Assembly: GCA_037447435.1 (NCBI GenBank)
Contig: JBBIGR010000004.1
Location: 32,001 to 96,000 of the forward strand
DNA length: 64,000 nt
Source: Fibrobacteria bacterium
GTDB lineage: Bacteria; Fibrobacterota; Chitinivibrionia; Chitinivibrionales; FEN-1185
Reading direction: 5' to 3'
Below, piece by piece: positions 1-64,000 of the stretch (within the stretch, counting starts at the first letter, position 1; each line of letters opens with the position of its first letter). Under the pieces are notes generated by a model. That model did no database searches, was not told where the DNA came from, and saw only the letters and a program-made list of their open reading frames with translations. Made by a program: the position numbers and the translations under genes.

Positions 1-2
1 CG

Positions 3-1832
3 CTGTATCTTGTAAACGGGACATGCGAGTTTGAAGGTTTTTCGGCAAAAAGCGGAATTCTGTGGTCTTTGGCCGACAGCCTTATCATTAACGGCAATGC
101 GAATTTTTCCGATCTTACCGGCCTTGTTTGCGCCGAAGGCCCGGTTGTTGTCAGGGCCAACGATAAAAATCCCCTGGTAACGTTTTCCGCAACGAAATTT
201 CCCGTATGCAATCTGGTTCTTTCGGCATTGCCGTCTTTGGAAGGATCGGCCCGCATCATCGCGGGACCGGGAATTCATTTAGCGAAAAACGTCTTGTTTC
301 AATGGAAACGCTCTGCGGATGCGGCTCTATTCGATTTCCGACAAAACCGGGCCTCCATGACAATCGGCGGCAATGTTCGGACCGAGCAAATCAATTCCGG
401 TATCGACAAGGGATGCATTCTCATGGGAAACGGCATCTGGACATTCGGCGGGGATATGAAAATACGCAATGTCGTTCGCGATAGCTCGGTTATGGTTTTC
501 AATAAGGAATCGGGAAAGCAACTTTTAGAAAGCACCCAGTCGCTCGGCATTGTCCGCCATGTCGGTAAAGCAACGGTATCGCTTCTCTCGCCGCTTTCAT
601 GCAAAGACTTTTACAACAGCGACGGCATTTTGGAATCTAACGGCAATGCGATACTCTCCGAAAACGACGTAACGATAACAAACGGTACTGCCGCAACGTT
701 CTCCAATGCTTTCACGCCGCTACGGATCCGCGCGCAACGGAATATCACGCTTAAAGGAAATCAATTGTCGTTTCTGTCAATTACCGGTACTCCGGCGTGC
801 ACGCTGTGGGCAAACGGGACTATTCTGGCGCGAAATGCATCGATTTCGAATTGCATTGCGCTGGCAGGCAAAAAAGCAAAAGCGGTGAACTGTTCGAACA
901 GCGGCAATGCCGTCAATTGGCAATTTACAAGTACACCGCAACCGGTGTCGTTGTTGTACGGCCAACGAGGAAACAAATGCGCAAAAATCAAGTGGACGCA
1001 AAGCGTGGAGCCGGATTTTCTTTTTTATGCGATTTACGCGTTCACAAAAAACGGCAGCCCCGTCGCGATCGATTCGGTTTTTACCCAATCCGATACGTCG
1101 TTTACAATATACGACCTGCAGAACGACGTGCCGGCGACATTTGCAATTTCGGCGACCGACAGCAGCGGCCGTGAAAGCGCCTTGTCGAACAAATGCACGG
1201 TTGTTCCCGATTCCGGGCTTCTTAATTATTCTGCCCAGGATTTCGTCTTTGGCCCGGTAAAATTCGGATCCTTTCACGATACGGTATTGGTTGTTTCAAA
1301 TGACGGGACCGATACCATTTCAATACTATCGGTCGATAAAACAAGCAAATCGTTTTCCCAGACCCTGAAACCGATGCGAATTCCTCCCAAGGCGTTCGCG
1401 GCGGATACGATACGGTATTCTCCAAGCCGCAGCGGGAAAGATTCATGTTCGATTTTTATAGCAACCGATTCCAAATCCGTTCCCGATACGATACGAATCA
1501 ACGGCTCGGTAATCGCATCGGAAGCAATACAACCGGGCCAAAAGGATTTGCCGACCGAGTTTTCTTTCCAGGAACTTTCTACCTCCGAACGAACAGTAAT
1601 TTTTAAATACAGTCTGCCGGTTTCTTGTTTTGTCACAATGGAAATTTATAATGCGATAGGCAGAACACTGGAACGTCCGCTCGACACGTATCTCGAACCG
1701 TCCACGTTTGAATTTTCCTGGAATTCCCCGCAACTTTCCCGCGGTATCTATTTCTGCAGATTCAAAGCGTTCGACAAAAATTCCTCTGAAAACAAGTTTA
1801 TCAAGACGTTGCGCATCGTATTTTCCAAATGA
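3..1832 (+). CDS. Large secreted protein, 5'-truncated: beta-rich region, FN3 domain, ASH/choice-of-anchor D Ig domain and T9SS type A C-terminal sorting domain
   Basis: Frame is open from base 3. FN3-like 'KIKWTQSVEPDFLFYAIY...FAISATDSSGRESALSN'; ASH-like 'FGPVKFGSFHDTVLVVSNDGTDTISI'; CTD-like 'FKYSLPVSCFVTMEIYNAIGR...LSRGIYFCRFKA...LRIVFSK'. Confidence 0.8.
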   Translation: MYLVNGTCEFEGFSAKSGILWSLADSLIINGNANFSDLTGLVCAEGPVVVRANDKNPLVTFSATKFPVCNLVLSALPSLEGSARIIAGPGIHLAKNVLFQWKRSADAALFDFRQNRASMTIGGNVRTEQINSGIDKGCILMGNGIWTFGGDMKIRNVVRDSSVMVFNKESGKQLLESTQSLGIVRHVGKATVSLLSPLSCKDFYNSDGILESNGNAILSENDVTITNGTAATFSNAFTPLRIRAQRNITLKGNQLSFLSITGTPACTLWANGTILARNASISNCIALAGKKAKAVNCSNSGNAVNWQFTSTPQPVSLLYGQRGNKCAKIKWTQSVEPDFLFYAIYAFTKNGSPVAIDSVFTQSDTSFTIYDLQNDVPATFAISATDSSGRESALSNKCTVVPDSGLLNYSAQDFVFGPVKFGSFHDTVLVVSNDGTDTISILSVDKTSKSFSQTLKPMRIPPKAFAADTIRYSPSRSGKDSCSIFIATDSKSVPDTIRINGSVIASEAIQPGQKDLPTEFSFQELSTSERTVIFKYSLPVSCFVTMEIYNAIGRTLERPLDTYLEPSTFEFSWNSPQLSRGIYFCRFKAFDKNSSENKFIKTLRIVFSK

Positions 1833-1892
1833 TATTGCGACGGGGCAAATCCCCATGTTGGCGCGGAACGGTACTTTGGCAAAAGAACAAAC

Positions 1893-2873
1893 ATGGTAAA
1901 CAAAAAAATCATCGGGCAGGTTGCAATAAGCCTGTTTTGCCTCGCTCAATTTTCATGCAGCGCACTGCATTGTTTTGATGCAAAAACCCGGTATCCCGAC
2001 CTGAGCGATTCGTTATCGCTTATCCAGTCATGCAAAAACATTTCGCATCATCTCATGCGCATTGCCCGGGAATCGGACAGTTCCGCTTTTAAAAACTTTT
2101 ACCGGGGAATTGATTCCGTTGGCATTGCCTTTAGCGCAAAAAGCGTTCCATCAACGGCAATTGCCGATTCAATTTGCAACAGAGTGTTCGGAACATGGAA
2201 TATCTCCTTTGATGCCGACGACAGTTCCTTTTCGTCGCTTTTGCCGCATCGGGTTTTTTCCCAAAAACACGGCGCATGCCTCGGCATATCGCTTATCATG
2301 CTCATGATGTCCGAAAAGTCAAACTGCCCCATGCGCGGCGTCATGGTGCCCGGCCATTTTTTCTGCCGCTTCGACAATGGTTCGGTACGCTATAATATCG
2401 AGCCGAACAAAGCCGGTTTTCGCCATCCCGATTCCTATTATGAAACCCGCTACGATACTCGATCAAAGCCCTGGTACGATCTGCATTCCCTGACAAAACA
2501 GGAAGTCGTCGGAATGCTGTGCTACAATGCGGGCACGATTTTATTGTCTCGAAAAGAAACGAGCGACGCCTTGTTTTATTGCAAACAGGCAATGCTTCGA
2601 TTGCCCCATATTCCCGAAGTAATCGGGAACTATGCCCTGTGTCTGGCGCAAAACAATGACGTGGATTCGGCGTTGTCCGTTTTCTCAGCGCTTTTTCAAG
2701 CGCATCCCGATTTTGGCAATTGCGCATTGAATTACGGCATTCTGCTGCTTTCGCAAAACCGCTATGAAACCGCGGCAGGCGTTTTCGCCAAAGGCCTGCT
2801 ATACTTCCCCAACGATACGGTTTTACAAAACAAACTTCTTACCGCAAAAACCGGTTCGGGAAAAATGCCGTGA
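1893..2873 (+). CDS. SirB1/transglutaminase-like (Transglut_core2) domain protein with C-terminal TPRs, probably exported
   Basis: 'GACLGISLIM...RGVMVPGHFFCRFD...NIEP' motif, TPR-like helices at the C-terminus, hydrophobic N-terminus. Confidence 0.75.
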   Translation: MVNKKIIGQVAISLFCLAQFSCSALHCFDAKTRYPDLSDSLSLIQSCKNISHHLMRIARESDSSAFKNFYRGIDSVGIAFSAKSVPSTAIADSICNRVFGTWNISFDADDSSFSSLLPHRVFSQKHGACLGISLIMLMMSEKSNCPMRGVMVPGHFFCRFDNGSVRYNIEPNKAGFRHPDSYYETRYDTRSKPWYDLHSLTKQEVVGMLCYNAGTILLSRKETSDALFYCKQAMLRLPHIPEVIGNYALCLAQNNDVDSALSVFSALFQAHPDFGNCALNYGILLLSQNRYETAAGVFAKGLLYFPNDTVLQNKLLTAKTGSGKMP

Positions 2874-4531
2874 AACGTTTAGCCGTTACAAGTATTGCCC
2901 TTCCGTTTGCATGCGCCGTTGCGGCGGGGTTCTTCACCTATTTTCCTATAACCGATTCGGATATTTTTTGGCATTTGGCCAGCGGACGGGAAATAATCGC
3001 CCACGGGCATTTGTTGTTTTCCGATCCGTTCAGTTACACGCTTGTCAATCCGAAGTGGGTCGATTTGCACTGGTTGTTCCAATTGCTTACCTACGGAATA
3101 TATTGTATCGGTCAATTAACAGGCCTGCTTGTTTTCAAGGCGATACTGATCGCCTTAACCGCGATTGGCGTTACCGCCGCCCTTCCCAAACCCGTGTACC
3201 GCATAACCAGTGCGATTGCAATGACGATTTTACTCTACTATGCCCGCTATCTTATCTGCATACGCCCCGTTCTTTTGACCATGTTCTTCATGGCAACGTA
3301 TGTATTGCTGTTCGAAAGAATTAAAGCGGGCGCCCCAAAGCGCTGGCTTTGGCTTTGCGTTCCCGTGCAAATCGTTTGGACTAATTCTCAAGGGCTGTAC
3401 CCGATCGGTCTGTTCATCATCGGATCATATTGGTTTGAAAACGCGGTCGCTTATTATTTAAGGAAACCCGCAACCGAAGCGCGGGGGGAAAAACGTCCCG
3501 ATCATTTCTATACCTTGATTTTTACTATTAGCGGTGCGGCTTGTTTTGTCAACCCGTACGGCATTTCGGGCATCTTGTTGCCGCTAACGCTGCTTGGCAG
3601 AATTTCCCCGGACGCCAACAATATTTATTCCATGAACATTTCCGAAAACCTGCCTCTTTTGGCGGTATCCGGTTTTGAAGCCGTGTATCGCATCGTCGTG
3701 TTTACATGCGCCATCGCGTCCGCCCTGCTCTGCATTGTCAATTACAAAAGGCTGCGAATCGCCCACGTGTTTTTAATTGCCGGCTTCGGCTATCTCGCCT
3801 TCAATGCCGTACGGAACGTACCCTTATTCATTGTCGTCATCGTACCGGTTTTTTCCTATTACGCTTCGGCAACCGCCGATACCGCGGAACGGATTTTCCC
3901 CAAACTGTATCCTAAAATTCTGGCAGGAATAACCGCGGCGGGATTGTGCTGCATGGCCTTTTTGGGAACCCAGCAGTACGCCATTATTAAAACATACCCA
4001 TACAAGAGTCAATTGTCGCCGTTTCGCTTTCCCGATAACATTTGCAACTATCTTACGCAGCATCCGATTCGGGGAGAACTGTACAACGATTTGCGGTATG
4101 GCGGTTATTTCATTTGGAAATTCTATCCGCCTAAAAAGGTATTTGCCGATACGAGGCTCATCATCCGCACCCCGCAATTCTTCGCGGAATATCTTGCGAT
4201 CGGAAACAATCCGGATTTGTTTTTCGCGGTTGCGGAAAAATTCCATATCACCCATGCCGCAATGCCTTCCGCGATATTCAATGAACAACGGCAATTGATC
4301 AAGGCACTGTACCGTTCTACGCAATGGCATCTGGAGTTCTGCGACGGCACTTCGTTTTTATTCGTGAAAAACGATGTCGCGCAACGAAAAGGCATCAACC
4401 TGTCGGACACAAATGACGTGAATCGGATAGAAAAGTCGATCGAAAAGGAATGGGAAAAATCAGAGTATATCCGCAATGAAGCGCTCGGGCATTTCAATGA
4501 GATGCTTGCGTATCTACGGTCGCCCTCATAA
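2870..4531 (+). CDS. Polytopic membrane protein, possible GT-C-fold glycosyltransferase
   Basis: About 11-12 hydrophobic segments; acidic motif after TM1 'DSDIFWHLASGREI...DPFSYT...WVDLHWLFQ'; soluble C-terminal domain; GTG start overlaps the upstream stop. Confidence 0.6.
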   Translation: MKRLAVTSIALPFACAVAAGFFTYFPITDSDIFWHLASGREIIAHGHLLFSDPFSYTLVNPKWVDLHWLFQLLTYGIYCIGQLTGLLVFKAILIALTAIGVTAALPKPVYRITSAIAMTILLYYARYLICIRPVLLTMFFMATYVLLFERIKAGAPKRWLWLCVPVQIVWTNSQGLYPIGLFIIGSYWFENAVAYYLRKPATEARGEKRPDHFYTLIFTISGAACFVNPYGISGILLPLTLLGRISPDANNIYSMNISENLPLLAVSGFEAVYRIVVFTCAIASALLCIVNYKRLRIAHVFLIAGFGYLAFNAVRNVPLFIVVIVPVFSYYASATADTAERIFPKLYPKILAGITAAGLCCMAFLGTQQYAIIKTYPYKSQLSPFRFPDNICNYLTQHPIRGELYNDLRYGGYFIWKFYPPKKVFADTRLIIRTPQFFAEYLAIGNNPDLFFAVAEKFHITHAAMPSAIFNEQRQLIKALYRSTQWHLEFCDGTSFLFVKNDVAQRKGINLSDTNDVNRIEKSIEKEWEKSEYIRNEALGHFNEMLAYLRSPS

Positions 4532-5311
4532 TTTGTTGCGAAACCGCACCTCGATGCTCATCGGGACCCGCCTGTACCCGTCGTTTATCCCCGGATATTT
4601 ATACCGCGGATCCGCGACGGACGTTCTGGCGCGTATGTAAATAAGGACCGAATAATATTGCGACCAGGTCGTGGTCGCTGCATGCGTTTTCGTATAATAC
4701 GTTAAATTCAACGAATCGATGTTCTCGGCCAGCACGACGGGAGTTCCCGAATTGATATTGTATAATAAATTGGTGCCGGATTTGTAATAATACAATTTAT
4801 TTGCCGCATAAATCGTCGTGCCGACGGTAAACGTACCGCTGGTGGAAAGATGAATCGTGTCTTGAACCGAATTGGTATCGACCGTCGTAATGGTATATTG
4901 GGTTACCGACGAATCCAGGGGCGATTGCGCCAACAAATAATTTTGCCCTTTAAATCCGGCTCCGTTGGTCAAGGCAATGAAGTTTACCGAAGTAAGCGTC
5001 GCAGGCACCGTGTACGTTCCGCCTCCCTGGTTCGCAAAGAAACAAACGCTGTCCACATCGCTGAAAATCAATTGGCAATTATACGGCGGTAAATCGGATC
5101 CGGCCTGCATGAGGCCTTCGCTGATTTTCTTGATCGCATACGTCGCGTCCTGATGCATCTGGGTCACTTGCGTCTGTAAATTATAACTCCGTAAGCCGGT
5201 CGAAAACATCTTGTAGGCTCCCAAGATAGCGACAAAACTTATCGTAATGGCTATGAGCAGCTCGACAAGCGTAAAACCGTTTTCGTTGCGAAGAGTTTGT
5301 CCTGCGTCCAC
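4526..5311 (-). CDS. Type IV minor pilin, PilW-like
   Basis: Prepilin motif 'NENG|FTLVELLIAITISFVAILGAY'. GTG start at 5311 with GAGG upstream; the ORF-track start at 5464 overlaps the neighbouring gene. Confidence 0.85.
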   Translation of the reverse strand: MDAGQTLRNENGFTLVELLIAITISFVAILGAYKMFSTGLRSYNLQTQVTQMHQDATYAIKKISEGLMQAGSDLPPYNCQLIFSDVDSVCFFANQGGGTYTVPATLTSVNFIALTNGAGFKGQNYLLAQSPLDSSVTQYTITTVDTNSVQDTIHLSTSGTFTVGTTIYAANKLYYYKSGTNLLYNINSGTPVVLAENIDSLNLTYYTKTHAATTTWSQYYSVLIYIRARTSVADPRYKYPGINDGYRRVPMSIEVRFRNKL

Positions 5312-5325
5312 GATGCCGGCCTCGG

Positions 5326-5766
5326 TTAAAAATTTTGGGAAATATTGGTCCACAATTTTAAGGAATCGAATTTGCCGGAGCCCCAACTCGCGACAAGCTT
5401 CACGCTCACGACATTTTTGATCGCGTCGCCGTTCGGCGCTTTCAAGGTATCGTAAATTTTCCATTCCACTTTTATCGGAGGCGACGTGGTATTGTCCGTG
5501 ATTATCGTATCTTTTCCGGAAATCGTTTTAAATGCATTGAAATTTGCCGTCGGATCGAGCGCGATGACCATCCGGCGCGCTTCAATTTGCTTTTCAAGAA
5601 CCTGCGAGGCAATCATCCGCCGGTTCGTCAGCTTTGTTTGAGTCCATGTCGTTTTTTGCCACATGAGAAAAGCCACGGCGACAAAGGTGACGATAAGCGC
5701 CGAGATGATCACTTCGGTCATGGTGAATCCGCGTTCGCCAAGGCTTCTATTGAAACATGCGTTCAT
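5326..5766 (-). CDS. Type IV minor pilin, PilV-like
   Basis: 'ERG|FTMTEVIISALIVTFVAVAF'; short beta-rich C-terminus 'SVKLVASWGSG'. Confidence 0.85.
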   Translation of the reverse strand: MNACFNRSLGERGFTMTEVIISALIVTFVAVAFLMWQKTTWTQTKLTNRRMIASQVLEKQIEARRMVIALDPTANFNAFKTISGKDTIITDNTTSPPIKVEWKIYDTLKAPNGDAIKNVVSVKLVASWGSGKFDSLKLWTNISQNF

Positions 5767-5767
5767 G

Positions 5768-6262
5768 TTACTGCACCTTTACCCTTCCGGTGGCAGCCAA
5801 TACATTTATCGTTTTCGTTTTATTGAATTTATTGGTAACCTGTATGTCGCCGCCGTTTTTCGCAGAACCGTCGCCTCTGAAAACCACACTCTTATTTGTA
5901 ATTCCGGTCGAAGTAGGAATCACGATTTTTATATTTTTCGGCATGATATAGGTGCCGAGATATTTGGTCGCGGTATCTCCGCTGGAAATGGTGTAGGGAG
6001 TTCCCGAAGAATCGGAATATATATATATTCTCGATCCTGTCGCGGTCGTGTCGAAAAAAACGCCGCAATGGACATTGGGGTCTGCTATTGCCCGTGTACG
6101 TGCGGCAACCAAGGTCCTATGGATATTCATTGCAGCCGTGCGTAATTTCATTCCCTCAACCATCTGACCGTATTTGGGAATCGCGGCAGCGGTCAATATT
6201 CCCACAATGCCGATCAATACGAGCGTTTCCATCATGGTCCAACCGGAATTGCGGTTTTTCAT
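5768..6262 (-). CDS. Type IV minor pilin, FimT/GspH-like
   Basis: 'MKNRNSG|WTMMETLVLIGIVGILTAAAIPKY', 'ARTRAI', 'VVFRGDG', 'INVLAATGRVK'. ATG at 6262. Confidence 0.85.
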   Translation of the reverse strand: MKNRNSGWTMMETLVLIGIVGILTAAAIPKYGQMVEGMKLRTAAMNIHRTLVAARTRAIADPNVHCGVFFDTTATGSRIYIYSDSSGTPYTISSGDTATKYLGTYIMPKNIKIVIPTSTGITNKSVVFRGDGSAKNGGDIQVTNKFNKTKTINVLAATGRVKVQ

Positions 6263-6273
6263 ACTAACCTGTA

Positions 6274-8463
6274 TCAATCTATTTTTCCGTAATCGCGTTT
6301 CCATTGCACACGCTTGGAGGTAAACTGGTGATAGGTTAAAAGATTTGTCATGAGTTCCAATTCGGCATTGTCCGAATGACGTTCGCAATAGAAAAAATCA
6401 AAATTATATGTATTTCCGGTAATGAGCCCTCCGATTGTATCAACGTTCAGCGATTGAGTTGCTTTTAAGTGGATTCCGCCAAGATCCATTACTAGTTTAT
6501 TATTAATAAAAACCCAGACATCATCATCACCGCTGAAATAAAAAACCTGGCCGGGCATTTTGGTAAAAGTGGATTTAATCTCCATTGTAAATGAAAAATT
6601 ATGGTTTGAGCCCTTCTCATTCCATTCGTTTCCGAATCCGCGTCCGTCAAGAGGAAAAAAATTATCATTAATGTACTGATACATGCCATTTCCGATATGC
6701 GTCAATGAAAGCGAATCCTGAATCACTATGTTAATAAAGGACGTATCATTTGCCGCGCCGGTACTCCCATCAGGGTTTAGCGGGGTATTCGGGCATCGGG
6801 TAAATTCATTTCCATCGTACTGTCCTGATCTTAATGACCAATTGTATTGATATCGCGGATAGGTGTGGACGCCGGGTGCCCATGCCTTGAACCAACTTCC
6901 GATATATTTATTTAATTCAAGATTGCTTAAAAGAACGGGCTTTCTTTGGCCATCCAATAAGTTTTGAACCATTCCGGTCGTTACCCCCGCACCACCGCAA
7001 TTGGGCTGTTCAAATTCAGGATTCGATCTATCGGAATGATAATCATAATACGTAACCGGCACTTTTGCAATTGCGCCATACGGATTTACCAAACCACCGG
7101 TCGGAATTTCCACATATTGCGACAAATGCGTATTGAATGTCCGTTTAGTTCCTCCGAATTTACTGAAAGCCGAATCCGAAATACTAAAACCGGCAGAAGG
7201 AATTATTTCGCTTAATTGCCAAGAAAGGCTATCGCCGCCAATAAGCGCTTTGCCGTTTGATGTTCTGCCGCCTTTGCCGCCGTATACTTCAAATTCATAA
7301 ATCGAATATCCCCAGGAGGTTCCGCGCTGAATGCCTTTCATTCGTATATATCGAATGTCCTGGGGTGAAAAAGTAATTGAGCGGCTTTCCTGCGCACCGT
7401 CGGAAATTTGTGCTACCTGATACCATGTGCTGTTATCGGTGCTCACATCTATTTCATATTGTTGTGCAAATGCGGCTTCCCATTTTATTAGAACTTCACT
7501 AACAATACAGATTTGGCCAAGATCGATAGCAAGCCATTCCGCATCGGCAACGGCCGCGGTAACGCTCGGCGAACCGCCGGGATAAGGACTACCCCATCGG
7601 GTCGTTCTGGCATTCCCGTCTATGGCATCTGCCGGGGAATGTCCCGATTCTGTACCGGATGCATAGGCCGTTGCGCCGAGCGCCAGGTTATAATTGGTGT
7701 TGCTTATGGGTTTTACCGAAACATTGTCTACGTATAAATCAAGCGGCCCTTGGGAACCGCATTGAAAATCCAATGATGCCCTCGTTGTTGTCGCCGAATC
7801 CATTTTGAAGTCATAGGAAATCGTTTTCATGGAGCCGCTCGGATAAAAAAAGCGGTTTCCGGTAAATAGCGGCCAGGGGCTATCCATGCTCTGTATATTG
7901 ACATCTGCAAAATCCAGGCTTTCCGGCGTCGAAATGTCGAAGCTTACGCGATACGTCGTATCCTGTTTAATGGTTAAATTGTCCTGGCATAGTTCTGCGG
8001 AATAAATGTCGTCTCCGCCATTGGTTACCGATAAATGCCCCACTGTTTTTCCGTTAAGAGTTGTCGTATTGAACGAACAGCCGCCGCAAGCCCATCCGCA
8101 GGCGCCGACATTTTGCGAAATAGAATACCAAATCGAATTGCTCGAAAAATCGCAATTCTGGATTATATTGCCGCCCGAGCCGCAACTTGCCGAAGCGCCG
8201 AAATATTTGTCCGCGTTTCCGTCAAAGCATTCCTGTGCAAGCAAGGTGACCTGGGCGTCTGCCGCATAAAAAGACTGCATTTTGCCTATGTAGTTTTTCA
8301 CGATCGACGAATTCAGGGAAGAGTTTACAATTGCACCAATACCCAGCACGCCTATCGCGATCATAAAAATGAGGGTAATAAGAAGGACCACGCCTTTTTC
8401 ATTCTTTAACCGAAGGTATTTTTTTAAAATTGTTGCAAGCCGCATTTTATTTGTGCTATTCAT
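6274..8463 (-). CDS. PilX-like minor pilin fused to CBM4/9-like, F5/8 type C (CBM32-like) and fibro-slime (PA14-like) domains
   Basis: PilX N-terminus 'NEKG|VVLLITLIFMIAIGVLG...QSFYAADA'; CBM4-like 'NIIQNCDFS...YVDNVSVKP'; F5/8 'NLALGATAYAS...AIDGNARTTRWGS...WLAIDLG...YSIYEFEVYG'; fibro-slime 'FFPLDGRGFGNE...HNFSFTME...FSGDDDVWVFINNKLVMDLGGIH...FFYCERH'. Confidence 0.88.
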   Translation of the reverse strand: MNSTNKMRLATILKKYLRLKNEKGVVLLITLIFMIAIGVLGIGAIVNSSLNSSIVKNYIGKMQSFYAADAQVTLLAQECFDGNADKYFGASASCGSGGNIIQNCDFSSNSIWYSISQNVGACGWACGGCSFNTTTLNGKTVGHLSVTNGGDDIYSAELCQDNLTIKQDTTYRVSFDISTPESLDFADVNIQSMDSPWPLFTGNRFFYPSGSMKTISYDFKMDSATTTRASLDFQCGSQGPLDLYVDNVSVKPISNTNYNLALGATAYASGTESGHSPADAIDGNARTTRWGSPYPGGSPSVTAAVADAEWLAIDLGQICIVSEVLIKWEAAFAQQYEIDVSTDNSTWYQVAQISDGAQESRSITFSPQDIRYIRMKGIQRGTSWGYSIYEFEVYGGKGGRTSNGKALIGGDSLSWQLSEIIPSAGFSISDSAFSKFGGTKRTFNTHLSQYVEIPTGGLVNPYGAIAKVPVTYYDYHSDRSNPEFEQPNCGGAGVTTGMVQNLLDGQRKPVLLSNLELNKYIGSWFKAWAPGVHTYPRYQYNWSLRSGQYDGNEFTRCPNTPLNPDGSTGAANDTSFINIVIQDSLSLTHIGNGMYQYINDNFFPLDGRGFGNEWNEKGSNHNFSFTMEIKSTFTKMPGQVFYFSGDDDVWVFINNKLVMDLGGIHLKATQSLNVDTIGGLITGNTYNFDFFYCERHSDNAELELMTNLLTYHQFTSKRVQWKRDYGKID

Positions 8464-8667
8464 ATCAATCCCCGCTTTGCCTCTGCCAGGATTGAAGGCA
8501 ATAAAAATTACTGGAATGGATGTTAGTTCTTATACCCATATTGTACTATAATATACATCATTTGAGTATATATTTATTTAAGCGATTAGATTGGCGGGGT
8601 TGAAATTTGGTTTTTTGGTATGGATTTTAATTGATTCGGTATTGGTATTGATTTTGGTATTGATTTT

Positions 8668-8736
8668 TCGTAGAGACGCACTATGTAGAGACGCACTATA
8701 GTGCGTCTCTACTACCATCACCGTGCGTCTCTACGA
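8668..8736. repeat. Nested REP-like palindromic element (GTAGAGACGCAC / GTGCGTCTCTAC)
   Basis: Perfect 28 bp palindrome GTAGAGACGCACTATAGTGCGTCTCTAC (8685-8712) inside an outer inverted pair TCGTAGAGACGCAC (8668-8681) / GTGCGTCTCTACGA (8723-8736). Confidence 0.85.
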
Positions 8737-8744
8737 CGGGGATT

Positions 8745-10424
8745 TTATTGCATTTGGTTTTTCCCGACCGCCAGGCGCCGTACGATCGCGGAACCTTTAC
8801 AAACAATGAACACACCCTGCGGTAAATTCAACCGTTTTACATCGGCAAGGTCCGAAATCGTTCCCATATATTTTCCATTTAACGAAAATATTCTTTTCAT
8901 GCTCTTATCGACGGCTGGGGTTGCGGTTCCGCGGGCCGGATGCGAAACATCGAGCGCGGTGCAATTCTGCGCATTGGTTATCGCGACCGGAATAGACGCA
9001 TTTATCAATTCCTGGTTCTGGTCGCTTGTGGCTTTCAACGTTATTTTGTTCAAGTTGTTGCACACGTTATCCATTGTCACGGATTTCGACAAAACCATAC
9101 CCAGCGGATCGGCAACGACCGTCGTATCGAATACGCCGACCTTCTGGCTTCCGTCGAATCCCAGGGAAAGTTTCACCTGTTTTCCGGGCCTGGTGAAAAA
9201 CAGTTGTGCGGTAATCGATATTTTCGAATCGCTGGAAGCGTTGTAACTTGACTTGTCGGATTTAAAATTGCATACGACATTCTCGTTTGCATGCGTTACG
9301 TTCTGCAATTTGACGGTGGGCACGAAATATTCCTTCCATGTTTTGGTCTGGTTCGCGCCGATATTGTCGGGCGTAAAAAACATTTTCGAAACGCCGGCCC
9401 ATAATTCCAAATACGGCAGATTCGTACCGGAATTGCTGTTGACGCTTGCCGGATAGCTCCACGACCAAATTTTAAGTCCGACGGTTTTATCGTTATCGCA
9501 AACCCTGATTATCCCTTCCTCATTGTCATGGTTGATCACGCCCCAAAACGTATTCATGGGCGTTGTCGCATCGGGCCACGCGTAGGCAATTCCCATGTCG
9601 GCCCAATTTTTCCACATTCTCAATTTGTTGAAAACGAAAATATCGCCCGACACATTTTGCTCCTGCGCTCTGATCGCGCCCCACGCACTCGGGATATTAA
9701 CGTTTTTTACGGCAGAAATGACTTCGGCTCCGGCGGTCGTACGCGGATCCGTGCGGGAAGAACCCGGAGCAAGGGTTGTCATTGTCCAATATTCATAATT
9801 TTTCGATTGCGACGCCGGATTTGTGAGGGCGACATCGACATCTACGGAACTTTTACCGGTAATCAATGTGACGGAAAATGTGCATTCTATTCCGGTTGCG
9901 CCGTAATTGAATTTCCCCGGTCTGTTTCCGAAATTGATCGTGTCTTTTTGACTCGCCGATATGGTGACCGTGTCGGGGGTTTGTTTGACAAGTTGATATT
10001 TCCAGGGCCGTATCCAGAATTTCCCGTGTTCGGGCTCCGAAAAGGTAGGCATGATTCCGCCGTATACCATCAGCCAATCGTAGTAAAAACTTCCGCCGTT
10101 TATCCCATACGGCACACCGCACGGTGAATCATACAGTTCTTCATGATTGGTTGGTTTGTACAGCATGGAAACGATTCTGCAGCCGAAATCGGTTACAACG
10201 ATAATTTTAAGGTATTCATTTTCTATAACTTTGCAATTAAAGGTTTTGGCAACGCTCGTATTTGCTTGAGCCGAAATTAACCCGTAATCCGATCGTATTG
10301 AATAATTATTCGTATGCCAAGTGGTGGTCGAATCTTTAATAGTAACGGTTGAAAAACCGTTGAATATTAAAGCGGTTAAAATGAAACCAAAAAAGGCAGG
10401 TAACACCTTGAAATTGGCTTTCAT
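8745..10424 (-). CDS. Secreted DUF5107-family (galactose mutarotase-like) protein with basic CTD-like tail
   Basis: Signal peptide; 'IENEYLKIIVVTDFGCRIVSMLYKPTNHEELY...YGGIMPTFSEPEHG'; tail 'RIFSLNGKYMG...LPQGVFIVCK'; AAGGAG RBS. Confidence 0.7.
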   Translation of the reverse strand: MKANFKVLPAFFGFILTALIFNGFSTVTIKDSTTTWHTNNYSIRSDYGLISAQANTSVAKTFNCKVIENEYLKIIVVTDFGCRIVSMLYKPTNHEELYDSPCGVPYGINGGSFYYDWLMVYGGIMPTFSEPEHGKFWIRPWKYQLVKQTPDTVTISASQKDTINFGNRPGKFNYGATGIECTFSVTLITGKSSVDVDVALTNPASQSKNYEYWTMTTLAPGSSRTDPRTTAGAEVISAVKNVNIPSAWGAIRAQEQNVSGDIFVFNKLRMWKNWADMGIAYAWPDATTPMNTFWGVINHDNEEGIIRVCDNDKTVGLKIWSWSYPASVNSNSGTNLPYLELWAGVSKMFFTPDNIGANQTKTWKEYFVPTVKLQNVTHANENVVCNFKSDKSSYNASSDSKISITAQLFFTRPGKQVKLSLGFDGSQKVGVFDTTVVADPLGMVLSKSVTMDNVCNNLNKITLKATSDQNQELINASIPVAITNAQNCTALDVSHPARGTATPAVDKSMKRIFSLNGKYMGTISDLADVKRLNLPQGVFIVCKGSAIVRRLAVGKNQMQ

Positions 10425-10566
10425 ATACGCTCCTTAAGTGATAAAAATATATATCGAGCAAAAACGACATTTTACCCAATTTTAAGAAATATACTAAATT
10501 GCTACAAAGCCCCAACAATATAATGATAACAAAATCATAACCGAAAGTTAATAAAATTTTATGCCC

Positions 10567-10607
10567 CCCGGTTTTTTCGTATCCGCGAAGGATACGAAAA
10601 AACCGGG
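10567..10607. repeat. Perfect 18 bp inverted repeat in a divergent intergenic region
   Basis: CCCGGTTTTTTCGTATCC-GCGAA-GGATACGAAAAAACCGGG. Confidence 0.8.
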
Positions 10608-10774
10608 CTATATTCATAAGAAAATCATACTTTTTTTTTAAATGCTTATATTATTCAAGGTGAACCAGTTATAGCGATGCTCAGTATGGTTTAAATACTA
10701 TGGTTACTTAAGCGATAAAGTCGTTAATAATTCGAATTGTGTGTTTTTTTTGAAAAATAGAAAAAGGGGGTCAA

Positions 10775-13063
10775 ATGAAAACGATTCGGCTTTTTTTGGT
10801 AGGACTTACGGCCTTATGTGCCACTACCATTGTTTCTGCTCAAAGTGGTGACTTTACAACAAAAGGTAGGGTTTTAGTAGCTGGACAACCGCTCGGAATG
10901 GCCACGTTGACCTACTTAAACGTCAATAAGCGTTTGTCGTGGGATTTTTCCAAAGCCGATGGAACCTTTGGTGGCGCTTCGGTTTCCACAGCAAACCCAA
11001 TGCAGCAAAACGCAAAGATTTCATTGCCTGCAGATGGACTTGTCACTATTGACATATTTGAAATAAGCGGAAAGTTTGTAGGCACCGTGAGCGGCAAACT
11101 TGACAAAGGTACATACCTCTTACAGCCGCTCACCGCGAAACTTGCTCAGTCCATGTATACGTTAAAAATCAAGGCCGGGAACACGGTGTCTTATCAAAAA
11201 TTGTTGAATACCGGGTTCAAGAACCAGGGGTACACGATTTCTCTTGCCTCTTCAACCGAACCGCTTGTTCTGGCAAAAAAGCTAGCGGCAATTGATTCTG
11301 TCAGAATTGGGAAAACAGGCTATACTCCGGTAGTGAAACCGATTACTTCATATACCGACGATATCGGGGATGTAACCTTGACTCCCATAGACATTGAGGG
11401 GCAGGTCAATGCGGTTTTCGGTCAAATGAGCACTGCTGAAAAATGCGGTCAGATGTGCATGCCGCCATCCCTAAATGGCGTTACGAGCGGTCCTGTCGGA
11501 AATGTTTTCGGCGGTGGAGGTGCATTGTCCGGATTGAACGCTTCATCGTGTGCGGGAAACATCGATAATGCCCAAAGACAAATGGCCGGTACCCCACGAA
11601 AAATACCACTCTTGGTTGCCTACGATTTCGTCCATGGCGCCAGTGCGTTGCCCGGGGCGGTCATTTTTCCGCATAACATGGGTATGGGCGCAATCCAGGA
11701 TACTTTGCTTATACAAAAGGCATTCCGCGTTACTGCATTAGAAGTCCGCGGTTGCGGGTGCAATTGGGGATTCGGCCCTTGCATTGCCGTTATTCGAGAC
11801 GATCGTTGGGGACGCTCCTATGAAGGCTTCTGCGAAACACCTGAACGTACCCAGATTATGGCCAGACACGCTGTTCTCGGAATCCAAACCAGTGATTTGT
11901 CGCTGCCATCTTCATATGCTGCATGTGCAAAACATTTCGCAGGCGATGGCGGAACCGCAAACGGCACGGATCGAGGACAAACGACAGGTACTGATGCTGC
12001 TGCGCGCGCAATTCATCTGCCCGGATATACTTCGGCAGTTGCAGCAGGTGTGGCAACGATTATGCCTTCCTTTTCAAGCTGGGTAGACGGCACTCCGATG
12101 CATTTGAATAGCACGCTTATGACGGGATGGCTAAAAGGCACGACAGGTTTCAATGGTTTTCTGGTCGGAGATTATGATGCTGCTCCAATACCGAGCGGTC
12201 TCGATGCTGGTGTTGATGTGGCCATGAATTCCGCCGGCTCATTGCTTAATACGTTAACAGGTCTTTACTCTGCACACCAGGCGAGATTCGATGACGCATG
12301 CAAACGCGTCCTTCGCGTAAAAGCAGAGATGGGCATGCTTGATCCGAATAAATCCTATTTGTCAGATTCCAGGCTTACGCAACTTGTCGGGTGCGCAGCA
12401 CATAGAGACGTAGCTAGAGCTTGCGTACGGGCTTCCATGGTTCTTCTCAAGAACGCCGGCAATGTTGTTCCGATTCCCAAGACCTCTTCCGTTGCGATAT
12501 GGGGTACAGCAGGAGATGACGTTGGTTTGGAGTGCGGCGGTTGGACAGTGAGCTGGCAAGGGTCCGCAGGCACGCCGACATCTGGGGGTACTACGATCAA
12601 GGCGGGAATGCAGGCTTTGGGCGGCAATGTTTCATTTACTGCTAACCCCAGCGGAGCTGGCAATTCCGACTATGTCGTTGCTGTCTGGAGCGAAGAACCA
12701 TATGCTGAAACAACTCTACCCAGCATCTCTCTTACCGGCAGCGGCAAAGCAAGCGGCTCAAACGCTGCGGTAACCGCAGCGGTAGCTGCGGCTCATTCCG
12801 CTGGAAAAAAGGTTATCGGCATTCTGATTGCCGGACGTCCAATGGACATTACTTCGGTTATCGCCAACTGTGATGCATTCATTTGGGCAAGCCTCCCCGG
12901 TACGGAAGGAAAAGGCGTAGGAGAGTTGCTGTATGCAGACCAAGGGTACAAATTTACGGGCAAGTTGCCTGTGACATGGCCCAACAGCGTCAATGACGAA
13001 CCCATCAACCAAGGCGATGGAAAAACAGGTCTGTTTCCCTATGGCTTCGGCTTGACCGATTAA
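10775..13063 (+). CDS. Secreted GH3 beta-glucosidase/exo-beta-glucanase with N-terminal accessory region
   Basis: 'IPLLVAYDFVHG', 'IFPHNMGMGA', 'RDDRWGRSYEGF', 'CAKHFAGDGGT', nucleophile region 'GFLVGDY', 'SMVLLKN', 'CGGWTVSWQG', 'EEPYAET', 'LPGTEG', 'GKLPVTWP'. Confidence 0.92.
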   Translation: MKTIRLFLVGLTALCATTIVSAQSGDFTTKGRVLVAGQPLGMATLTYLNVNKRLSWDFSKADGTFGGASVSTANPMQQNAKISLPADGLVTIDIFEISGKFVGTVSGKLDKGTYLLQPLTAKLAQSMYTLKIKAGNTVSYQKLLNTGFKNQGYTISLASSTEPLVLAKKLAAIDSVRIGKTGYTPVVKPITSYTDDIGDVTLTPIDIEGQVNAVFGQMSTAEKCGQMCMPPSLNGVTSGPVGNVFGGGGALSGLNASSCAGNIDNAQRQMAGTPRKIPLLVAYDFVHGASALPGAVIFPHNMGMGAIQDTLLIQKAFRVTALEVRGCGCNWGFGPCIAVIRDDRWGRSYEGFCETPERTQIMARHAVLGIQTSDLSLPSSYAACAKHFAGDGGTANGTDRGQTTGTDAAARAIHLPGYTSAVAAGVATIMPSFSSWVDGTPMHLNSTLMTGWLKGTTGFNGFLVGDYDAAPIPSGLDAGVDVAMNSAGSLLNTLTGLYSAHQARFDDACKRVLRVKAEMGMLDPNKSYLSDSRLTQLVGCAAHRDVARACVRASMVLLKNAGNVVPIPKTSSVAIWGTAGDDVGLECGGWTVSWQGSAGTPTSGGTTIKAGMQALGGNVSFTANPSGAGNSDYVVAVWSEEPYAETTLPSISLTGSGKASGSNAAVTAAVAAAHSAGKKVIGILIAGRPMDITSVIANCDAFIWASLPGTEGKGVGELLYADQGYKFTGKLPVTWPNSVNDEPINQGDGKTGLFPYGFGLTD

Positions 13064-13088
13064 TTGTATACTCTTTTATTTTTATTGT

Positions 13089-13121
13089 AAAGCAGCCTTA
13101 TTTTTTAAGGCTGCTTTTTTT
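13089..13121 (+). terminator. Rho-independent terminator after the GH3 gene
   Basis: AAAGCAGCCTTA-TTTTT-TAAGGCTGCTTT followed by a T run, 25 bp after the stop. Confidence 0.85.
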
Positions 13122-13282
13122 ATACAAAGTAAATTATTAAAAGATTACTTTATAAGAATCAGCATTTATTACTTAAACAGTAATGCTTTTCATGCCGAAT
13201 CATTATGCGCGATTCTCATAGGGAGTTTAACCGCATAATATATTTTATTAATAGATCGAATACTATTAAAGTGAGGGATATC

Positions 13283-13846
13283 TTGAAGTTATTAATAAAA
13301 TATCTTATTGCTTTTCGATATTATTTTTACAATAATTTCATTTCGCATGTCCCTGTTTATTCCATCCGCCATCTCTACCTTCGGGCGATATTACATATTC
13401 AAATCGGCAAAAACTCCTGCGTTCACATGGGCTGTTTTATCACCGGCCGCAACATCCGTATCGGCAACAACTCGGTTATCAACCGGAACTGTTTTCTCGA
13501 CGGCCGCATCGGTATCGATATCGGTAATAATGTGAGCATTTCTCCCCATACGTTTCTCGTATCGCTTGGTCATGACGCCCAATCGCCGCAATTTACAACA
13601 AAAGGCGGTCCGGTCGCCATAGCCGATTATGTCTGGATCGGGATTCGGGCAACGATATTACCTAATGTTAATTTAGGCAAAGGATGCGTCGTCGGTGCGG
13701 GATCGACGGTCACTAAAAGTTTCGAAGATTTTTCCATCGTTGCCGGAAACCCTGCAAAAATCATCGGCAAACGAACAACCGATTTACAATACGAACCGAC
13801 GTATTTTCCCTTATTCAATTCCGACATTCTTTCAAAAGACTCATGA
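13283..13846 (+). CDS. Hexapeptide-repeat (LbH) sugar O-acetyltransferase, WcaF/MAT-like
   Basis: 'IQIGKNS...IRIGNNSVIN...IGNNVSIS...DYVWIGIRATILPNVNLGKGCVVGAGSTVTK...VAGNPAK'. TTG start at 13283 after GAGGG; exact start uncertain. Confidence 0.88.
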   Translation: MKLLIKYLIAFRYYFYNNFISHVPVYSIRHLYLRAILHIQIGKNSCVHMGCFITGRNIRIGNNSVINRNCFLDGRIGIDIGNNVSISPHTFLVSLGHDAQSPQFTTKGGPVAIADYVWIGIRATILPNVNLGKGCVVGAGSTVTKSFEDFSIVAGNPAKIIGKRTTDLQYEPTYFPLFNSDILSKDS

Positions 13847-15027
13847 ATATTCTTTTTATCTCTTCTTACTATTTGTTCGACAAAACGCGTTTCGGCGGTT
13901 CCAAACGATTGTATCTGCTCGCCAAGGAATTGCAAAAACACGCAAACGTCACGGTCGTTGCAATCGACGGATGCGAAGAGTTGCAGGCACCTCCTGTTTC
14001 GAACCGCGTACATCCCGATTTTAAACGGTTCCTTTTTGTCCCCTGGCTCGACAATAGATCGCTTATACATAAATTTTTCTCTTCGGGCATAATCATAGAA
14101 AAAGAGCTCTTGTCGCTGCATGGTTCCATTTCAGGATTTCTTGCGGAAGAATCGTACGACGCCGCGGTTCTGGCATACCCGCTCGCACTTTCCTTTATCA
14201 ACACTTTCATAAAGCCGGGAAAATTCCCTATCGTTTATATGGAAGACGATCTCTTCCTCGAAAAGGTGCAATTCGAAAGGAAATTTTCTTTTCTTGCTCC
14301 CGTATACCGTTTTTTCAGATATCGCCAATTACATGCGTACTATCAAAAGAAAACCGGGTGTTGCGATACGCTACTTGCGATTTCGAATCAGGAAAAAGCG
14401 ATTTTAAAAAAGCATTTTCCCGCATCAACTATCAATGTGCTCGGCTATGGAATTCCTCTCAAAGAATATCCGTTCATTTCGTCTTTTCCGCAGCGATTTT
14501 GCATCGGATTCATCGGAAATTACAATCATACTCCCAATATCGAGGCTTTACGCTGGTTTTTGCAGTCGGTTTATCCGACATTGCATGCGGCAATTCCTTC
14601 ACTGTCGTTTCTGGTGTCGGGCCGCGGCATCCCATCGGACATACGGCACGACTACGCGCACGACACGTCCGTTCAGTGGCTCGGCGACATCGACGATCTT
14701 GCGGATTTTTATTCTAAAATTTCCGTTTTCGTCAACCCGATCATTTCCGGTCGCGGCATGAGAACAAAATTGATCGAATGCGCCGCATTCGGCCGCCCGA
14801 TCATTTCAACCCGTTTGGGATGCGAAGGTTTCGAGGAATTCAAAGTCGAGCCGGCCGAAAACGCGGAGGAGTTTACCGCACAGTGCAAAAAACTTATGTC
14901 GGACATTTCTATATTGCAGACAACGGCGCAAACCAATCGGACAATTATTGACGAGCGCTATGCAATTGAGAAAGTCGGTCTTAAACTGCTTTCGGAATTA
15001 CAACCAATCAATCGGACAAACCCATGA
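13843..15027 (+). CDS. Glycosyltransferase family 4
   Basis: 'MNILFIS...GG', 'FIGNYNHTPNIEALRWF', 'VFVNPIISGRGMRTKLIECAAFGRPIIST'. Confidence 0.88.
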   Translation: MNILFISSYYLFDKTRFGGSKRLYLLAKELQKHANVTVVAIDGCEELQAPPVSNRVHPDFKRFLFVPWLDNRSLIHKFFSSGIIIEKELLSLHGSISGFLAEESYDAAVLAYPLALSFINTFIKPGKFPIVYMEDDLFLEKVQFERKFSFLAPVYRFFRYRQLHAYYQKKTGCCDTLLAISNQEKAILKKHFPASTINVLGYGIPLKEYPFISSFPQRFCIGFIGNYNHTPNIEALRWFLQSVYPTLHAAIPSLSFLVSGRGIPSDIRHDYAHDTSVQWLGDIDDLADFYSKISVFVNPIISGRGMRTKLIECAAFGRPIISTRLGCEGFEEFKVEPAENAEEFTAQCKKLMSDISILQTTAQTNRTIIDERYAIEKVGLKLLSELQPINRTNP

Positions 15028-15992
15028 ACAATCCCCTCGTTTCACTCATTGTCCTTAATTGGAACGGCGAAGCCATTATCCGGGAATGCATCGACTCATT
15101 GAAAAATTTGAACTACAAAAACATTGAAATCATCGTTGTCGACAACGCATCAACCGATGCGTCTCTGGAGCTGCTCGCCTCGATACAAAACATTATCGTC
15201 ATCAAAAACGCAACCAATGCTGGATATGCGGGAGGAAACAACAGAGGCTTTACAGTTGCGAACGGGGATTTTGTCGCAACGATCAATAACGATATCATCG
15301 TGGAACCATCCTGGCTGGACACGATCGTGCCCTTATTGAAAAAAGATCCTACGATCGGGATCGTCGGCGGCAGGCAGATGAATTATTTCGACAGGACCAA
15401 AATCGACGCGTTATATTCATTTCTGCATCACAGCATGATTTTTTTCCAGGAAGCGTTTCGCGAAACGTACAATCCCGACCGATTCGGGGAAAAGCCGCTC
15501 AGGGTTTTGTCCGTAAGCGGTGCGGCAACGGTGTACCGAAAGACACTTTTAGACGAAATGAAAGGGTTCGACGAATCCTTGTATGCGTATCATGAAGAAT
15601 CCGATTTGTGTATGAGAGCGTTTTTGAAGGGGTGGAAATGCATATTCGTCCCCACGGCGGTTGCCTATCATCGCCGCAGCGTCAGTTTCAACCGGATTAA
15701 GCCGACGATGATTTACTATCAAACCCGAAACAGGATCTGGTTTATTTACAAATATTCATCGGCCGGTTCGATTATCAGGAACTGGTTTTGGTTGATCGTC
15801 ACCGAACTCCGGATCCTGCGGGTATTCACGTTCCGCGATCGAGCATTTTTTCCATACGTCAAAGGACTTACCGACGGTTTTTCAGCGTTGGGAAGATTCA
15901 AAGGCGTTCGAAAGGAAAACATGGAAAACCTGTTGCGGAAAAAAGCGGAGTACGATGTTTTGGTACAACGACGTTTTTTGCCGTTCCAATGA
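15024..15992 (+). CDS. Glycosyltransferase family 2
   Basis: 'VSLIVLNWNG', 'IIVVDNASTD', 'NAGYAGGNNRG', 'INNDI', 'GFDESLYAYHEESDLCMRA'. Confidence 0.92.
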   Translation: MNNPLVSLIVLNWNGEAIIRECIDSLKNLNYKNIEIIVVDNASTDASLELLASIQNIIVIKNATNAGYAGGNNRGFTVANGDFVATINNDIIVEPSWLDTIVPLLKKDPTIGIVGGRQMNYFDRTKIDALYSFLHHSMIFFQEAFRETYNPDRFGEKPLRVLSVSGAATVYRKTLLDEMKGFDESLYAYHEESDLCMRAFLKGWKCIFVPTAVAYHRRSVSFNRIKPTMIYYQTRNRIWFIYKYSSAGSIIRNWFWLIVTELRILRVFTFRDRAFFPYVKGLTDGFSALGRFKGVRKENMENLLRKKAEYDVLVQRRFLPFQ

Positions 15993-16005
15993 TTTATCCC
16001 GATTA

Positions 16006-17100
16006 TTATCCTTCTAAATTTGTCAACACGGGAAGTATTTGAGAAGCGGTTTTTCTCCAGGAAAACCTTTTCAATAGTTCGCCATACCGTACGACCTTCG
16101 CCCGGCTTTCGCTATCTGCGGTATAAAACGCCAGCAGTTTATCGGCAATGTCCTGCGGATCCGACGGATTAAAAAAAATTGCCGCGTCCGAAGCAAATTC
16201 CTCCATCGAGGTCCCTTTCGAGGTAAAAACAGGTGCCGCCGCCGTCATGGCTTCCAATATGGGCAATCCGAATCCTTCATATATGGAGGGATAGACAAAA
16301 GCCTTACAGGTTTTAAACTCTTGGAATAATCGCTCGTGGTCGAGAAAGCCGACAAAGGTCACTTGGGACGACAGATCATTATCATTAATAAATTTGTACA
16401 TCGCATTATTCTTCCACCCGCTCGGCCCGACGATACGCAGCGGGATCGATTGCGACCGTGCTTTTTTGCATATCAATAACGCTTGTAAAAGCGCCATCAG
16501 GTTTTTTCTCGGCTCAAAACTGCCGACAAACAGCAAATTGTCGTTTCGAACGCTTTTTTCACTGTCGGAAACAATCCAGTCCGGCTTCCCTAAATAGGTA
16601 ACGATTATATTCTCCGGCACAATAGATTTGGGATAAAATTCACAGATTTCCTTTTTAATGCAATGCGATACGGTCAAGACTTTTGCCGATTTTCGGATAC
16701 TTGCCTTAAGAAACAGCACGTTTATCCAGTAATTGGATGTTTGCATTGTGTGCGGACATCGTTTCACGGCAACGTCGTGTATCGTTGAAATCATTTTTAC
16801 TTTTGCGGGATTTATTAGACAGGCGGTTATTTGTTCGGGCCCCCAAAAAACGTCAAGACCGTATTTTGAAAAATAAAAAGGCAGTTTGCATAAAAGCCAG
16901 ACGGTTCCCGGTAACTTCGAACCAACGACGATTTTTTTCCATCGTTTATTGACAATTTTGTACGATGAAGGATTTTTCTCGAACAAATAATAGTTATTGT
17001 CAACATCTATCTCTTGCAAAGCGTCCAAAATCCGGGCTATATAGGTTGCGATGCCGCCTTGGCCTGCATACAATGCTTTTATGTCTATGCCGATATTCAT
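16006..17100 (-). CDS. Glycosyltransferase family 4 (MtfB-like)
   Basis: 'MNIGIDIK...GGIATY', 'TIHD', 'FVGSFEPRKN', 'YPSIYEGFGLPILEAM'. Confidence 0.92.
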   Translation of the reverse strand: MNIGIDIKALYAGQGGIATYIARILDALQEIDVDNNYYLFEKNPSSYKIVNKRWKKIVVGSKLPGTVWLLCKLPFYFSKYGLDVFWGPEQITACLINPAKVKMISTIHDVAVKRCPHTMQTSNYWINVLFLKASIRKSAKVLTVSHCIKKEICEFYPKSIVPENIIVTYLGKPDWIVSDSEKSVRNDNLLFVGSFEPRKNLMALLQALLICKKARSQSIPLRIVGPSGWKNNAMYKFINDNDLSSQVTFVGFLDHERLFQEFKTCKAFVYPSIYEGFGLPILEAMTAAAPVFTSKGTSMEEFASDAAIFFNPSDPQDIADKLLAFYTADSESRAKVVRYGELLKRFSWRKTASQILPVLTNLEG

Positions 17101-17168
17101 GAATGTATAAATACTTCAAGGAAATAATCGGTGTCTATGCAAAACCTATCCGAGCGCAAGAGGAAACA

Positions 17169-17214
17169 ACGGCTCGTATCCCCTCTCCGCCGACGGAGAG
17201 GGGATACGAGCCGT
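17169..17214. repeat. Perfect 21 bp stem-loop just downstream of the PorV-like gene (terminator or REP-like)
   Basis: ACGGCTCGTATCCCCTCTCCG-CCGA-CGGAGAGGGGATACGAGCCGT; only a weak U tract on the minus strand. Confidence 0.75.
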
Positions 17215-17228
17215 GAGGCGACAATTAC

Positions 17229-18800
17229 TTAGAACCCGATTCTGAACGAAACATTGGCAACAGGGAAAAGTTCGAGCGTATTGTACTCATAAGATCCGTC
17301 CAGGATAAAATATTTTCCCACGACCGATTCCGTATTGAATTTTGTTCCAAATCCGCCGGTAATAAGCCAGGGCGTATCAAAGGAAGCTTCTTTTCTAAGC
17401 CCTATCCGTGCCCTGAAAACCTGGAAAAACTCCTGCTCGATTGCGCCGCCGAATTTCCATTGTTGGTCGGCATTGAGAGGAATATCACCTTCACATATTA
17501 GAAACGTGGAATACCCGACTTTATAGGTTCCGCCAGCTTTAAAGGTGGTCGGATCGGTTTGAATGTCCTGCTGCGCGCCGTCGTCTTTGCTCACCTTGCG
17601 GTAAGTCGGGCAATCTTTCAATACGAGTCCGAAACGGATGTTTTCGGAAAACTCCGTCATTAAACCAATGTCAAGTCCCGCACCGACGGTTTTTTGATTC
17701 ACGGTGCCCATGTCGCTTTTCGGCGTATTGATGTTCAATATTTTTACCGCGGCACCAATGGAAATCGGCTTTAAAAACGGCAGCAACTGTTGGAATTTAT
17801 ACGCATATGCAGAAATGAAATACAATTCATTTTGCAATTTCGTATAATCGCTGTTGTAATAAATCGCCTGACCGAATCCGATTTCCCGCGTTGCTTTTGC
17901 CGCATAGGAAACCGCAAAATTGTTGATAAGATCATAACGATACTGATATCCCACCGCAACATCGAGATTATTTACCCAGGCCATTCCCGCGGGATTATAC
18001 ATCACTCCGTACGCGTCGTCCGAAGCGGCAACATAATTGTCCGCCAGAGCAGCAGGGCGACCGAACAAAGGAATCTGCAAGGAACTCGCCGACTTTCCGT
18101 AAAAGGTTTCGTTATCGTACGTATGGTCATTATGAAAATCCTTTAATTCGCCGTTGGCCGCAGCCCAGAGCGCACTGACAACGACAAACGCGGCAGACGA
18201 ATACAGTAATTGCTTTTTGTTGTTGAATTGCGGACCAAAATAGGTATGCGTTTTGATCGGTTCTTTGCCGTCGGATAATCCATGGACCTTATAGACGGCA
18301 ACTTTGACCAAATCATTCGCCGTCGCCGCGCCGTCGGATTCCAGTGTTACATGCTGCGAAACCTGCGTCGATTGGACATCGAGCAACGATAATGTGATCC
18401 CATATTTATCATTGTTTTTATCCAAGGTACCGTATAGCATCCTGTCAAGTCCCAATGCCGAGCCGATTGCCGCGACGCATCGGGGGTCCTTGCAATGACG
18501 CGGGAAACTTTGCTTGATCCCGGCAAAAGCTTTCTCCAAATCGGCTTGACTGTATACTTTGTAAAAGCCCATTCCGTTTAAAACAGCCGCTATTTGTTCC
18601 TGGGTCCCCGCCGACGTATTGGCATCGACGCCGATCGTTTCCAAATTCAAAACACCGATACGGATTTTAGATTGTCCTTCCCCGGCGTCTGTCTCACACA
18701 GTCCCAGGCAATACATGACAGCCATTAAAATCATGCATTTTGTTACGATTGATTTCACAGCTTCCTCCGTGTTAATTTTCTTTCGCATTAATGACGACAA
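17229..18800 (-). CDS. PorV/UPF0164-like outer-membrane barrel with an N-terminal CsgG/TolB_N-like domain
   Basis: 'LFGRPAALADNYVAASDDAYGVMYNPAGMAW' PorV-like motif, amphipathic strands, C-terminal Phe; N-domain 'IGVLNL...CKDPRCVAAIGSALGLDRMLYGTL'. Start uncertain. Confidence 0.7.
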   Translation of the reverse strand: MSSLMRKKINTEEAVKSIVTKCMILMAVMYCLGLCETDAGEGQSKIRIGVLNLETIGVDANTSAGTQEQIAAVLNGMGFYKVYSQADLEKAFAGIKQSFPRHCKDPRCVAAIGSALGLDRMLYGTLDKNNDKYGITLSLLDVQSTQVSQHVTLESDGAATANDLVKVAVYKVHGLSDGKEPIKTHTYFGPQFNNKKQLLYSSAAFVVVSALWAAANGELKDFHNDHTYDNETFYGKSASSLQIPLFGRPAALADNYVAASDDAYGVMYNPAGMAWVNNLDVAVGYQYRYDLINNFAVSYAAKATREIGFGQAIYYNSDYTKLQNELYFISAYAYKFQQLLPFLKPISIGAAVKILNINTPKSDMGTVNQKTVGAGLDIGLMTEFSENIRFGLVLKDCPTYRKVSKDDGAQQDIQTDPTTFKAGGTYKVGYSTFLICEGDIPLNADQQWKFGGAIEQEFFQVFRARIGLRKEASFDTPWLITGGFGTKFNTESVVGKYFILDGSYEYNTLELFPVANVSFRIGF

Positions 18801-18801
18801 A

Positions 18802-21800
18802 TTAGTTTACAAGTACAATCTGGTTCATGAAACTTTTCTTTTTACCCGATTCGTCTTCGACCACCAGAACCACGAAATAGCGTCCGCTTCTGCACAATTT
18901 TCTGCTTGACGGAGGAAACACGCGCGAATAAGAATCGGAGCCCACGGTCAAATCGTCCCACAGCGTTTCCCGGTCGGTCGCGCGCCCGTCCCACCAGAGG
19001 TTGTACTTTACAAGTTTCGTCGCATTTTGCATGACTACCGAGCACACCAAATCATTGACTACGGTATAAATTTTGAGGGAAACTTTCGTTATCTTTTGCC
19101 CGGGAACATCGGGAACGAAGGAAATACACGTTCCTTTCGGTGCATTTAATCCGAACATGGTACGCAAAGGCGTGTTGGCGAACTCATTGTCGGACGCACT
19201 CTTTAGCGGACAGAACGGATTTGGAAATACCGTCAAAGAGCTTTGCAGTTCTTTTGAAATCGCCAGTATTGCCCACCGTGAAAAGTGAGTGATATTCGCA
19301 CCGACGGCACTCTTGTCAAGCGACGTAACGGCATTGGCCACGGAAACCCATTTTAAGCTGTCTTCGTTCCAGTAGCCGAGTGTCAGCGTATTGCCCGTAT
19401 TGATTCCCTGCGGAACCGATAACGTCAAATGGATACTGTCCCCTGTTTGCAATTGAAACGGCGATCCGTTTAATTCCTTAATATCAAACAGGGTTCCGAC
19501 GGCCGTCATGTTTTTAGTCATCCTGGCCCGTTGGTTCTCTATGACCGGATTGAGTATCTGCAAAAGCGCCGGTTTGCCGTCGGCAACGACGCTGTCCGGG
19601 AATACGATCGTGCACCCGGTACCGGTTACGACCGTATCGGGATCCGGACTTGCCATAATCAAATGTTGAACTTCAAGACCGACCTGGGTTTTGCTTCCGA
19701 CGATATTCAAGTATTCTCCCGAAGAACTTCCGCTCGACGAAAGTATCCTGACAATACCGGCAAACTTTTTAGCAGGTTTAAATACTCCCGATGCGCTTAT
19801 CGTGCCCGCCATGTCTGGAATCACGCTCCACGTAGAACTGATCGCCAAAACACTGGAATCGATCGAAACTCCTTCGGCGCTGAATTCCGCTTTCGACAGC
19901 GACGATGTCGAGATGGCAAACCCGGCCTGCGGGTCTATCCGTTTCACGCGGATTCGCGCCATTTTCTTTCCGGAGCCCTTGACAAAGACGGAACCGTCGC
20001 TGTTCGGTATGCGGTTCAAATCGACAAGCACTTTCGAATTATCGACAACAGCGCGTACTTTTACCGGCTTTGGCGTTGCGAAGCTTGGCGTCGTCAATAG
20101 TGCCGTATTCCCTTTCGACTCCAATTTGCAACCATAGGAAGAGTCGGCAAATCGCCAGGTGACCGCCGTGCTGTCGAGACCCGACGGCGCAAACTGCGAA
20201 CCATAATACCCTTTGACCGTAAAAGTCATACTGTATTCCGACGGTAAAATCATTGTATCGGACGATGCCGGCAGAATTTCTATTTTTGTCAACTTCGTCA
20301 TATCCGGCGGAACATACGCGGTAAACGTTTCCTGGGTATAGCCGTAGATATCGGCATTTTTAAATGCCTTGAAATAATAGGCAAGCGTACTGCCGTCTTT
20401 GGGCGCTTTAATTTTAAACGTATATGCCGTCAACGAATTCTTGATCTTTACCGAATCAAAACCCAATGCGCCGATGTCGCGGTAATAGCAAACGGCCGAA
20501 TCAAGAACATAGTCCGCCCGCATCGTAAGCGTCAAGGTATCATGCGAAATGCGAATCGTATCTTTAGTCGTATTGAATACCGCGCTTACGACCGAATCGA
20601 TGCGGAACGTATCGGAATTCAACACCGTAAAAGAATGATGCGAAAGATCGATAATGGAATCCGCGACGCCGTCAACGGCAACGATATAGGTTCCTGCGCC
20701 GGCATTTTTAAGGGTGTCGGTCACGACGAGGTTTTTCTGCAACGGCGATTGGACTTTTACCGTGGCGGTTTTGTCGGCACCTTTGTTAATGACCCATTGT
20801 ATCGATTTTTTACCGGGACTCATGTATACCACGAGATTTTCGGCATCGCTTCTGCCTTCGATCGTCGTTTTTCCGCTCGAAACGAATATCGTATCGCTTT
20901 TGACAATAGAATCGGTAACATAGCCGTCCGCACCCGCCGTCAGGCGAAAGCTTCCATTGAGTAAATTCCGCATTTCGAAATAACCGTTGCCCTGGCTTTT
21001 TGCAAATGCAACAACCTGATTGCCCGCAGATGAAACCAAACTGACCGTGGCGTTGGGAATCGGCGTAGCATTGGAACTTACCAGAACATTTCCATATAAC
21101 ATGCCCAATCCCGTCAAGGTATCATACACGTTGACCGTGCTCCCGCCCTTAATCGTATCGGCGAGAAACTTGCCGTGAGAAACATATCCCTGGCAATTCG
21201 AAATCATTTTATACATTTTGCCGCCCGGAACGCTTATCCTGAAATCGCCGTACGTTGCTCCTGAAATCGCGGAGAACGTATCCGCGTTTGCGATGGTAGT
21301 ATCGGTAAACTTAACCGTGGCATTGATGATCGGACCGAATGTTTGCTTGCTGCCGATCCACGATCGGCCATAAACATATCCGGTTATCAATGCTGCGCCG
21401 GCCGACATCGTCACGGTCTGCTGCATGGAGCCCGATACGTTTATCACTTTTGTATAGGTGGCAAAACCGACCTTGGTCGCATACAACGTATAGGTACCGG
21501 GGCTCACGGAAAACGAAAATGTGCCGTCCTGCGACGTCGAGGGATTTTCTCCGATAACGACGCCGCCGTTAAGAATTTGCACATCCGCTCCAATCAGCGG
21601 ATCGTTCGTGGCATTCTTTACGACGCCGGAAACGGTAAACGGTTGAGTGGCGAGAACGGTCACCGGCAGGTTTTTATTCTCTCCAAACGCAACTGTTACC
21701 TTTGTCGGCAACGATGAAACATAGCCCGTCTTTTGGGCGGATAAAACCCAGTCTGCGGCATAACAGTTGACAATGTAACTTCCCTGGGCGTCGGTGTGGC

Positions 21801-23451
21801 TTATGACGGTATCGTTTCGTTCCGACACCGCGGTTATCGTTGCGTAATTGATGCCGACAGTGGCCTGATCGGTAATTTTCCCGAACATTGTAGACGATGG
21901 GCGCGTGAGAAAAAAGGTTTCCTCATCGGTTTTAGCCGAATCGAGCGTAATGGTGCGCACGAGTTGGTCGAACCCGTCTTTGATGGCCGTCACCCTATAG
22001 GTACCTTTTGGTCTGTCGCGGGAAAGGTTTCCTGCAGTGTCCGTATAAAACAATAACGGGGCTTCTTTCGATCCGCTCAGAACTTCGACCTGCATTTTGA
22101 CCAGCGGCACCCGTGTTACAATTGTGTCAAGATGCGAGCCGTTGACGGTTTGCGTGGTCGTAATGATTTTTTCATTAGTATAAAGCACCATGGTTCCCAT
22201 TGCCGGCGCATTATAATGGAAGCCTGCAGTATCCGAAGCCGTACTTGCGCCTTTGTCGTCTACGGCGAATACTTTCCACGAGTAATCGTTATTGGTCAGA
22301 ATCGAGCGGGCGTTGATTGAAACGAATCCGGTATCCGAGGCTTCGACGATTCCGTTTTTACCGCCGAAGTTGCCCGCAGTCACTTCGTTTTGCCAAACCA
22401 CCAGTTTTGCCTGGGTGCCTCCGGACGAATACGACATGTAAACATACACCTGATACGTGTTTGCTTTGGGGTCAAGGTTGCTCCATTTGAACGTGATAAC
22501 GCTGTCATTTTGATACGACAAGGTGTCCCGTTTCGGTGAAAGCGGGACTGGTTTCGCAAGAGGAGTACCTTGAATGGTGAACTGTTGCGGCAAACCGACT
22601 TTCGTTGACGTATAAGCCGGTTGATTTCCATAATTATTGAGAACCATCCACGAATACGTCTGTTTCGGAGATAGCGGCGGCGGGCTGGCCGTTATGGTTC
22701 CCGACGGGTCGGGCGCTCCGTAAACGATTTGCGTGTTCGGTGTAATTGCTTGCCAAATAATGCTGAGTCCTGAAATGCTCGTTCCGCCGGTGGTATCGAT
22801 TTTTAAAGGTTCATCCGAGAGGATAATGTGATAATATGGAACCCCGGGATTGGTTTGCCAGTTGAATGTCGGCGTCAATTGCGTAATGTCGCCGGTAGGA
22901 CCTATCGGCTTGGTGGCATTCGGAGATTCCACTATCATTTGCAATTCATTTGAGAACAAGGTGGTATCTTTACCGAGCAATCGCGTTTTAAATCCAACCA
23001 TATAATAAAACACGCCTGCATCCATTCCTGTCTGGTCCATAGGCCTGAATCGAATGCCGCGCATCGGAGGCGTACCGCCCAGAAAAACATTGTCCTGCAC
23101 TTGGATTGTTCCGTTGGCCTGGGAGTCTATACAAAATTTTGTGACCTTATAATGATAGTTTTCTATTTTCGAGCCGCCCGGCGACTTGTCAAAATATAAA
23201 ACTCCGGAATCAGGCGCATTATACGTCGGCCCGGTAATCGGGATGCTCGGTCTGGCTATGCCGGTCCATTTAATCCAGATTTTGCTGTCCGGCGATGACG
23301 CTGCCAGTGGAAATTCCGTCAGTACATATGGCGTAGATTGCCCCATTACAGTCAATGCCGCAACGAGCAGAATGAAAAGCGCACAAAACCGTTTGCTTGT
23401 CATTGCCTTGTCCTTTCGAAAGCCATCGTTATATTTCATATATTTCCTCAT
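18802..23451 (-). CDS. 1549 aa surface protein with carboxypeptidase-regulatory-like/Ig repeats and a FlgD-Ig/T9SS-like C-terminal domain
   Basis: Signal peptide (possible start at MTSKRF); repeated 'G.V.....P...A.V...T...G.F...GTY...A.K.G[YF]' units; C-terminus 'LTVFPNPFCP...LKIYTV...WWDGR...SGRYFVVL'. Confidence 0.8.
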   Translation of the reverse strand: MRKYMKYNDGFRKDKAMTSKRFCALFILLVAALTVMGQSTPYVLTEFPLAASSPDSKIWIKWTGIARPSIPITGPTYNAPDSGVLYFDKSPGGSKIENYHYKVTKFCIDSQANGTIQVQDNVFLGGTPPMRGIRFRPMDQTGMDAGVFYYMVGFKTRLLGKDTTLFSNELQMIVESPNATKPIGPTGDITQLTPTFNWQTNPGVPYYHIILSDEPLKIDTTGGTSISGLSIIWQAITPNTQIVYGAPDPSGTITASPPPLSPKQTYSWMVLNNYGNQPAYTSTKVGLPQQFTIQGTPLAKPVPLSPKRDTLSYQNDSVITFKWSNLDPKANTYQVYVYMSYSSGGTQAKLVVWQNEVTAGNFGGKNGIVEASDTGFVSINARSILTNNDYSWKVFAVDDKGASTASDTAGFHYNAPAMGTMVLYTNEKIITTTQTVNGSHLDTIVTRVPLVKMQVEVLSGSKEAPLLFYTDTAGNLSRDRPKGTYRVTAIKDGFDQLVRTITLDSAKTDEETFFLTRPSSTMFGKITDQATVGINYATITAVSERNDTVISHTDAQGSYIVNCYAADWVLSAQKTGYVSSLPTKVTVAFGENKNLPVTVLATQPFTVSGVVKNATNDPLIGADVQILNGGVVIGENPSTSQDGTFSFSVSPGTYTLYATKVGFATYTKVINVSGSMQQTVTMSAGAALITGYVYGRSWIGSKQTFGPIINATVKFTDTTIANADTFSAISGATYGDFRISVPGGKMYKMISNCQGYVSHGKFLADTIKGGSTVNVYDTLTGLGMLYGNVLVSSNATPIPNATVSLVSSAGNQVVAFAKSQGNGYFEMRNLLNGSFRLTAGADGYVTDSIVKSDTIFVSSGKTTIEGRSDAENLVVYMSPGKKSIQWVINKGADKTATVKVQSPLQKNLVVTDTLKNAGAGTYIVAVDGVADSIIDLSHHSFTVLNSDTFRIDSVVSAVFNTTKDTIRISHDTLTLTMRADYVLDSAVCYYRDIGALGFDSVKIKNSLTAYTFKIKAPKDGSTLAYYFKAFKNADIYGYTQETFTAYVPPDMTKLTKIEILPASSDTMILPSEYSMTFTVKGYYGSQFAPSGLDSTAVTWRFADSSYGCKLESKGNTALLTTPSFATPKPVKVRAVVDNSKVLVDLNRIPNSDGSVFVKGSGKKMARIRVKRIDPQAGFAISTSSLSKAEFSAEGVSIDSSVLAISSTWSVIPDMAGTISASGVFKPAKKFAGIVRILSSSGSSSGEYLNIVGSKTQVGLEVQHLIMASPDPDTVVTGTGCTIVFPDSVVADGKPALLQILNPVIENQRARMTKNMTAVGTLFDIKELNGSPFQLQTGDSIHLTLSVPQGINTGNTLTLGYWNEDSLKWVSVANAVTSLDKSAVGANITHFSRWAILAISKELQSSLTVFPNPFCPLKSASDNEFANTPLRTMFGLNAPKGTCISFVPDVPGQKITKVSLKIYTVVNDLVCSVVMQNATKLVKYNLWWDGRATDRETLWDDLTVGSDSYSRVFPPSSRKLCRSGRYFVVLVVEDESGKKKSFMNQIVLVN

Positions 23452-23489
23452 AATCCTGTTTTCAAGTTTGTTGAGTTATTTATGTACCT

Positions 23490-24980
23490 TTAAAAATGAT
23501 AAATCATACCGACTTTAAATGCGGGAAGCGGCAATAAATCAAGATCAAATCCGAGTTGCGTTTTCGAACCCAGCATTGCGCCGAGGTTTAAAATCGGAAG
23601 CATCGCGTTTTCTCCCATGGTCATCCAGGACAATGTTTTGTTCTGTTTAATGGCCTTGCCGATAATATGTGACTCATCGTTTATCCTCATGTCAAAGGCA
23701 AAAACTCCCAGATTCAGAAATGCATTATAAAAATTGCAGTTCAACATCATTATATTGTCGACCGTAATCGCCGCATCAAGATCAACGATCCGTTTGTCGG
23801 GATTGTTCGGATCGTGCGGATTTGCCGCATGATAGGCCTCTATATCGCCGAATATTTTCGTGTATGACAACGATACCTTGTCGCGTATGAGGTCTAACGA
23901 GATTGTGTGGGCTTGCGGTAATTTCCAGCGTGCGTCATCGTTGGAACTATAAATGACGCTGTCCACCTTTTGCTGCTGAAAATTGTCCAGCATCGACAGC
24001 AGTTTCGTGGGATCATTGACATCCAGGGATGGTTGGAACGTTTTTTTATCGATAAAAAACGGCAGGTAATATTTAGCAACCATGCTCCCTTTTGCTTTGG
24101 TATCGACTCCGAAACGGGATGTCAACGTCAACAGCCAAAATTTAATGCCTGCGGAACCGGACCATGCCTCCGCTTCAAAATGACCGTTGGCCTGGCCGTA
24201 TGCTTTCGACGACGGGTAATCGATCGGCTGGTTCTTAATATCCGCGGATCCGCCGATCCCTCCTCCGCCGCCGCTTGCGCCGGAATTTTGCGACACGCTG
24301 AATTGCCCGAGCATGTCCACATCTACTTTCGCAAGTAAATCGAACCGGAAAACATGACGCATGAGATTTACGGCAAGCACCAGATCCTTATTGACTTTAT
24401 AGGCGTATCCGAAAGTCATGGTTTCCCAGCCCAAATTCGCTTCAATCGGCACGTTAACGGCTCCCAGCAAAAGAAGCGACACGTCCGACTTGCTGCCGTT
24501 GCTCGAAATGGTCGTATCATATCCTAAACGTAAATCAGTATTGCCGAGCGTGGTGAGATAATTCAAATACACGTTTTGCACATAGGCAAAGGAGGCAACG
24601 CCGCCAAGCATGGGAACATCGACACGTATGGTCGTGTTCGGCGATTGGGCCGCACTTGCCTGGGGCTGAAACGCCTGGCCTTGAGAAGGGTCCTGGTTCA
24701 TTTGTTTTGAAATTTGTTGCCAAAGGTCGTCGCCGGTACTTTTCGGAATCAAGCTTCCGGATTCAAGCGGAAAATTAAACGCGCCATACCCCTTTGCATA
24801 ATCGAAAGACACGTCGGTGGGCGGCCGTAGGATATCGTAATTAAATCCTATCGTTAATTTGGCATTGAAACTGGGAGGAGTGAGACTCGGCGACATTCCG
24901 GCCGGCAAATTGCTGTCTGCCGCGTTCAGTGAACAGACAAACATAACGGCCAAAATTCCTGCAACTATCTTTGTTCTCAT
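23490..24980 (-). CDS. Hypothetical outer-membrane beta-barrel protein
   Basis: Signal peptide, amphipathic strands, C-terminal 'FKVGMIYHF'; GAAGGTGG RBS. Confidence 0.65.
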   Translation of the reverse strand: MRTKIVAGILAVMFVCSLNAADSNLPAGMSPSLTPPSFNAKLTIGFNYDILRPPTDVSFDYAKGYGAFNFPLESGSLIPKSTGDDLWQQISKQMNQDPSQGQAFQPQASAAQSPNTTIRVDVPMLGGVASFAYVQNVYLNYLTTLGNTDLRLGYDTTISSNGSKSDVSLLLLGAVNVPIEANLGWETMTFGYAYKVNKDLVLAVNLMRHVFRFDLLAKVDVDMLGQFSVSQNSGASGGGGGIGGSADIKNQPIDYPSSKAYGQANGHFEAEAWSGSAGIKFWLLTLTSRFGVDTKAKGSMVAKYYLPFFIDKKTFQPSLDVNDPTKLLSMLDNFQQQKVDSVIYSSNDDARWKLPQAHTISLDLIRDKVSLSYTKIFGDIEAYHAANPHDPNNPDKRIVDLDAAITVDNIMMLNCNFYNAFLNLGVFAFDMRINDESHIIGKAIKQNKTLSWMTMGENAMLPILNLGAMLGSKTQLGFDLDLLPLPAFKVGMIYHF

Positions 24981-25162
24981 TGATAACCACCTTCTGAGGA
25001 ATGGCTATACTTTTAGGAAATGTATCATCCATTGCAAAAAAAGCCAATGAACGATGGTAAAATTTTATCGACAAAGTTATTATATCCACCACGGAATATT
25101 TAAGTCAAGGTAAAAAGTCTGGGTATTTCATCGGCGCGATACGACCAAAGCGGATTTGCCTA

Positions 25163-26605
25163 TTAAAATGAGTAGGAAATAGCGGCCATACATTCATTAT
25201 TCTTGGTCGAAACGGCATTAAGCCGGGACGACGCCTTCGCATAGAGCAAACAAACGCCGATGGACACTTTTGCCCTCTCGAAAGCAAGCCAGGAAATCTG
25301 GGGTCGCCCCCAAACACAGAATGAATTTTTTATATCCCTGAAATTGCCGAGGCCGCAATACAGCCCAAGCGGAGAAAACACGACTTTTTTATCATATAGA
25401 AACCAGTCCAGTGATGTCGAGAAATAATTCCCGACATTCCCGTCGCGCTCATTGTCCAGACCGTGAATAAACTGTAATGTGCAATAGAGGTCCTGATAAA
25501 AAAGGTAATCCAATCCAGCAACGAACTTGCAATAAGGCACTGTACGCTGTGCCGAGGTCGTGCCGAATAACTCGTTTATTAGGGAGCCCTTATCAACGTT
25601 GCCGGTATATTGCGGGCTTAAATCCAAATCGTACAAAACGTTTTGTTCGGGAATTAATAGCGCCGCTTCCGCCCATATTCCAAGTTTCCCGATCGCGGAA
25701 GCGCAATCGAAACCAAGCAGGTGTAACCGGGGAAAAACCTCCCCTATTTTTTTTATTCGAACCAGGGAATCGTTGCTCTGCACAATGGTGGAAACCAGCA
25801 TTCGATTTGGAACGCCGTTATTCTCGATAAATACGCTTTTTATCAACGGAAAATGGTCTTTACAATAGGCATAGCTGAGGGAAAACTGAACATCGTAAAT
25901 TCTGCCGTGAAATCGAAGACCGGCGGAACAGTCGTTTTGGAGAGAATAATCCGCTTCAAGATTCGTGTCGGGGATATTTTCGACAACCGTTGCCCCCACA
26001 GCTCCCAATTCAGGTAAAAACGCGGGTGCGAATTTCCCAAACGGCACGATTGCTTTTTGATTATCGATAGCCACAATCAGCGATAACCCGTATCTACCGA
26101 AACTATAATCAAATTTCAGGCAATCGGCGCCGATTCGGGGCCCATAATTAAAAAAATCCTGCCAATCGGGCACGTCCCAAACATCCGTCGGATTGCACGA
26201 AATCGCCGTACCCCAATTTATTTGCTGGCGCCCAAAGCTCAGCGTAAGCCCGGGACGTACGAAATCGTTTATTTCTACGGCAGCCTCGGCCACCGTGCAT
26301 TGGTTTACATATTCCGTGGGCAACGATCCGCTTTTTATCTTTTGACTATCATTTGCAAAAGATAGCATCCTCAAGGTGCCCGTCGCATAGGCGCGGGCTT
26401 TTTCAAACATAAACATTTCAACCGACGCATCGAGCCCATACTCCTGCCAGGACCAGTCATATTCTTTTTGCAAGGCAACTCTGTCGTTCAGGAATACGCC
26501 CCCCTCCCATTTCACCGAAATCGGGGGTTGTAACGAAACGCAAGGTACCGATTTCAAAAGGACCGCCAGGACCAGCGCCGAGGAGATTAGGATTTTTTTT
26601 TGCAT
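25163..26605 (-). CDS. Hypothetical outer-membrane beta-barrel protein (DUF1302-like)
   Basis: Signal peptide from ATG 26605; 'LSFGRQQINWGTA...NPTDVW'; C-terminal 'AISYSF'. Confidence 0.65.
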   Translation of the reverse strand: MQKKILISSALVLAVLLKSVPCVSLQPPISVKWEGGVFLNDRVALQKEYDWSWQEYGLDASVEMFMFEKARAYATGTLRMLSFANDSQKIKSGSLPTEYVNQCTVAEAAVEINDFVRPGLTLSFGRQQINWGTAISCNPTDVWDVPDWQDFFNYGPRIGADCLKFDYSFGRYGLSLIVAIDNQKAIVPFGKFAPAFLPELGAVGATVVENIPDTNLEADYSLQNDCSAGLRFHGRIYDVQFSLSYAYCKDHFPLIKSVFIENNGVPNRMLVSTIVQSNDSLVRIKKIGEVFPRLHLLGFDCASAIGKLGIWAEAALLIPEQNVLYDLDLSPQYTGNVDKGSLINELFGTTSAQRTVPYCKFVAGLDYLFYQDLYCTLQFIHGLDNERDGNVGNYFSTSLDWFLYDKKVVFSPLGLYCGLGNFRDIKNSFCVWGRPQISWLAFERAKVSIGVCLLYAKASSRLNAVSTKNNECMAAISYSF

Positions 26606-26664
26606 GAGCGATAATATAATAATATTTGCAGCACCGGATTTTACATTTGAATTATTTTTTATCC

Positions 26665-27162
26665 ATGTTTGATTACGATAAAAACGAGCATTTGCGGGAA
26701 ATTTTTGCAAAAACCAATATAGTAAGAAAACCGATATCGGGAATTGTATCCGGGTATCACGAACTTCCTTATATTCTGGTTGCACCAAGCGAAGAAAATG
26801 AACAAACCACCGTTGAAATAAACGGTAAAATAAATGTCTCGCCGAAATTCATTATTTCCGCAAATATGCTTTCCGAATCATTCGGCGACGTCTTTGATCC
26901 CGAAACATTCGACCAGGAAATTCAAGGCCGTTTTTTTTCTTTTGCCTATGGGCAGAGGAAAAATTTAAAAGTGGAAAATGAATATTTCACTATAAAGAAT
27001 TATGATGAAGGTCCCGAAGAACATATTAATAGGGTCAACGACGAACTCAGCATGCAGGAAAACATAAAGACCGGGCTGATTTTTGGGCCAAGATTCAAAT
27101 TTTATCCTGTTTCGATAGATAAATTTATTAACGAAATAATCGAACGGGAATTTCGCATCTGA
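26665..27162 (+). CDS. Conserved hypothetical cytoplasmic protein
   Basis: Globular composition ('ELPYILVAP...FYPVSIDKFINEIIEREF'); ATG at 26665. Confidence 0.7.
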   Translation: MFDYDKNEHLREIFAKTNIVRKPISGIVSGYHELPYILVAPSEENEQTTVEINGKINVSPKFIISANMLSESFGDVFDPETFDQEIQGRFFSFAYGQRKNLKVENEYFTIKNYDEGPEEHINRVNDELSMQENIKTGLIFGPRFKFYPVSIDKFINEIIEREFRI

Positions 27163-27237
27163 GATAGTTAAACCTGGCAAAAAGTACTGCTCTCATTGTA
27201 TACTGGAATTACAATCGGTATTAAAAAGGCGGCATCT

Positions 27238-27444
27238 ATGTACGAAAAGCCACAATATCTGACAGGTGACGGATTTAAACGCCTGGATAAAAACCCTCAT
27301 AAAGATCGTTCCATCACCTATAAACTGATTCCAAAAAAAACGTCGGTACCGGCAATCAGTGCGCAACGCCCTCAAAAAGGTATTCATCTTTCCGAGGAAG
27401 CAGCCAAAGCAATTGCAATGGCAATAAAAGGCATGCTTAAATAA
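27238..27444 (+). CDS. Small hypothetical protein
   Basis: ATG 27238 after AAGGCGG; co-oriented with neighbours; amphipathic C-terminal helix. Confidence 0.5.
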   Translation: MYEKPQYLTGDGFKRLDKNPHKDRSITYKLIPKKTSVPAISAQRPQKGIHLSEEAAKAIAMAIKGMLK

Positions 27445-27447
27445 GCC

Positions 27448-27903
27448 ATGTGGATATTGGGATTTTATCGGGCCTACCTGTCTTTCTGCATCGGCATCAT
27501 TCTGTATATTCTCGTTTTAAAGTCAATCTGGTTGCTTTTAGCAAGCATGATTCTTGCCCGTATCGGATGGTATTGTATCGAGCGACAAATAAATCACTTC
27601 GCCATAAATCGGGATTTTCGCACTCACATCTATCGTTTCAAACAAAACCTTGGCCCCTATGGAATTCGTCTTGCCAATAAAGCGGAAACCGATTGGCAGG
27701 TAAAAAAAAGCCTTTCCGAAGTTTTCACGGCAAATCGCAACAAACTTAAAAAACATGTCGAGCAATTGCAAATGATGGACACGTTGTTTAAGGCCGGCAT
27801 ACAACCCGACGGCGATGCCTATCAACTGCACGATTGTAAACTTGCATACGGGAAATTCAGGTTGGAGAACCCCGAACGACCCGAATCAGATAGGGGCTGC
27901 TGA
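27448..27903 (+). CDS. Hypothetical membrane-anchored protein
   Basis: Two N-terminal hydrophobic segments followed by a charged helical region; starts 3 bp after the upstream stop. Confidence 0.6.
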   Translation: MWILGFYRAYLSFCIGIILYILVLKSIWLLLASMILARIGWYCIERQINHFAINRDFRTHIYRFKQNLGPYGIRLANKAETDWQVKKSLSEVFTANRNKLKKHVEQLQMMDTLFKAGIQPDGDAYQLHDCKLAYGKFRLENPERPESDRGC

Positions 27904-27915
27904 GGGTACATTGGA

Positions 27916-27945
27916 AAAGGCCCCCGATTTTCATCGGAGGCCTTT
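27916..27945 (-). terminator. Rho-independent terminator, probably bidirectional, between convergent genes
   Basis: AAAGGCCCCCGAT-TTTC-ATCGGAGGCCTTT. Confidence 0.7.
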
Positions 27946-27972
27946 GCGGCAATTCAAGCTTGGAAGGTATTA

Positions 27973-28971
27973 TTATTTTCCGGGCACGGGCGCAAAATCG
28001 AACGGCGCCTTTAGTGTGGTATCGGCATAAAAAATCTTTGCATTCGCAATAAGCCCGTCTACGAATTTCTTCACCACGTCATTTTGCTTCTTAAGGCCGA
28101 GCATGTTTTTAATCTGACCTTCTACTTTATCAAAAGTCTGCGGCGGTTGTTGTTCTTCGCCCGTTTTTTTGATGATATGGTAACCGACCTTCGATTGGAA
28201 AACATCGCTCACCTGATTCAACGCAAGAGGCATGACCGCAGCGTCGAATTCGGGCATCAAATCGCCCCGTTTGAACCATCCGATGTCCCCGCCGCTGGTT
28301 GCGGCGGCCGGGTCTTGGGAGTTTTTCTTTGCCAGAGCGGCAAAGTCTTTTCCGGCTTTGGCTTCAGCCAGCACTTTTTGCGCCTTGTCCAGTACCGCTT
28401 TTTTCTGATCGGCGGTGGCATCGGGCTTCACAATAAATAAAATTTGACTAGCACGGAATTTCTTTTCGGAAACGAATTTGGTGCTGTTGCTGTCGTAATA
28501 CGCTTTGCATTCCTTCTGCGTCACGGAATCACCCGGTTTTACCAGGGTTTTAATGAGGGAATCGACCATCAGGCCTTCCCTGATTTGGTTTTTCATGTCG
28601 TTTTCCGTTTGTCCCATTTTAGCAAGTTCTTTGGCCAAAGTTGCGGAATCGGGAAATTGCTTCTTAATATTCTCAAAAGTCATTTTAAACTTTTCCTCGG
28701 AATACCCGGTTTTCCGTTTTTTCGCTTCCTGTAAAACCACTTCGTTCGCGATGAGTTGTTTGGCTATGTTTTGCTTGATATCCGGAGGCAACCCCTGTAA
28801 CGCTTTATCGGGATACGCCCGTGACATTTGCTCCCGGTACATGTCCATGATCCGGTCGATTTGCGTTGCTTTAATCCAATTCCCGTTGACCCGGATAGCC
28901 CCGTCTTTCGGCACGTTTTCCTTGGCACAACACACCATAAGAAGCAGAAGAACCATTACCGCCTTTTTCAT
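27973..28971 (-). CDS. PrsA/SurA-type parvulin peptidyl-prolyl isomerase, probable lipoprotein
   Basis: Lipobox-like 'LMVCC'; 'FRASQILF', 'DFAALAKKNSQD...GGDIGWF...MPEFD...SKVGYHIIK'. Confidence 0.9.
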   Translation of the reverse strand: MKKAVMVLLLLMVCCAKENVPKDGAIRVNGNWIKATQIDRIMDMYREQMSRAYPDKALQGLPPDIKQNIAKQLIANEVVLQEAKKRKTGYSEEKFKMTFENIKKQFPDSATLAKELAKMGQTENDMKNQIREGLMVDSLIKTLVKPGDSVTQKECKAYYDSNSTKFVSEKKFRASQILFIVKPDATADQKKAVLDKAQKVLAEAKAGKDFAALAKKNSQDPAAATSGGDIGWFKRGDLMPEFDAAVMPLALNQVSDVFQSKVGYHIIKKTGEEQQPPQTFDKVEGQIKNMLGLKKQNDVVKKFVDGLIANAKIFYADTTLKAPFDFAPVPGK

Positions 28972-29134
28972 AGCAAAACCTTTCCTGTTTAATGCACAAA
29001 TTTGACAATAAATAATTTACACGATTATAATACGGCCCGTCGGCGCATTGCCAATATATATCATTCCACTAAAGCATCCTCTTAAATTATCGCTTTTGCG
29101 GATAAAAACCGGGGAGAAACGACAGTGCGGGCGA

Positions 29135-31120
29135 TTAGGCCAGCTCACCTTCTTCAAGCCATTTTTTGCGTTTGGCAACACGAAGAAATGCATCGACGAT
29201 TCCCGGATCGAACATAGACCCTTTGGCTTCAATAAGGCGTTTGACTGCCTCTTTTTTGCCAAGACTGTCCCGGTAGGGGCGATTCGAAGTCATCGCTTCG
29301 AACGCATCGGCGACGCGAATGATCCGCGCGCCGATCGGTATCGCTTCGGCTTTCAAACCGTCGGGATAGCCGGTTCCGTCGAAATTTTCATGATGGTATA
29401 AAATCAACTTGTAGAGGTCCTGTAAAAACGGAACGTCCTTTACGATGTTCGCACCCAGCGAGGAGTGGGTTTTCATGATGCCGTTGAATTCATCGTAAGT
29501 CAACGAGCCTTGCTTGTTAAGTATATTCCCGGGAATTCCGATCTTCCCGATGTCGTGCAAGAGCCCCGCGTCCCTGATGCTGCTCCCTTTTTTGCCTTCC
29601 ACGCCGATTTCGCGCGAAATTTCCTCGGCGATATTCATGACATTTTCCGAATGTCCGTGCGTATACGTATCTTTCGCATCAACGGCAATCGCAAGCGCCT
29701 TGATGGTGCGGATGTAATTTTCCTTCATGTCGTTGTACAATTTCGAATTAGTCAATGCAATACGCGTCTGACTGACGATGCTCGACAAAAGCGTCAGTTT
29801 TTCCTGTTTGTTCGAAATGTCTTTCATGGCCCCGAAATACATGGCGCCGTAATCGAAGGCCTCGCCTACCACGGGAACGATATAGGTAAAACCGAGGGGC
29901 AGCATGGTTTCGGGTGCGAATTCGGTCGAAGGCATCAATTGACGGAACGAGATCCGTTTCTGTTGAACCCTGCTGTGGGTCGCATGGTTGTATTCGACCA
30001 CTATTTCCGAACACACGGCCGCTATGTTTTGGGGCGAAAGGTCCCCGCGCGACCAATACAACAGCTCATGGCTCCGTTTCTGGACAATTAAAAAAGCGAT
30101 GACGTCTATATCGAAATGCTTCTGCACCGTCGAAAACAAACATTTTATCACGTCGCTTTCGTCAACCAATCCCATCAACTGTTCGGAATAATTGCTGATC
30201 AAAGACAATTCGTCGAGTTTTTGGCGGATGGACGACAATAAATTCGCGTTATTGATCGCGATGCCGGCTTGAGACGCGAGCATATTGACAATATTTAAAT
30301 CGACCGCAGAAAACACGTCTTTATTCGTACCGCGGTTCAAGTTGATGATGCCGATCACCTCGTCCGACACTTTCAACGGCACGCACAGGGACGACCCGAT
30401 TTCTTCCCGCAAAAGATCGATAGCGGCGTCCGCGAGCGCCTTGGGGTCCGACAACAACAAGGATTTCCCGTTTTTTACGACCCATTTTGAAATCGGCCAT
30501 TGGTCCGGATTGTTACACGAGGAGCGGATTTCCGAAATGCTTATTCCTTTTTTCCGGACGATTTCCAATTCGTTCGATTCTTTTCGAACAAGAATGATCG
30601 AACCGGTATCGGCCCTGGAAACCATCAAACAGTACTGAAACGTGACGTCAAGAAGCTCTTCGAGTTCATGCGTACTTGTCAATTTATGCGTGATATCGTG
30701 CAGCGAAACGAGTTGGGAAAGAAGCATGTTCTCCCGCACCAATTTCGTATTCTGCAAGGCCCTGCTCACTTTTTGCTGCAGCACGTCGAGACCGAATGGT
30801 TTTACTATATAGTCGAATGCGCCGCTTTGAATGGCTTCTATCGCCGTATTGATATCGGGATGGGCGGTCGTGACGATTACGGGCGTATTTGTCCCGTTTT
30901 TGCACGTTTGATTGAGGAATTGAATTCCATCCATCACCGGCATATGAATATCCAATATCACGCAATGCGGATGCAACTCATTGAATAGTTCGACCGCCTG
31001 GAGTCCGTTATATGCAAGAACGGTTTTATATCCGGAGTCGGAGAAAAATTTCGACAATGCATTGCAAAGCATTTGATCGTCATCAACGATCAATATTAAA
31101 TATTCTTCGTTACTGTCCAT
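29135..31120 (-). CDS. Response regulator with REC, GAF and HD-GYP (c-di-GMP phosphodiesterase-like) domains
   Basis: REC 'ILIVDDD...LDIHMPVMDG...YIVKP'; GAF 'SLCVPLKVSDEVIGIINL'; HD-GYP 'HSENV...LLHDIGKIGIP...HHENFDGTGYPDGL'. Confidence 0.92.
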   Translation of the reverse strand: MDSNEEYLILIVDDDQMLCNALSKFFSDSGYKTVLAYNGLQAVELFNELHPHCVILDIHMPVMDGIQFLNQTCKNGTNTPVIVTTAHPDINTAIEAIQSGAFDYIVKPFGLDVLQQKVSRALQNTKLVRENMLLSQLVSLHDITHKLTSTHELEELLDVTFQYCLMVSRADTGSIILVRKESNELEIVRKKGISISEIRSSCNNPDQWPISKWVVKNGKSLLLSDPKALADAAIDLLREEIGSSLCVPLKVSDEVIGIINLNRGTNKDVFSAVDLNIVNMLASQAGIAINNANLLSSIRQKLDELSLISNYSEQLMGLVDESDVIKCLFSTVQKHFDIDVIAFLIVQKRSHELLYWSRGDLSPQNIAAVCSEIVVEYNHATHSRVQQKRISFRQLMPSTEFAPETMLPLGFTYIVPVVGEAFDYGAMYFGAMKDISNKQEKLTLLSSIVSQTRIALTNSKLYNDMKENYIRTIKALAIAVDAKDTYTHGHSENVMNIAEEISREIGVEGKKGSSIRDAGLLHDIGKIGIPGNILNKQGSLTYDEFNGIMKTHSSLGANIVKDVPFLQDLYKLILYHHENFDGTGYPDGLKAEAIPIGARIIRVADAFEAMTSNRPYRDSLGKKEAVKRLIEAKGSMFDPGIVDAFLRVAKRKKWLEEGELA

Positions 31121-31161
31121 TAGCCAACTAATTCTTTCGGGCAAAAGAAAAATCAGGGCTG

Positions 31162-32298
31162 TTATCGACGATACGTCAGGCCTATTTGATACGTTGCCGC
31201 CAACTCATGCAATGCATAGGAAGCATCGATACTTAAGGCATTTCGAAACAAGTTCACTCCGCAACCAAATGCAAATTTTTGTTCGGCACTCGATGCAGGG
31301 TTTTGAAAATTTCCCCCAACCCTGATTGCAAATATTTCCTTGATCAAATATTCTATCCCGATGCAACCAAGCAATGCCGATAGCGTCGAATTGCTCATCG
31401 ACGGCTTTTCACCGGGCATTTGGTTTGCCGTGGAGGAACTATTCGGACCATCGGTCTGATTATTGGATACCGTTGTCAAAAACGTTGCCGCATCTATGGC
31501 GTCGGCACCTTCATTACCGAGCAGATCCAGAGTCTTATATTGAATCTGAACCCTGCCGTAAATATACGGAAGATCTTTTTGCCAACCTGCGCCGAATCGA
31601 AGATGCGGATACGCGGTTTCGGAATAACTTGCCGACCATTTCGTGTATTGGGTTGTTATATTATCGCAAGCAAGGGATAACCGTATTCCGCTTGCGGGAA
31701 AATTTACCACCGCACCGGCGTCAAAGCCGATACTGTAGCCGCGATATTCATCAAAAGCGAGTCGTTGCCGCTGCGCATTGACGCTTATCCCGCCGGCAAG
31801 TTCGAGCAATTTTGACCGGTACAGTTTTCTCCCATAGCCGACGTGGAAATAAATATCAGAGTACGAAGAATTAAGCATTCTGGATTCGTCATATATCGGA
31901 ACTCCGTCCTGATCGACTAAAAGGTTTTGCGTTCCGAGAATATCCGGTACGTAAAGATAGCTCAACGAAACGCCGTAACCCGACAACGAATCGATGGGAC
32001 CTGCAAATGAAAAGACAGATGTTGAAAATGTGTTTTTATAATAGGAAGCATATGCCAATGAGGCGTCGGTAGTCGAATCGAACGATAAATTACCCGGATT
32101 GGTTTGCGGCGACCCGTCATGGGCAAAAACAAAATCCGCACCTGCCAAAGAGGCGCAACGCGGCATTAAAAATAACGCACGCGTATTATCTGCATAGTAT
32201 TTTGAATTGGAAATTGATACTGTCGTGTCTGCCCAACTCAAACAGCAACAGAAGCATAGGGAAAGAGAACCGATTAAACCGGTATGTAATTTACTCAT
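31162..32298 (-). CDS. PorV/UPF0164-like outer-membrane barrel protein
   Basis: Signal peptide; degenerate PorV-like motif 'PRCASLAGA...QTNPGNL'; amphipathic strands to the C-terminus. Confidence 0.65.
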   Translation of the reverse strand: MSKLHTGLIGSLSLCFCCCLSWADTTVSISNSKYYADNTRALFLMPRCASLAGADFVFAHDGSPQTNPGNLSFDSTTDASLAYASYYKNTFSTSVFSFAGPIDSLSGYGVSLSYLYVPDILGTQNLLVDQDGVPIYDESRMLNSSYSDIYFHVGYGRKLYRSKLLELAGGISVNAQRQRLAFDEYRGYSIGFDAGAVVNFPASGIRLSLACDNITTQYTKWSASYSETAYPHLRFGAGWQKDLPYIYGRVQIQYKTLDLLGNEGADAIDAATFLTTVSNNQTDGPNSSSTANQMPGEKPSMSNSTLSALLGCIGIEYLIKEIFAIRVGGNFQNPASSAEQKFAFGCGVNLFRNALSIDASYALHELAATYQIGLTYRR

Positions 32299-32478
32299 GC
32301 TTTAAGTACGGCCAGACTAAAAAGAAAATTTACCAAAGCTTTAAGAACATCCTACATTGTTATAAAATAATGAATTTTTCTTAAAACAGAGCCAAATAAA
32401 ACAAGTTTGGGTTAATTTAAAAAAAACAAATCAAATGCCTTGATTAGTTTTCACCAGTTTTCTATTTTTAACATGCTC

Positions 32479-32552
32479 GGGCGTATGGCTCAGTTGGTTA
32501 AAGCGCTGCGTTCACATCGCAGAGATCCCTGGTTCGAATCCAGGTGCGCCCA
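32479..32552 (+). tRNA. trnV: tRNA-Val (anticodon CAC), CCA end not encoded
   Basis: Cloverleaf: GGGCGTA/TGCGCCC acceptor stem, D-loop AGTTGGTTA, anticodon arm CTGCG-TTCACAT-CGCAG, T-arm CCTGG-TTCGAAT-CCAGG, discriminator A. Confidence 0.95.
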
Positions 32553-32608
32553 TTTTCTTCTAGTCGGACTTCTCGAGAAACAACAGCGTATTTCGTAACT
32601 ATAAAAAC

Positions 32609-34054
32609 ATGATTAAACCAAATCAATTTGCCCTATTGCTTTTTACCGCAACAATCTGTTTTCCGCTGTTTTCACAAACATCAGACACTTCGTGCCTTAT
32701 TTTGGAAGCGCCCAAACAAGGCAACACAATCGCAAGCCCGACCTGTACCGTGAGCGTTCGTGCGTGCAGCAAAGTGTCTTCCATTCAATTCCGTGCGCAA
32801 TACAAAAATCCCGGAAAAGCTGCCGATACCACTGTTTTCATAGGATCGATAGCAAATCCTCCGTTTAAATTTTCATGGAATATAGACCAAATGCCCAATG
32901 TGCTCTATCAGGGCATCACTCTGACCGCAGACGCCATGCTTCGAAACGGTATGCGTCAATCGATCAGTAAACAAGGGATTTTCTTTGCTCACAAATCAAT
33001 TATCCGCCCCACGACTTTTATAAAATTCGGCAGCGAAGCATCGTCCCAACTGTTCACCCAATCCCGTTCGTCCGATCGTTTCCCTGCAACGGTACAGGCA
33101 TTTTCATACTACGACAATTCCAGAATTCATTTTACCGTAAAAACAATGTCCGCCATTACGTTCAGCACCCAACCGTCCGCCTCGCTTTCCGATTGGGGTG
33201 TCGACATAGGAATCGACACAAGACTTTCAATGCAATCATATCCGTCCGACAGCGTATTATTTATTTCCTTTAACTTAAACGGCAATGCCGAACAAACCGT
33301 ATTTAAGCCGATTAGAGGCGCCGATGGTTCCTTCACTATCGCCAAATTGAAAAAAAGCATACAATGTCCGTTTGAACTGACAAAAGATGATGCCAAAGGG
33401 TTCACAATGGAAATCGACATTCCAAAAGAACTGACCGGAAGCATCGTTCCCGATTCTTTTTCCTGCAATATGATCGTTAAATTACCCGGCGATAGCGCGA
33501 GCCCCGCAATAGTTTCCTGGGCTAACGCCGTCGGCAACAATGCCTATTGCCCGGTTGTATGGAGCACCGTGCGCTTGCGGCCTCCTCCGTTTTACCATGT
33601 CCGCATTTATCAATGGTTGCTGGCTTTTGGCGCCGGCATGATTTGCGTTGTCCTGGTGGGCTTCATCATATCTCTTATCAATAAACGCTCGACCACGTTC
33701 GAGCAATTCGAACAAACCGAAGACGAAAAAAAGGTGACCGATCAAATATATCAATATCTCGAAGAAACCATTACCAAAAAAGACATCTCTTTGGCATGGC
33801 TGGCCCAAAAGTTGGACATGGCGCCCAAAAGAATCGAACGCCTGCTCAAAAAATTCAAACGGAAATCCTTCAAGGATTATGTGATGGTCTTACGGATAGA
33901 AATTGCAAAGGAAAGACTGCGCTCATCGCATGCGAGCGAAAAGTCGATTGCCGATTCTTGCGGGTTTAAAAACGTGACCGAGATGGAGAAATACTTTGTC
34001 AAATTCTGCCGGACAACTCCCTACAAATTTCGAAAAGATAATCAGGTAGCCTAG
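32609..34054 (+). CDS. Membrane-spanning AraC-family regulator with extracytoplasmic Ig-like and CBM9/DOMON-like domains
   Basis: Signal peptide; beta-rich domains; TM 'WLLAFGAGMICVVLVGFIISLI'; AraC HTH 'ISLAWLAQKL...LRIEIAKERL...IADSCGF...FVKFCRTTPYKFR'. Confidence 0.85.
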   Translation: MIKPNQFALLLFTATICFPLFSQTSDTSCLILEAPKQGNTIASPTCTVSVRACSKVSSIQFRAQYKNPGKAADTTVFIGSIANPPFKFSWNIDQMPNVLYQGITLTADAMLRNGMRQSISKQGIFFAHKSIIRPTTFIKFGSEASSQLFTQSRSSDRFPATVQAFSYYDNSRIHFTVKTMSAITFSTQPSASLSDWGVDIGIDTRLSMQSYPSDSVLFISFNLNGNAEQTVFKPIRGADGSFTIAKLKKSIQCPFELTKDDAKGFTMEIDIPKELTGSIVPDSFSCNMIVKLPGDSASPAIVSWANAVGNNAYCPVVWSTVRLRPPPFYHVRIYQWLLAFGAGMICVVLVGFIISLINKRSTTFEQFEQTEDEKKVTDQIYQYLEETITKKDISLAWLAQKLDMAPKRIERLLKKFKRKSFKDYVMVLRIEIAKERLRSSHASEKSIADSCGFKNVTEMEKYFVKFCRTTPYKFRKDNQVA

Positions 34055-34056
34055 CG

Positions 34057-36135
34057 TTACGCTGCAGAAACCTTCTTTGCCATAAACAAGGCCCGCTGTA
34101 TTTCAAGGTCCAATTGATTCTTATCGTACGGTTTCGTAAACCATTTGAAAATATTCATGGATTCAATGCTTTTTTGCCTAGGAGGATACCCGGAAACCAC
34201 AATCACAATGAGTTCCTTTTTAACCGAGCGCAACGATTCGATGACATGATGCGGATCGTCTTGCTGCAGATGCCAGTCCATGATAACGACTTCACATTCC
34301 TCCAGATTTTTCTTCAGTTCGCTCATTCCTTCGGCCAATGTCGATGCTTCACAAACGGAATATTTAAATTCCTTCATGAAAAACGTCAAAATGCTTCTGA
34401 TCTTCGGATCGTCGTCAAGAAGAAGGACTTTGGTCGGTCTGCGATTCGAAAGCACGACGGTTGTGTCCCTGTCTACCTCGCCGCCTTCGCTTTCGGGAAT
34501 TTCAATGCAAAAGGTTGTTCCCCGTTTATCGGTTTTTTCGATAAATATCCTGCCGTTATGCAGGGAAACGATTCGTTGAACTAAAGCAAGGCCGAGCCCG
34601 GTGCCTTTACCCGGTTTTTTTGTGGTAAAGAACGGATCGAATATTTTTTCAACAATGTCATGAGGAATGCCGGTACCGGTATCGGAAAACCGGATTTTCA
34701 CCATGCCGTTTGTCGTTTCATCGTGTTGCGTCGAAAGTTCGATCGTGATCGCTCCGCCGCCGGGCATTGCGTCACGAGAGTTGCCGATCAGATTTTGGAA
34801 AATCCGTTTAAAATAATCGGCATCGCCCTGTATCCATACCGGGTCGCTTGGCGCTTTCAGAACAATATCGTACGAATTACCGAGTTGACTCCCGTACAGT
34901 GGAATAACGCTTTCCATGAAATTCTGCAGTTGAATCGGCTGATAGTCCAAAAGCTTTTTTCTTCCCAAAGCGAGCAATTCAGAAATCAGGAGCTTTGCTT
35001 CAACAAGCGTTTCGGATATGATTTCCATATGCTTTTTCGTTTCGGTTTCCTTTGTATCTTTTTCCACAATGGAAGCAATGTCCGAAACCGTTTGCAGGAT
35101 ATTATTAAAGTCATGCGCCATACCGCTGGCCAAGGTCCCGAGCGATTCCATTTTTTGGTATTGATACAGACGCGAGACCATTTCCTCCCTTTGCGACAAA
35201 GCGAGCTCCCTGTCGCTCACATCGGTCATGATTCCTTCAAAAATGAGCGGCTTTCCCGGTTCCGAAAGCGGTTGAATGAAACAATCCACGAATTTATTGT
35301 TTCCGTTGAAATCCTTGATTTGAAAGGTGCCTTTGAATTCCGATTTATCCAATTTCAGGAGATCGGGTTTTTGCATGAAATCAAAAATGCTTCGGTTAGG
35401 AATGACTTTGGCAGGCAATCCGATAATGGCAAAAGCGGTTTGGTTAGCCCAAATAAAACGGCCGCGATCATCAAGCGTAAACAACATTTCGGGCAAACGA
35501 TGGACGAGATTCTGGTATCGCAATTCGGAACTGATTACCTTGTTGATGGTAGTGAAATTTTTCCTGGATATAATACCTGCTACGGTTGCAACAATTACCA
35601 ACAAAAAGACCCGTACGCCCAAATCGAAAACCCAGGCTTCCACAGGTACGGGTTTATGAAGAAGAGAGAAAACAAAATAAAAAGAATAACATACTGCCGA
35701 CATGATACCGCTAAAAATCGAAAGCGATAACTTATTATGCAATGCGGTGAAAATGATTGCGATAAAGTAAACGCCGAATAGCGACATTCGAAGAAGCGAG
35801 GAGGTGGTTCCCATCATGGAATAAGACCACAACACCACGGTCATGACAATAATGTCCAAAGAAACGAGCACAAATGCCGAATATGATTTACCGCGAGTTT
35901 TACCGAAGCGGGTTATATAGTATCCGCTGTATCCCAAAAGTACTAAAACGGCACACATTTGAAACGCAAATGCTTTAACGGAGATCTCATCGAGCATGTA
36001 GCAATAAAAAGCTAAAAAAGAATATCCTATGCCTATGGCAAGCCGAATCCAGGAACTCCATCGCTCCGATTCGACCTCTGCCCGCATAATGGTTTGAGTT
36101 TTTCCAAGAAAGTTCTTTTGAGTTTCTATAGACAT
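34057..36135 (-). CDS. Membrane-bound hybrid sensor histidine kinase (TM, PAS, HisKA, HATPase, REC)
   Basis: 'GMAHDFNNILQ', 'QNLIGNSRDAM', 'DTGTGIP', 'FDPFFTTKKPGKGTGLGL', REC 'LLLDDD...IMDW...TKP'. Confidence 0.93.
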   Translation of the reverse strand: MSIETQKNFLGKTQTIMRAEVESERWSSWIRLAIGIGYSFLAFYCYMLDEISVKAFAFQMCAVLVLLGYSGYYITRFGKTRGKSYSAFVLVSLDIIVMTVVLWSYSMMGTTSSLLRMSLFGVYFIAIIFTALHNKLSLSIFSGIMSAVCYSFYFVFSLLHKPVPVEAWVFDLGVRVFLLVIVATVAGIISRKNFTTINKVISSELRYQNLVHRLPEMLFTLDDRGRFIWANQTAFAIIGLPAKVIPNRSIFDFMQKPDLLKLDKSEFKGTFQIKDFNGNNKFVDCFIQPLSEPGKPLIFEGIMTDVSDRELALSQREEMVSRLYQYQKMESLGTLASGMAHDFNNILQTVSDIASIVEKDTKETETKKHMEIISETLVEAKLLISELLALGRKKLLDYQPIQLQNFMESVIPLYGSQLGNSYDIVLKAPSDPVWIQGDADYFKRIFQNLIGNSRDAMPGGGAITIELSTQHDETTNGMVKIRFSDTGTGIPHDIVEKIFDPFFTTKKPGKGTGLGLALVQRIVSLHNGRIFIEKTDKRGTTFCIEIPESEGGEVDRDTTVVLSNRRPTKVLLLDDDPKIRSILTFFMKEFKYSVCEASTLAEGMSELKKNLEECEVVIMDWHLQQDDPHHVIESLRSVKKELIVIVVSGYPPRQKSIESMNIFKWFTKPYDKNQLDLEIQRALFMAKKVSAA

Positions 36136-36217
36136 ATTTTAATCCTTAATCTTCGAAATTCGAGAAAAAACGCCTATTTAACCCCTTAACCAAAACCCAT
36201 TGAAATAATACCACTTT

Positions 36218-36250
36218 CTGGTTTTAAAATCCATAGTATTTTAAAACCAG
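36218..36250. promoter_or_regulatory. Operator-like 13 bp inverted repeat in a divergent promoter region
   Basis: CTGGTTTTAAAAT-CCATAGT-ATTTTAAAACCAG. Confidence 0.45.
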
Positions 36251-36392
36251 GGAAATGGCTAAATGGAATCCGCTCGAATAAAAACAGTTATGAATAACCA
36301 TAAATATCCTGCATCGATTTTATCAGCGTTTTTTGCCAGGGGTTTCAATATAAATATTGGTTCGGATAAAACCTTGGATTTGTTTTAATTCC

Positions 36393-37763
36393 ATGAAAAA
36401 AAAAGCATTAGTCATAAATCCCTGGATCATGGATTTTAAGCTCTATGACGAATGGATGCACCCGTGCGGCCTTTATTTTCTGTACGATTTTTTATTACGC
36501 AACGGATTTGACACCGTATTTTACAATTGTCTCAAACGAAGCCAAAGTACAAAACCAAAACAAAACGGTACGGGCGAATTTCCCAATGCGGAAATTGCAA
36601 AACCGGGCATTTATAAGGGAGTTAAACGCAAATTCAAGCGATACGGCGTTTCCCAAGACGAGTTCACTGGCTTCCTCTTGTCAACGAATAAACCCGATGT
36701 GATTTTTTTAGGCAGTTCTATGACCTATTGGGCAATGGGCTTGGCCGAAACAATCAAAATCGTCACAAGTATCTTTCCCGATATCCCCTGCATTGTCGGT
36801 GGAACCGCCGCGCACCTTATTCCAAATTGGATTAGATCGATTCCGGGCGTAACCCATGTTTTCACGGGAAATCTTTTCAATGCCAATGATTTAAAACAAT
36901 CGGGCATTCCCCTTTTAAGCGAGCTTACGGCATTGCCCTGCGCCGCCTCGATGAATCCGGCATTCGAAAGTATGGAGTCCCTCAACCATGCGCCGGTAAT
37001 GACTTCACTGGGATGCCCCATGTCCTGTTCTTATTGTGCATCCAAAATTCTCTGTAAAACCTATACCCGTCGCCCGGTCGAAACCGTTGCAGCGGAACTC
37101 GCATTGTGCGTGTCCGAATTCGACGTTTCGAATGCCGCATTTTATGATGACGCGTTGCTGTTCGATGCCGAAAACAATTTCATCCCTTTTGTCAACAAAA
37201 TACGGGATATGCGGTTACCGGTTCAATTTCATACGCCAAACGGTTTGCATGTCGCGTTCATGAACCGTTTTTTAATAGATCTCATGCTTGACATTGGGTT
37301 TAAAACGATTCGCCTGGGATACGAAAGCGGCAAACTATCCGACACCCGTCACACAAGCGGTAAAACATCCTTTGAACAGCTCGCACAAAAAATCGTTCTG
37401 ATGAAATCCGGAGGTTTTTTGAGTTCGGGCATCGGCGTCTACTTGATGGCCGGGCTCCCCGGGCAAACGCCGCAAATGGTCATGGAAGAATTAGCCGAAG
37501 TCGCATCGCTGGGTGTTTTAGTGAAACCGGTATTTTTATCCCCGGTGCCGCACACAGCTTTATTTGAATCATATTCTTTATTGTATCCGCAAATACTTGC
37601 CGACCCGTTAACGCATAACGATTCTTATTTTGTGACCTTGTTACCGCAATGGGACGCTACGGCTATGCAGGATGTTTTGGATAGGGCAAAATCTCATAAT
37701 CAGAAAATACAAGCACCTGCCGATCCTAGTGACAGCAGCCTCGGCATTCCAAAACCCGCGTAA
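36393..37763 (+). CDS. Radical SAM protein with B12-binding-like N-terminal domain
   Basis: 'TSLGCPMSCSYCAS' CxxxCxxC, 'AFYDDALL', 'FHTPNGLH', 'RLGYES', 'YLMAGLPGQ'. Confidence 0.88.
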   Translation: MKKKALVINPWIMDFKLYDEWMHPCGLYFLYDFLLRNGFDTVFYNCLKRSQSTKPKQNGTGEFPNAEIAKPGIYKGVKRKFKRYGVSQDEFTGFLLSTNKPDVIFLGSSMTYWAMGLAETIKIVTSIFPDIPCIVGGTAAHLIPNWIRSIPGVTHVFTGNLFNANDLKQSGIPLLSELTALPCAASMNPAFESMESLNHAPVMTSLGCPMSCSYCASKILCKTYTRRPVETVAAELALCVSEFDVSNAAFYDDALLFDAENNFIPFVNKIRDMRLPVQFHTPNGLHVAFMNRFLIDLMLDIGFKTIRLGYESGKLSDTRHTSGKTSFEQLAQKIVLMKSGGFLSSGIGVYLMAGLPGQTPQMVMEELAEVASLGVLVKPVFLSPVPHTALFESYSLLYPQILADPLTHNDSYFVTLLPQWDATAMQDVLDRAKSHNQKIQAPADPSDSSLGIPKPA

Positions 37764-37790
37764 CGAAACAACGTCGCCGAAAGATTGTTG

Positions 37791-38501
37791 CTATTTGGCC
37801 ATAGCGGCTTTTTTCAGATTTGCGGGCATTTTTTCTATGGCATATCGCAAGGCGGTACGCGGCATTGTCGCTTTACGTTTCATGACAAAGTCGAATATTT
37901 GCGTGCAATGGGGTTTGCTTGCCTCTTTTAACATCCATCCGTAGCCTTTTTGCACCATGTCGTCGTCATCAAGTAACAACGTATCGGCTATTTTCAGGAT
38001 CTCGGCGAGAAACAGTCCTTTACGAGCAGGAATAATCAGGCTCACGGCCGAACCGCGCCTTACCCAACGGTTTTTCGATGCGGTCCATGCAAACAGGTCG
38101 TTTATTTTTTCAGGGAACTTCATGACGAAAGAGCCGATCGCATGGTTGCAGAGCGTGTCGCAAATTGCCCAATTGTCAACATACCGGTTGAGCCATTTCG
38201 CAAGAACGGCGAAGTCCTGTTCCTCAAACGCCTTCGATTGTTTGTCCAGCCAGAACAACCCGACCAATTTCTCTTCGAATTTGTTCGTTTGCAACAGCGA
38301 TTCGCAATAGGTAAAGATCACGTCTTTGCCTTGATCTTTAATCGTCTTGTAATACTCTGCGGCAACGCTGCGGACTTGTGCCGCTTTCAGCCCGTGGAAA
38401 GCCACCGTTTCCTTAAAAAAGCGCTTGGCACTTTCCCGTGTTTTCGCATCGCCTTTTTCCAATAAAGCGGTTCTGACTTTTTTACAAACAGGATAATCCA
38501 T
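37791..38501 (-). CDS. DNA alkylation repair enzyme (AlkD-like HEAT-repeat protein)
   Basis: 'VDNWAICDTLC', 'WTASKNRWVRR', 'DDMVQKGYGWMLKEASK', 'MPRTALRYAIEKM'. Confidence 0.9.
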   Translation of the reverse strand: MDYPVCKKVRTALLEKGDAKTRESAKRFFKETVAFHGLKAAQVRSVAAEYYKTIKDQGKDVIFTYCESLLQTNKFEEKLVGLFWLDKQSKAFEEQDFAVLAKWLNRYVDNWAICDTLCNHAIGSFVMKFPEKINDLFAWTASKNRWVRRGSAVSLIIPARKGLFLAEILKIADTLLLDDDDMVQKGYGWMLKEASKPHCTQIFDFVMKRKATMPRTALRYAIEKMPANLKKAAMAK

Positions 38502-38515
38502 GATTATTCCTCATC

Positions 38516-38548
38516 GAAAACCCCGCAGCAACGCTACGGGGCTTTTTC
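38516..38548 (-). terminator. Rho-independent terminator after the deacetylase gene
   Basis: Minus strand GAAAAAGCCCCGTAGC-GTT-GCTGCGGGGTTTTC. Confidence 0.65.
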
Positions 38549-38567
38549 GCGAAAATGCTTTTGCGGC

Positions 38568-40010
38568 TTACTGCCCGACGGTTATCCTGCGGGCAAGATC
38601 CAGCCCTGCCGGATTGGTAATGCGGAGAATGTACGCTCCTTTTGTTTTAACCATGTTTTGCAGGGGCAATGCATGGCGGCCTTTTGCATATGTCGACATC
38701 GGAAGCTGCCAAACCCGTTGCCCGCTGCAATTGAAAAGGCTTAGGGCAAGACTTTGGTCGGCATCGAGGTTAAAAACAACGGACTTCTTGACAACAAGGA
38801 TAGCGGACAGCGCCGGGTTCGTGCGACGGGCCGGAAGCCCTTTTTGCACGGCATCCACGCCGATTCGCCCGTTCAAATCGACCGGGTTTTTGAGCCATTG
38901 CACCAATTGCTGCGCTGTCACGAATCTGACATCGGGTTTGGTGAGCGCGTAGTTGATAAACGACTCAACAACGCCTTTTCGCTGCGCCTGGGTGATGAAC
39001 GGGATCGAATCCGAGGGATCGTCTGAGACGTATTCGTCGGGATGGAAATTGATCGTGATAGGGCATCGGTTTCCCAAAAAACGCTGGTCCAGGGAATATT
39101 TCAAGGTCGCGAGATATTCCTCGCTGTCCAATTGACAGCATTCGTCGTCGAAACTGTGTATAAGGTTATAATCGAACCCGGTCATTTTGCCGTTCGTCGT
39201 ATCAAACCAATCGATGCCTTTCAGAATTCGCCCTCTTACTCCGGGTTTGAATCCGTATTTGGCGGCAACCGAGTCCGGCGGAACCTCGTAATTGTAAACA
39301 GGGATTTCCCAGAGCCCCGGAGTTTTTCCGCACGTGGAATAGGTATACGTCGGATCTTCTTTGACCCATTCCAATTGAACCGCGTCCGAAGGGCTGCCGT
39401 TGTCCAGGGTGTAGGGCCAAAAAAAGCATGTTCCGTCCTGATCGTCTTCCACCCCTTCTTCTATACTGCAATCGTACAAATAGTTTCGAGCGGCAAGGAT
39501 CTGATAAGTAAACGCATTATACGAAAGCAGCGGGGTCCTGAACCCGACAAAAGTAGATCGGTCAAGTTGCATGGCCAATGCGGTCAGCGAATCGGATTTT
39601 GCAATGGTCTTCGTCCAATCCGCGAGGCTGCGTTTGTAGCCGTCGGTATAATGCGAAAACGTATGATTGCCGACCTCATTGCCATCTGCATAAACCCGTT
39701 TCCAGGCCGACACGCACGCCGAATCGGAATACGACGACCCGATCAAATAAAAACTCATCCGGACAAGGGCGCTGTCAAAGGTTTTCGCATTTCCTTTTCC
39801 CGCCGGATTGCGTTTGTTTTTTATGAAATTACTGATCCAATCCATGCCTTCGGGCATTGTATTGTCATCGGCACCCAGGACGATAAATACGGGAACCGAA
39901 TCTTTGGAAAGCCCTCCGGGAGGACCGGCAAACGGATTTGCAACGTCTATCGACCATGTTGTCCCGCACAGAGCAAAAACCAAAAAAAACATAAACAAAA
40001 GTCGTTTCAT
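38568..40010 (-). CDS. Secreted polysaccharide deacetylase (CE4-like) with T9SS-like C-terminal domain
   Basis: Signal peptide from ATG 40010; 'LGADDN', 'EVGNHTFSH', 'GFRTPLL', 'YDCSIEEG', 'FWPYTLD'; CTD 'LSLFNCSGQRV...GAYILRI'. Confidence 0.85.
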   Translation of the reverse strand: MKRLLFMFFLVFALCGTTWSIDVANPFAGPPGGLSKDSVPVFIVLGADDNTMPEGMDWISNFIKNKRNPAGKGNAKTFDSALVRMSFYLIGSSYSDSACVSAWKRVYADGNEVGNHTFSHYTDGYKRSLADWTKTIAKSDSLTALAMQLDRSTFVGFRTPLLSYNAFTYQILAARNYLYDCSIEEGVEDDQDGTCFFWPYTLDNGSPSDAVQLEWVKEDPTYTYSTCGKTPGLWEIPVYNYEVPPDSVAAKYGFKPGVRGRILKGIDWFDTTNGKMTGFDYNLIHSFDDECCQLDSEEYLATLKYSLDQRFLGNRCPITINFHPDEYVSDDPSDSIPFITQAQRKGVVESFINYALTKPDVRFVTAQQLVQWLKNPVDLNGRIGVDAVQKGLPARRTNPALSAILVVKKSVVFNLDADQSLALSLFNCSGQRVWQLPMSTYAKGRHALPLQNMVKTKGAYILRITNPAGLDLARRITVGQ

Positions 40011-40090
40011 TTTCCACAACCTTCTTTTTGAAAACGTGATTGTAATCCCGGTTAAAAATATGTCGGCACGTTCATTCTTGCAATGCCGGA

Positions 40091-40618
40091 TCATTCATCA
40101 CGAAGGGTTTTTACCAGGCGCGCACGGGCCAACTCCAATAATCTGAGAACCCCCGGCTCCTTATAATCCGGATAAGTCCATGAAAAAAACCTGAAATTTC
40201 CCTTCCGGTAATGAAGCGTGACTTCGCCGAATATACCCTGAGACAAATAAATTCTATGGTAAAAATCCTTCGTACTAGCCAAAATCAGTTTATCGCGGGT
40301 AATATATCCCGGATCAAGGTTTATCGTGCGTTTTCCATTTATTGCGTATCGTGCTTCAATTCCGTTGGTCACGTTTTTTATCGTCGATAACGCTTCCCTG
40401 TCTATATACTTTTCAAACACGCAATATGTTTTTTGCAGATCATTTCCCATTTCATTTTCGTAATATCCAGTATGATGAAACGGCACGGGACCGAATATTC
40501 TATCGACAGGACCGTACCTATCGGTGAGAAGCCTTACTACTTCGTCAAGTGGTACCGACCGCTGGAGCATAATTCCCATAAAAAGAACCGCGTTGTACGG
40601 CACGGACGCTTCACCCAT
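40091..40618 (-). CDS. DUF4416 family protein
   Basis: 'TGYYENEMG', 'RTINLDPGYI...ILASTKDFYHRIYL', 'WTYPDY'. Confidence 0.85.
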   Translation of the reverse strand: MGEASVPYNAVLFMGIMLQRSVPLDEVVRLLTDRYGPVDRIFGPVPFHHTGYYENEMGNDLQKTYCVFEKYIDREALSTIKNVTNGIEARYAINGKRTINLDPGYITRDKLILASTKDFYHRIYLSQGIFGEVTLHYRKGNFRFFSWTYPDYKEPGVLRLLELARARLVKTLRDE

Positions 40619-40761
40619 TTGTAAACTTCCTCAACCGGGAGAATTCATTTTTCCACAATTCGATTTTCATACCGATTTTGAATATATTTTATACGATTCA
40701 TATTCTGGATGCAATTTTTTAAAAATCATGGTATAGTTCAAAGAACAAAACCGGAGAAACG

Positions 40762-41124
40762 ATGCAATTTCTTTTGACCTTGCAAAAGAAAAACGATCAT
40801 ACGGTGTTTAACCTTGCCGGCGATCTGAATTACGAAGGCGCCTGCAAGCTTAAAAACACGTTCAACGAGGTTCTGGCCGGCGGAGAAGTACATTTTGTTC
40901 TTGATTTGACCGGGCTTAAAATTATTTCAAGTTATGCCTTGTCTACTATTCTGAAATTATCGTATATGGCAAAAAAAATGGACGGTTCGGTCAACATCAT
41001 CTGTGGGCAGGGAAATGTGTGGGATGTATTTTATGTGCTCGAAGTCGGTAAAGTCATCCCGGTATTCGAATCAATCGAAGCATTTTTGGCTTCTAAATCA
41101 AACGCCGGAACATCATCGCAGTAG
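40762..41124 (+). CDS. STAS domain protein (anti-sigma factor antagonist-like)
   Basis: 'VFNLAGDLN...FVLDLTGLKIISSYAL...VWDVFYVL...VFESIEAFL'; GGAGA RBS. Confidence 0.85.
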   Translation: MQFLLTLQKKNDHTVFNLAGDLNYEGACKLKNTFNEVLAGGEVHFVLDLTGLKIISSYALSTILKLSYMAKKMDGSVNIICGQGNVWDVFYVLEVGKVIPVFESIEAFLASKSNAGTSSQ

Positions 41125-41148
41125 AATTATAGTAAAGGATATTATCGG

Positions 41149-42486
41149 GTGGCACGCTCATTAAGTTTTTCAGGAGGAATTTTTCCTCCAAAAAATCTTC
41201 AGAATCCTGAATCCCTTGTTGTCGAGGAACTTTCGCAACCGCCTCGCATTTATTTGCCGTTATTACAACATTCCGGCGCAATTGCAAATGCCGTAGTAAA
41301 ACGCGGGGACCGGGTACGCAGAGGCCAAATTATCGGCGAAATATCCCAAAACCTTTCCGCGGCAATTCACAGTCCTATTTCCGGATCTGTTTCGGCAATA
41401 ACGCCGGTTCAGCATCCGAGCGGAAAACAGGTACTCGGCATCGAAATCGAAAACGACGGTGAAAACACACCTTTCGAAATGACCGGTATGTCAACGCCGT
41501 GGAAAGAAGCAGCACCGCAGGAAATTATTCAGAAAATTCTTTCATGCGGCATCGTCGGCATGGATAATGACGGTTTTCCCATCCACGTAAAACTTTCGCC
41601 CCCTGCCGACAAAGCGATCGATACCCTTTGCATCGACGCGACCCAAAACGAACCGTATGTTGCAAGCGACCTGCCGTTGCTTATCGAGAAAACGGAAGAC
41701 ATTCTAACCGGCGTTCTTATTGCGAAAAAAGTGCTCGGCGCAACAAAGACGATTTGTGCTGCGATGTTCGAAAATACAAGCATGGTCGATGCCTTGAAAA
41801 AAGCGCTTGAAGACGTTCGGTTTAAAGATATTCAGCTCGTGCTCACAAAATCAAAGTATCCCCAGGGTGCTGAAAAAATACTGGTTAAAACGCTTACAAA
41901 ACGAGAAACCCCGATCGGCGGTTCTCCCCTCGATATAGGATGCGTCGTATTGAATGTTTCAACCTGTTATGCAATATTTAATGCCGTTTGCAATGGGATT
42001 CCACTGTATCAAAGGATTGTGACCGTTGCAGGCCCCTGCGTAAAAACCCCAAAAAATCTGCTCGTACCGTTCGGTACGCCGATTTCGTACCTGCTGCGGC
42101 ATTGCGACACCGATATGGCGCGTGTTAAAAAAGTCATTGTCGGCGGACCTCTTCGAGGCCTCGCGCAAGCGGAGGTCGACGTGCCGATCATTAAAACAAG
42201 CACTGCGGTTTTAGCGTTCGATACCTTGACAGAGGGGATCAAACGATTCGATTGCATAAGCTGCGGCAGATGCGTCCGCGTGTGCCCCATGAGGCTCACG
42301 CCGTGTTACCTAATGAAATTTGTCAATATGGATAAAAACGCCGAAGCGATAAACTGGGGTGTTCAAGATTGTATAGAATGCGGCTCATGCTCGTTTGTGT
42401 GCCCGTCAAAAATCAACCTTGTCCATTTCATTAAATTAGGAAAATATCGGGCAGAATCCACTACCTCTACGGTAAAAAAGAATTGA
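41149..42486 (+). CDS. rnfC: Rnf complex subunit C, with divergent FMN/NAD motifs
   Basis: 'SFSGGIFPP', 'LPLLQHSGA', 'IHSPISG', 'KYPQGAEK', 'RIVTVAG', two CxxCxxCxxxCP motifs. Confidence 0.92.
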   Translation: MARSLSFSGGIFPPKNLQNPESLVVEELSQPPRIYLPLLQHSGAIANAVVKRGDRVRRGQIIGEISQNLSAAIHSPISGSVSAITPVQHPSGKQVLGIEIENDGENTPFEMTGMSTPWKEAAPQEIIQKILSCGIVGMDNDGFPIHVKLSPPADKAIDTLCIDATQNEPYVASDLPLLIEKTEDILTGVLIAKKVLGATKTICAAMFENTSMVDALKKALEDVRFKDIQLVLTKSKYPQGAEKILVKTLTKRETPIGGSPLDIGCVVLNVSTCYAIFNAVCNGIPLYQRIVTVAGPCVKTPKNLLVPFGTPISYLLRHCDTDMARVKKVIVGGPLRGLAQAEVDVPIIKTSTAVLAFDTLTEGIKRFDCISCGRCVRVCPMRLTPCYLMKFVNMDKNAEAINWGVQDCIECGSCSFVCPSKINLVHFIKLGKYRAESTTSTVKKN

Positions 42487-42491
42487 ATACC

Positions 42492-43538
42492 ATGACAGAT
42501 TCAAACACAACATTGGACAATTCCGGCGCCTTGCTTCACCTTTCAACGAGCCCGCATATCCGACATACCGAAGCGGTCGGTTCCATCATGCTGTCGCTTG
42601 TTTTGGCGCTTATCCCGGCCTGCATCGCCGCATTTTTCATTTTTGGGATATCGGCTTTTTTGGTTATCGGCGTGACCATCGTCGCCAGCGTGGGCACCGA
42701 AAGCGTCATTCAATGGCTTACAAAAAAGAAACAATCGATACGCGATTTAAGCGCCGTGGCAACGGGATTGCTTTTGGCGCTGACGTTGCCGCCGCATTGC
42801 CCCCTCTGGATAGCGGCAATCGGCGCCGTTTTCGCAATCGCGCTCGTTAAAATGCCGTTCGGCGGCCTCGGACATTCGCTTGTCAATCCTGCGTTGGCAG
42901 GCCGGACGTTTTTGCTGCTATCGTTTCCTGCGGCGCTTACGAAGTATACGGCACCGTTGCACGGATCGATTTTCGGCTTGCCGCATCCGCTCGACGGCGT
43001 CACCGCGGCAACCCCTTTGGTCTACTACAAAAACGCGCTTTTAACGGGCGTTTTCAACCCTCTTGATCTGCAGGACACGTTGCCGAATTTATTTTGGGGC
43101 AACGTCGGCGGGAGTCTCGGGGCAACGTCGACGGTGGCCCTGTTCGTCGGCGCGATGTTTCTCTTCTATAAAGGCATCATCCGATTCAGGATTTCATTGT
43201 CGTTCATCGGAACCGTATTTCTCCTTTTCTGGATTTTCAATAAAACCGGCGGTTTTTTCACGACCGAAGCATTGATCGTCCCGATGTATCAAATCATGTC
43301 GGGCGGATTGATACTGGGCGCTTTTTTTATGGCAACCGACCCGGTTACCTCTGCCGTCACCCAAAACGGGAAATTCCTCTTCGGGATCGGATGCGGAGTC
43401 CTGACATTCCTTTTTCGATCCTTCGGCAGTTTTCCCGAAGGCGTCGGATTTGCCATTTTGCTCATGAATATCTGTGTGCCCCTCATAGACCGGTTTTCCA
43501 GACCCAAACGTTTCGGCGAGGTAAAAAAACATGAATGA
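42492..43538 (+). CDS. rnfD: Rnf complex subunit D
   Basis: 'SPHIR', 'DLSAVATGLLLALTLPP', 'KMPFGGLG...NPALAGR', FMN-Thr motif 'DGVTAATPL', 'AFFMATDPVTS', 'PEGVGFAILLMN'. Alternative TTG start at 42483. Confidence 0.95.
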   Translation: MTDSNTTLDNSGALLHLSTSPHIRHTEAVGSIMLSLVLALIPACIAAFFIFGISAFLVIGVTIVASVGTESVIQWLTKKKQSIRDLSAVATGLLLALTLPPHCPLWIAAIGAVFAIALVKMPFGGLGHSLVNPALAGRTFLLLSFPAALTKYTAPLHGSIFGLPHPLDGVTAATPLVYYKNALLTGVFNPLDLQDTLPNLFWGNVGGSLGATSTVALFVGAMFLFYKGIIRFRISLSFIGTVFLLFWIFNKTGGFFTTEALIVPMYQIMSGGLILGAFFMATDPVTSAVTQNGKFLFGIGCGVLTFLFRSFGSFPEGVGFAILLMNICVPLIDRFSRPKRFGEVKKHE

Positions 43539-43722
43539 CGTCGTTAAATCGATACTTTCGATTTCGTTCATCGCCATGGTGTGCGGTCTCATTGCCGCTC
43601 TGTCATTTAATTCCGTCAAACCGGACCCGGTATTTTGCATCGGCAATTACAATGCGCATGTAACGCCCTCATTCACCTTGGATTCCACACCGCCTCAAGC
43701 AGGCATGGGAGCATCGCAATGA
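43531..43722 (+). CDS. Truncated RnfG-like membrane peptide (63 aa, no FMN-binding domain)
   Basis: Occupies the rnfG position; 'MNDVVKSILSISFIAMVCGLIAALSFNSVKP' resembles the RnfG N-terminal anchor; overlaps the rnfD end and the rnfE start. Confidence 0.6.
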   Translation: MNDVVKSILSISFIAMVCGLIAALSFNSVKPDPVFCIGNYNAHVTPSFTLDSTPPQAGMGASQ

Positions 43723-44309
43723 AAAGCGATTTGAAAGATTGGTTTGTCAATAAAAACCCCGTGTTTACCATGGCCATGGGACTGTGTCCGGCAATTGCGG
43801 TCACGACGAATTTGAAGAATGCCGCAGGAATGGGGTTTTGCACGCTCTGTGTGCTCGTCGCGTCGAACGCTACCGTATCAATCGCCAGGAAATGGATCCA
43901 TTATAAGGTCCGGATTCCCTGCTATTTGCTCATCATTTCAATGTGGGTTACGATTGCCGATATTATCCTGAGCGCAAATTTCCCGGTGCTGCGCCAAAAT
44001 CTTGGAATTTTCATTCCGCTTATTGCGGTCAATTGCATAATTCTCAACCGATCCGATTCATTTGCATCCAAAAACAAACTGAAAGACTCGATATTCGACG
44101 CATTAAGCACGGGTTTCGGTTTTTTTCTGGTCCTTGCCATATGCGGTTTCATCCGCGAACTGGTAGGATCGAATAAAATCTTGGGACTTACGAGCATAGG
44201 GCATTTTCAAGGAATTCAGGCATTTTCCTATGCATGCGGGGGCTTTTTCTGCTTTGCATTGCTTTTTGCGGCGCTAAATGCCTACAGAACGGCGGGTAAA
44301 CACCAATGA
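43719..44309 (+). CDS. rnfE: Rnf complex subunit E
   Basis: 'NPVFTMAMGLCPAIAVTT', 'VRIPCY', 'LGIFIPLIAVNCIILNR...FASKN', 'GFIRELVG'; ATG 43719. Confidence 0.93.
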   Translation: MKSDLKDWFVNKNPVFTMAMGLCPAIAVTTNLKNAAGMGFCTLCVLVASNATVSIARKWIHYKVRIPCYLLIISMWVTIADIILSANFPVLRQNLGIFIPLIAVNCIILNRSDSFASKNKLKDSIFDALSTGFGFFLVLAICGFIRELVGSNKILGLTSIGHFQGIQAFSYACGGFFCFALLFAALNAYRTAGKHQ

Positions 44310-44929
44310 TTCCATTTCAATCCGTTTTAGAAACCTTCGTTTCTTCGATGCTTGTCAACAACATCGTTTTTATCCTGATGATCGGGGTTTGTCCCTTTTG
44401 CGCCCTGCCGAAAAAAATGTCGCAATCGCTGGGAATGGGATTCACGGTTGTCGGCGTCATGGCCGTCGCCGGTGCTGTCGGTTACGCACTGAACCGGTAT
44501 ATTCTAATGCGCAACAATCTGTTTTATCTTCAGACAATGGTCTTTATCCTGGTCATCGTCATTATCGTACAGCTCATCGAATTACTGGTCGAAAAATTCT
44601 GGCCGTCGGCATACGAATCGATCAGTTCGTTTCTCCCTTCGATTACGACGAATTGCGCGGTACTTGCGGTATGCATCATGGCGTGCAACACATTGTCGAA
44701 CCATAATCAGGCATCCTCGTTCGCAAAATCGACCGTTGTCAACATCGGTTGCGGATTCGGGTATTTACTCGCCGTTATTCTGATGGCGGGCATCAAACGA
44801 AAACTCGAAATGACCGAAATTCCAAGGCCGTTCAAAGGCCTCCCTATCGCCCTGCTGTCCGCAGGACTGGTATCCATGGCTTTTATCGGTTTTTCCGGAT
44901 TCACTTTTACCACACTGTTCGGAGGATAA
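44306..44929 (+). CDS. rnfA: Rnf complex subunit A
   Basis: 'LVNNIVF...GVCPF', 'YLQTMVFILVI', 'FLPSITTNCAVL', 'IPRPFKGLPIALLSAGLVSMAFIGFSG'. Confidence 0.93.
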   Translation: MIPFQSVLETFVSSMLVNNIVFILMIGVCPFCALPKKMSQSLGMGFTVVGVMAVAGAVGYALNRYILMRNNLFYLQTMVFILVIVIIVQLIELLVEKFWPSAYESISSFLPSITTNCAVLAVCIMACNTLSNHNQASSFAKSTVVNIGCGFGYLLAVILMAGIKRKLEMTEIPRPFKGLPIALLSAGLVSMAFIGFSGFTFTTLFGG

Positions 44930-44933
44930 CGCT

Positions 44934-45953
44934 TTGGGCATTTTTCTCCCCATTGTTTGTTTGGGATTGTTAGGGCTTGCTTTCGGGCTCTTGGTTTCAA
45001 TTACAACTAAACGAGTATCGGTTTTCTCAAATCACACCATTCAAAAAATCAAAGACGCTCTCCCTAATGTCAATTGCGGGGTTTGCGGATATGCGACCTG
45101 TGCCGCATTTGCAAAAGCCGTTGCCGAAGGAAAGAAAGAACCCACGGGATGCATACCCGGAGGCGCCAAAAGCGCGCATGCTATCGGCGATATTCTCGGT
45201 ATCACCGTCACCCTTTCCGAACCGCATATGGCCATTGTAAAATGCAAAGGCGGCGATAAAGAAGCCGCAATGCGCTGCGTATACGATGGAATTCACGACT
45301 GTCATGCGGCAATTTTGGCGGGAAACGGTCCCAAAACCTGCGTCGACGGCTGCTTAGGACTCGGCAGTTGCGTCAAGGCATGTCCCTTTAACGCGCTCTC
45401 CATCAACGAAAACAATGTCGCTGTTGTAAACCCCGACGCCTGTACCGGATGCGGTGCGTGCGTCTCGGTATGTCCGCGCGGCATCATAGATCTCATCCCC
45501 ACGGTACACAAAATCTACCTCGCCTGCTCGAACCACGACCGCGGCGCCAGGGTAAAGAAATATTGCGAAGTCGGATGCACGTCGTGCACGCTTTGCGTCA
45601 AATCGACGCCGTCGGACGCGATCACGATGGTAAACAATCTCCCTGTTCTCAATTATAAAGCTTTGGAAAACTTCGTCGTTGCGGCGTATTCATGCCCGTC
45701 GCATTGTTTTGTGGACCTCGTTAAACATCGTCCCAAAGTGAATATCGATGCAAAATGCGACGGTTGCACGTTGTGCGTGAGCTCATGCCCCACAACGGCG
45801 ATATCCGGAGAAAAAGGCATGCGCCACGTGGTAAACAAAGAAAAATGTATCGGATGCGGGTTATGTTTAAACCGATGCCCGGTCCACGCGATTGCCATGT
45901 GGGGCGGACTCGGTTATGCCGAAGGCAGCAGAAAACGACGAGCCCGTATCTGA
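44934..45953 (+). CDS. rnfB: Rnf complex subunit B (polyferredoxin type)
   Basis: N-terminal TM; 'LPNVNCGVCGYATC...CIPGG'; several CxxCxxCxxxCP motifs; TTG start after GGAGG. Confidence 0.93.
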   Translation: MGIFLPIVCLGLLGLAFGLLVSITTKRVSVFSNHTIQKIKDALPNVNCGVCGYATCAAFAKAVAEGKKEPTGCIPGGAKSAHAIGDILGITVTLSEPHMAIVKCKGGDKEAAMRCVYDGIHDCHAAILAGNGPKTCVDGCLGLGSCVKACPFNALSINENNVAVVNPDACTGCGACVSVCPRGIIDLIPTVHKIYLACSNHDRGARVKKYCEVGCTSCTLCVKSTPSDAITMVNNLPVLNYKALENFVVAAYSCPSHCFVDLVKHRPKVNIDAKCDGCTLCVSSCPTTAISGEKGMRHVVNKEKCIGCGLCLNRCPVHAIAMWGGLGYAEGSRKRRARI

Positions 45954-45970
45954 TCGATCGAGGAAAAACT

Positions 45971-47212
45971 TTACCCGGCAATCCCCTTTTTTCTGAGAAT
46001 ATCCCCGCAGCAAAGAGCGGGTTCCGTTTTGCAATATACAAGCCTGTTTGTTTTTGCACAGCCGATACGGTTGCCGTTTGCGTCGCGCAAATCAACAACG
46101 GTGGCGTCAAACGGTTCCGATCCGATTTTTCCCGGTAAAACCGATACGGTGTCTTCGAGGTTAAACGGATTCTTCACGTCGACGATAGGCCCCTTTTCCC
46201 CTTGTATTTCACGGACCACGCCGACGACCCTGTAGTCTTTTCCAAGGCGCTCGTTGCGTATGTCCTGTAAAATCATTTCCGTTCCGTAAAATCCGGTCGT
46301 GTACGGTCTGTGGTCCAATCGTTCCAATTCCTCTTTCCACGACGCTTTAACGGAATATTCTGTTCGGTTCATTTGCATACTGTCTAATGCGGCCCGGTAC
46401 ACCGAAACGACCGATGAGACATAATGGACACTGCGGTTACGGCCTTCTATTTTCAACGAAGAAACGCCGCTTTCGACAATGCGATCGAGAATCGGCAATG
46501 CATTCAGATCTTTGGAATTCAATACATACGCGGTTTTTTCATCGATGTATTCCTCTATTGTCAAAAATTCCTCCGAGGGCGGGCCCGATTGAAACACGGG
46601 CGCTATTGAATATTGCAAACGGCACGGTTGCGGGCAATCGCCGAAATTGGGGTGGCGCATTCCCCTGTACGCACCGAGCAAACAACGCCCCGATACGGAT
46701 ACGCACATGGCGCCGTGGACGAAAACTTCGGTCTCTACCCCCGATTGCTTAGTAAGAAAGGCGATCTGCGCCACGGTCAATTCTCTGGGCAAAATGACCC
46801 TGCGTATCCCCTGCGCGGCCCAAAACCGCGCGCTTTCGGCATTGAAAGTGCCGGTCTGCGTACTTAAATGTAAAGGAATATCGGTATGTTTTTTACAAAG
46901 GGAAAACACGCCCGGGTCGCTGACGATATAAGCATCGACGCGATGGGGCAGTTTGTGGATTGCCTGCACGATTGCCGCAACGTCGCATAGCATATCGTCG
47001 CTCGGCATCACATTGAGGGCGCCGTACACTTTTTTTCCTTTGTCATGAGCCATGCTGCAAAGGTCCGCAATTTCCGATGCGGAAAAATTGATACTGTGTG
47101 CGCGCAAATTTAAATTGCCGCAACCGGCATATACGGCATCCGCGCCATGGTCGAACGCAGCTTGCGCAACGCTGAAGGAAGCCGCGGGTGCCAACAATTC
47201 GGGTAGTTTCAT
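45971..47212 (-). CDS. Peptidase U32 family protein (TrhP-like Fe-S hydroxylation protein)
   Basis: 'PELLAPA', 'GADAVYAG', 'LHLSTQ', 'EVFVHGAMCVSVSGRC...CPQPCR', 'SLKIEGR'. Confidence 0.9.
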   Translation of the reverse strand: MKLPELLAPAASFSVAQAAFDHGADAVYAGCGNLNLRAHSINFSASEIADLCSMAHDKGKKVYGALNVMPSDDMLCDVAAIVQAIHKLPHRVDAYIVSDPGVFSLCKKHTDIPLHLSTQTGTFNAESARFWAAQGIRRVILPRELTVAQIAFLTKQSGVETEVFVHGAMCVSVSGRCLLGAYRGMRHPNFGDCPQPCRLQYSIAPVFQSGPPSEEFLTIEEYIDEKTAYVLNSKDLNALPILDRIVESGVSSLKIEGRNRSVHYVSSVVSVYRAALDSMQMNRTEYSVKASWKEELERLDHRPYTTGFYGTEMILQDIRNERLGKDYRVVGVVREIQGEKGPIVDVKNPFNLEDTVSVLPGKIGSEPFDATVVDLRDANGNRIGCAKTNRLVYCKTEPALCCGDILRKKGIAG

Positions 47213-47220
47213 TGGGATTA

Positions 47221-47679
47221 TTATTCTTTTGATTTTACCGTATTGGAAGCGGTTGCCGAATCTTTTGCTTGGGGCTTTTTAAGCATATCGAGGATGCCCT
47301 GTTCATAGGCGGCTTTTTCACGCAAACCAAGTAAGAATAAAACCACGGCCTTGTCTTTAATGAAAAATACGGCCGGAATCGAGGAAACGCGGAAATAGGT
47401 GGCCAATTTCCGGTTTCTATCGATATCCACTTTCATGATTTTTATTTTACCCGTATATTTTTTTTTCAATTCATCAATCGTCGGACTGAGCATTTTGCAC
47501 GGCATACACCAGGTTGCGGAAAAATCGATAATGACCGGGACCGGCGATTTGATGATCATATCGGCAATGAGGTCGGAAGAATCCATGGGTATTTGTCCGC
47601 CTGCTTCGGGAGGCGGATTCTGGGCATTTCCAAGTGATAAAAAGCAAAACAGGAAAAGGATTATCGTTTTAAATTTCAT
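47221..47679 (-). CDS. Thioredoxin with N-terminal signal peptide
   Basis: 'VIIDFSATWCMPCKMLSP', 'KVDID', 'SSIP'; leader 'MKFKTIILFLFCFLSLGNA'. Confidence 0.88.
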   Translation of the reverse strand: MKFKTIILFLFCFLSLGNAQNPPPEAGGQIPMDSSDLIADMIIKSPVPVIIDFSATWCMPCKMLSPTIDELKKKYTGKIKIMKVDIDRNRKLATYFRVSSIPAVFFIKDKAVVLFLLGLREKAAYEQGILDMLKKPQAKDSATASNTVKSKE

Positions 47680-47691
47680 TTCGACTCCGTA

Positions 47692-48513
47692 TTAAAACAT
47701 TTTTCCGATATAGGTTAATTTCAATTCGCGTCCCCACCCTATTCTTTCGCCGGAAAGGGATATCTTATTCTGCAACATGTCCTTGACGTCGAATTCGATG
47801 CAAAAAGCGCTCGTTACAAACCAACGGAGCCCGACGTTAAGATACCCTTTCAACGGGTTTGCATATGTTATATGTAAAGAATCGCCGCCCGCGTCTTTGG
47901 CGTTTAAGGCGCAATCGTATTCAAGCGCGGCGGTGAATTTTTCATTGAATCCGGCATCGATTCCCCCGTAAACGTTCGGCCATTTAATCGGATCGCATTC
48001 TTCCAGAGAATAATTAATTCCGCCGTGCAACCCTATTTGCAACGCGGTCAATAGAAGGTAATTTTTGCTCATTGCCAGGAAAAACCCGGGAGACTTGTAC
48101 ACGTACCCGTTATAATCGATATCGACGCCGCCGGTCCCCTGATGATCGTAGCCGATCGCAAACGCAGGCCAAAAATATGATTCTTCGATTATCCTGATTT
48201 TAAAAATGGCCCCGATATGCGGATTAAACCGCGGCATTTCCCGTCCGATAAATCCGTCCCCGCCGTAACCGATGCCGATATTGATACGATCGGTAAGCGC
48301 CGCAAGCAGGTTCAAGGTCACGCCGCTGCCGCTGACGCTTTGATTGCCGTTGGGATAGGTTTGGCAACCGAGTGCAAAATATCCCCGCGACAAAATGCCT
48401 GCGGTATGACAATCGATGAGTTTTAACGGTTGTAATGTTTCTTTTTGGCAATAGGCGACAAAAACAATGGAAATTGCGGCGAGCGCCGCTTGGACAAAAC
48501 GCTTTCCTTTCAC
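47692..48513 (-). CDS. Hypothetical outer-membrane beta-barrel protein (YjbH-like)
   Basis: Signal peptide; 'HTAGILSRG', 'PAFAIGYD', 'YLNVGLRW'; C-terminal Phe. Confidence 0.6.
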   Translation of the reverse strand: MKGKRFVQAALAAISIVFVAYCQKETLQPLKLIDCHTAGILSRGYFALGCQTYPNGNQSVSGSGVTLNLLAALTDRINIGIGYGGDGFIGREMPRFNPHIGAIFKIRIIEESYFWPAFAIGYDHQGTGGVDIDYNGYVYKSPGFFLAMSKNYLLLTALQIGLHGGINYSLEECDPIKWPNVYGGIDAGFNEKFTAALEYDCALNAKDAGGDSLHITYANPLKGYLNVGLRWFVTSAFCIEFDVKDMLQNKISLSGERIGWGRELKLTYIGKMF

Positions 48514-49646
48514 GACTTCTCCTTACTGGACCTTGATTTTCGCAATTCGTTCATTTTCCTGATTTCATTCTTTTTCTTGCAATGTTCCTCATTGGTCATC
48601 GAAAAATCGTGGGCGCCGGTACCGTCCCATTTTGCGACGAAATACAGGTCCTTGGTTTGCGCGGGCTGCATCGCTGCTGCAAGCGAAGCAAGTCCCGGCG
48701 AACAAATGGGTCCCGGAGGCAATCCGGCATATTTTCTCGTATTGTAAGGCGTATCTTTTGCGAGTTCCGACACGAGGAGCGGTCCGTTGAATTTCTTAAG
48801 CGCATAGCGAATGGTCGGATCCGCGCCGAGAGGAATGTGTTTATCGAGACGATTATGGAAAACGCTTGAAATATGGGGCCGCTCGGAAGCCAACGCGGCT
48901 TCCCGCTCGACAATTGACGCCAATATGACGTACTCATGGGGAGTCAGCGAGGCATGCGCCCCGTCGGGAGCTTGGACGGGAAGCGTTTTTACCTTTTCCG
49001 CAAATTCCTGCGTCATGCTTTTAAGAATTTCCCAAACCGAAACATCAAAAGGAAATCGATACGTATTCGGAAATAAATATCCTTCCAAGGTAGGCGCTCG
49101 GACATGACAAAGCATAACAACGGCGCTATCGCGGCATTGGCGTACGAATTCCGCGCTGTCGACATTCAGCGCCGCGGCAAAGATAGATGCGGTTTGCTCG
49201 ATGGTAAGCCCTTCGGGGATGGTGACCGAAACATCGACCGGGACCGCATGCTGTAATTTTTCAGTGGCGCTTACAATGCCTTCCCCGGAATAAAACGTAT
49301 ATTTCCCCGCCTGAATCTTCTTTTCCTCTCCCCGGTATTTGACCCATAAGACAAAAACGGCGGACGACGGCACGACGTGCTTTGCAGCCAATAATCTGCC
49401 TATGGCATGGAGCGAGGTGCCTTTTTCAATGGTCACATCGAGGGGTTCTTTTCCCACGTTCATCGGCACGAATAAATACGCGACAAGCCCGGTTAGCGCC
49501 AATACCAGTATCGCAAAAGCAATCAGCAAGCGTTTTGTTGTTTGCATAAAACGTATCACCCATAGGATAGCGTAAAATGTATAGCCCAATGCACCGAGTA
49601 TATACAAAGCTCCGGTAAACCAGGCCCGTTTAATAAATGATATCAT
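48510..49646 (-). CDS. mltG: Endolytic transglycosylase MltG
   Basis: 'IQAGKY', 'VTIPEG', 'LEGYLFPNTY', 'LASIVEREA', 'ADPT', 'PYNTRKYAGLPPGPICSPG', 'LYFVA'. Start may be ATG 49547. Confidence 0.93.
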   Translation of the reverse strand: MISFIKRAWFTGALYILGALGYTFYAILWVIRFMQTTKRLLIAFAILVLALTGLVAYLFVPMNVGKEPLDVTIEKGTSLHAIGRLLAAKHVVPSSAVFVLWVKYRGEEKKIQAGKYTFYSGEGIVSATEKLQHAVPVDVSVTIPEGLTIEQTASIFAAALNVDSAEFVRQCRDSAVVMLCHVRAPTLEGYLFPNTYRFPFDVSVWEILKSMTQEFAEKVKTLPVQAPDGAHASLTPHEYVILASIVEREAALASERPHISSVFHNRLDKHIPLGADPTIRYALKKFNGPLLVSELAKDTPYNTRKYAGLPPGPICSPGLASLAAAMQPAQTKDLYFVAKWDGTGAHDFSMTNEEHCKKKNEIRKMNELRKSRSSKEKS

Positions 49647-49664
49647 AGTATTCGTTTTGACAAA

Positions 49665-52600
49665 TCACCACGCTTCTTTTTTTGCAGCAGCCGCGTTCGA
49701 CGGTTGTTTTTCGGAATGTTGCAAAACAAAATTATACAAACTTTGAATTTTCGCATCGTTGGAACGCAATTTATCCGCTTTTTCAAGGAGCGGCAAAGCG
49801 TCCGAATACCGTTCGGTTTTAACATACCCTCTGGACAACTGATACATAAAATCGGGATCATTCGGTTTCAACGCATTTGCCATTTCCAAAAACACCATGG
49901 CGTCGTTTGCCTGATGTTTTTCCAGAAGCGTCACGCCGATATCTTCACAAGCAAGAGGATTCGACGCGTCGCGCTGTATGTATTGCTGATACGCCTCAAG
50001 CTCCAGCTTCGGCCGTCCCGTTTTCCCGTAAATTTTACCTAAATCGATCCAGAGAGTCGGAATACTGTCTTTTTGCGTAAGGAATTTCTTTAAAAAAAGC
50101 GAGGCCTTTTCCAGGGTTGCCGGTTGCTTTGCATACAATAATCCGGCGCCCAAAAGGTTCCGTATGTCTTTGGGATACAAAGCGGCATTTTGTTCGTATA
50201 TCGCGGCGGCCAGCGGTATGCTGACTTTCTCCGTCAGTTGCGCCTTTCTGTACGATGCGTCGGCATCTTTTACCTCAGGAAATTTCGTATAGGCATTATA
50301 TGCGGCGGTCGCATTGGCATTATCGCCGAGATTGTCGTACGATTCCGCAAGCATTTTAAACATGAGCGCCCCATGCGGGTTTACTTTTTTTCCGTCCCGG
50401 TAAAACCCTTTCAAATATTCCAGGACTTCCGCGCATTGCTTGTAATACTTGCCGTTGTAATACGCTTTGCCGAGCAAATACCAGTATTCGGGGTCATTGG
50501 TCTGGTCCTTGGGAATTTTTGCAAGTAAACGTATTGTCCCGTCATAATCCTTGTTTTTATACGCGTCCTGGGCAAGCATCATCGCAATGCCCGGATCATT
50601 CGGCGCTTTTGCCGCATATTTCTTATACGCCTCCGCCGCCTGGTCGGGTTTATTCTGTTTTGTATATAGATCCCCGAGGATTTTATATTCCGTAATCGCG
50701 TCGGGATTAATGGCGACCGCCTGTTGATAAGTCACAATCGCATCCATGATATCTCCCGATTTCGCATAGCAGCGGGCAAGCGACGAAATCACCGTGAAGT
50801 TCCGCTGATCGAGTTGCAATGCCTTATTGTAATAGGAAATCGCCTTTGGATAAAACGTTTTCTTTTCATACGTACTTCCAAGGGTCGCATACATGGTCGC
50901 ATCGGCTTCGCCGGCACCGATTGCCGCGTTGAGAACCATGAGGACTTCCTCGGGAGTTCCCCGTGCAACCACAAGTTCCGCGTATCGCTTGAATATCCCT
51001 TTAATGTGCGGATTAACCGAAAATGCGGCCCGATATGCCAGATACGCACCGCTTTGGTCTTTTTGATCGTACAGAAAATCGGCCAGGTCTTTTTGCGCGT
51101 CCGCATCTTTGGGTCTTTGCGCCGTGTATTTGCGCAAAAACGCCATGGCGCCGTCCTTATCATTCGTCTTTACGCACAAATCGAATAACGTCTTATTGAT
51201 ACCGACATCCAGCGGCGTCAATACGGCAAGTTTCCTGTACAATTCCTTTGCTTTAGGATAATCGTTCTGCTGAAGGCACGCAAAGGCGTACATGGAAAGT
51301 ATCGGCGCCTGGGATACCATTTCCGAAGGAACAAGCGCGAAATATTTTGCCGTCGCGTCATAATCCTTTTTCTTGAAAGAATACTCCGCAATCATTTTGG
51401 CAAGCCCGTATTCCTTCGGTTGTTTTTCAAGATATTTTTTATATACCGACATGGCCTGGTCGGTTTTCATTTGCTGCATGTACATGTCGCCGAGCGTTTT
51501 TAAAATCTTCTGGTCCTGCGGATTCAAGGCCACGACCTGTTCGTAGGTTATCGAAGCTTCGGTGACGTCGCCGGTTTTCGATTGACATGCTGCAAGCGAC
51601 ATGAGAACCGGGACATTTTTCGAATCGTATTGCAACGCTTTTTGATACATCGGTATGGCTTTTGCAAAGGCGGCCTTCTTTTCATAAGCCCCGCCGAGCG
51701 CCGCATACACGCCGGCATCGCCCTCGCCCGCCTTGACGGCAGCCGAATACACCGCCATGATTTCGTCGGCAGTACCGTTTTTCGCGACGACTTCGCAATA
51801 CCTTTTGTAACTCCCTTTTATGGCGGGATCCGCAACCATTGCCGCATGATAGGCGGCACCCGCCAAAGCCATGTCTTTCCGATCGTACAACGCATCGGCC
51901 AAATCGCGTTGCGCCTGGGCGTCTTTCGGGCTTAACGCCGCAAACCGTTTGAGATGCGACAGGGCTTCTTCTTTGTCGCCGTCACGCATGCACAAATCAT
52001 ACAAAGTCTTTTCTATAAGCGGGTCTTGCGGCGCAAAGGCCACCATTTGCTTATACAGCATTTTCGCTTTTGTATATTCCTTGGTCTGATAATACGATTG
52101 CGCAAGCATAGACAATAAGCCTGTTCGTTTCGAATCGTTGCCGGAAACCATAGACAAATACCGGACCGCTTCGGCGTAATTTTTCGATGCGTACTCCTTT
52201 TCGCCGACAATATACGCGACATCGAAATCGCGGGGTTCTTTTTCGAGGTATTTTTTATAGACGTTATGGGCCGCGTCCTTTTTGCCCAATTTCGTATACG
52301 TTTCCGCCAACTGTTTATACAGCTTCGAATCGGTCGGGTTTAAGGCGATAAGTTGCTCATAGGTAATCGAGGCTTCGGCCGCGTTGCCCGCCTTAAGCTG
52401 GCAATTCGCCAAAAGAGTAAGCACCGGCAGGTTCTTGGGGTCAACCGCCAGCGCCTTTTGACATAAAGGAATCGCCTTTGAATAAAGCCCCTGTTTAAAA
52501 TAGGAATTTGCCTGCGCGGCATACATGGCCGCGTCCGCTTCGCCGGCATTGACTGCGCCGCTGAGGGCAAAATCGACATCCGCTGCGGTCCCTTTTTTCG

Positions 52601-55376
52601 TGGCAAGGTCAAAGTACCTTTTATAAATGCCTTTCAAAGTCGGATCGGTTGCCAAGGCCCCCTTGTATGCGGCAAAGGCGCCCGCCTCGTCCTTCTGCGA
52701 ATACAGTAAATCGCCCAAATCTTTCTTTGCAACCGCGTCCGTCGGTTTTAATGCGACATATTTGCGTAAATAGCCCGCAGCGTCTTTCGCAAGGTCATTA
52801 TCCGCCGCGCATACCGAATACAATAACTTGTACAGTTCGGGATTTTGCGGGGAGATGGCGGCCAATTGCGTCAGGACCGAAAATGCCTTTTTGTAATTTT
52901 TGGCGAAATAACTCGCCTGTCCGAAATGGAAAAGAAACTCGGAGCGTTTCGCATCCTCGCCCGAAACCATAGAGAAAAACCGGGATGCATCCTCGTAATT
53001 TTTTTGTTTGTATGCATACTCGCCGACAAAAGCAGCTATTTTGCCGTCCTGGCTCCGTTTTTCAAGGTATTTCTTGTACACCGACACCGCATCCGCTTCC
53101 CTGTTCTTCTTCACGTACAAATCGCCGAGCATTTTATATTCGTCAATTGCAGCCGGATTCAACGCCACGACCTGTTCAAACGATATTGTCGCGGCATCCG
53201 CTGCCCCGGTAGCAAGCTGGCAACGCGCGAGCCCGCTTAACACCAAGACGTTTTTAGGCTCCAAATTAAGGGCCTTTTGGTATAATTCGAGCGCCTTGCC
53301 GCACAATCCCTGCTTTTGATATACCGCGGCCAATGCCCCGTACATGCTTGCATCGGCTTCTCCTGCCGCAATGGCACCGGCCATGGCCGCGTTCATTTCC
53401 TCTTTCGTGCCTTTGATGCTTACAAGTTGAGAATACTGCTTGTAAATCCCTTTGATTTTCGGATCGAGTTTAAGGGCGGTGCGATACGCCGTAAGAGCGG
53501 CGTCGAAGTTTTTCTGGTCGAAATACAAATTTCCGAGGTTTTTCTGGGCAATCGGATCTGCGGGACTCAGGGTCAGGTATTTTTTCAAATAGCCTGCCGC
53601 GGCAATTTTATCGCCGGCATTATTGGCAATGTCGTACAAGTTTTTAAAAACGTCCCCGTTTTGGGGGGACATAACGCTCAGTTCTTTGTATAAATCGTAG
53701 GCCTGCTTATAATCCCGCTGGTCAAGATAGTATTTGGCGAGCCGAAGGCGCGACTCGATGTTCCCTTTTTCGAGTTCAATGATTTTTTTGTCCAAAAACG
53801 ACAAATTGGTCGCGTCGTTCAATTGTTTGTAACAATATGCCAATTGTTTGATATATTCCAATTCATACGGCTTTTTCGCTATGAGAAACTCAAGTTGTTC
53901 CTTGGCTTCTTTGTATTGGTTGTTGCGGAAAAATCCTTTCGCAAGCACCATCCGGGGTTCCAAAACCGACGGATCGAAATGAACCGCCGACTCTGCCGCG
54001 TCTATGGCCTTGTCCCATTTGTCCAAGGCGGCTGCGGAAAGGGCCAGCCCGGTTGCCGCCTGCGGCGATTTTGCGATATAAAAACTTTTTTCATAATACT
54101 TGAGCGCGTCGGAATACCGTTTCGCCTTCAGGTTGTAATCGCCGAGAGTGAGAAAAACCTTGGGATCGTTGGGGCTGAGGGCGGTTATTTTTTCAAAAGT
54201 CTGTTTCGCTTTTTCCAATTGATTGTTGCGTTGATATAAATCGGCCAACCGTGCGTATGCCTCGACATTGTTTTTATCCGATGCAACGGCCTTTTCCAAG
54301 CTCGCAATCGCTTTTGCCGTCATTCCGGCTCCGTTATACGCATCGGCCAAAAGGAAATTGATGTCCGGAACCAGATGCGAATCGCTGTCGGCCGCGGCGA
54401 TCGCCCTGAAATGGGAAATTGCGCTTTCATAATTCTTTTTCTCCAAATCCGCCTTGCCGGCTTTGGAATGCGAAATGATGGCTTCGGGCTCGGCCGAAAA
54501 GCCGAACGCGTCTGCGGCAAGGTTATATGCTTTTAACGCACTTTCCATGCTGCCTGTTTTTTCCTGCGATACCGCCCGGCAGTATTGGTCCATGGCACTC
54601 AGCTTGATTTTTCCCGCAATTTTTTCAAATTCATTCGCAGCGGCGAGGAATTTGTCTTTTTGATAATAGGCCTTGGCCAAATCAAGGTTTGCATTCAGCA
54701 AGTTAGGATTACGCGTTATTGCTTCTTTCAGGTAAAATATCGCCGAATCCAGTTTGTTCGATTCGAGGAGCGAGCGTCCTATTTTATACGCATCGTCGGC
54801 ATTGGGCTGGGATGCGTAGGCGACTCTGAGCAACGGAATGGCCCGTTTGTAATCTTTTTCTTCCCAATAAATGTCCGCAAGTCCCCTGCTGGCGGCCGCA
54901 TTGGAAGGATCGGCGTTAATGACCCGCTCAAGCGCGCTTTTGGCGTCTTTTACCCGTTTCAATGCCATGCATGCCCTGGCATATTCCCAGCTTGCTTCGC
55001 CGGTAGGATTGACATCGACGGCTTTTTGCGCATAGGTCAAGGCATTGTCGGGTTGATTCAGCTTATTGTAAATTCGGGCGATGCTGTAGTAGGCCGTATA
55101 GTTCTTAGCGTCCATCCGCGAGCCGACGAAATAACACGCCAACGCCTTCTCGTTCAGGCCCAATGCTTCATCCGCTGACCCGAGCTTTACCCACACGTCG
55201 GCGGTACGGTTTGCCGACGGCAATTTATCGTCTGCATAGGCTACCGCTTCGGAGTATTTCTGGGTTCTGATCAATCTGTCCAATGTTTCGTCGGCAAACA
55301 AAAAACTTGCCGTACCATAAAAGACAACGACGCAAATACATCCTATCAGGCGTTGTTTATAACCGGCCATTTGCAT
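49665..55376 (-). CDS. Giant exported TPR-repeat protein (about 1900 aa)
   Basis: Signal peptide after AAAGGAG RBS (ATG 55376); continuous 34 aa TPR periodicity; four 272-273 aa super-repeats. Confidence 0.9.
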   Translation of the reverse strand: MQMAGYKQRLIGCICVVVFYGTASFLFADETLDRLIRTQKYSEAVAYADDKLPSANRTADVWVKLGSADEALGLNEKALACYFVGSRMDAKNYTAYYSIARIYNKLNQPDNALTYAQKAVDVNPTGEASWEYARACMALKRVKDAKSALERVINADPSNAAASRGLADIYWEEKDYKRAIPLLRVAYASQPNADDAYKIGRSLLESNKLDSAIFYLKEAITRNPNLLNANLDLAKAYYQKDKFLAAANEFEKIAGKIKLSAMDQYCRAVSQEKTGSMESALKAYNLAADAFGFSAEPEAIISHSKAGKADLEKKNYESAISHFRAIAAADSDSHLVPDINFLLADAYNGAGMTAKAIASLEKAVASDKNNVEAYARLADLYQRNNQLEKAKQTFEKITALSPNDPKVFLTLGDYNLKAKRYSDALKYYEKSFYIAKSPQAATGLALSAAALDKWDKAIDAAESAVHFDPSVLEPRMVLAKGFFRNNQYKEAKEQLEFLIAKKPYELEYIKQLAYCYKQLNDATNLSFLDKKIIELEKGNIESRLRLAKYYLDQRDYKQAYDLYKELSVMSPQNGDVFKNLYDIANNAGDKIAAAGYLKKYLTLSPADPIAQKNLGNLYFDQKNFDAALTAYRTALKLDPKIKGIYKQYSQLVSIKGTKEEMNAAMAGAIAAGEADASMYGALAAVYQKQGLCGKALELYQKALNLEPKNVLVLSGLARCQLATGAADAATISFEQVVALNPAAIDEYKMLGDLYVKKNREADAVSVYKKYLEKRSQDGKIAAFVGEYAYKQKNYEDASRFFSMVSGEDAKRSEFLFHFGQASYFAKNYKKAFSVLTQLAAISPQNPELYKLLYSVCAADNDLAKDAAGYLRKYVALKPTDAVAKKDLGDLLYSQKDEAGAFAAYKGALATDPTLKGIYKRYFDLATKKGTAADVDFALSGAVNAGEADAAMYAAQANSYFKQGLYSKAIPLCQKALAVDPKNLPVLTLLANCQLKAGNAAEASITYEQLIALNPTDSKLYKQLAETYTKLGKKDAAHNVYKKYLEKEPRDFDVAYIVGEKEYASKNYAEAVRYLSMVSGNDSKRTGLLSMLAQSYYQTKEYTKAKMLYKQMVAFAPQDPLIEKTLYDLCMRDGDKEEALSHLKRFAALSPKDAQAQRDLADALYDRKDMALAGAAYHAAMVADPAIKGSYKRYCEVVAKNGTADEIMAVYSAAVKAGEGDAGVYAALGGAYEKKAAFAKAIPMYQKALQYDSKNVPVLMSLAACQSKTGDVTEASITYEQVVALNPQDQKILKTLGDMYMQQMKTDQAMSVYKKYLEKQPKEYGLAKMIAEYSFKKKDYDATAKYFALVPSEMVSQAPILSMYAFACLQQNDYPKAKELYRKLAVLTPLDVGINKTLFDLCVKTNDKDGAMAFLRKYTAQRPKDADAQKDLADFLYDQKDQSGAYLAYRAAFSVNPHIKGIFKRYAELVVARGTPEEVLMVLNAAIGAGEADATMYATLGSTYEKKTFYPKAISYYNKALQLDQRNFTVISSLARCYAKSGDIMDAIVTYQQAVAINPDAITEYKILGDLYTKQNKPDQAAEAYKKYAAKAPNDPGIAMMLAQDAYKNKDYDGTIRLLAKIPKDQTNDPEYWYLLGKAYYNGKYYKQCAEVLEYLKGFYRDGKKVNPHGALMFKMLAESYDNLGDNANATAAYNAYTKFPEVKDADASYRKAQLTEKVSIPLAAAIYEQNAALYPKDIRNLLGAGLLYAKQPATLEKASLFLKKFLTQKDSIPTLWIDLGKIYGKTGRPKLELEAYQQYIQRDASNPLACEDIGVTLLEKHQANDAMVFLEMANALKPNDPDFMYQLSRGYVKTERYSDALPLLEKADKLRSNDAKIQSLYNFVLQHSEKQPSNAAAAKKEAW

Positions 55377-55442
55377 ATTCTCCTTTTTCCCATCCAACAG
55401 TGAAGCAGCACTTCAAAAGCAATTCCCTTTTTAATAATTTCG

Positions 55443-56042
55443 TTATTTCTTTTTTGATTTTTTGGCAGCAGCTTTCGTACTGTCGTTTTCGATCTTTTTC
55501 GCGCAATCGGCAACCGCAAAAATGCTGCCTTTGTCGAGCACCATTCGGATATTCACGTCCCAACCCGTTCCCTGCTTGAAATCTTCTTTTTTGTCTACTT
55601 GTTTCTCGACTCTTTTAACGCAATCTTCGAGTTTCGAGTCATCTATTTCCAACTGATGCAAGGCGTTTTTCATTTTCGAAACCGCCTGACGCAGGGCCTG
55701 TTTCTGCGCATCGGCTGTCGCCGCATTGATGTCCCGGTTTACCGAATGCCCCGTGCCAACGACCGAATCGGTTTTAATGAGCTTTTCCTCGTCCTTAATT
55801 TCCTTCTCAACATATCCCCAAGTACCGTCGGTGCCGATGAGAATAATCTTGCCGTTGCTGACCGGAACCGTGAAGTCTTTTTCTATTTCCGAAGGTTTTC
55901 CGTTTTCATACACCCAGGTATTATCGTCTTTCAGCATTATTTTTAATCCGTCGGGAGTCGTTAAAACCATGTTTTTCGCAATAAGCAACGTTCCCGCCGA
56001 TACGATTATTAAAAGGGCGATCGCAGAATTCCTTATTTTCAA
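55443..56042 (-). CDS. Exported protein with duplicated DUF3157-like N-terminal motif
   Basis: Signal peptide; 'TTPDGLKIMLKDDNTWVY' and 'VPVSNGKIILIGTDGTWGY'; GGAGG RBS before TTG. Confidence 0.65.
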   Translation of the reverse strand: MKIRNSAIALLIIVSAGTLLIAKNMVLTTPDGLKIMLKDDNTWVYENGKPSEIEKDFTVPVSNGKIILIGTDGTWGYVEKEIKDEEKLIKTDSVVGTGHSVNRDINAATADAQKQALRQAVSKMKNALHQLEIDDSKLEDCVKRVEKQVDKKEDFKQGTGWDVNIRMVLDKGSIFAVADCAKKIENDSTKAAAKKSKKK

Positions 56043-56418
56043 AACAACCTCCTTTAAACGATTAATTCCCTATCGTATTAAATAAAAACAATATCTAAAA
56101 TATACTTAAACTCTCAATGAATAAGTATTCGGGTTTCAACATAAATATTTGATTTTTATCCTGTTTTCTCAAAATTTTACCATCGCGCTTTGAAAAATTA
56201 AAGTAATCATATCTAATTTTTATCGATGTAACCGTTGCCCCCTTGTTTTTAGGACATACCCCCTCATTAAGGGCATTCCGTTCAGCATTAAAACCGCCGG
56301 CGCCGGCATGTCTTTTCGGTGCGCATTTGCGTTGTAATGAATTTCATTGCTTTTACGGTTTGGAATGTATCATTTTTTCTCATGTAAATGGCTTTTCATG
56401 AATAACAAAGGAGATTGC

Positions 56419-57090
56419 GTGCTATTGCCAAGTAAGTGTCGTCTGTCGATAATTTCCCTCGGGAGCGTCATTTTGTTTTCGTTCAATGTTTTGGCTGGAA
56501 AAGCGGCCGATACGGCGGAAATAATGGACCTCGACACCGTCCCCACAAAATCGACAAATCATCCGGTACGCGTATCCAATTCAAAATCGAATCAACCCGA
56601 CGATACGGTTTTCATCGATGAAGCGGTTCCCCAAAAAGTACGCGTGTCCAATTCGCGACATATGGAAACGAGCCTGCCCGTAGAATCCGTCGATTTATCT
56701 TCGCCCCACAACAGCAGTGGGCCTTCCAAAGGAAACATTATTACCGGAGCGTGTTTGTTCGGGGTCCCTTATTGCTTATCGATTATAGTCGGTTCCCTTA
56801 TCTCGACTAACGAATATAACAATGGTTTCTCATCCTATTTCTATATTCCGGTCATTGGCCCTTTGTTGGTGTATTTCAACGACAATCATTCGAGCGATTC
56901 CGACACGCCCGAAGGATTATTATGCGCGGGCTGGACAACGGCCCAGAGCATCGGCGTTTTCCTGCTTATTAAAGGAATTGCGGGACAAGAACGCGAGCAT
57001 CGGTTTTCCCAAACGCAATTCCACCTCGCGCCGACCTATTCGAGGTACGGGTCGGGCTTTGCCGTGCAATACGATTTCGATCCGAATTGA
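56419..57090 (+). CDS. Hypothetical exported/membrane protein
   Basis: GTG after AAAGGAG; signal peptide, low-complexity linker, hydrophobic segments 'GACLFGVPY', 'YIPVIGP'. Confidence 0.55.
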   Translation: MLLPSKCRLSIISLGSVILFSFNVLAGKAADTAEIMDLDTVPTKSTNHPVRVSNSKSNQPDDTVFIDEAVPQKVRVSNSRHMETSLPVESVDLSSPHNSSGPSKGNIITGACLFGVPYCLSIIVGSLISTNEYNNGFSSYFYIPVIGPLLVYFNDNHSSDSDTPEGLLCAGWTTAQSIGVFLLIKGIAGQEREHRFSQTQFHLAPTYSRYGSGFAVQYDFDPN

Positions 57091-57091
57091 T

Positions 57092-58594
57092 TTACGCGGT
57101 TTCCGCCAAATAATAAATGTTTTGCGGATCGACAAAATGATCGAAGATTTCCTCGTTATGGGAAATCATAAGCAGCGCAGCGCCTTGTTTTTGTTTTTCG
57201 GCGAGCAATTCCAGAACCTTCTTGACACTCACGAAATCCAGACCGTTGAGCGGTTCGTCGAGGATTATCAGGTCGGTTCCGAGCGCGAGGGTGCGCAATA
57301 GATTCAACCGTTGCTTTTGTCCGCCGCTTAAAAAAGCGACTTTTTTTGATAAAAACGCTTCGGAAAGGGGCTGCTCGAATAATTCATGAAGTTTATTTTT
57401 AATAGACTCTCGGTTTAATGCGGGTGTTAGCGGCAACCCTGCAAAGGTTTCACCGACACTCGATTGCAAATCCAAAGATTCATCGGCATGCTGAAACACC
57501 ATGCCCGCTCTTTTTCCCCATATTTTTTTTGCCAGTTTTTTCTGCGGCGTGTTCTCGTTTATCGCGATGCCGGATATTGTCAGGTCTGATTCCCGGCTTT
57601 TGTACAAACCGAGTATAACCTTGGCAAGCGTGGTTTTCCCCACGCCGCTGGGCGCTTTTACATACGCCATTTCGCCTTTGTTGATGACAAGGGTTTTCTC
57701 CCGCGAATGCGCGGCATCGCCGTACAAGCACAATTTTCTGCCGAATATTTTAAAATGCGGCGCCATTGTCAAAACCGGTTGCTGCGCGCCAGACGCCGAT
57801 ATGACCGGCTTACTTTTGTCAAGCCATGTCAAATAATCGTCGGCCGAAAAGTCGACCAGTTCCACCGCAGCGCCCTTGGAGCGACGTAACTCTTTCAAGT
57901 GAATGACGTCCAAAAGCGGTGTATACTTTGTATACAATTCGCTGATTACCGAATAATCGTGCGTAATAATCGTGACCGTAAACGGCTTGGTTTGATAGCA
58001 TTGGAAAAGCAAGCGGATGAAAAGATTTCTATAGGTATTGTCGAGGCTTCCGGTCGGTTCGTCGAACACGAAATAACTGGGCGAATCGGAGGTTTTTGTC
58101 TGCAAAAAAACATCGATCTTTTTGAACGCCATTGCAAGCAAAATACGCTGTTTTTCCCCGCCGCTCGGCCTGTAGGGCTTGGGAAATACGTCCAATATCC
58201 TTTTTACGGCATTTTCATCCGTTCCCCGCCATAAACGCATCATGATTTCCTGTTCGGCGTCCGATAGGGCCAAACTGCCTTCCCGCAATTGAGACGAAAT
58301 ATTGAGCAAGGGATTCAAATGCGAAGAAGGTTCCTGGAAAACAAAAAAACTGTTCTTTTTTATTTCTGCGGTTTTCGTTTCCTTCAAGTAGTCGGAATAT
58401 TTTTTACCATTGACCGATATATCGAGCTCGTCGCCGTCCAAAAGCCCGTAAATTGCTTTGGATATCATGGATTTGCCGATGCCCGATTCACCAAATAGAA
58501 AAGTAATTTGGTCGCGGGGCACCTCGTAGGAATCCACGGTGACTATCGGCCGCGAATGGGAATATACCTGTACGCTGAATTGGTCGTTTATCAT
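57092..58594 (-). CDS. ABC transporter ATPase with two fused nucleotide-binding domains (Opp/Dpp-like)
   Basis: Walker A 'GESGIGKS' and 'APSGVGKT'; signatures 'PSGGEKQR' and 'LSGGQKQR'; Walker B 'VFDEPT' and 'ILDEPL'. Confidence 0.9.
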   Translation of the reverse strand: MINDQFSVQVYSHSRPIVTVDSYEVPRDQITFLFGESGIGKSMISKAIYGLLDGDELDISVNGKKYSDYLKETKTAEIKKNSFFVFQEPSSHLNPLLNISSQLREGSLALSDAEQEIMMRLWRGTDENAVKRILDVFPKPYRPSGGEKQRILLAMAFKKIDVFLQTKTSDSPSYFVFDEPTGSLDNTYRNLFIRLLFQCYQTKPFTVTIITHDYSVISELYTKYTPLLDVIHLKELRRSKGAAVELVDFSADDYLTWLDKSKPVISASGAQQPVLTMAPHFKIFGRKLCLYGDAAHSREKTLVINKGEMAYVKAPSGVGKTTLAKVILGLYKSRESDLTISGIAINENTPQKKLAKKIWGKRAGMVFQHADESLDLQSSVGETFAGLPLTPALNRESIKNKLHELFEQPLSEAFLSKKVAFLSGGQKQRLNLLRTLALGTDLIILDEPLNGLDFVSVKKVLELLAEKQKQGAALLMISHNEEIFDHFVDPQNIYYLAETA

Positions 58595-59445
58595 AAACGA
58601 TGCCTCTGTGCGTATCCGTTGGCGATATGGAATGTACATACGAGTAAAAACACAATTAAAAATGCCACGGTAAGACCCTGCAAATGTTCGAAAAACAAAT
58701 TGCCGACGTACAACGGATGCGTCAATGCATAGCCGATTGCCAAAACATCCTGTTTACTGTCTATATTCGCCAGCATGCTGCCCATGGTCGCGGGCAATGC
58801 CGTCGCATTGACATCCGTCGAAAGCCCCACGGAAATGATAAAATCGACGCTGCATTGTAGAAATATTGCGGCGCCGAACACGGAAATCAATTTGTTGAAA
58901 ATGTGAATTCTGCTGTTTTTCCACAGTATGTCGATATTGATGATGCGCGACTCGGAAATGCCGCACACCTGCATCGCATTATAAAAATCGAGCTTTTTGT
59001 AATGCGCGATCCGCTCGCGCATCAAATCGACGAATTCGATGAATACGAACACGCTGATACTGACGGCAAGTAAAGGAAAAACCGGCAAAGCGCCCCGGAT
59101 AATCCCGTTTTGCAACATGATGCCGACCGCGATATAGCCGAATAAAATGCCCACGACTTGCGGGACCGATCGAATGGTGTTGAGCAAAAAGGTCACCAGC
59201 ATATAGCTCGCCCTGCGGTTATGACTTTCCAAATAATTCAGCACAAGGGTAACGATCCAGGCAAAAATCAATGTGAAAACAACGACAAGCAATGCAACGC
59301 ATATCGTATTAAAAAAACCGGAAACGACAAAACGCAATGCAGGCTTGTTCAAAAACAATGCATCCCAAACCCCGGTAACGAGCAGACCGAGGATCAGAAT
59401 CATTGCCCAACGAGAGTCTTTTTGTTTTAACACCGATGCATCCAT
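58591..59445 (-). CDS. Divergent ABC permease (OppC-like)
   Basis: Several TMs; 'NTIRSVP'; EAA-like loop 'DFYNAMQVCGISESRII..DIL'. Confidence 0.7.
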   Translation of the reverse strand: MDASVLKQKDSRWAMILILGLLVTGVWDALFLNKPALRFVVSGFFNTICVALLVVVFTLIFAWIVTLVLNYLESHNRRASYMLVTFLLNTIRSVPQVVGILFGYIAVGIMLQNGIIRGALPVFPLLAVSISVFVFIEFVDLMRERIAHYKKLDFYNAMQVCGISESRIINIDILWKNSRIHIFNKLISVFGAAIFLQCSVDFIISVGLSTDVNATALPATMGSMLANIDSKQDVLAIGYALTHPLYVGNLFFEHLQGLTVAFLIVFLLVCTFHIANGYAQRHRL

Positions 59446-59458
59446 GGACAGTCCCCGT

Positions 59459-59490
59459 GTAAAGTTCCCGGCCAAAGCCGGGAACTTTAC
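59459..59490. other. Perfect 14 bp intercistronic hairpin
   Basis: GTAAAGTTCCCGGC-CAAA-GCCGGGAACTTTAC between the two permease genes. Confidence 0.7.
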
Positions 59491-60551
59491 TTGTTTTCGT
59501 ATTTCTTTTCTTCTCTGTTAATAAGCAAATCGACAAATACTTCGGTGCCTTTTACCGTGTAAAAAATAAAAAGCACTATCACGATCACGATATCGTAATT
59601 TTTGTATAACAGCTGCCGCAAAAGTTCGTAGCTTAAATGCCCGTGGATATTCAAAGCCATTTCAATGATAATAAGCCCGGAAATCAGGAACGACGCCTGT
59701 TCTTTGACCGTCGATAAATACTGGTATCGTGCGTTTTTGTAAATGTGGTCGAACACGTGGCCGTCGAACGTTTTAAAAGGACGGAATATTTCCGCATACG
59801 AAATGCCGCCTTTTTCATGTTGACCGTATGCGTTGTTCAGGTTTTTAACGATTGCCGTATCGATATACCCTTTTCTGCTTTCCGCAGTCAAAAACGCAAA
59901 AAATTTATTCATATACGTGACGAGCAGGCCGTTGGAAATGACGCCGAGTAATGCCATAAAAATGATGGTGTCCGTGTTGAATTCGGTTCTGATGGAATAT
60001 GCGATAACGTAGGCAGGAGAAAACAGCACAAAGTAAGCCGCAGTGGTTCCGATAGCCTTCATAGCGGTTTTACTGCGGAATAAAAGCGATTTTTTCCTCT
60101 GTAAAAGCATTTGTTTTTTCCTGACAAACCTGTATACGCCAAGGGTTTGAACGCCGTAATACGTTAAAAGCATAACCACGATATACACGAGCAAAAACTT
60201 CACGTACATACCGCATAATTGAAGAATTTTCGCTCCCGACAATTTCTCTTCGATATATGATTTTTGAATCTTTTCCGAAAACTCTTTTTCCCTGCTTGCC
60301 AATATTTCATTGACGATAACGGCATTCGTATCGTATTGGTCGGGATAATACGCATTGATCACGTCTTTCAATAATGCCTTATGAAAGGAGTCCTTAAAAT
60401 CAACAAACCCCAGGTCGCCGTATGCCGAAAGCCGCGCCTTTTCCTTGTTTATGACCGCGTTAGAGGACGAACGCACGACAAAAAGTAAAAGCAAAAGAAG
60501 GACCGTAACGAAAACCACGCTGAAAAAATGCTCCGCCAGTTTCGTTTTCAT
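59487..60551 (-). CDS. Divergent ABC permease (OppB-like)
   Basis: N-terminal TM plus loop; EAA-like 'AESRKGYIDTAIVKNL'; 'LISGLIIIEMALNIHG'. Confidence 0.7.
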   Translation of the reverse strand: MKTKLAEHFFSVVFVTVLLLLLLFVVRSSSNAVINKEKARLSAYGDLGFVDFKDSFHKALLKDVINAYYPDQYDTNAVIVNEILASREKEFSEKIQKSYIEEKLSGAKILQLCGMYVKFLLVYIVVMLLTYYGVQTLGVYRFVRKKQMLLQRKKSLLFRSKTAMKAIGTTAAYFVLFSPAYVIAYSIRTEFNTDTIIFMALLGVISNGLLVTYMNKFFAFLTAESRKGYIDTAIVKNLNNAYGQHEKGGISYAEIFRPFKTFDGHVFDHIYKNARYQYLSTVKEQASFLISGLIIIEMALNIHGHLSYELLRQLLYKNYDIVIVIVLFIFYTVKGTEVFVDLLINREEKKYENK

Positions 60552-61486
60552 CGGATTTCCCCTGCCATGGGCTCGATCAGTATTTCTCCGTGAAGGGATT
60601 TTACCGCGTAGCGTTTGCCGATCAAAAGATTTTCAATGTCCCTGACAATATATCGCGAGCTTTCATCCAGCAACGCCGTGTTCCGGTACGGCGCATTGAG
60701 AACGCAGGAAACGGCATGATTTTGTATCGAACATTGCCAAAACGGAATGGTCTTCGACTGCCCCGTCACCGCGTTGAAATGATCGAAATATTGTCTATAG
60801 GTATCGTTTGCAGTTTGGAATCGCGCAAGGATGCGGCTTTCCAATTCTTTCGCAACGCTCGTGTCGGCTTCTTGCGCCGCGACGGTCGCTTTATGGAAAG
60901 CGTCGGCATTGCCCAATGCGCACCAGCAATATTGCGGCGGATGAGTGTCCCGTTTGACATACCATGCATTTCCATATTTAAATACGCGGATTACTTTCTC
61001 TCCCTTGCTTAAAAACCCCTTGGAAGGCCCGGGCATTAGTCCGATCGAGACGGCGACCGAACCCGACGAGACATATACCGTATCATTGACAAGCACACAT
61101 CCTTTTAAGACCGCGCGGCCGTCTTTGGACGATGCGCCCAGGAATTTCCCGGCATCGTCTTTTTGTAAAAACCATACTTTACCGTCGAGTTCGAAACGCA
61201 ACGCCTTGGTGATTTGGTCACCCAATATTTCTTCGTTGTTCACAATTTGCATTGGGGAAAATGAGACCAGCTCGTTTTGTTCCGATGCCGTAAGCGGCTG
61301 CTGGAACCGGTTCAAAACCGTGAATTTTTCCGGTTTGTCTATAATGAACATATCTGCGGTTTTCTGGGGAAACGCGGGAACGATAAGCGCAAGAACGAAT
61401 AGTACCGGCCAATACCGTGAAAAAACGGACCGCCCCTTTTTCGCCGGGAAAAAGGGGCCGTCACCCGAAGTAAATGGTAACGACAT
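60548..61486 (-). CDS. Hypothetical exported protein with SH3b-like segment, inside the ABC operon
   Basis: Hydrophobic leader 'YWPVLFVLALIVPAFP'; 'GFLSKGEKVIRVFKYGNAWYVK...QYCW'. Start uncertain. Confidence 0.6.
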   Translation of the reverse strand: MSLPFTSGDGPFFPAKKGRSVFSRYWPVLFVLALIVPAFPQKTADMFIIDKPEKFTVLNRFQQPLTASEQNELVSFSPMQIVNNEEILGDQITKALRFELDGKVWFLQKDDAGKFLGASSKDGRAVLKGCVLVNDTVYVSSGSVAVSIGLMPGPSKGFLSKGEKVIRVFKYGNAWYVKRDTHPPQYCWCALGNADAFHKATVAAQEADTSVAKELESRILARFQTANDTYRQYFDHFNAVTGQSKTIPFWQCSIQNHAVSCVLNAPYRNTALLDESSRYIVRDIENLLIGKRYAVKSLHGEILIEPMAGEIR

Positions 61487-61500
61487 TTTCAACGTTATCA

Positions 61501-63237
61501 CTACTGTTTGGCTTTTTCCTGCCATTTTTCGACCGTAGACAACTGTGAAGCAGTGCCGTACAAATCGATGGTCTTGTCGTCGAATTGCGTACTGAAGTAT
61601 GCCAAAGACGGCAACGAAAAGAGCCAGCTGGCCAGTGCGAGCTTTTGGTCGAGCTGGTCTATCATCTGTGAATATGCCTGCTTGTCCCCTATTTCGCTTG
61701 TCGCCATAAACCCGAACACGCAATCGAGCAATTTTTTAAGGTCTGCCTGTTCAGCGCCCGATTTGTTGGGATCGAGGCGGAAAAAGTTCTTGTCCCCGGA
61801 AACCGATTGCATATCGAGCGCGGGCTTTCCATTGGCGCCGGCAACGGTTTGCACATTGATTTTATACGATTCGAAATCGGGTTCGCGCATGAAAACCGGG
61901 TACAAATCAAAGAGGAAATTGCTTCGGTACCCGGAAAACGGCACCAGCACGGCATCGTAATTCCCCTTGCGGAGTTCCTCGTTGCTCACGGCCGTCACTT
62001 TAATTTTTCCGTGGAACATTGCTTGATCATTAAGAATTTCAACCAAATCCGACAATTCTTCCCTGAAATCGAAATTCAAACAGGTTTGGATACGGACCGT
62101 GTCCGGCAAAATCGACGGATCGGGACCTTGACGGTCCATAAGCGGGGAAACGACCTTTTCTTCGATATAATACGAAGTCGTCGGGAACACGCTATTGTTC
62201 AGATATTCGTTGTAATTGTCCCCGTCGCCTTTATAATTGGCAATATGCCGCTGTTGCGGGGAACGCATTTTGAAAAACCGGTCCATCACCATTTCGTTGT
62301 TGATGAGTTTGCGTAAAGCAACTCGTTGTTCGGTATTTAAGCGGTCGACATTGAAAAGCACCGCAAAAAAACAAGTCGCAATGCTCGATTTGGTGAAATA
62401 TTTGCTACTGTCCCGCAATATCGGAGAAATGGATCCGAAGGGTGTGGACAGAAGAGTATTGATATTCTTGTTTTTCAATTCGGTGGTATACGTGCTGTTG
62501 TCGATAAACGGCTTCAATATGAAATTGGTGATATGCGCTATCCCGTCGGGCACTTTGTGGAAATAAATGACGTCCTCGTATTCACCCGACATCAGGTACG
62601 GTCCGGTACCAACGGTATACGACGGCGCTTCCATGTCCGAGGTCGCAGGAAGGATTTTAAACGAAAGTACTTCTTTAATATCGCCTTCGGTCCAAATACG
62701 GTCGCCTTTGAATTGGAATTTTATCTCATTGTTCGCATCGGGCCCCGTGAAATCGAAATCCGGGAAAGCTTGCGAAACAAGGATATAGTCGGGCGAAAGG
62801 CTTCCCAGTTTTTGAATTCGTTTCAAAGTGAATTTCAGGTCAGGCGCCGAGAAAAACACGTCCTGCTTCGGCGCGATGGTCACCTTGGATTTTTCCATCG
62901 AAACCGAATAGCTTGAATGCCACTTGTGATTTTGCTTCAACCTAATCGATACGACATTTGTTTTCACGTCTATGCCGATGAACTCTCCCAGGCCGTCTTC
63001 ATAAGTTATTCCGCTCGAATTTGCGGAAACGTTGAACAATCCGTCGAATAGCACTTCGTCAAGTTTGTCGGCAATGGGTACCGAACTGGGAATATGCGGG
63101 TCTATGCGCGGTTTCTGATGGGCGATATACGGAATGACGATTGAATCCTTCAGGTTTTTGCCGAACACGAAAAAGTATACGAGCGCGGCCGCACAGGCAA
63201 CCAAAACGATACTCGAAACAATCAAAACCTTTTTCAT
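61501..63237 (-). CDS. Divergent family 5 ABC substrate-binding protein with N-terminal membrane anchor
   Basis: 'LDEVLFDGLF', 'IRLKQNHKWH', 'FSAPDLKFTL', 'VGTGPY'; ATG 63237 after GAGGG. Confidence 0.72.
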   Translation of the reverse strand: MKKVLIVSSIVLVACAAALVYFFVFGKNLKDSIVIPYIAHQKPRIDPHIPSSVPIADKLDEVLFDGLFNVSANSSGITYEDGLGEFIGIDVKTNVVSIRLKQNHKWHSSYSVSMEKSKVTIAPKQDVFFSAPDLKFTLKRIQKLGSLSPDYILVSQAFPDFDFTGPDANNEIKFQFKGDRIWTEGDIKEVLSFKILPATSDMEAPSYTVGTGPYLMSGEYEDVIYFHKVPDGIAHITNFILKPFIDNSTYTTELKNKNINTLLSTPFGSISPILRDSSKYFTKSSIATCFFAVLFNVDRLNTEQRVALRKLINNEMVMDRFFKMRSPQQRHIANYKGDGDNYNEYLNNSVFPTTSYYIEEKVVSPLMDRQGPDPSILPDTVRIQTCLNFDFREELSDLVEILNDQAMFHGKIKVTAVSNEELRKGNYDAVLVPFSGYRSNFLFDLYPVFMREPDFESYKINVQTVAGANGKPALDMQSVSGDKNFFRLDPNKSGAEQADLKKLLDCVFGFMATSEIGDKQAYSQMIDQLDQKLALASWLFSLPSLAYFSTQFDDKTIDLYGTASQLSTVEKWQEKAKQ

Positions 63238-63300
63238 CGAATCCCTCTCTTTCATCAAGTTAGTATCCGTACAAAATTATAAAACCCTCCGGTAAACGGA

Positions 63301-64000
63301 TCAGTTCTTTTTAATGATCGGTTTCTGGACCATGACGCTCACGGGAAACGATTTAAAAGAATGATGCGTAAACGAAATTTCAAGGATGTTATTCTGGTCC
63401 TTATTCATTTGCACCGGTGTAATCTGGCATTCGTAATCGTTTGCCGCGCTGGGCGCAGAAATGGTGAAACGCCCTTCGTTTTTGAGCGGCTTCTTATTCA
63501 ATAATATCTCGTCGTACCATTGGGTCGTGGCCGCGTTTTGAGCCACTTCTTTCGGCAATTTGATATTCACGTCATAGACGGGGAAGGTTGCGTCGGTCGG
63601 GATATCGACGTTGAGCCGCACATAATATTTGTTTTTCCCTTTCCGATTGTCGGAAATCGGCAATGCGAACACGCGGCGATATTCCTTGGGCTTGATGATC
63701 TTTTTGGCAAGCTGGGGATTGCATTCTGCGATACGGATTTTCAATTCCTTATCGTCGCCTTTATAATGGTTGCCGTGCGTTACCACTGCCCGCGCTTTGA
63801 GCACGCCGTTTTCTTCCGGATTTTTAATGAACTGCTCATAACACAGTTTGATCGCCTTTGCGGGGAAATCGTATTCCTTTAGTTTGGCAAGGTCCGCAAT
63901 GAGCGCGTTCTTTTTTGTAATGAGTTCGTTTTTCGAGCCCGACGAAAACGTCACGTTATACACGGGATAAAACACGGAATCCGAATACAGCGAATCCACA
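63301..64000 (-). CDS. Hypothetical protein, 5'-truncated by the window edge
   Basis: Frame runs to the window end, co-oriented with the ABC operon; beta-rich C-terminal domain. Confidence 0.65.
   Translation of the reverse strand, partial: VDSLYSDSVFYPVYNVTFSSGSKNELITKKNALIADLAKLKEYDFPAKAIKLCYEQFIKNPEENGVLKARAVVTHGNHYKGDDKELKIRIAECNPQLAKKIIKPKEYRRVFALPISDNRKGKNKYYVRLNVDIPTDATFPVYDVNIKLPKEVAQNAATTQWYDEILLNKKPLKNEGRFTISAPSAANDYECQITPVQMNKDQNNILEISFTHHSFKSFPVSVMVQKPIIKKN

Follow-up and report, generated by a model that had tools for sequence, protein, structure and literature searches.

A truncated rnfG in an rnf operon of the Chitinivibrionales

We analysed a stretch of 64,000 nucleotides, referred to below as the window (positions 32001-96000 of contig C4 of genome G000). 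It carries an rnf operon on the forward strand, preceded by two genes:

40091..40618, minus strand: divergent gene 5' of the operon, used as a synteny marker; we take its product to be DUF4416-like
40762..41124, plus strand: gene of 120 aa directly 5' of rnfC, followed by tblastn; its product is presumably STAS/anti-sigma-antagonist-like
41149..42486, plus strand: rnfC, 445 aa; Pfam RnfC_N, Complex1_51K and Fer4
42483..43538, plus strand: rnfD, 351 aa; Pfam PF03116 only
43531..43722, plus strand: RnfG stub, 63 aa; membrane helix and poorly conserved tail, FMN domain deleted
43719..44309, plus strand: rnfE, 196 aa, with its ATG at 43719; Pfam PF02508
44306..44929, plus strand: rnfA, 207 aa
44934..45953, plus strand: rnfB, 339 aa; polyferredoxin with an N-terminal anchor

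The initial annotation suspected that no complete RnfG fits between rnfD and rnfE. The rnfD stop and the rnfE start are indeed 180 bp apart, RnfG cannot be encoded in any frame of this interval, and the ORF at 43531-43722 is without the S/T-G-A-T motif. This ORF has no Pfam match at E<=0.1. Its residues 1-31 match the N-terminus of RnfG (hhalign 92%, E 6.6e-7, with 13 full-length orthologous RnfG proteins as reference), in agreement with the RnfG-type helix proposed for it. AlphaFold2 predicts a single helix at residues 2-27 (pLDDT 86-94) and a low-confidence tail. Together the sequence comparisons confirm the ORF as the N-terminal membrane helix of RnfG minus the FMN domain.

The ORF overlaps rnfD by 8 bp and rnfE by 4 bp (ATGA), which had been read as a sign of maintained translational coupling. 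The overlaps are real, but both are inherited and not specific to the stub operon, as the intact operons G007, G014, G017, G023 and G024 show an identical -8/-4 spacing. Because the spacing equals that of intact operons, it points to an internal in-frame deletion, in which both ends of rnfG survived and the middle was lost. All six operon frames are open in the window, with no frameshift, as first described.

The upstream marker gene was found in 52 scanned loci, including those of the window's genus (g1), of genera g22 and g31 and of intact genera; since it is common to all, these operons occupy the same locus. The 120 aa gene has tblastn matches in 15 scanned loci, all within the window's family clade. 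A downstream gene, which we take to be U32-peptidase-like, was rejected as a partner, as it lies on the other strand and its position next to the operon is not conserved. A scan for promoters and terminators returned counts at chance level.

The stub is a trait of a genus

The RnfG stub is confirmed as a trait of a genus of uncultured bacteria in the Chitinivibrionales (Fibrobacterota). A search of related genomes for the mini-gene recovered it, at 60-68 aa, in six of the six genomes of the genus (G000-G005). Five further metagenome contigs carry it as well (L088, L089, L091, L093 and a partial copy in L094), and over genomes and contigs its length is ~60-72 aa. The closest sisters, G007, L096 and L098, have an RnfG of 217-219 aa with the motif. 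Two collection scans yielded 160 loci, with rnfD and rnfE both visible in 132; a stub-sized gap was seen in 11 of the 132, all of the stub clade, and 7 of these 11 duplicate genomes already counted. Likewise, a profile search of short proteins gave 10 matches among 478 candidates, and all 8 sequences examined were such stubs. An assembled contig of run X1 covers 42000-45500 with 0 differences, although X1 is possibly the source of the window and hence not independent. Misassembly is excluded because five other genomes of the genus carry the stub while sister lineages keep a full RnfG; a frameshift is ruled out as well, as no RnfG-coding frame exists.

Rnf operons degenerate in several lineages of the order

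An RnfB orthologue was found in 79 of the 81 genomes of the order, and in the two misses, G001 and G073, the operon lies at a contig end. We tallied 79 genome loci, leaving out G063 and G073. A full RnfG with its motif is present in 57 and a variant motif in one; one locus has an assembly gap, and in four the junction is not covered. The remaining tallied loci, together with G018, are degenerate in differing ways, and six are stubs. G006 has an RnfG without the motif and an RnfD that has lost its FMN loop. The RnfG of G012 is shortened and likewise has no motif, and G018 keeps the RnfG motif and has lost 3 of the 4 AE1 cysteines. In g22, rnfG is gone in all five genomes with a visible junction, together with 3-4 of the 4 AE1 cysteines and the FMN loop of RnfD. 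Genus g31 carries rnfC-rnfD-rnfB only (3/3), and in two of its genomes (G070, G071) RnfB is without the membrane anchor. Metagenome loci L107/L108 read rnfCDEAB, without G.

Other features persist throughout. Wherever the gene is in view in a degenerate copy, RnfB retains 28/28 cysteines (19 of 19 copies), enough for seven 4Fe-4S clusters, and RnfC retains 8/8 (22 of 22). In 23 degenerate sequences, RnfD residues N135 and D286 belong to the sites with >=95% retention, and g1 and g31 retain the FMN-Thr of RnfD.

In a mixture-model tree of RnfB, built from 37 rows picked to sample lineages, the genus is sister to the intact G007/L096/L098 (100/97), and g31 is nested among intact f5 genomes (98/94). 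The AU test rejected a single degenerate clade of 14 rows (p-AU 0.0086); these rows had been grouped by the trait itself, once an earlier FastTree tree was known. That FastTree tree, of RnfB, RnfC and RnfD, grouped G006, G033, G018 and L107/L108 with the genus (0.96); the mixture-model RnfB tree is without this grouping, which may thus reflect long-branch attraction. The stripping arose independently, with at least two origins of starred support and probably three or more. The operon itself is by all appearances vertically inherited, descended from an intact operon of the order.

Cluster ligands are kept while residues of the pumping path change

We mapped residues onto 7ZC6, 9ERI and 8AHX and compared 10 stub-clade operons with 41 intact ones. 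RnfB is the least changed subunit, with 28/28 conserved Fe-S-type cysteines, including C48/51/56/73 of the mobile N-terminal cluster domain.

RnfC keeps both 4Fe-4S motifs (8/8 Cys, aligned to 7ZC6/8AHX). Its Gly-rich flavin/NAD loop reads GMDNDGFP in the window versus GMGGASFP (DND for GGA), and DATQNEP stands where NGAECEP is expected. Positions E206, N208, K209, G241, L259 and M336 are changed in 10/10 stub operons and kept in 40-41 of the 41 intact ones; F143 is changed in 8/10. The presumed FMN contacts K148, N163, E168, E242 and N269 are kept in 7-10 of the 10. The roles of these positions in the NAD(H) cleft and in FMN contact are those we assume by analogy with NuoF. The fold is predicted to be intact: the AF2 model has a pLDDT of 89.7 and a Foldseek TM of 0.92 to 9ERI_C, and its top structural matches are RnfC proteins (TM 0.90-0.93), ahead of NqrA (0.69-0.72). 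The change in RnfC may predate the rnfG deletion, as some drift is already present in the sisters with full RnfG (G007, L096, L098).

The initial annotation is borne out on two further points, the flavin site of RnfD and the Fe-S cysteines of RnfA and RnfE. In the alignment, RnfD T177 corresponds to Thr153 of 7ZC6, which is flavinylated, and T177 and the riboflavin ligands N135 and D286 are kept in 10/10 stub operons. The glutamate of the GETS motif, E214 (Ct Glu185), is an alanine (A214) in the window, and E214A occurs in 10/10. RnfA C29/C117 and RnfE C23/C106 align with the ligands of the AE1 [2Fe-2S] cluster, and all four are kept in 10/10.

Several gate residues of RnfA have changed. The gate leucine (A. 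woodii L108) is S112 in the window, and L112 is changed in 10/10 stub operons; T114 (A. woodii T110) is changed in 9/10, and the equivalents of A. woodii T111 and Q85 are lost in 8/10 across the clade. Among the Na+ residues of RnfA/E, the window itself has Asp for A. woodii E115 and Ser for L108, and keeps T110, T111, Q85, E88, R67, L103 and V106; the T110 equivalent is absent from 2/41 intact operons too. Cysteines have been gained at RnfE 142 (10/10), RnfE 173 (9/10) and RnfA 32 (9/10), versus 0/41 intact operons, and the window carries all three (RnfE C142 and C173, RnfA C32). C142 arose without C173 in G018 and G033.

These changes agree with the earlier proposal that the canonical electron path is broken at RnfG, where the FMN domain is deleted, and very probably at RnfC too, where the presumed NAD(H) cleft residues have drifted. 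According to the accessible part of a study of A. woodii, neither growth nor Fd:NAD+ activity remains once the FMN of RnfG is removed (bioRxiv 2024.06.21.599731), and since that flavin is essential there, the canonical Fd:NAD+ reaction is very unlikely here.

Flavin proteins, other pumps and candidate partners

ApbE, which had been suggested as a gene to look for, is present in 6/6 genomes of the genus, as is NusG-II, and both are kept also in the four genomes without another Rnf. In g22, ApbE is missing in 3/3 genomes tested and NusG-II in 6/7, a loss for which NusG-II was rejected as a core partner. A small membrane-anchored FMN_bind protein occurs in 5/6 genomes of the genus, unlinked to rnf. 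It was rejected as a universal substitute: it is missing from G003 (98% complete, ~40 contigs), where no FMN_bind domain match was found, it is not syntenic with rnf, and it occurs in intact genera as well.

Ech hydrogenases, named by Pfam match and gene order, with what we take to be intact NiFe motifs are encoded in g1 (6/6), g2, G006, G007 and g22 (7/7). Genus g31, G018 and G012 are without Ech and carry a second Rnf and/or Nqr instead (g31 4/4), and another pump (Ech or a second Rnf/Nqr) is present in 6/6 degenerate genera. Ech is found in 3/6 degenerate genera versus 3/27 others (Fisher p=0.058). As sole cause it was rejected, being neither needed (absent from g31, G018 and G012) nor sufficient, since g3, g30 and g32 combine Ech with a full RnfG.

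A quinone acceptor was rejected as well: the futalosine pathway occurs in 1/81 genomes and menB in 1/5, and no quinone pathway tracks the trait. UbiA-family matches in 5/5 genomes, unclassified within the family, are uninformative on quinones. The RACo activator is absent from G000 and g31, and was discarded. Of the candidate donor and acceptor genes examined (futalosine pathway, menB, NusG-II, RACo), none follows the degenerate lineages, and the window operon contains no cytochrome gene.

A proposed membrane-tethered RnfB-RnfC-RnfD relay

We suggest, at a probability of roughly one half, that the operon is likely without Fd:NAD+-coupled ion pumping and that it is likely retained as a cytoplasmic iron-sulfur/flavin electron relay, tethered to the membrane and made up of RnfB, RnfC and RnfD. 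This reading builds on the RnfB cluster chain, the RnfC clusters and the RnfD riboflavin site, which are common to all, and on the binding of RnfC to both RnfB and RnfD described in the accessible part of the A. woodii study (bioRxiv 2024.06.21.599731).

As far as the accessible texts describe it, the helices of RnfB, RnfG, RnfA and RnfE form a four-helix bundle (PMC9588780), in which TM1B touches TM1G (bioRxiv 2024.06.21.599731). A structural role for the stub, raised in the initial annotation, is plausible: its helix would be retained as part of the B/G/A/E bundle that holds the RnfB anchor, and the short gene may also carry translation from rnfD to rnfE. RnfA and RnfE would now serve mainly as scaffold. 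In g31, rnfG, rnfE, rnfA and the RnfB anchor (the latter in G070 and G071) were lost together, an observation consistent with a role in the bundle.

A possible though unlikely route for the electrons would run from reduced ferredoxin to the RnfB clusters, through the mobile N-terminal domain to the RnfC clusters by way of the NAD cleft, now vacated, and from there to the flavins of RnfD. Such a B-to-C route would bypass the RnfA/E-RnfG pumping arm. The mobile RnfB domain keeps its four cysteines even in lineages without AE1, a hint of another partner. A direct step from RnfB to RnfC would need a rearrangement, because the nearest RnfB and RnfC clusters of A. woodii are >30 A apart, according to the accessible text (bioRxiv 2024.06.21.599731). 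Further points weigh against the relay: the retention of the AE1 ligands, T177, ApbE and NusG-II fits a periplasmic path in use better than a pure scaffold, most presumed FMN contacts of RnfC are retained, no acceptor came to light among the genes examined, and the Fe-S cysteines may serve only for folding.

The first of these points leads to the reading that the U-shaped path still runs in the genus, with another carrier on the periplasmic side in place of the RnfG flavin domain. Candidate substitutes would be free flavin, the small anchored FMN-binding protein, NusG-II, or a thiol relay through RnfE C142/C173 that exports ferredoxin-level electrons to the periplasm. The intact AE1 ligands (4/4) and RnfD T177 in all ten stub operons argue for such a carrier, and so do the new cysteines unseen in intact operons, the anchored FMN_bind protein in five genomes, and ApbE and NusG-II in every genome of g1, when g22, with its FMN loop deleted, has mostly shed both. 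Yet G003 is without FMN_bind, the small protein is unlinked to rnf and shared with intact genera, the presumed cleft residues of RnfC and the gate residues of RnfA have drifted, and C142 occurs without C173 in two genomes. The carrier proposed in the initial annotation is possible in the genus, but fails to account for relatives in which RnfB, RnfC and RnfD persist without AE1 ligands (g22) or without RnfA, RnfE and RnfG (g31). We regard this explanation as unlikely.

We consider it quite improbable that the operon is a remnant without electron flux that senses redox state, stores Fe-S clusters or serves for docking, with its cluster ligands kept only for folding and assembly. The conserved core coincides exactly with the cluster ligands and the contacts between subunits, none of the donor or acceptor genes examined follows the degenerate lineages, and the presumed anti-sigma-antagonist-like gene stands directly 5' of the operon in the family. 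However, a store would need neither the riboflavin ligands, which are kept, nor the FMN-Thr kept in g1 and g31, and the upstream gene is not at this position in g22 or g31 by the locus scan.

Selection on the operon

Selection separates the subunits. The genus keeps 77% of the RnfB sites that are invariant in 12 intact operons, 61% of those in RnfC, 61% in RnfD, 37% in RnfE and 31% in RnfA. Maximum-likelihood dN/dS within the genus is 0.067 for RnfB, 0.079 for RnfD, 0.125 for RnfC, 0.158 for RnfE and 0.19 for RnfA; the 12 intact operons give 0.02-0.04, values that are rough owing to saturated synonymous sites. At similar dS, the pair G002/G003 shows 0.245 for RnfA and 0.218 for RnfE versus 0.017 and 0.032 in the intact pair G017/G023. 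Control genes behave alike in genus pairs (0.06-0.23; 0.06-0.20 in G002/G003) and in the intact pair (0.12-0.17), so the relaxation is specific to Rnf. Within the stub, the helix (7N/15S) and the tail (22N/16S) form a weak contrast (p=0.064). Together the data show that the operon is under purifying selection, with dN/dS mostly 0.06-0.3, and that RnfA and RnfE are relaxed several-fold. The constraint specific to the pump is seemingly gone, and ordinary constraint remains.

These values bear on the explanation that a redundant pump has been decaying slowly since its role passed to Ech or a foreign Rnf, with the lineages as snapshots toward loss. Graded losses, from the stub to AE1 and the FMN loop and further to G/E/A, are what such decay would leave; RnfA and RnfE are relaxed, RnfA reaches a dN/dS of up to 0.38-0.59 in g22, and every degenerate genus has another pump. 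On the other side, 9 of the 10 gene comparisons in two close genus pairs gave 0.06-0.19 (0.38 in the tenth), g31 gave 0.12-0.15, and all frames of the stub-clade operons are open although dS between species is >1. RnfB moreover persists across nearly the whole order, and its cysteines are complete in every degenerate copy in view. The initial annotation named relaxed selection as a mark of simple decay. It is seen in part, for RnfA and RnfE, but values well below neutrality speak against neutral decay. Given these selection data, decay is unlikely for RnfB, RnfC and RnfD, and as an account of the whole we hold it to be decidedly improbable.

RnfG could also be supplied in trans. The window genome encodes a complete second Rnf (contig C9), with an RnfG of 209 aa bearing MTGAT. 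It also holds an Nqr-like operon (C5), and a second Rnf is likewise present in G002. G001 (only 73% complete), G003, G004 and G005 carry a single rnfD each, and no TIGR01947 RnfG scored over the cut-off in them (0/5 genomes searched). Borrowing of a full RnfG from a second operon, despite the copies at hand in G000 and G002, is highly improbable and cannot be the rule suggested earlier, because four of the six genomes are without another RnfG; moreover, the stub would occupy the RnfG-helix site, and RnfC has drifted in G000 and G002 as in the other genomes.

Implications for Rnf function and annotation

Beyond the relay in this genus, it is conceivable, if doubtful, that Rnf has a second, pump-independent job. 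A minimal RnfB-RnfC-RnfD wire of iron-sulfur clusters and riboflavin, fed by ferredoxin, would short-circuit the membrane arm and would have been exposed by stepwise shedding in the Chitinivibrionales; the new cysteines of RnfA/E may turn the Na+ gate into a thiol export of reducing power. A natural, stepwise deletion series within one order names RnfB, RnfC and RnfD as the minimal core, and lets one ask about roles of Rnf beyond pumping, about a bypass of RnfG, and about the RnfG helix in assembly.

In genome-based metabolic models, rnf genes are widely taken to prove that ferredoxin drives ion pumping. An annotation of this kind can be in error, because an operon under selection is here without the subunit whose flavin is essential. 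In the accessible parts of the reports concerned, the rnfCDGEAB operon of a cultured relative is predicted to be a sodium pump (PMC4814513), and five-gene rnfCDEAB operons are listed as working pumps without comment (PMC11456536, PMC10215811). The open-access literature searched gave no account of a stub-like RnfG or of a stripped Rnf, and its mentions of rnfCDEAB and rnfBCD are confined to lists of genes.

Comparison with known Rnf and related systems

Judged from its genes, the window operon descends from a canonical Rnf that has lost the RnfG FMN, and should not be filed as an Fd:NAD+ pump. It resembles the clostridial-type RnfCDGEAB of A. woodii (9ERI) and C. tetanomorphum (7ZC6) in gene order, in its five full-length subunits, in the RnfC fold (TM 0.90-0.92), in the cluster ligands of AE1, RnfB and RnfC, and in the FMN-Thr and riboflavin ligands of RnfD. 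In contrast to these complexes, its RnfG is without the FMN domain, the RnfC loop and cleft, the RnfD glutamate and the gate leucine of RnfA are changed, and three new cysteines are present.

The comparisons that follow are with other systems as the accessible parts of the cited reports describe them. Two-subunit Nqr/Rnf-like systems (PMC8238504; PMC10979944) are likewise partial and Rnf-derived, and it has been proposed that they move electrons without a complete semicircular path. Their RnfG-like subunit remains flavinylated, and their RnfD-like domain is fused to an NAD-binding domain (PF00175), whereas the window operon has lost the RnfG flavin domain, keeps RnfB and RnfC, and has an RnfD with PF03116 only.

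The Rnf of Methanosarcina acetivorans, which works with the multiheme cytochrome MmcA, is another case in which the output is rewired from the textbook path; unlike the window operon, it keeps a flavinylated RnfG (PMC12174285).

NqrA is a descendant of RnfC without the FMN/NAD site, and in its complex the NqrB riboflavin has become the site of a new acceptor (PMC12174285, PMC9588780). Both 4Fe-4S clusters are missing from NqrA as well, and Nqr retains the NqrC FMN and still pumps (PMC12174285, PMC9588780). The window operon differs from Na+-NQR in having RnfB instead of NqrF, in keeping the RnfC clusters, and in the loss of the RnfG flavin.

Operons lacking rnfG

Against the intact order rnfCDGEAB, rnfG is missing from rnfCDEAB operons at L103-L105, L110, L111, L173, L174 and L178, rnf loci from the collection scans; L173, L174 and L178 are labelled Bacillota. 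The two of these loci that were read, L103 and L110, retain canonical motifs. The genomes carrying these operons harbor FMN_bind genes elsewhere, and in G042 an RnfG-like gene of 191 aa stands alone. A true RnfG is likely supplied in trans to these rnfG-less operons.

Cysteines and neighbors of the stub operon

The stub clade, which includes the window's genome (G000) and five others of its genus (G001-G005), exhibits specific new cysteines at RnfE 142 and 173 and RnfA 32 (window 43719-44929). Outside the clade, RnfE C142 is also found in G018, a genome whose operon is degenerate, and in G033. Three genes near the operon, named from their sequence, displayed no conservation next to it beyond chance:

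Window 45971-47212, minus strand: gene convergent with rnfB, presumably U32-peptidase-like
Window 49665-55397, minus strand: 1910 aa protein, which we take to be TPR-rich
Window 38568-40094, minus strand: protein gene, presumably polysaccharide-deacetylase-like

Energy modules and partner genes

G000 is rich in energy modules (contigs C5, C9, C12, C24, C25, C37, C40, C45 and C66), most of them putative assignments. C9 carries a second full Rnf, adjoined by what we take to be FeFe-hydrogenase genes. Presumably, C5 harbors Nqr-like and complex-I-like operons, C66 Ech, C25 and C37 two more, group-4-like clusters, and C40 menB. Fifteen ORFs of G000 contain at least two CxxCH motifs each. The gene for the flavin-attaching enzyme ApbE lies in an arrangement common to 5/7 family loci examined:

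G000, C47:28757-31430: apbE, converging on two genes, one for NusG-II and one for a membrane protein that presumably resembles the Gx-transporter/EetB family

RACo (PF14574) is absent from G000, unlike G001-G005, all five of which carry two copies per genome.

Other unusual rnf loci

In the three-gene rnfCDB operons L316 and L317 (G070 and G071, group g31), RnfB lacks a membrane anchor and its start falls inside the rnfD stop codon. RnfB of G072 likewise lacks a hydrophobic N-terminus. At the Clostridial loci L197, L214 and L245, RnfD is followed by highly divergent RnfE/RnfA (profile scores 41-91), and RnfD of L214 and L245 exceeds the usual length. Another locus combines a fused RnfD with altered RnfE/RnfA:

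L242:2640-7147: rnfC, then an RnfD fusion, then RnfE/RnfA

Here a 678 aa fusion joins RnfD to three FMN_bind domains, RnfE/RnfA are devoid of the cysteines that hold the [2Fe-2S] cluster AE1, and rnfB is not in view. L242 looks like the opposite half-complex, passing electrons from NADH to outside flavins.
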